Source: an uncultured virus (IMG/VR IMGVR_UViG_3300042447_000416)
Taxonomy: Duplodnaviria > Heunggongvirae > Uroviricota > Caudoviricetes
Strand: one strand, 5' to 3'
Length of the DNA stretch: 20,000 nt
Virus record (IMG/VR): IMGVR_UViG_3300042447_000416
Shown: in pieces, positions 1-20,000 of the stretch
Position numbering within the stretch: position 1 is the first letter of the stretch
Layout: the number at the start of each line of letters is the position of its first letter
The notes under the pieces: generated by a model
Database searches by the model: none
What the model saw: the letters and a program-made list of their open reading frames with translations, nothing else
Told to the model about the DNA's origin: nothing
Translations under genes and position numbers: made by a program

Positions 1-70
1 CTCTTTTAATTGAAAGAGGAAAAACTTCTCCGTAACCATTTCTTATTGTATAGGCTTTAATTTTATGCAT
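1..70 (-). CDS. Hypothetical protein, 5' part only (runs off the window edge)
   Basis: ATG at 70-68 overlaps the stop of 63..776 (ATGCATAA), the usual translational-coupling arrangement. Reads MHKIKAYTIRNGYGEVFPLSIKR with no stop before the edge. Confidence 0.6.
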   Translation of the reverse strand, partial: MHKIKAYTIRNGYGEVFPLSIKR

Positions 71-776
71 ACGAGTTTTTGCCAGTTTTTTCATCTTCTA
101 CTAACCATCTGGCTCGTGCTTCAAAAAATTCTTGTCTGTGAGCATGATCATTATAATCAAGCATTGTTACAATAGAAAACTTCATGCCATCTTCTACTGG
201 CATTGCTCTATGCGAAAATAGATAGGTAGATGGGAAAATATATAAATCGCCAGCTCTTGGCTTAATGTTTAGACCTAATTTAGGAAAAAATAAATTGCCT
301 CCTGCATAATCGTCATTTACATAAGCAACTAATGATACTGTGGCACTATATGAAAATCCGTGGTCGGCATGCTCTTGGAAGTGTTGTCCTTTGCCGTATC
401 TAATACAGTTCATAACTTCCCAATAATTCATCTTTACACTATATTTAGTACAATAATCTTGAACTGCTACATCCTGTGCTTTTTTTAAATCAGACCATAA
501 ATCTGCAACTAGTTTCTGGGTTTCATTGACTGGATTAATTATCTCTCCAATTTTAATATCTTCACAGTCTCTATATGATGGTCTTTTTTCACTATACCCA
601 ACAAAACCAAATGTCCAACTGTATCTGGAATCTGCCTCTTTATCAGCAGAATTTCCTATTGCGTTTAATCTATTAATAACGTCTAAATCTTTTTTAATTA
701 CATCTCTGTATACCCACACGCCTGGGAAAAGCTCTTCCTTTGAAGAAAATCCATATTGGTCATTTATAGTAGTCAT
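63..776 (-). CDS. 2OG-Fe(II) oxygenase, prolyl 4-hydroxylase-like
   Basis: RYGKGQHFQEHADH (HxD), YVNDDYAGGNLFFP, KPRAGDLYIFPS and distal HRAMPVEDGMKFSIV. The Lys at the 2OG-binding position is typical of P4H-like enzymes. Confidence 0.88.
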   Translation of the reverse strand: MTTINDQYGFSSKEELFPGVWVYRDVIKKDLDVINRLNAIGNSADKEADSRYSWTFGFVGYSEKRPSYRDCEDIKIGEIINPVNETQKLVADLWSDLKKAQDVAVQDYCTKYSVKMNYWEVMNCIRYGKGQHFQEHADHGFSYSATVSLVAYVNDDYAGGNLFFPKLGLNIKPRAGDLYIFPSTYLFSHRAMPVEDGMKFSIVTMLDYNDHAHRQEFFEARARWLVEDEKTGKNSYA

Positions 777-782
777 GCCTTT

Positions 783-791
783 ATTGTATCA
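783..791 (-). promoter_or_regulatory. Extended -10 promoter (TGATACAAT), probably leaderless transcript
   Basis: TGnTAnnnT motif lies 6 nt upstream of the ATG at 776, with no room for an SD. Confidence 0.6.
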
Positions 792-815
792 TTTTGAATT
801 TACAAATACAATAGC

Positions 816-850
816 AAAAAGAGGGGGGCATTGTGTGCCACCCCTCTTTT
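816..850. terminator. Intrinsic terminator, probably bidirectional
   Basis: AAAAGAGGGG-GGCA TTGTG TGCC-A-CCCCTCTTTT: GC-rich stem with A/T tracts on both sides, just downstream of the stop at 859. Confidence 0.8.
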
Positions 851-858
851 ATAGATAT

Positions 859-2064
859 TTAAGCTATTACTAGGAAGGAATTAACGATAAACCATGGATT
901 TGGAGATGTTCTAACATCGTACACGGTAGATTCTGTTTCACTCTTTTCAACTGAGGTTACTGGAGTTCCTTGGACTAGTCCATTTGAATCTACTCCTATG
1001 ATTATTTCTCCTATCTCAATTTCTCCTGCATTCTTATAGGTAATACCATTTGAGGTTTTTACAAATAACGGCTGGGTTTCTGAGTAGTCTTTACCTCTGT
1101 AATTAAATCCAATTAGCTTTCCAGTTTTTTCTGTTATTGAAATAACTTCTGAATTTGTAAGCTTAACTGTTGATTCTAAATGTCCAGATGTTTTATTTGC
1201 GGTTATAGATTCAAGATTAATATTAGAGTTATCAACTGTTATTACTTGATCTCCAATTTTAATATCTTTAGCTTTTACCCATCCAGTATTGGTGAAAATA
1301 ACTGATTCTGGTGATAAACACTTACCCTTAAATCCTGGTGGGGAAAAGAACCCTGGTGGGGCAAAGAACCCTGGTGGGGCAAAGAACCCTGGTGGGGCAA
1401 AGAACCCTGGTGGGGCAAAGAACCCTGGTGGAAAGAACGGTGGAAAGAACGGTGGAAAGAACGGTGCTTGAGTTGTAATTTCCGCTGTATTTGCTGAAGC
1501 TGCTGACCGACCATTAGCATTATCTGCATAAACATTATAATACTGAGATGTATTAGCAGTATCATTGATGGTTATACTTAGGGATGCTGTATTTCCATTT
1601 GTTCCATCATTACCTGCAACATAGTAGTTAGTTATTGCGGATCCACCATTTGCTGGCTCTGTCCAAGTAATTGTGTTTTGGTTAACTCCTGCAGTTGCGA
1701 TTGGGCTTTGTGGAGCTTGAGGTACGGTTGTTGCAGTAATGCTATTTGAGGCAGCAGATGCTGCACCAGTTCCTACTGCATTTGTTCCCGTTACCGTAAA
1801 TGTATATGCTGTATTTGATTGTAAACCAGTTACAGATATTGGAGAAGATGCTCCTGAAGCAGTATACGATCCTGGAGAGGATGTTACTGTAAAGGATGTA
1901 GCAGCAGGTGAATTTGCTGGCAAAGAGAACGTTACGTCGGCCCGTCCATTGTTATATGCACGACCAGATGGTACGTTTGTTGCTGTTACTGACTCTGGTG
2001 CCCGTGGCTCCAAAAAGTCATTTGATGCCTGTGCCTTTTTACCGAATTTCTTACCTACTGCCAT
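859..2064 (-). CDS. Virion/adhesin protein: two FN3 domains, PPFF/PPGFFA repeat, C-terminal Hint domain
   Basis: FN3 signatures (VTGLQSNTAYTFTVTGTNAVG; TITWTEPANGGSAITNYYV). Pro/Phe repeat, then CLSPESVIFTNTGWVKAKDIKIGDQV (Hint block A) and VYDVRTSPNPWFIVNS (block F-like). SD AAGGAG upstream. Confidence 0.85.
   Translation of the reverse strand: MAVGKKFGKKAQASNDFLEPRAPESVTATNVPSGRAYNNGRADVTFSLPANSPAATSFTVTSSPGSYTASGASSPISVTGLQSNTAYTFTVTGTNAVGTGAASAASNSITATTVPQAPQSPIATAGVNQNTITWTEPANGGSAITNYYVAGNDGTNGNTASLSITINDTANTSQYYNVYADNANGRSAASANTAEITTQAPFFPPFFPPFFPPGFFAPPGFFAPPGFFAPPGFFAPPGFFSPPGFKGKCLSPESVIFTNTGWVKAKDIKIGDQVITVDNSNINLESITANKTSGHLESTVKLTNSEVISITEKTGKLIGFNYRGKDYSETQPLFVKTSNGITYKNAGEIEIGEIIIGVDSNGLVQGTPVTSVEKSETESTVYDVRTSPNPWFIVNSFLVIA
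1334..1462. repeat. In-frame tandem repeats: 5 x 18 bp plus 3 x 12 bp
   Basis: CCTGGTGGGGCAAAGAAC occurs as four exact copies (1352-1423) plus a 1-mismatch copy (1334-1351). GGTGGAAAGAAC x3 at 1427-1462. Encodes (PPFF)n(PPGFFA)n on the minus strand. Confidence 0.95.
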
Positions 2065-2097
2065 TTTGAATCTCCTTTTTAACTATTTAAATTTGTA

Positions 2098-3933
2098 TTA
2101 CGCCATCAAGTCGCCGTAGACAACCCATGTATTTGCTGCTCTCTTAAAGAGAGTACAAGATGACCAGGTTGTACGAAGCTTTAGGCCAGGTGTTGCGTTA
2201 ACTGTAACTGTTCCTGATACTGGGGCAATTGTTACTTGTCCAGCTCCAGTTTGAAGAATATCAATAGATGTTCCGATTGGGAAGTCTAGAGTTGCGTCTT
2301 CTGGTATTGTTAAGGTTAGAGGTGATCCTGATCCCATTTCGATTAGATCATCTCTTTCAGTTAGTGATGAAAGTGTATATGATGCTGTTTTTGCAACGAT
2401 TGGTGTTAAAGAATCTACCTTTAATCCAAGGCTGGTTGTTACTGATGCTGCAAAGTTTGCGTCATCTCCAAGTGCTTGAGCAAGTTCATCAAGTGTATTC
2501 ATTGCTGCTGGTGCACCAGATATAAGTGCGCTTACCTGTGATGTTGCGTCTGCAATTGCTTCAGATTTTGCTGTTGCGATTGCTGAAGACTGTGCTGTTG
2601 ATACTGGCTTATTAGCATCAGAAGTATTGTCAACATTTCCAAGTCCAAGTGTTGCTGGTGTTACTGCTGCAACCTCTGACTTAAGTGCTAGAAGTGCTGT
2701 ATCTGCAATTCCATGAACATTTGTAGTGTCTGCTTCATGGGCTGAAAGAGCGGTAGCTGCTGCTGTAATTTGTGTTTGAACTGATGATGTAACTCCATCT
2801 AGGTATCCAATTTCTGTTGAAGAAACTGTACCAATTGATGTTGTACTTGGAAGAGTTACTGTACCAGTAAATGTTGGTGAGGCCAAATCTGATTTAGCTG
2901 CAAGAGATGCACCTAGTCCAGAAATTTTGTCTTGGTGAATTGCTGCAGTAGCACTTACATGATCATTTGTAATTTGAAGATCTGCAATTTTTTCTGCAGT
3001 TATTGCATCAACTGCAATTTTATCTGCAGTTACTGCACCATTTAGAATTTTTACTGTAGATATTGCATCGGTTGCTAAATCTGCTGTTTCTACAGAGCCT
3101 GCAGGAAGTGTTACTGATCCTGTTACTGTTAAGTTAGTTAAGCCGATATCTGTTGCTGTAAGGTTTCTAAGCTCAAGATCATCTAGGCCTCCTTGGCTAA
3201 AATTAATTGTAGTGGTTGGTGCATCGGTTACTCCTGTAAAGAGTTTCCATTTATTAGCAGATGCATCTCTTGCAAATCCTGTGTGATTAGCAACTCCATC
3301 ATTGTGTTTAGCTACAAATCCTAGATCTAAAGCATTTCCTGCGTTGGTTGATGCTAATGCAATTAGTGGATCTTCTGTTGTAAAGTTAGCTGTATCTAAT
3401 GTTACAGTTGTTCCATTAACAAAAAGATTTCCAGCTAATGTTAAATTTTCTCCTGATATGCTTCCACTTGTTGAAATATCTGTTGCTAGTCCTGTTAGCT
3501 TTAATTGTGCCTCTGGAACCTTAATGTTTCCATCAAGTGAAGCAACACCATTTGCTGATCCACGATCTGAATTCTCTAAGTATGTGCTTGCTGTTGAATT
3601 TGTAAGTCCAGTTACTGCTGCATCAACATAGGCTACTGTTGCTACTACTGCTGAATCTACAGAAATTGTAATTGTATTTGCGCCATCATTATAAGTCTTT
3701 GTTAAACCTGCACCCATTGTAAGTGCTGTATTGATTGCGTCTTGTGAAATTTCTCCAATTTCAGGTGCATCTGCTGCTACGTAAGAAAGGGAATTCCATG
3801 CGGTGGATCCATCTCCAACTTTAATTTTTCTAGTGTTTGTTTCAACGCCTAGCTCTCCTGCTGCAAGTATTGGATTTACTCCAGACCAGTCTGTTGCTGA
3901 TCCTCTTCGAACTTGAATTCTTACTGTTGACAT
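2098..3933 (-). CDS. Tail fibre protein with Mtd_N-like N-terminal domain
   Basis: N-terminus RIQVRRGSATDWSGVNPILAAGELGVETNTRKIKVGDGSTAWNSL. Fibre motifs LGLGNVDNTSDANKPVSTAQ, GAPAAMNTLDELAQALGDDANF and ASPTFTGTV. C-terminal FPIGTSIDILQTGAGQVTI...WVVYGDL domain. Confidence 0.85.
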   Translation of the reverse strand: MSTVRIQVRRGSATDWSGVNPILAAGELGVETNTRKIKVGDGSTAWNSLSYVAADAPEIGEISQDAINTALTMGAGLTKTYNDGANTITISVDSAVVATVAYVDAAVTGLTNSTASTYLENSDRGSANGVASLDGNIKVPEAQLKLTGLATDISTSGSISGENLTLAGNLFVNGTTVTLDTANFTTEDPLIALASTNAGNALDLGFVAKHNDGVANHTGFARDASANKWKLFTGVTDAPTTTINFSQGGLDDLELRNLTATDIGLTNLTVTGSVTLPAGSVETADLATDAISTVKILNGAVTADKIAVDAITAEKIADLQITNDHVSATAAIHQDKISGLGASLAAKSDLASPTFTGTVTLPSTTSIGTVSSTEIGYLDGVTSSVQTQITAAATALSAHEADTTNVHGIADTALLALKSEVAAVTPATLGLGNVDNTSDANKPVSTAQSSAIATAKSEAIADATSQVSALISGAPAAMNTLDELAQALGDDANFAASVTTSLGLKVDSLTPIVAKTASYTLSSLTERDDLIEMGSGSPLTLTIPEDATLDFPIGTSIDILQTGAGQVTIAPVSGTVTVNATPGLKLRTTWSSCTLFKRAANTWVVYGDLMA

Positions 3934-3964
3934 TTTTTCTCCCTTTGTTACTTTATATTAGATT

Positions 3965-3973
3965 ATTATACCA
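3965..3973 (-). promoter_or_regulatory. Extended -10 promoter (TGGTATAAT)
   Basis: Exact TGnTATAAT in the intergenic gap, followed by SD AAGGGAG before the ATG at 3933. Confidence 0.65.
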
Positions 3974-3981
3974 TTATTTAT

Positions 3982-4515
3982 TTATACTAAAGTGCCTGAA
4001 TCAAAAGTTAATTCGTACACTAAAGTGTCTGGGTATCCACCATTTGCATATTTATTTGCCGATGTTGAAACCCCGTTGCCTTGAACTGTATATACTGGTT
4101 GACCATTGTAATCAATTGCAAGACCTATATCCATGAAGCTTATATCTGGGGTTGCTTCCCAGTCTACGTTTCCAGAATCAAAAACCATTCCATAAGTTGG
4201 AGTTGATGGGCTTCCGCCATCAGCAAATTTAGTTGCTGTTGTAGATACCCCATTAGCTTGAATTGTATAGATTGGCTCACCATTGTAATCAATTGCAAGA
4301 CCTACGTCCATTAAATTGATCATTGTGTTTTCGTCTGGAACTTCTGAATTTAAAGCTATTGGCATCCATTGGCCATTTAGCTGAATTTGTAATTTGTTTG
4401 TTACGGTATCAAATCTTAAGGGAGTAGACCCTAATACAACATTAGACTCAAACGTAGCAGTGCCTGCGACATTTAGTCCATTCTTAACTCTAAAATTCTT
4501 ATTTACTGTTGCCAT
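3982..4515 (-). CDS. Putative virion (tail-associated) protein with a duplicated ~59-aa C-terminal unit
   Basis: N-terminus MATVNKNFRVKNGL resembles that of the neighbouring gene. Two copies of MD(V/I)GLAIDYNGxPxYTxQxNGVSTxAxKxAxGGxP...FDSG; 26 identical bp at 4102-4127 and 4279-4304. Confidence 0.7.
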   Translation of the reverse strand: MATVNKNFRVKNGLNVAGTATFESNVVLGSTPLRFDTVTNKLQIQLNGQWMPIALNSEVPDENTMINLMDVGLAIDYNGEPIYTIQANGVSTTATKFADGGSPSTPTYGMVFDSGNVDWEATPDISFMDIGLAIDYNGQPVYTVQGNGVSTSANKYANGGYPDTLVYELTFDSGTLV

Positions 4516-4546
4516 TTAAGTTCACATATCCCCTAAGTGTTTTTTG

Positions 4547-4570
4547 TGGGGAGATTTCAGGCTCTCCCCA
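4547..4570. other. Perfect 8-bp intergenic hairpin
   Basis: TGGGGAGA-TTTCAGGC-TCTCCCCA. No U-tract follows on the transcribed minus strand, so it is not a clear terminator. Confidence 0.6.
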
Positions 4571-4584
4571 GGCCGTTTATTTAA

Positions 4585-5739
4585 TTATTTAAGAAGTGTT
4601 CCAGATACTTTAACTGTTGAGTTATCTACTGGAGTTACTCTTATTCGTACATTTGAACCTGATACGTCTGCTGTGATAGTTCCTCTTGATCCATTAGTTC
4701 CGACAATTGCATATTCTGTAACTGCTACATTGTCTGACGAGTCTAGTGTTATTAGAACCTCTGATACTTCATTGTGTGTTGCGTTGTCAATTTTAACAAG
4801 AACTTTGGCTGAGCGGTAGTCTGCCTTTGCCCACTCATAAGCTGTTCCAGCAACTGATGCTGTTCCAGATGATGAAGCTGCAAATTGCTTAGCTTGATCA
4901 TTTACGTTTAATGCTGTAAATGCTGTTGTTCCGTTTTGCTGTGCTGTATTAGCGGCTGCTGCTGTTGCTTCTGCTGCTGCTTGCGCTGCGTTGGCCTTAG
5001 TTGTTGCGTCTGCTGCTGCAGTTGATACTGAAGCTGCGTCGCCTGATACTCTAAGTGCTGCTTCTGCTGCTATGTCTGTAGCAACTTGGGCTGAGGTAGC
5101 TTTTGTTGCAAGAGCTGTTGTAATAGTTGTTGTGTAATTAGCATCATCATTAATTGCTGCTGCTAATTCATTTAATGTATTAAGAAGGTCTGGTGCGCCA
5201 TCTACTAATGTGCTTACTGCGCCAGAAATTGCTGTGTTACGATTTGAAACCTCTGTTGATATTGCAGATGAAAGAGCGGCTGCTGCTGTTGCTTCTGCTG
5301 CTGCTTGCGCTGCGTTAGCCTTTGTAGTTGCGTCTGCTGCTGCTGTAGCTACTGAAGCTGCGTCTCCTGATACTCTAAGTGCTGCTTCTGCTGCTACCTT
5401 AGTAGTTGCATCTGTTGCTGCAGCTGTAATTGCTGCAGATTGCGCTGCGTTAGCCTTTGTAGTTGCATCTGATGATGCTGCAGAAATTGCTGCAGACTGA
5501 GCAGATGAAGCTGATCCATAAGCGTCAAATACGTTAGCCTTTACTGTAAGATTGCCTGCACCATCGACTGCAAATGTTCCTGCGTCTACGGATTTTACAA
5601 GAGTAGCACCGCCAACAAGGTTGAGGATGTAAGCATTTCCGCCTGTTTCTGTAAGTATATTTTGACCATTGATTGTACCTGTAGCACCCTCAACTATAAG
5701 GCCTGATTTAATTCTAAAGTTTTTTACTACTGTTGCCAT
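4585..5739 (-). CDS. Ala-rich coiled-coil tail fibre-like protein
   Basis: Repeats of DATTKANAAQxAA, motif GAPDLLNTLNELAAAINDDANY, and a C-terminal beta-domain (YRSAKVLVKI...SEVLIT...TEYAIVGT) shared with 5770..6327. SD GAGGAG. Confidence 0.75.
   Translation of the reverse strand: MATVVKNFRIKSGLIVEGATGTINGQNILTETGGNAYILNLVGGATLVKSVDAGTFAVDGAGNLTVKANVFDAYGSASSAQSAAISAASSDATTKANAAQSAAITAAATDATTKVAAEAALRVSGDAASVATAAADATTKANAAQAAAEATAAAALSSAISTEVSNRNTAISGAVSTLVDGAPDLLNTLNELAAAINDDANYTTTITTALATKATSAQVATDIAAEAALRVSGDAASVSTAAADATTKANAAQAAAEATAAAANTAQQNGTTAFTALNVNDQAKQFAASSSGTASVAGTAYEWAKADYRSAKVLVKIDNATHNEVSEVLITLDSSDNVAVTEYAIVGTNGSRGTITADVSGSNVRIRVTPVDNSTVKVSGTLLK
4951..5396. repeat. Dispersed 122-bp direct repeat inside the Ala-rich fibre gene
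   Basis: 4951-5072 and 5275-5396, offset 324 bp, with about 7 mismatches by eye. Both encode AAEAALRVSGDAASVxTAAADATTKANAAQAAAEATAAAA. Confidence 0.85.
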
Positions 5740-5769
5740 TTTATATGACTCCTCTTATTGCTTTTTTTG

Positions 5770-6327
5770 TTATGCTTTAAGCGTTGTTCTGATATATCTT
5801 ACTGAGATAGAACCAGAAACAGGGGTGACTCTTAAACTAATTATACCTGAGTTTTCTTCAAAGGTATAAGAAAATAAACTAGTGTTTGTGTTTGAGATAA
5901 TGTTTGATTCTGAAACCATTATGTCTGTTCCGTTATGAGAAACAAGAATTTCTGATGTATAAACATCGGAATTTTTTGTCACCTGAATGTTATATTTAGC
6001 TGTTCTCCATACGCTCTTTGAAAAAGAGTCTACGTTTGTAGCGTTTTCAATACCATAGACTGCAAGGTCATTGTTGCCTTCTAATCCAAGAAGCTCTATA
6101 ACGTTGTCTGTGCTATTGTCTAAATTGATTAACGTAGTTTCAATAGTAGATACTTTGTACGTCAGTGATGCAGGATCTGTTGAACCGTTTACACCAACTT
6201 TTGTTTCTAATGCTTCAATGGCATCATTTGCATTTATATGTTGCTGCGAATGAGATGGTGATGATAGCTCGTCGGAAGAATTAGGATTAACTAATTGATC
6301 TAAGCTAGATGGATAATTGGTGGCCAA
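5770..6327 (-). CDS. Putative tail-associated virion protein
   Basis: TTG start with SD AGGGGG. N-terminal YPSSLD...HSQQHINANDAIEALETKVG is typical of phage fibre N-termini. C-terminal WRTAKYNIQV...SEILVSH domain is paralogous to that of 4585..5739. Confidence 0.7.
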   Translation of the reverse strand: MATNYPSSLDQLVNPNSSDELSSPSHSQQHINANDAIEALETKVGVNGSTDPASLTYKVSTIETTLINLDNSTDNVIELLGLEGNNDLAVYGIENATNVDSFSKSVWRTAKYNIQVTKNSDVYTSEILVSHNGTDIMVSESNIISNTNTSLFSYTFEENSGIISLRVTPVSGSISVRYIRTTLKA

Positions 6328-6364
6328 TTGACTACCCCCTATGTGTAATTATGTTGCTTAGATA

Positions 6365-6373
6365 ATTATACCT
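6365..6373 (-). promoter_or_regulatory. -10 promoter element (AGGTATAAT)
   Basis: TATAAT in the AT-rich gap upstream of the SD and start of 5770..6327. Confidence 0.5.
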
Positions 6374-6400
6374 TATTATTTTTTACAAAGAAGGTTTATT

Positions 6401-6640
6401 TTACCATTTTGACAATGGGCAGGTTGCTGCTTCCATTGCTGTCTTCATTTTCATTAGACAGCCACATTGTTTACATTGTGTAGTTAATGATATGAACTCA
6501 GGACATCCCCTGCAAATATTTAGTCTTTGTTCTTTTTTTTCATCAGTAGTCCATACGGTATTTGGATTTAGCATATCCCATGGCTTGACGGTATTTGGAT
6601 CAACTAGGTTTGCTTTTATTGTTTTCCACCTTGAAGTCAT
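6401..6640 (-). CDS. Small Cys-rich putative metal-binding protein (DUF6171-like pattern)
   Basis: RLNICRGC...QCKQCGC...ATCPLSKW, i.e. CxxC-x9-CxxCGC-x12-CP-xx-KW. Confidence 0.7.
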   Translation of the reverse strand: MTSRWKTIKANLVDPNTVKPWDMLNPNTVWTTDEKKEQRLNICRGCPEFISLTTQCKQCGCLMKMKTAMEAATCPLSKW

Positions 6641-6642
6641 AA

Positions 6643-6873
6643 TTAATCCTTGTTAAATGATGTGCCGTTCCATTTCCATCCAGATGCTGGGGTTGGAAGT
6701 TGTGATATTTCTATAGGCAAATCTGTAAAATTTATTATTTTAGGGTTACTTGATAGTCCTGATCTTAATATTTCTGTTTGAAAGTCTCCTGTTGGTATAG
6801 CAAACCATCCAGCAAACTCATTATCAACAAGAACAAAAAATACTTCTCCGTCAATATCTCTTTTTATAGACAC
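6643..6873 (-). CDS. Small hypothetical protein, possibly a tail-fibre assembly factor
   Basis: GTG start with SD AAGGAG. C-terminal PASGWKWNGTSF resembles the GWxW/YxG motif of small fibre-adjacent proteins. Confidence 0.6.
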   Translation of the reverse strand: MSIKRDIDGEVFFVLVDNEFAGWFAIPTGDFQTEILRSGLSSNPKIINFTDLPIEISQLPTPASGWKWNGTSFNKD

Positions 6874-6893
6874 GGTAAATCTCCTTTTTTAAA

Positions 6894-6902
6894 ATTATAG
6901 CA
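6894..6902 (-). promoter_or_regulatory. Extended -10 promoter (TGCTATAAT)
   Basis: Exact TGnTATAAT just upstream of the SD for 6643..6873. Confidence 0.6.
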
Positions 6903-6908
6903 TAAAAA

Positions 6909-9101
6909 TTATGCTATGGCTATAGTAGAATTAACAATAAACCAAGGTTCTGGGGAAGTTCTAATATCATAAACCTTTGAATCAAAATCATCTACTTCAA
7001 TTGATTCTACTACAATATTTGAGACTGACCCGCTTGAATCTACATTTATAATTACATCCCCAATATTAATATCTCCAGCATTTCTATATTCTATTCCTTC
7101 TGAATTTTTAATAAATATAGGCTGATTAATAGAATAGTTTTTACCAATTTTATTAAATCCAATTAATGTTGAAGTTTTTTCTGTTATAGAAACAACCTTT
7201 ACATTTGAAAATTCAATAACGGATGGTAATTCCTGTGATGTCTTATTTTGAGATACAGAATTAAGGTTTATGTTTGAACGGCTAATCGATATAAGGTCAT
7301 CTCCAACAAAAATATCTTTTGCTTTTACTAAACCATTTTTAGTAAAGACAAGTCCGTCTGGTGATATACAGGCTTTACCTCCCTTAAATGATGGTGGGAA
7401 GAACGGTGGAACGTTTGGTTCAAAAATTGGTGGGAAGAACGGTGGTATGCCACCATCGACTCCAAAACTTGGTGGGAAGAACGGTGGGAAGAACGGTGGG
7501 AAGAACGGTGGTGCAAAAACTGGTGCTGGGTCAGTTGATTGACATGCTGGATAACTTGTCCCAAACGAACACTGACGAGAGTAGCCGCTACCAGATGCGG
7601 ACGTGTCGGAACCAGGTTTTGTGTAGCTGCAATTACCTACGCCAGCTCCAGGACTAGAGGTTGTACAATGCCATTCGCTTTGTATGCCTATTGGTGCGGG
7701 ATCTGTTGATTGGCATGCTGGATATGTTCCAGTGTTGTTGTATATACACTGACGAGAGTAGCCGCTACCAGATCCTGAATTATCAAAACCAGGGGCTGTG
7801 TAACTACAGTTACCTACGCCAGCACCTGGAGAAGAGGTTGTGCAATACCATTGAGAAGCTGGTGCTGGGTTAGTTGATTGACATGCTGGATAAGTTGTTC
7901 CAAATGTGCACTGACGAGAGTAGCCGCTACCAGATGCGGAGTTATCAAAACCAGGGTCAGTATAACTACAGTTGCCTACGCCACCGCCGTTGGTAGAGGT
8001 TGTGCATTTCCATGTGTTTGGTGCTGGAGGATATGTTATGGTTACGGCTGGAGAAGAAAGCCAGGCGGTCTCTGTAAATCTTGGAGATGTTCCTATAATT
8101 AATACTACAAAAGATCCAAATGTATCTGGAGAAGCACCAGGTCGATCTATGTCTAAGAAATTAGTGCTAGGACTTGAAGATGCAGAGCTTGCATATACTG
8201 AACCATCATTGTACACTGTCCAACTAGTTACAGTTATGTTTGTAGCAGACCAAACCAATTTTCCTCCGTAACTGTAAGAAAGCATTCCTGCTGCAACTGA
8301 AGGTTTGTTTGGCTTTAAATCGGTAACCGATGCATTTTTGCCGTATCCGCTTAATGACGTTCCAGAAACATTGGATGTATTCAATGGATTAATTAATATT
8401 CCTAAAGTTCCTGAAGCGGATCCTGTGTCAATTGTAAATTTACATGTAGTACCTGATGTAGAATATACACCTTTTGCAGAATCTGTATTATTTACCATAC
8501 TAGTAACTTCTGTAAATGCTACTTCTGGTCCTTGGTATTGTATATAATAATCATTAGCGCCTTTTACTTTTTCCCATGTAAACTCTACTACGCCATTTGA
8601 CACAACATTAACAGTTATATCTCCTAAATTAGCGGGAGCAATTACTGGACTTGATAAGGTATATATATCTCCTGAATTTTTACCATCTGCATTAGTAGCC
8701 GAAACTTTACACCTAACCGCATAGCCAACATATTTTAATGTTTGTTGAGAATCCCATTCGTCTTCAGATAATGCCAAAGAGCTTGTTGTTTTATCAAGTA
8801 TGTTAGACCAATTAGATGTAGGATATGGAGCTTTTTGCCATTGATATTCAAATGTTGTTGGTGAATTTTCCCAAGTACCATTTGTTGTTAAAACTGTTTG
8901 TTCTGCAGCATAAAGAAATGATGAACCTTGCAAAGAAAGAGTTGGCAAAACTGTATTGACTGGAACTATTCCTAGTAGATTTTTCCACTCAGACCCATTC
9001 CAAACATAAGCCGCCTTAGAATCGTTCCAAGATGTTCCATCATGGATTTGAATCTTTTTTAAAGGATTCCAACTGGAACCATCAAAAATGTTTAGCGGCA
9101 T
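6909..9101 (-). CDS. Large virion/adhesin protein: Ig/FN3-like domains, three Cys-rich repeats, PPFF repeat, C-terminal Hint domain
   Basis: N-terminal (D/N)GxxW x3. Ig-like PVNTVLPT...NGTWENSPTTFEYQWQK...CKVSATNADG and FN3-like FTWEKVKGANDYYIQY. Hint begins CISPDGLVFTKNGLVKAKDIFVGD and ends VYDIRTSPEPWFIVNSTIAIA. Confidence 0.85.
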   Translation of the reverse strand: MPLNIFDGSSWNPLKKIQIHDGTSWNDSKAAYVWNGSEWKNLLGIVPVNTVLPTLSLQGSSFLYAAEQTVLTTNGTWENSPTTFEYQWQKAPYPTSNWSNILDKTTSSLALSEDEWDSQQTLKYVGYAVRCKVSATNADGKNSGDIYTLSSPVIAPANLGDITVNVVSNGVVEFTWEKVKGANDYYIQYQGPEVAFTEVTSMVNNTDSAKGVYSTSGTTCKFTIDTGSASGTLGILINPLNTSNVSGTSLSGYGKNASVTDLKPNKPSVAAGMLSYSYGGKLVWSATNITVTSWTVYNDGSVYASSASSSPSTNFLDIDRPGASPDTFGSFVVLIIGTSPRFTETAWLSSPAVTITYPPAPNTWKCTTSTNGGGVGNCSYTDPGFDNSASGSGYSRQCTFGTTYPACQSTNPAPASQWYCTTSSPGAGVGNCSYTAPGFDNSGSGSGYSRQCIYNNTGTYPACQSTDPAPIGIQSEWHCTTSSPGAGVGNCSYTKPGSDTSASGSGYSRQCSFGTSYPACQSTDPAPVFAPPFFPPFFPPFFPPSFGVDGGIPPFFPPIFEPNVPPFFPPSFKGGKACISPDGLVFTKNGLVKAKDIFVGDDLISISRSNINLNSVSQNKTSQELPSVIEFSNVKVVSITEKTSTLIGFNKIGKNYSINQPIFIKNSEGIEYRNAGDINIGDVIINVDSSGSVSNIVVESIEVDDFDSKVYDIRTSPEPWFIVNSTIAIA
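7393..7506. repeat. 12-bp GGTGGGAAGAAC repeats encoding PPFF
   Basis: Three tandem copies at 7471-7506 and single copies at 7393-7404 and 7429-7440. One base differs from the 12-mer at 1427-1462. Confidence 0.92.
7521..8012 (-). repeat. Three Cys-rich protein repeats (about 54-59 aa, 4 Cys each)
   Basis: WxCTTS(x)3GxGVGNCSYTxPGxDxSxSGSGYSRQC...YPACQST(N/D)PAP x3. An identical 27-bp core sits at 7570-7596, 7747-7773 and 7909-7935. Confidence 0.92.
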
Positions 9102-9111
9102 TTCAGGCTCC

Positions 9112-10605
9112 TTAGTATTGTATGTAAATATCTCCAGCAGAATTACCGCTTGCAGGTGGTGTTAAGCTTGTGCTATATGTAATTTTATTTATGTTAGCAG
9201 AAGAGCTTCCGTTAGTATATGTTCCGTTAATATTATTAGATGCAGCAGTGGTGGCAGCTGTAATAGATGATGTGATGGCTGATGGAATTGCAGACTCTAG
9301 TATTTTACCGTTTGAATCTAGCCCAGCATATCCATTATTTTCATTTCTTTCAGATTCTGGCTGGTACCCGCCTAATGAGTTATCAATACTATTTTTGGCT
9401 GTATCAGTATATGCTTTTGCTTCGGTTAAAGCGGCTGTAAGATTGGCAGAAGTTGCATATCCAGGAATTACTGGAGTTCCAGTAAATGTCGGCGAAGCAA
9501 TTGGAGCATAAGTTGTTGCTGCCAAGTCAGAAGACAATTTTGTTCCAACCAAAGTTGTTAATGTTGATGCACCAGTTTGATCTGATGCAATATAATCTGC
9601 AATTTCTTTAAGTGTATCAAATGAAGCTGGTGCCGCATTTACAACATTTGCTATTGCTGCAGAAATATCTGATGTTCTTGCTATGGAAGATGGAATCAGT
9701 GATAGTGGTATTAAAGCAGAAGCATCTAGTCCAGCTACGCCATTTAACATATTCCTATCTGACACTGGAATATATGCGCTAGAAATTTCTGTTCTTAAAT
9801 CATCTACAGCTGAAAGAGCAGCATTTAAAGAAGCAGTACGTGCAGCATTTGTTGCTGTAACAGCTCTTGCATTTGTAAAGTATAAATTAGTTCCTTCTGG
9901 TAATTGAGTTGTTGATGTAATTGGAGAAGGTACTGTAAAATTAGCTAATGAAGAGTCAACATAACTTCTGGTAGTAGTAATTAATGGGTCTACTATTGCT
10001 GATACTCTATTTGTTGTAAAATATAGGTTTGTTCCTTCTTCTATGTCTGAAGTAGTAATAAGATTAATTGCCGTGTTTATTTTTGTATCTGCAATTTGTC
10101 CCGCTAAAGTTACTGCGTTTGTAGATTTTGTTGTTGCATCTGCCGCTGCGGTAGTAATTGCTTCTTGGAATTTTGATGTTGTGTGTAAATTAGCTGAACT
10201 TAAAGCTTGTGCTGCAGATCCGTAAACATCAAAATATCCGTCTCCTGCAGTCCTTGCTCTTGCATTAGTAAAAAATAAATTTGTTCCTTCTAAAAGACTT
10301 GATGTTGTAAATGGACCAGAATTATTTATAGCATTTTGAATTGCCGTAGCGGCTTCTGTGTCTAAAGAAATTTGATCTGGTAATTGTGATAAAGGTATTT
10401 TGCCGTCAGAATTTAATGTAGCAATTCCATTTGCTTGTCCTGGTTTAAATGCATAGTTTGTAAGAAGATTCCATCTTTGGGTTCCGTTACCTATTTTAAA
10501 TTTAAGAGTATCAGTTTCTATTCCTATTTCACCGTTTAAAAGAAGTGGATTGTTCGCTGTCCAATTTGCTGCGGTGTCTCTTCTTAATTGAATTTTAAAT
10601 GCCAT
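9112..10605 (-). CDS. Tail fibre protein with Mtd_N-like N-terminal domain
   Basis: KIQLRRDTAANWTANNPLLLNGEIGIETDTLKFKIGNGTQRWN. EGTNL(Y/F)FT x3, NGxAxLxxxxxI x3, AAPASFDTLKEIAD and C-terminal GDIYIQY. Confidence 0.85.
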   Translation of the reverse strand: MAFKIQLRRDTAANWTANNPLLLNGEIGIETDTLKFKIGNGTQRWNLLTNYAFKPGQANGIATLNSDGKIPLSQLPDQISLDTEAATAIQNAINNSGPFTTSSLLEGTNLFFTNARARTAGDGYFDVYGSAAQALSSANLHTTSKFQEAITTAAADATTKSTNAVTLAGQIADTKINTAINLITTSDIEEGTNLYFTTNRVSAIVDPLITTTRSYVDSSLANFTVPSPITSTTQLPEGTNLYFTNARAVTATNAARTASLNAALSAVDDLRTEISSAYIPVSDRNMLNGVAGLDASALIPLSLIPSSIARTSDISAAIANVVNAAPASFDTLKEIADYIASDQTGASTLTTLVGTKLSSDLAATTYAPIASPTFTGTPVIPGYATSANLTAALTEAKAYTDTAKNSIDNSLGGYQPESERNENNGYAGLDSNGKILESAIPSAITSSITAATTAASNNINGTYTNGSSSANINKITYSTSLTPPASGNSAGDIYIQY

Positions 10606-11060
10606 TATGAATTACCTCCATCTAGTGATGGTGCGGCAAAGTCTTCTGACCCACCGCCACCTAAAGTTTCTTCTTCTGTTACTGCTGTTCCATCAAATAA
10701 TCCTGCGTCAAATAATGTTTCATCAACAAATGAAGGCTCATTTAAATTACTCATTGGGTTTCCTCCATCGTATCCTATAATTTGTGGTAAAACTGTTGCT
10801 GGTGTATCGGGATTAGATAATGATTTAAAATCAACTTGATTTTGAATATCAATCGTATGCACATCTCCATCAAACGTGTGTGTATGCATATAAAATGGAG
10901 TTGGATCTGTACTTGGTGGTGTTAATTCTATCCATGTAGTTCCATTGTGAACACGTAAATTTTTAGTTACGGTATTAATGTATATTTCGCCGACTTGTCC
11001 AAATACTGGGTCTGCTGACAGGGCCAGAAGTTTAAGTGGTACCAGCATCTGTCTTGACAT
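10605..11060 (-). CDS. Putative tail-associated virion protein
   Basis: GEIYINTVTKNLRVHNGTTW fibre-type motif and DGG motifs. Translationally coupled (TAATG) to the downstream fibre gene. Confidence 0.65.
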   Translation of the reverse strand: MSRQMLVPLKLLALSADPVFGQVGEIYINTVTKNLRVHNGTTWIELTPPSTDPTPFYMHTHTFDGDVHTIDIQNQVDFKSLSNPDTPATVLPQIIGYDGGNPMSNLNEPSFVDETLFDAGLFDGTAVTEEETLGGGGSEDFAAPSLDGGNS

Positions 11061-11062
11061 TA

Positions 11063-12034
11063 TTAACCTACTACAACTACTCTATATTCTCCAGCAGTTG
11101 GTGCGGAAGCAAAGTTAACAACTACAGCATTTGCATTTGATCTTTGAACATCTGCTTCTACCTGAGCAAACGGTGTGGCCGCTTCAAATATTTGAACGGT
11201 TACGTCTGTTGTTCCAAGATTGTGTGTTATTGTATAAGACGTTGCTGATGCGCCAAGTGTTTCTGAATATTTTCTAGCAATTGCATGATAATTTGTGCCG
11301 TTATTTGTTAATGTCCATGTATCAGATATTTCATTCCATAGAATTTCTGTATCTATTGAAGTTCCACGTTCTACAACAATTCCTGCATCTGTTGTAGGTG
11401 TTCCAGTAAATCCGCTATTAAGTTTTACTTTATTATCTTCAATGTTAATCTGTGTAGTGTTTACAGAGTTAACAGTTCCAATAACATTTAAGTTTCCGCC
11501 AACTTGTAAGTTACCAGTAATTTCGACATTGTCTGGTAAACCAATTGTTACTGCAGCATTATGTCCACTATTTGGAGAAACTGTAACTTCATTTGCTGTT
11601 CCAACAATAGTTGCTACATAGTCACCTGTTGTTTGCGTATCTAATGGTATAACTAGATTTGTATCGCTTGCTGATGTTAAACGACCCTGTTGATCTACCG
11701 TAAATGTTGGTACTTTTGTAATTGATCCATATGTTCCAGCTGTTACTGCAGTATCATCTAAATCTATTGTTGTTATATTTGTTGTGTCGTTAAATGATTT
11801 TGTTAAGCCAACTCCGCCTTCTACGTAAGACCCTATTGCATCGGTAATTACTTCTAGCGAACCAGAAGCTGGGATCCAAGAAGATCCATTATAGAAGTAT
11901 AATGTGTTGTCTGCTGTATTAAAATAAATTTGACCTGATACTGGGTTGCTTGGTGCTGCGCCTAAGTTTTGAATTCTAGCATTGAGCAACTCATTTTTGT
12001 TGAGATCAATACTAACTAAAAATTTTCTTGCCAT
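11063..12034 (-). CDS. Tail fibre-like virion protein
   Basis: GQIYFNTADNTLYFYNGSSW, VTAGTYGS...TVDQQGRLTSA, GNLQVGGNLNVIG, DAGIVVERG and C-terminal YTITHNLGTTDVTVQ. SD AAGGAG. Confidence 0.78.
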   Translation of the reverse strand: MARKFLVSIDLNKNELLNARIQNLGAAPSNPVSGQIYFNTADNTLYFYNGSSWIPASGSLEVITDAIGSYVEGGVGLTKSFNDTTNITTIDLDDTAVTAGTYGSITKVPTFTVDQQGRLTSASDTNLVIPLDTQTTGDYVATIVGTANEVTVSPNSGHNAAVTIGLPDNVEITGNLQVGGNLNVIGTVNSVNTTQINIEDNKVKLNSGFTGTPTTDAGIVVERGTSIDTEILWNEISDTWTLTNNGTNYHAIARKYSETLGASATSYTITHNLGTTDVTVQIFEAATPFAQVEADVQRSNANAVVVNFASAPTAGEYRVVVVG

Positions 12035-12050
12035 TTTTTTTATCTCCTTT

Positions 12051-12488
12051 TTAGGACAGGTATGCTGTCCCCGAAAATGGCTGGGCCATTGTCAATGTTA
12101 GTCTACTAGTACTATTATAGTCTATACCTGTTTCCAGTATATCACCTGAGCTTGATTTAACAGATACGTTTGGGTGGAAAAGCAAATTGTGGTTTATTAC
12201 TACTGAATACACCCCATTTACTGGCCCAGTTAATTGGGCTAGCTCCCAAGAATACATGAAAGATACCTGTTTATCTAAAACAAAGCTTTTTTCTACATTC
12301 CAGGTATTTGATGTAGGGGATTTTGGTCCCCAAAATCTTGTTGTTAAGGTATCAAAATAAAAATCTCCAGGTACGCCTAAAGAATTGGCTGGATTACCTT
12401 CTCCACTAATTATTGTTCTTCCAGGAGAGCCTGAAGCTCTTACTACTACTAAGGGGTTATTTTCGGTAACAATTAGGCGGGTTGCCAT
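12051..12488 (-). CDS. Putative tail-associated virion protein
   Basis: IISGEGNPANSLGVPGDFYFDT motif and a C-terminal INHNL..HPNVSV domain like that of 11063..12034. Coupled (TAATG) to the upstream gene. Confidence 0.65.
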   Translation of the reverse strand: MATRLIVTENNPLVVVRASGSPGRTIISGEGNPANSLGVPGDFYFDTLTTRFWGPKSPTSNTWNVEKSFVLDKQVSFMYSWELAQLTGPVNGVYSVVINHNLLFHPNVSVKSSSGDILETGIDYNSTSRLTLTMAQPFSGTAYLS

Positions 12489-12832
12489 TATAGTGTTACC
12501 GCCCTATTTAATGTTAAATATCCTTCTAATAATCTTGTTACATTTACACTAGGGTCAACTAAAACTAAATCATAAGCAGATTTTGGATAAAAAAGTTTTT
12601 TTGTTCTATCTGCTGAAATAGAAACTGAAAGTTTTCCAAGTGAGGGTGTTATTGTTATTCCATCTATTTCTGAAAGACTAAAGGCTAATTTTTTTCCACC
12701 TTGGGTATCTCTTACTTGCATTTTTGCTGTGTGGTGATTTAATTGTATGGGCTGATTATCTTCGTCAAGATATTGCAACTCAAAAGTAAACGTTGCGTTT
12801 TCGTCTACCTGAAAATTTTTTTGAGCTGCCAT
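12488..12832 (-). CDS. Small beta-sandwich virion protein (fibre/baseplate adaptor-like)
   Basis: ATFTFELQYLDEDNQPIQL..HTAKMQVR...YDLVL...RLLEG pattern of phage adaptor beta-sandwich proteins. First gene of the fibre cluster. Confidence 0.65.
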   Translation of the reverse strand: MAAQKNFQVDENATFTFELQYLDEDNQPIQLNHHTAKMQVRDTQGGKKLAFSLSEIDGITITPSLGKLSVSISADRTKKLFYPKSAYDLVLVDPSVNVTRLLEGYLTLNRAVTL

Positions 12833-12843
12833 TTTTTACCCCT

Positions 12844-12884
12844 AAAAAGAAAATACCCTTACACTATTTTAGCATAAGGGCATT
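12844..12884 (-). terminator. Intrinsic terminator after the holin, containing an extended -10 element
   Basis: Minus-strand AATGCCCTTATGCTA-AAA-TAGTGTAAGGGTATT (15 bp, 3 G-U) followed by TTCTTTTT. TGCTAAAAT (12866-12874) spans the loop. Confidence 0.7.
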
Positions 12885-12900
12885 CCCAATTGACTAATAA

Positions 12901-13143
12901 TTATTTAGCCACAAATCCGAATTCTTTGTTGCTTGGGCTTAGGGCCTTTAAAATTACTGGGGCAACTGCTGCTGCTCCAGCTGCAATTAAATCCTTTGGA
13001 TTTGTATTGCCAGTCATATATAGAGCGGTGGCTGCTGCCAAAAATGCTCTTCCGTATGTTCCAAGTGCTGCTAGTATTTGCTCTTGCATAGTCACTTTCC
13101 CATCTTTATTTAAATCAGCTTTATCAAAGTTTTTGATAGCCAT
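12901..13143 (-). CDS. Putative holin (two hydrophobic segments) with an N-terminal EF-hand-like loop
   Basis: YGRAFLAAATALYMTG and LIAAGAAAVAPVILKAL hydrophobic segments, charged tail, 80 aa, SD GAGGAG. The holin role is inferred from size and topology. Confidence 0.55.
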   Translation of the reverse strand: MAIKNFDKADLNKDGKVTMQEQILAALGTYGRAFLAAATALYMTGNTNPKDLIAAGAAAVAPVILKALSPSNKEFGFVAK

Positions 13144-13204
13144 TTTTTATCATCTCCTCGTGGGCGGTGTGCCCATGAATTTTGGGTATTATCCCAATCC
13201 TATA

Positions 13205-13213
13205 AGTTTACCA
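13205..13213 (-). promoter_or_regulatory. Extended -10 promoter (TGGTAAACT) for the holin gene
   Basis: TGnTAnnnT immediately after the nrdJ stop and about 60 nt upstream of the holin ATG. Confidence 0.55.
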
Positions 13214-15148
13214 CTAAGCTGAAATATCTACAAGTTCGCAATTACCGTCTGAACTGCAGGCTAGAGTGGCATTTGTTGAAGTTCCGTCTTCTGTTTCATA
13301 AAATGACAGATCTTCCCAGCGAATATTGCTAGGCATTTTTGCTACTAAAACATCATATTCTTCTTTTAAAATTTCTTGATATGGAGCTTGCTTATATGTA
13401 TGTTCTGAGTGAGGCAGAAATGAGATGCCAGAAACTTCATCAAAGTTTTTATAAACCCATGCCCCCACTTCCATCCATTCATCTTCTTTTACAGAAACTG
13501 TAATTGAAGGTTTATGTTCGCACCAAGCACGTTGGTATACAAGCCAAATATTTAAATGATCAATTGCAGTTAAATCGTTTCTAACAATTGCACCCTCTGG
13601 TGCCTTTACTGGAAATGAAAATACATAAGTTTCGTTTGGCTTCATTACATCATCTTCAACTGGAATTCCAACTTCTTTTAAAAATGTTGAAATTGGATCT
13701 CCCTTTGAACCACGAACTGTACGAACATAATATGGTGAATGCCAAGGATGCATCCCTGAAGATACCCCAACTAATTGAGACACTGTTCCAGAAGGTTTTA
13801 CACATGTAATTGCTGCAGACTCAGGAATTCCAATTTTTCCAGACTCTTCTCTATTTACTTCTCTTGCCTTTTCACGTAGTGTGGTCAAGAATGCTTCTAG
13901 TGCAACTAGGTCTTCTTTACCAGACATAAACTTGTGACCAAATTGTCCAGTCAAAGAAACTCCAAGAAGTCTTTCTTCTTCTGTATTGTCTTTCCAAATT
14001 TTTCTAAGATATTTAAAATCTGTAAGGGTCGATTGCCATGTCCCAAGAATAGTTGCTAGTTCTACCTTACGCTCAATATCTTTTTTAGTGTCGTTTTCAC
14101 GCAATACAACTTCTGAAAGATTACAAAATTGATATGGACGCAAAATAATTTCAGAACATGGGTTAGTTCCATAATGAATGTCTGGATCTCTTCGACCAAA
14201 TTTTGCAGCTTGCGCTTGCGCTGCAGCTACGTTATATATACCACGCTCTCCAGACTTGGAATCGTATAATGATTTCCATTCTGCAATAAACTGTTCCATT
14301 TCTGGTTTACGAGAGTATGCTACGGAATTGTTTGACAAGGCACGTTGTGAATTTTGCTCCCACCAATTTCCAGATTTTGCCTGTGCCATTTCTATATCGT
14401 TAATGTTTGAAAGTGAAATCATTGCGGAGCGTCTAACGCCACCTACAACCACAACTTCTCCAATTTTACACATAATGTCGTGACACTCAATTGGCTTAAG
14501 GTTTCTACCAGTTGCGTTTTTAAATTTTGCAATAGTGAAATCAAAAAGATTTACTAAAGGTTGCGGTCCAGATGATCTTCCACCCATTGTCTTAAGTCTT
14601 GCTCCTGCTGGCCTAACTTTAGAAATATCTATGGCTGGAATTTGTCCAGACCAAAGTAATGCAAGTAATTCACGATATGCCTTTGCCCATCCTTGTTTTG
14701 AATCTTCTACAGTTATTACAGTAGTAGATTTTTCCAAAGATTCTGGAACGGCAGGAAGCTTATTAATGTATTTATACTCAACGGAAAAGCCAACTCCAGT
14801 ACCACACATTAAAACATACATTGTTTCATCAAAAGATCTTGGAGAATCTACTGGCAAAAAGGCGCAATTGTATCCTGCTACATTATCTCTTTCTAGTGCG
14901 GCGCCAGATGTCATTACTGCTCTCATTGATGGCATTACATTTCTTTCAAACACGAACTCTTTTAATTCCGCAACTAGCTTTTCATTTGGAATATAATTAT
15001 AATTTTGCTTTAAATGATTTGTCATAAAAGAAAAATATCTATCTACTGTTTCTCCCCATGTCTCTCTACGTGATTCTGCCTCTACCCATTTAGCATATCT
15101 AGAAAGTGCAATAAAATTTTCATAAGGATTATTAATAGTATTTTTCAT
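13214..15148 (-). CDS. nrdJ: Class II (adenosylcobalamin-dependent) ribonucleotide reductase, monomeric RTPR type
   Basis: RETWGETVDRY, MPSMR, GYNCAF, GGVRRSA, active-site GTNPCSEI, FCNLSEV, TCVKPSGTVS, WCEHKPSITV and C-terminal redox Cys pair ACSSDGNCE. Confidence 0.93.
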   Translation of the reverse strand: MKNTINNPYENFIALSRYAKWVEAESRRETWGETVDRYFSFMTNHLKQNYNYIPNEKLVAELKEFVFERNVMPSMRAVMTSGAALERDNVAGYNCAFLPVDSPRSFDETMYVLMCGTGVGFSVEYKYINKLPAVPESLEKSTTVITVEDSKQGWAKAYRELLALLWSGQIPAIDISKVRPAGARLKTMGGRSSGPQPLVNLFDFTIAKFKNATGRNLKPIECHDIMCKIGEVVVVGGVRRSAMISLSNINDIEMAQAKSGNWWEQNSQRALSNNSVAYSRKPEMEQFIAEWKSLYDSKSGERGIYNVAAAQAQAAKFGRRDPDIHYGTNPCSEIILRPYQFCNLSEVVLRENDTKKDIERKVELATILGTWQSTLTDFKYLRKIWKDNTEEERLLGVSLTGQFGHKFMSGKEDLVALEAFLTTLREKAREVNREESGKIGIPESAAITCVKPSGTVSQLVGVSSGMHPWHSPYYVRTVRGSKGDPISTFLKEVGIPVEDDVMKPNETYVFSFPVKAPEGAIVRNDLTAIDHLNIWLVYQRAWCEHKPSITVSVKEDEWMEVGAWVYKNFDEVSGISFLPHSEHTYKQAPYQEILKEEYDVLVAKMPSNIRWEDLSFYETEDGTSTNATLACSSDGNCELVDISA

Positions 15149-15199
15149 TTGTCGCCTTTTTCTTCCGATTTACGGATTAATTATTTTGAGTGAGGTATA

Positions 15200-15208
15200 A
15201 GTGTATCA
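15200..15208 (-). promoter_or_regulatory. Extended -10 promoter (TGATACACT) upstream of nrdJ
   Basis: TGnTAnnnT about 50 nt upstream of the nrdJ ATG; same motif family as the other minus-strand promoters. Confidence 0.5.
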
Positions 15209-15335
15209 AACTTTTTTCTAAAAGAAAAGAAAAAATATTTTTATTGTTGTTTTTTAGTTAACTGTAATATATAATACTGTATATATAATATATTTTGATT
15301 TGTTTGATTTGCTGACCCCCCGACCCCCCTATGGA

Positions 15336-15363
15336 AGTATACTAAATATAGATTCTTTGTCAA
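15336..15363 (-). promoter_or_regulatory. Sigma70-type promoter, leftward
   Basis: TTGACA (15363-15358), 16-bp spacer, TATACT (15341-15336). Confidence 0.65.
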
Positions 15364-15374
15364 GAAAAAATTAT

Positions 15375-15404
15375 TTGACATATTCTTGCTTACAATGGTA
15401 TGAT
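15375..15404 (+). promoter_or_regulatory. Sigma70-type promoter, rightward
   Basis: TTGACA (15375-15380), 18-bp spacer ending TGG, TATGAT (15399-15404), then SD AGGAGG at 15424-15429. Confidence 0.75.
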
Positions 15405-15437
15405 TATACTTCGCTATCTCTAAAGGAGGAAATGCCA

Positions 15438-15986
15438 ATGGAGAATATAAAGAAAAGCTTAAGCGATATTGTTCATCAATATGCTGCGATTATATTAACA
15501 GTAATGTTTTTATTTTCCAACACAGTTAATGCAACAAGTGCACAAGCTTTAATAGTACAACCAAAGACAGAAGTACAACTTAAGAAAGAAACCTTAGAGA
15601 AGTACAGCAATACTGTTTACAAGCCTTCACAAATGCTTTCAGACATTGAACTGAAAGAACTACTGCAAGCAGTAGGCTTTGAAGGAAAAGCCCTTAAAAC
15701 GGCTTGGGCCATTGCTAAGCGGGAGTCTAACGGACGACCACTAGCATATAATGGTAACAGGAATACTGGAGACAGTTCTTACGGAATTTTTCAGATCAAT
15801 ATGTTGGGTAAACTCGGCGTAGATCGTAAAGAAAAATTTGAATTAAAGTCAAACGAGTCATTGTTTGACCCAACTAAAAATGCAGAGATAGCGTATTACA
15901 TGACCGATGGCGGAATTGATTGGTCAGCTTGGAAGGGTTTAACCCCAAGAGCACAGGAATTTTATTTAAAGTTCCCAAACAGTTAG
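15438..15986 (+). CDS. Secreted lytic transglycosylase / lysozyme-like (SLT-fold) protein
   Basis: AWAIAKRESNG (catalytic Glu-Ser), SYGIFQIN, DPTKNAEIAY, DWSAW. N-terminal hydrophobic signal with AxA sites. Start reassigned to the ATG at 15438, 8 nt after AGGAGG. Confidence 0.85.
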   Translation: MENIKKSLSDIVHQYAAIILTVMFLFSNTVNATSAQALIVQPKTEVQLKKETLEKYSNTVYKPSQMLSDIELKELLQAVGFEGKALKTAWAIAKRESNGRPLAYNGNRNTGDSSYGIFQINMLGKLGVDRKEKFELKSNESLFDPTKNAEIAYYMTDGGIDWSAWKGLTPRAQEFYLKFPNS

Positions 15987-15998
15987 AAAGGAAGTGTA

Positions 15999-16214
15999 AT
16001 GAGGATACAGTACGTGTCTACTTACATTAAACTTTCTGAAGAGGGCCTTGTTCCTAAGCTTTTATGCCCACAGGATCAGGGCTCTCTTTTATGTAATGGA
16101 GACGGAGAGTCTCTTATATATCTATATTGCCTTGAATGTGATTATAAAAATACTATGGGCATATCCAAGTATGAAAATATAGTAGAATTAGTAGATGAAC
16201 AAAAAAGAATTTAA
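15999..16214 (+). CDS. Small hypothetical protein, possible zinc ribbon
   Basis: LLCPQDQ...YLYCLECDY; SD-like AAGGAAG upstream. Confidence 0.65.
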   Translation: MRIQYVSTYIKLSEEGLVPKLLCPQDQGSLLCNGDGESLIYLYCLECDYKNTMGISKYENIVELVDEQKRI

Positions 16215-16305
16215 TTTTGAGTATGACACAGTTTCCGAAACGGATGCTATGGGTAGAGAAATTTGGTGGTTAGATGCAGGAAGACCAGAAGACGGAAACA
16301 AATAA
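16195..16305 (+). CDS. 36-aa hypothetical protein (below the ORF-track cutoff)
   Basis: MNKKEFNFEYDTVSETDAMGREIWWLDAGRPEDGNK. Fills the gap and overlaps both neighbours. Confidence 0.5.
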   Translation: MNKKEFNFEYDTVSETDAMGREIWWLDAGRPEDGNK

Positions 16306-16498
16306 TTTAGAAGATAACCTGCCTATGGTTAACTATATAATGCTACACAGAATTTATGATTTACTAAGTCTTATTTCAAATAAAATAGTTGGATCGGAAG
16401 ATACGCAAAAAATGGTATCTTATCACGAAGCAGGGTACTTACTTGGGCCAGTTCCATCATTTTCACCAGCAGAAGATATAGATGATATCAAGAACTAA
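16274..16498 (+). CDS. Hypothetical protein
   Basis: ORF in the tightly packed plus-strand operon, SD-like GGTGG upstream, core LEDNLPMVNYIMLHRIYDLL. Exact start uncertain. Confidence 0.65.
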   Translation: MQEDQKTETNNLEDNLPMVNYIMLHRIYDLLSLISNKIVGSEDTQKMVSYHEAGYLLGPVPSFSPAEDIDDIKN

Positions 16499-17111
16499 TG
16501 TCTGGGCCAATGACGAAGACTTTAAAAAATGTTTTAAAGAATTTATGGCTATAGGAAATTTTGATAATTCTATAGAAGACCCAATTAATGAAAGGCTTTA
16601 TGTTTTACAACAATTTGCAAAAAGACAGCAGAGGCTAAATTCTAACTTTGTCGAAATAGGTGTTTATGCTGGAATGTCTATGTATTTTATGGCAGATTAT
16701 TGCAAAAAAATATTTGTAGGAATAGATTCATTTGAGGGTGTTTCGGAGCCAACCCCAGGAATAGATACTAATTATTTTGTTAAGGGTTCTCTATCCTGTG
16801 ATATTTCAAATGCAAAAAATTATTTAAATAAGTTTAACAATGTTGACTTACTTAAAGGTTGGGTTCCCGATGTTTTTAGTTTACTCCCAGAACTAGAATA
16901 CTCTTTGGTACACATTGACGTTGACCTTTACGCCCCTACAAAACAATCTATAGAATATTTTTGGGACAGATTGCTGCCCGACGGGGTTCTAATTTGTGAC
17001 GATTTTGGCTCAAGCAAAACCGTTGGGGCAAAAAAAGCAATGGTAGATTTTTTTGGAAGAGAAAACATAATTGAATTTAGTACGCAGCAGGCTTTTGTAA
17101 TTAAGCGTTGA
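16482..17111 (+). CDS. TylF/MycF/NovP-family SAM-dependent O-methyltransferase
   Basis: FVEIGVYAG, GIDSFEG, KGWVPD, LVHIDVDLYAPT and LLPDGVLICDDF motifs. Confidence 0.88.
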   Translation: MISRTNVWANDEDFKKCFKEFMAIGNFDNSIEDPINERLYVLQQFAKRQQRLNSNFVEIGVYAGMSMYFMADYCKKIFVGIDSFEGVSEPTPGIDTNYFVKGSLSCDISNAKNYLNKFNNVDLLKGWVPDVFSLLPELEYSLVHIDVDLYAPTKQSIEYFWDRLLPDGVLICDDFGSSKTVGAKKAMVDFFGRENIIEFSTQQAFVIKR

Positions 17112-17136
17112 CTTAATTCTGATAATATATTATAAT
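17108..17136 (+). promoter_or_regulatory. Near-consensus sigma70 promoter
   Basis: TTGACT (17108-17113), 17-bp spacer, TATAAT (17131-17136). Confidence 0.8.
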
Positions 17137-17142
17137 TAATAT

Positions 17143-17221
17143 TCAGGTTGAGATTGTAAAATTTCCCTGATTGCATGAAGATGCACAAACCCCTTACGGA
17201 TCCGCCTCTGTAGGGGGTTTG
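17143..17221 (+). ncRNA. Putative small structured RNA (three adjacent hairpins)
   Basis: Starts 7 nt after the -10. TCAGG-tt-GAGATT[GTAA]AATTTC-CCTGA; TGCAT[GAAG]ATGCA; CAAACCCCTTACGGA[TCCGCC]TCTGTAGGGGGTTTG. Confidence 0.6.
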
Positions 17222-17242
17222 CATGATATAATATATATTACT

Positions 17243-17386
17243 ATGGTGCACCATTTTGCTAACTTTATGAGAAGTCCACAATTCACTCATCCTCAAGTAT
17301 GTAAGGATGACTGTAAGCTTAAACACGGTAATAAAAATCATCAATCAAAATTTGAAAAATTTTTAAAAAGAATAGTGGGTAAATAA
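17243..17386 (+). CDS. 47-aa His/Cys-containing hypothetical protein
   Basis: ATG 17243 follows its own TGATATAAT (17224-17232). MVHHFANFMRSPQFTHPQVCKDDCKLKHG...; stop overlaps the next ATG (TAATG). Confidence 0.55.
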   Translation: MVHHFANFMRSPQFTHPQVCKDDCKLKHGNKNHQSKFEKFLKRIVGK

Positions 17387-18234
17387 TGTTTTACGACAGA
17401 GAAGACTGTATAAAAGCTTCATTTTTCCCAGATGATTACGGCACACAAAGCGGAGTGTTTATATTTAAAGGATTTTATACAGACGAAGAGTGCAAGACTG
17501 TAGAAGACGAGTTAAAAGATTACGATCTGAAACAAAAATATAGAGATACTTTAATCAGCTGGTATTCTAATAAAATTAGCCCCCCACTTGCTTCCATACA
17601 TCCACTTTGGGAAAAGGCAAGCGAGCTTTTGTATCCAGAGTATGTTATGCATCCTCAAGGCAACGTATTAATTATTACCCCAGAAATGAACGAGGGAATG
17701 TTTACACACTCTGATTCTCCTGGGAAAGGAGAATGTCACAGACTTTCCCAAGTAGACGTTTGGAAAACTTGTTGTGAATTAGATTTTGGCTTAGTTGCAT
17801 ATTTTGGAGATTTTGAAGGCGGAGAAATATTTTACGTAAACATAGACAAAGACGGAAACAGATCTGAAGGAGTTCCCGCAGCAAATAATTTAAAAATAAA
17901 GCCAGAAAGAGGAGATCTAATAATTCACGGGGCATTTTCGCCACACGCTCACGGAGTTAATCCAGTCACATCTGGTAGAAGATATGCTTTCTCAAACTTT
18001 GTGTTAAAGGCAGAAGATAATCCTGGATCTTTTTATAACTACAAGACTCCAGAGTACTATGAGCAAATTAAAGATAAAGATAATCTTACGCTAGAAGAAT
18101 TTACTGCCATATGGATGAAACCACTAAAAGAAAATCCTCAGTTTAGCAGAGATAGAATTCAAAAGTATCAGGCTTCTGGTCTAGAGGGTATAGAGCTATC
18201 TGATGCATATATGGGTGAATTTAAAGAACATTAA
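17386..18234 (+). CDS. 2OG-Fe(II) oxygenase superfamily protein
   Basis: GMFTHSDSPG (HxD), YFGDFEGGEIFY, KPERGDLIIH and distal HGVNPVTSGRRY. Confidence 0.85.
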   Translation: MFYDREDCIKASFFPDDYGTQSGVFIFKGFYTDEECKTVEDELKDYDLKQKYRDTLISWYSNKISPPLASIHPLWEKASELLYPEYVMHPQGNVLIITPEMNEGMFTHSDSPGKGECHRLSQVDVWKTCCELDFGLVAYFGDFEGGEIFYVNIDKDGNRSEGVPAANNLKIKPERGDLIIHGAFSPHAHGVNPVTSGRRYAFSNFVLKAEDNPGSFYNYKTPEYYEQIKDKDNLTLEEFTAIWMKPLKENPQFSRDRIQKYQASGLEGIELSDAYMGEFKEH

Positions 18235-18299
18235 ATACCATATAGTGCGAAAAAAAGTGCGTCGGCGAGAAGAACACATTTTAGTCAACTGTAATATAT

Positions 18300-18315
18300 T
18301 GTTTCATGTGAAACA
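18300..18315. promoter_or_regulatory. parS-like palindrome
   Basis: TGTTTCATGTGAAACA matches 15/16 of the bacterial parS consensus TGTTTCACGTGAAACA; intergenic. Confidence 0.7.
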
Positions 18316-18443
18316 TATTATCTAAACTACAGCAACTTCCTAGAATACCCCATATAAAGCCTCTACAGGCTCTCTAAGCCTTTACTAGGCTATTTGCCTA
18401 TGTCAGGACGGGGAGGGCCAAAATAACCCTTTACGTGAATATT

Positions 18444-18542
18444 CTACAATTTCCCAGAAGCAAGTAGGACGAGATATAGACTCATAAGCGACAAGGATAA
18501 TCTAATTAGGAATATATATACCTTAGATCTATTATAAGTCAT
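18444..18542 (-). CDS. 32-aa putative single-pass membrane micro-protein
   Basis: MTYNRSKVYIFLIRLSLSLMSLYLVLLASGKL; start overlaps the end of 18532..18669. Confidence 0.4.
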   Translation of the reverse strand: MTYNRSKVYIFLIRLSLSLMSLYLVLLASGKL

Positions 18543-18669
18543 CTTCGTCATCTATATCAAAGATATCTTTTATCCCGCCCATTTTTCTAATTTGATCAGC
18601 TATGAATATGCTTGCAGAAAAGAATATCAATGTAGGTATCATCCACCTTTTAAAATATTTTCTAATCAT
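18532..18669 (-). CDS. 45-aa putative membrane micro-protein with an acidic tail
   Basis: MIRKYFKRWMIPTLIFFSASIFIADQIRKMGGIKDIFDIDDEDDL. ATG lies 6 nt after a TATAAT. Confidence 0.6.
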   Translation of the reverse strand: MIRKYFKRWMIPTLIFFSASIFIADQIRKMGGIKDIFDIDDEDDL

Positions 18670-18675
18670 AGATTA

Positions 18676-18703
18676 ATTATACTATACATAATATTCTAGT
18701 CAA
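18676..18703 (-). promoter_or_regulatory. Sigma70-type promoter for a leaderless micro-ORF
   Basis: TTGACT (18703-18698), 16-bp spacer, TATAAT (18681-18676), 6 nt, ATG. Confidence 0.6.
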
Positions 18704-19361
18704 CTGCAATAATACTAAGTCTATCTGAAAACAATTTCCAAATCTTTTCCATATGCTCAGGCTTTAATCCATCTACTGGATGTGGAGCATCTGTATGTGT
18801 CATAGATGGAGTTAACTCAGGAACTCCTAATGAATCTAATATATCTTGTTGAGTAATAATTATCTCAAATCCAGCTTCACTTGAATACTTGTGTAATGCA
18901 GCCAAGAACTCTCTATTCTGATCTATCCTCTGCTCATGTGTGTAATATGGACTAATACCTTCATGCTTTAAAAGCATCTCAGTAAACTGAGGCAATGGCT
19001 CTATTACAACTACTTTAGAATTAGGGAAATTGTCCTTTATGTTCTGAATGAACGATTTTACCGTATTGTCCGCATTTTTATATTTAGGTAAAAATGTTCT
19101 AGTATCAACATATCCCATCCATAAGGCCAATATGCCATCATCTTTAATGATTGAGAATGGCTGTGGCATATGATTAACAGTTCTAGCAATTTCTACTCCA
19201 GAAGACATTTCATCTTCTTCCCGCATTTGCTCAACACTAAATCCATGCATTTTTTTAGCAGCTTTAGGCCAAGGAATAAATGTCACATCGTGCTTTTCTG
19301 GATAGTAATGCTCTATTGCCCTAGATAGATGACAATCACTAATCATATAAACATTTTTCAT
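18696..19361 (-). CDS. SGNH/GDSL-hydrolase-like protein, divergent
   Basis: VYMISDCH (block I-like), LWMGYVD (block III-like), KVVVIEPLP and TDAPHP..DGLKP (block V-like). Start reassigned to ATG 19361, directly after the upstream stop. Confidence 0.55.
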   Translation of the reverse strand: MKNVYMISDCHLSRAIEHYYPEKHDVTFIPWPKAAKKMHGFSVEQMREEDEMSSGVEIARTVNHMPQPFSIIKDDGILALWMGYVDTRTFLPKYKNADNTVKSFIQNIKDNFPNSKVVVIEPLPQFTEMLLKHEGISPYYTHEQRIDQNREFLAALHKYSSEAGFEIIITQQDILDSLGVPELTPSMTHTDAPHPVDGLKPEHMEKIWKLFSDRLSIIAVD

Positions 19362-19362
19362 A

Positions 19363-19914
19363 TTATATAAATTCCCGTCCTGCCGCAGCATATTGTCTTG
19401 TAAGAAAATCCTTTAATATATCATTACTCATAAAAATAATAGAAAATTTGGCTTGTAAATTTTCAACAGAATGGTCTTTGCCTTTTTTAAACCATACAAC
19501 ATCTCCAGCGTTTAATATAATTTTTGTTTCAAACTGTATTGAATCTGTTGGATTATCATAAAAAGTCCATTCTGATTTTCCCATGCATTGCCAATGTATT
19601 ACATCGGATTCATCTGAATGTTTAGTTGTTCCCTCCCCATCAATCCGTCCCTCTATAATTAAAGGTGTAGTTTTTACGCCATAGGTATTTGAGCATTCAT
19701 TTATAAAATTACTTACATTTTCGTTTTCAAGAAAATATTCAGGCAACTTTTTCATTGAAGCCAGAGATTTACCATCATCACTATTATTTACATCGGGCCT
19801 CCAGCTAAATGCTTTATCAAATAAAGATGCATCTGGTGGAGTAGCATAATTTCTAAATACTACGTAGTTATTTGTGTCAAGGATTGTACGTGCTTCTTTA
19901 GAATTTATTTTCAT
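19363..19914 (-). CDS. JmjC/cupin-fold oxygenase-like protein
   Basis: TKHSDESDVIHWQCMGKSEW (HxD) and LNAGDVVWFKKGKDHSVEN (distal His), as in Cupin_4/JmjC hydroxylases. Confidence 0.75.
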   Translation of the reverse strand: MKINSKEARTILDTNNYVVFRNYATPPDASLFDKAFSWRPDVNNSDDGKSLASMKKLPEYFLENENVSNFINECSNTYGVKTTPLIIEGRIDGEGTTKHSDESDVIHWQCMGKSEWTFYDNPTDSIQFETKIILNAGDVVWFKKGKDHSVENLQAKFSIIFMSNDILKDFLTRQYAAAGREFI

Positions 19915-19920
19915 TTATTA

Positions 19921-19929
19921 ATTATACCA
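19921..19929 (-). promoter_or_regulatory. Extended -10 promoter (TGGTATAAT), leaderless
   Basis: Exact TGnTATAAT 6 nt upstream of the ATG at 19914. Confidence 0.7.
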
Positions 19930-20000
19930 GTATATATTTTAGTTGACTGCTATTTAAGATTTATCAAAATGTTAATAAATTTTTAATTTGTATGATACAC

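Follow-up and report, generated by a model that had tools for sequence, protein, structure and literature searches.

A probable gene for a small structured RNA with its own promoter in uncultured AT-rich lake phages

The plus-strand region from 17143 to approximately 17222-17230 of the DNA analysed here (a 20-kb stretch of an uncultured phage, hereafter the window) is probably the gene of a small structured RNA, which belongs to a family absent from Rfam and may act in trans. The carriers of the family are a group of uncultured AT-rich lake phages with genomes of about 100-120 kb, in which the gene is present as a single copy. Lytic and uncultured phages have so far yielded few small RNAs, and the table in one review runs to about two dozen, nearly all of the tabulated examples being from cultured enterobacterial, staphylococcal, Vibrio, Pseudomonas and cyanobacterial systems (PMC12197685). 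The lake-phage RNAs constitute a new family of a known kind, the phage small RNAs, and are ready for deposit as such. They offer a clean comparative-genomics case in which a single-copy RNA gene combines its own promoter with strong covariation and two invariant surfaces, in which its fixed companions are a tiny, probably leaderless protein and a 2OG oxygenase, and in which the carriers make up an entire clade of phages that are abundant in lakes and have no relatives in culture. An RNA of 80 nt with a mutable six-base loop would also be a handle on the effects of such phages on their hosts early in infection.

The original prediction, made from the sequence of the window, proposed a consensus-like promoter followed by three abutting hairpins, and both are to be found where it had placed them. 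The promoter P1 (17108..17136, plus strand) consists of TTGACT at 17108-17113, a 17-nt spacer and TATAAT at 17131-17136; it scores 11/12 in a promoter scan of the window, and its -35 element shares bases with the stop codon of the methyltransferase gene that lies upstream. Taken by itself such a scan is not significant, since the whole window yielded 74 sites against 70.9 +/- 8.0 expected. Among the relatives, a sigma-70-like promoter scoring at least 9/12 lies 2-14 nt upstream of hairpin 1 in 44 of 57 distinct sequences, and 34 of the 57 have one scoring at least 10/12 at a fixed distance, compared with 5.1% and 0.7% respectively of 9000 random positions in related loci that served as the control. 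In the window TTGACT-17-TATAAT sits 6 nt ahead of hairpin 1, and the predicted transcription start, at about 17143, falls at that hairpin.

The three hairpins occupy 17143-17221 on the plus strand, directly behind the promoter, and all of them appear in both the minimum free energy and the centroid folds. Hairpin 1 (17143..17170, plus strand), with 5 + 6 pairs, is predicted to have an outer stem (17143-17147 with 17166-17170), a UU bulge at 17148-17149, an inner stem (17150-17155 with 17160-17165) and a GUAA loop at 17156-17159. Hairpin 2 (17172..17185, plus strand) has a 5-bp stem and reads UGCAU-GAAG-AUGCA, and hairpin 3 (17186..17221, plus strand) has 15 pairs and a UCCGCC loop at 17201-17206. 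The plus strand folds to -38.3 kcal/mol, compared with -19.0 +/- 3.0 kcal/mol for shuffled sequences (n=200; z -6.44), none of which was as good, whereas the minus strand folds to only -26.5 kcal/mol (z -3.06). Three G-U pairs had been put forward as a sign that the structure works only in plus-strand RNA. One is present in hairpin 1 and two in hairpin 3 of the window fold, and across the family there are 105 G-U or U-G cells against 12 A-C or C-A cells, an excess that fixes the plus strand.

Relatives of the RNA are present in many IMG/VR phage contigs and amount to 57 distinct sequences. A covariance model of the family, R1, matches the window at 17138..17229 on the plus strand with 87 bits (E ~1e-15), which is the sole match of at least 50 bits within the window, the minus strand giving 16 bits. 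With 80 loci retrieved by a loose sequence pattern R1 gave 50-96 bits in 42, loci that lack such a match scoring at most 17 bits and the sole further hit being a 31-bit match on the opposite strand in L090, and with 38 distinct sequences from 2OG oxygenase loci it matched all except the divergent L059 group. The collection of homologues that had been suggested as a check of the structure, together with an analysis of covariation, bears it out. Over the 57 distinct sequences 95.0% of pair cells are paired, against 74.8% after shuffling, and both-side (compensatory) changes occur in 14 of 21 pairs, these counts coming from an alignment that was fitted to the model structure and being biased towards that structure; a MAFFT-based count and an independent RNAalifold run agree with them. 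The covariation score was 0.578, as against 0.217 for shuffled alignments, and none of 500 shuffles gave a score as high, while controls in which the pairing partners were slid reached a maximum of 0.171.

Two other readings of the element are discarded. Element lengths in the family range from 71 to 101 nt, with insertions and deletions that are not multiples of three, and an in-frame stop codon lies between the element and the small ORF in 40 of 41 cases; given the length variation and the stops, a protein-coding reading is out. A repeated element was rejected on the basis that there is one copy only in its own 35.7-kb record and likewise a single copy in each of five phage records of 98-120 kb, four of which are rated 100% complete. 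A pattern scan of bacterial and archaeal genomes found 95 stretches, of which 80 were retrieved, and among these the only true member, with 65.6 bits, was L206, a phage-like contig of identical gene order that had been binned into a Bacteroidia MAG. No host is drawn from that MAG, because the sigma-70-type promoters and the Shine-Dalgarno sequences argue against Bacteroidia. Searches of cultured phages, by blastn with 1.9 kb around the element and by tblastn with a 730-aa tail protein and the 2OG protein, were negative, and for the class II ribonucleotide reductase a 65% match to Streptomyces phages is uninformative on the host.

In hairpin 1 the UU bulge and the G-C and A-U pairs that follow it are invariant or nearly so among the 57 distinct sequences, and the outer stem covaries. 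In hairpin 3 the apex GGA-UCCGCC-UC is invariant and the two loop-closing pairs are kept in 57/57, with compensatory changes in 11 of the 15 pairs; the invariance of the loop fits the suggestion that the C-rich loop may be a functional surface. Hairpin 2 is an optional, variable module that in relatives is replaced by at least nine other self-complementary stems or is missing, and its stem covaries where it is present. The notion that hairpin 2 is a DNA operator had rested on the invariance of its stem in the window's clade, and it was rejected because the wider family swaps the stem for other self-complementary sequences or loses it. The UU-GAG bulge motif is missing from a divergent variant, L059-L061, which has retained the UCCGCC loop together with a small ORF of the typical kind. 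The bulge is not read as a K-turn, since the pairs after it are Watson-Crick rather than sheared G-A, and a CsrA-type GGA site was also dropped, the single GGA being paired and missing in the L059 variant.

The 3' end is a more complicated matter. The original prediction gave the RNA an end at about 80 nt and reserved the promoter for the RNA alone, and both points are weaker than was claimed as the U-tract has been lost in the window's clade. Outside that clade a U-tract (6 or more T within 8 consecutive nt at the 3' arm of hairpin 3) is found in 19 of 25 distinct relatives; L104 and L071 are examples of relatives with a U-tract. Within the clade the tract is degenerate, 0 of 32 distinct sequences reaching 6 T in 8, and a conserved extended -10 box stands in its place. 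Hairpin 3 is missing from the output of a terminator scan of the window, since it has no U-tract behind it there. The degenerate tract leaves the 3' end in the window's clade undefined and makes read-through into the small ORF possible. The extended -10 box, P2 (TGATATAAT, 17224..17232, plus strand), had been predicted as a separate signal for the next ORF and is indeed present 10 nt upstream of its ATG, and a TGnTAnAAT sequence follows hairpin 3 in 45 of the 57 distinct relatives. The small ORF itself (17243..17386, plus strand; 47 aa) is apparently leaderless or nearly so, judging by the position of this box, and its product is conserved at the N-terminus (MxxxHFxKxMxSPxF) and ends in a basic tail that is lysine-rich, not arginine-rich. 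No Pfam, PHROG or Atlas match was found for the small protein, and a search for further small-ORF loci returned only contigs that were already known. The GCAT at 17221-17224 and the ATGC at 17181-17184, which had been proposed to pair in competition with hairpin 2, are both there, but the competing pairing has no covariation to support it: none of its pairs shows both-side changes, and 11 of 36 sequences cannot form one of the four, a C-G pair. The attenuator alternative thus draws no support from this pairing.

The gene that follows the small ORF encodes a 2OG-Fe(II) oxygenase of 282 aa (17386..18234, plus strand; PF13640, E 9.8e-5, below the curated cut-off; phrog_61, E 1.9e-9). The RNA almost always adjoins these two genes: a TCCGCC motif lies no more than 330 nt upstream of the 2OG gene in 57 of 57 homologous loci, and the small ORF or the 2OG gene is directly downstream of the RNA in 45 of the 57 distinct sequences. 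From genome to genome the RNA, the small ORF and the 2OG gene change places with respect to one another and still remain neighbours. The TylF-like methyltransferase gene upstream (16482..17111, plus strand) differs among relatives and is outside the conserved module. The RNA is nevertheless independent of any one downstream gene. In L071 what comes after it is a pair of convergent tRNA genes, and L075/L192, L080, L125, L131, L146 and L149 have convergent protein genes in that position; in L075/L192, L125, L146 and L149 the small ORF is upstream of the RNA and the next gene convergent. A riboswitch or attenuator is expected always to be upstream of the gene that it regulates and co-oriented with it, and this fails in L071, L075/L192, L080, L125, L131, L146 and L149. 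That the RNA faces convergent genes or tRNAs in several relatives makes it more than a simple leader. The reading as a stand-alone small RNA that was originally offered is supported by this placement, as it is by the covariation, the strand asymmetry, the conserved promoter and the single copy.

Transcriptional data come from the only two RNA runs found, both of them lake metatranscriptomes, each with a share of 0.08 of the sampled words, whose contigs over 17255-17675 and 17897-18194 cover the small ORF and the 2OG gene. There is none over 17143-17222, and contigs of this kind cannot show transcript ends; as short RNAs are usually lost from such libraries, the lack of a contig over the RNA counts neither as support nor as refutation. 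RNA contigs of the two metatranscriptomes have their first bases at 17255 and 17261, a position that hints only weakly at a transcription start nearby.

The claim of novelty was upheld by Rfam 15, in which no family matched the 20-kb window at gathering thresholds. The best match in the window at permissive thresholds was His_leader (RF00514), with 25.5 bits against a gathering score of 49. In both, a hairpin precedes a long, G+C-rich one of terminator-like shape, but the score is sub-threshold, there is no leader peptide with His codons and the match is missing in the loci of 12 relatives; these 12 loci have no Rfam family in common, the only matches above threshold being two tRNAs in L072. 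That the element is not tRNA-like was confirmed by ARAGORN, which found no tRNA or tmRNA gene in the window or in the whole 35.7-kb record.

A number of phage-encoded small RNAs with their own promoter and terminator have been listed, including lambda OOP (77 nt), P22 sar (68/69 nt), P1/P7 c4 (77 nt), lambda PreS and StxS (PMC12197685). The lake-phage RNA resembles the OOP, sar and c4 type in its size of about 70-100 nt, in being carried by a phage and in having a dedicated sigma-70 promoter placed to start at the RNA, and in most relatives outside the window's clade a hairpin and a U-tract would end the RNA. It differs in that it is not antisense to a neighbouring gene, in having no sequence or model similarity to them in Rfam, in having its conserved single-stranded element in the loop of the last hairpin, and in its source, large uncultured phages of lytic type rather than temperate enterobacterial ones. 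C-rich hairpin loops directed against G-rich ribosome-binding sites have been described for Staphylococcus aureus RNAIII and the Rsa RNAs with a UCCC motif (PMC2790875), and mycobacterial 6C RNA is a further small RNA that base-pairs by way of C-rich loops (PMC6486639). As in these RNAs, the single-stranded element that is conserved best in the lake-phage family is a C-rich loop carried by a stable hairpin, and the complement of the apex contains a Shine-Dalgarno-like GGAGG. There is, however, a single C-rich loop, where the 6C, RsaE/RoxS and RNAIII type would call for at least two such loops or regions, it reads UCCGCC rather than UCCC or CCCC, and neither 6C nor RsaE was matched in Rfam. Lambdoid phages have antitermination RNAs close to their promoters, such as the nut boxB hairpin, which is bound by N, and HK022 put. 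In the lake phages, too, structured hairpins whose loops or bulges are sequence-specific come directly after an early-type promoter and before a terminator-like hairpin, but in several relatives nothing lies downstream for read-through, the sequences are not similar and no protein resembling N was identified.

If the preferred reading of a small-RNA gene is correct, host RNA polymerase would start at the near-consensus sigma-70 promoter, with hairpin 1 at or beside +1, and the transcript would present two invariant surfaces on freely covarying stems, namely the UU bulge of hairpin 1 with its G-C and A-U pairs and, at the tip of hairpin 3, the six-base UCCGCC loop closed by invariant G-C and A-U pairs. 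The variable hairpin 2 would be an optional spacer, and in most relatives outside the window's clade hairpin 3 with its U-tract also has the look of an intrinsic terminator belonging to the RNA itself. We tentatively propose, at somewhat less than even confidence, that the RNA acts in trans, that its invariant C-rich loop contacts a G-rich target or a protein, and that the bulge is a site of the protein-binding type. The loop might pair with host mRNA, for instance at a Shine-Dalgarno-like stretch, GGAGG(C)GGA, or might be the place where a protein binds, and the bulge would be a second recognition site, with the small basic protein encoded next door as the obvious candidate partner. Exact matches to the complement of the apex in five phage genomes were confined to the RNA gene itself, and sites with up to 2 mismatches numbered 8-15 per genome, against 11-18 for a reversed-pattern control, so there was no enrichment. 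A search of the literature for the apex sequence produced no relevant match.

An important consideration is whether the element could instead be a cis-acting leader of an operon of the small ORF and the 2OG gene, that is to say a nut/put-like signal or a protein-dependent attenuator at which polymerase from P1 is gated at hairpin 3 when the small basic protein or some other factor binds the invariant bulge or loop. The proximity of the RNA to the two genes in almost every relative, with TCCGCC in all 57 of the 2OG loci and one or other gene directly after the RNA in 45 of 57, is what such a leader would lead one to expect, as is a hairpin 3 that, in most relatives outside the window's clade, stands like a terminator between a strong promoter and the genes; the invariant bulge and loop-closing pairs resemble protein recognition sites, and the small protein has a basic tail. 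We nevertheless regard this as unlikely, since there is nothing downstream to regulate in the genomes with convergent genes or tRNAs listed above, the downstream gene is fed by a separate conserved extended -10 box in 45 of 57 relatives, no alternative pairing has covariation and, as a weak hint, the RNA contigs of two studies start just past that box.

It is rather improbable that the RNA forms a ribonucleoprotein together with the small basic protein, and perhaps also the 2OG oxygenase, in which it serves as a scaffold or decoy in place of a base-pairing regulator. The reordering of the three genes with their adjacency intact is typical of genes that are functionally linked, two invariant structured recognition features are carried on variable stems, and the five phage genomes examined contain no complementary target, all of which would agree with such a particle. 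Against it, the L059-L061 variant has the loop and the small ORF without the bulge motif, and the tail of the protein is rich in lysine and not in arginine. That the element amounts to transcription signals only, with a terminator hairpin of the upstream gene lying by chance between two promoters, is scarcely credible. Outside the window's clade most relatives do have a hairpin 3 that resembles an intrinsic terminator, and it is from this terminator-like shape that the weak His_leader match (25.5 vs 49 bits) stems. However, GGA-UCCGCC-UC is invariant in 57 sequences over a covarying stem, whereas the loops and closing pairs of terminators normally vary, hairpin 1 is also conserved with its invariant bulge and its own promoter, and the window's clade retains hairpin 3 despite the loss of the U-tract.

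The 3' tail of 16S rRNA ends ...GGAUCACCUCCUUA (PMC11162774), and the invariant apex, GGAUC-CG-CCUC(C/U), resembles it. It is conceivable, although we consider it very improbable, that a host-takeover module aimed at translation is made up of the RNA, the small basic protein of the leaderless ORF and the 2OG oxygenase, which is prolyl-hydroxylase-like. Were this true, the RNA would be a strongly transcribed anti-Shine-Dalgarno decoy that soaks up host messages led by Shine-Dalgarno sequences, or a factor that binds the tail. Several early phage genes appear from their upstream sequences to be leaderless, as an extended -10 box lies 6-10 nt before the ATG, with no Shine-Dalgarno sequence, at the small ORF, at a JmjC-like gene (19363-19914) and at a 2OG gene (63-776). 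The structural genes of the phage use Shine-Dalgarno sequences of the GGAGG type.

All of the elements from which a stand-alone phage RNA had originally been predicted are present in the window. On the plus strand a TTGACT -35 hexamer (17108-17113), which overlaps the TGA stop codon of the upstream methyltransferase gene, is followed after a 17-nt spacer by a TATAAT -10 hexamer (17131-17136), and six bases further on begins the first of three abutting hairpins: hairpin 1 (17143-17170), in which 5 + 6 pairs are interrupted by a UU bulge and capped by a GUAA loop, hairpin 2 (17172-17185), UGCAU-GAAG-AUGCA, and hairpin 3 (17186-17221), whose 15-pair stem carries a UCCGCC loop (17201-17206). An extended -10 box, TGATATAAT, lies at 17224-17232, with an ATG downstream at 17243. 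Exactly this three-hairpin structure was returned by ViennaRNA as both the minimum free energy and the centroid fold, with a folding energy of -38.3 kcal/mol compared to -19.0 +/- 3.0 in 200 shuffled sequences (z -6.44; no shuffle equalled it), and the opposite strand folded far more weakly (-26.5, z -3.06). The promoter scored 11/12 in a consensus scan, which by itself is not evidence since the scan found 74 sites in the window and 70.9 +/- 8.0 in shuffles. Hairpin 3 was not listed by the terminator scan of the window because no U-tract follows it there.

A search of IMG/VR with the protein of the downstream 2OG-Fe(II) oxygenase gene (17386-18234) yielded 57 loci, at 49-100% identity, and in all 57 the TCCGCC motif occurs within 330 nt upstream of the oxygenase gene. 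A covariance model of the RNA family matched all 38 distinct sequences from these loci except the divergent L059 group. The gene upstream varies among the 57 loci, so it is the downstream genes with which the element moves. A loose DNA pattern made from two conserved motifs matched at least 119 further stretches; 42 of the 80 pattern loci fetched scored 50-96 bits with the model and none of the others exceeded 17 bits, the sole other match being one of 31 bits on the opposite strand of locus L090. The family as a whole comprises 57 distinct sequences of 71-101 nt. In species-representative bacterial and archaeal genomes the pattern scan found 95 stretches, of which 80 were fetched, and the only true member (L206, 65.6 bits) lies on a 19.6-kb phage-like contig with the same phage gene order, binned in a metagenome-assembled genome labelled Bacteroidia. 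This binning is probably an artefact; a Bacteroidia host is disfavoured because these phages have sigma-70-type promoters and Shine-Dalgarno sequences. As far as an exact-pattern search can reach, the RNA is confined to phages, and a single copy is present in every one of five large records (98-120 kb; four are rated complete).

The predicted fold is borne out by strong covariation among these homologues. Of the 21 pairs that RNAalifold predicted from a plain MAFFT alignment, 14 show compensatory changes. In a model-based alignment 95.0% of cells were paired, against 74.8% after shuffling. Its covariation score of 0.578 (0.217 after shuffling) was reached by none of 500 shuffles, and controls with slid partners gave at most 0.171. 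Because this alignment was fitted to the structure, its pair counts are biased towards that structure; the plain MAFFT alignment gives a concordant picture. There are 105 G-U and U-G cells against 12 A-C and C-A cells, and the covariance model gives 87 bits on the plus strand and 16 bits on the minus strand, so the RNA is read from the plus strand, as the promoter had indicated. The element is therefore a structured RNA on that strand. A protein-coding reading was ruled out by length differences that are not multiples of three and by an in-frame stop before the downstream small ORF in 40 of 41 cases.

The outer stem of hairpin 1 is freely variable (e.g. CAGG/CCUG, ACGCUAG/CUGGCGU, GCGUUAG/CUAACGC), and its UU bulge and the next G-C and A-U pairs are invariant or nearly so. 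Hairpin 2 is optional, being missing in L071, L073, L093, L104, L108, L127 and L145 among others, and the relatives that have it use no fewer than nine distinct self-complementary stems, each with a loop of four bases; it is invariant in the window's clade, but a DNA operator was ruled out as the wider family swaps or drops the stem. Hairpin 3 has 11 covarying pairs beneath an invariant apex, in which the loop-closing G-C and A-U pairs are identical in 57/57 sequences and the loop is always UCCGCC. The divergent L059-L061 group missed by the model keeps the UCCGCC loop on other closing pairs and is without the bulge motif.

The family also carries its own transcription signals. A sigma-70-like promoter ending 2-14 nt before hairpin 1 was found at 9/12 or better in 44 of the 57 distinct sequences and at 10/12 or better in 34, compared with 5.1% and 0.7% of 9000 random positions in related loci. 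Outside the window's clade 19 of 25 distinct sequences have a U-tract (six or more T within 8 nt) in or beyond the 3' arm of hairpin 3, which therefore resembles an intrinsic terminator there, whereas none of the 32 sequences of the clade does, the tract being replaced by ...UGCAUG(A/C)UAUAAU, an extended -10 box.

The RNA, the small ORF (47 aa, 17243-17386) and the oxygenase gene stay neighbours, but their order changes: RNA, small ORF, oxygenase in the window's clade and in the large records G002 and G004; RNA, oxygenase, small ORF in G003; and small ORF, RNA and a convergent oxygenase-like gene in G005/L075, L125, L146 and L149. The most distant relative (L071, 2673-2899), whose oxygenase is 49% identical, encodes an RNA with no hairpin 2; this RNA is preceded by a perfect 12/12 promoter, bears a clear U-tract and directly adjoins tRNA-Lys and tRNA-Asn genes in convergent orientation. 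In L080 and L131 the RNA is followed by convergent ORFs. A leader controlling the gene downstream cannot explain these arrangements, and a cis-acting antitermination or attenuation element, however terminator-like hairpin 3 may be in most relatives outside the window's clade, is accordingly unlikely. The originally proposed competing pairing of GCAU (17221-17224) with AUGC (17181-17184) is without covariation, and 11 of 36 sequences break its C-G pair. A ribonucleoprotein of the RNA with the small protein, whose N-terminus is conserved and whose tail is basic, would be a poor bet, and a reading in which the element is nothing but bare transcription signals is scarcely credible.

Structure, strand, promoter, copy number and independence from a gene downstream are thus established, and the mode of action is inferred from them. 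The RNA is probably a stand-alone, trans-acting small RNA, in which the loop, and probably also the bulge, would contact a partner; two invariant features on freely covarying stems are what is expected of recognition surfaces. The bulge and the G-C and A-U pairs after it look like a protein-type site, for which the bulge of retroviral TAR RNAs may be a parallel. Only one conserved single-stranded stretch, the six-base C-rich loop, is of useful length, and it may, rather tentatively, be a base-pairing seed. When the loop is taken together with its closing pairs, the complement includes a Shine-Dalgarno-like GGAGG, and the phage's structural genes use GGAGG-like Shine-Dalgarno sequences, so the host reads such sequences; complementary sites were not enriched in the five phage genomes. 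The loop resembles the C-rich hairpin loops of small RNAs that act on ribosome-binding sites, as described in excerpts of PMC2790875 and PMC6486639. The apex, GGAUC-CG-CCUC(C/U), also resembles the 16S rRNA 3' tail, ...GGAUCACCUCCUUA (given in an excerpt of PMC11162774), and several early-looking genes of the phage appear leaderless; that the RNA might be a decoy of the anti-Shine-Dalgarno tail favouring leaderless phage messages, for which the apex resemblance is the one line of evidence, is very improbable.

The small RNA appears to be uncatalogued, as had been supposed. No Rfam family reaches threshold in the window, where the highest-scoring permissive match, to His_leader (25.5 bits; threshold 49), reflects terminator-like shape alone, and Rfam found no family common to the loci of twelve relatives. 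Neither tRNA nor tmRNA was found in the window or the 35.7-kb record, in keeping with the earlier view that the element is not tRNA-like. Among known RNAs it comes nearest to those phage-encoded small RNAs that have a promoter and a terminator of their own, such as OOP, sar, c4, PreS and StxS, which are tabulated in the review PMC12197685. Size and gene architecture are shared with these, but there is no common sequence, the RNA is not antisense to a neighbour and it comes from uncultured large lake phages; it belonged to none of the families checked. A literature search with the apex sequence gave nothing relevant, prior description having otherwise been sought in Rfam and that review.

Of the 57 distinct sequences, 45 have a TGnTAnAAT box after hairpin 3, and in 41 of these the small ORF starts after it. 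The ATG is mostly only 6-10 nt behind the box, which implies that the small-ORF message would be leaderless or nearly so; in three relatives it lies 27-28 nt behind, with a GGAGG Shine-Dalgarno, and in four the oxygenase gene follows directly. The sequence UGCAUG(A/C)UAUAAUAUAAUUACUAUGG right after hairpin 3 is conserved far beyond the needs of a -10 box alone in window-clade relatives with differing small ORFs. Three genes have no Shine-Dalgarno and, at a distance of 6-10 nt from the ATG, an extended -10 box of the form TGnTAYAAT: the small ORF (17224-17245), a JmjC-like gene on the minus strand (19363-19914; box and start at 19914-19940) and a 2OG oxygenase gene on the minus strand (63-776; 776-800). 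Most structural genes have AAGGAG or GGAGG instead, a pattern that points to leaderless messages as a class in this phage. Only two RNA runs contain any of the region, both lake-water metatranscriptomes and both as contigs, which cover 17255-17675 and 17897-18194; one contig is identical to the window over 17255-17431. Contigs of the two studies start at 17255 and 17261 without loose ends, a weak hint of messages starting near the extended -10 box. They are uninformative on the small RNA, as metatranscriptome libraries usually lose species of that size.

The small-ORF proteins (44-56 aa) have an invariant Met and Phe and a near-invariant Pro in an SPxF motif. The ORF is always beside a prolyl-hydroxylase-like 2OG-Fe(II) oxygenase gene, in varying order and orientation (window, L192, L194, L125, L149), and its product may be the oxygenase's substrate or partner.

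The window is the terminal 20 kb of a 35.7-kb viral record (completeness rating 33%; 36.8% G+C). Upstream of the RNA are a TylF-like methyltransferase gene (16482-17111), a lysozyme-like gene and two small ORFs; the remaining genes include tail fibres with Mtd_N heads, a class II ribonucleotide reductase and two more oxygenase-type genes. No cultured-phage match was found to the RNA region, a 730-aa tail protein or the oxygenase. There are three oxygenase-type genes in 20 kb (63-776, 17386-18234 and 19363-19914), two with a 2OG-FeII_Oxy_3 and one with a JmjC_2 match. The Mtd_N domain (major tropism determinant, N-terminal) opens three ORFs (2098-3933, 9112-10605 and 10605-11060), and no Pfam match to a reverse transcriptase was found among the window ORFs scanned. 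The ORF at 859-2064 has a fibronectin type III domain and weak, sub-threshold Hint/intein-like matches. Among terminator-like sites in the window the strongest, 18 pairs and then a T-run (12849-12887, minus strand), separates the tail-gene block from the gene that comes next.
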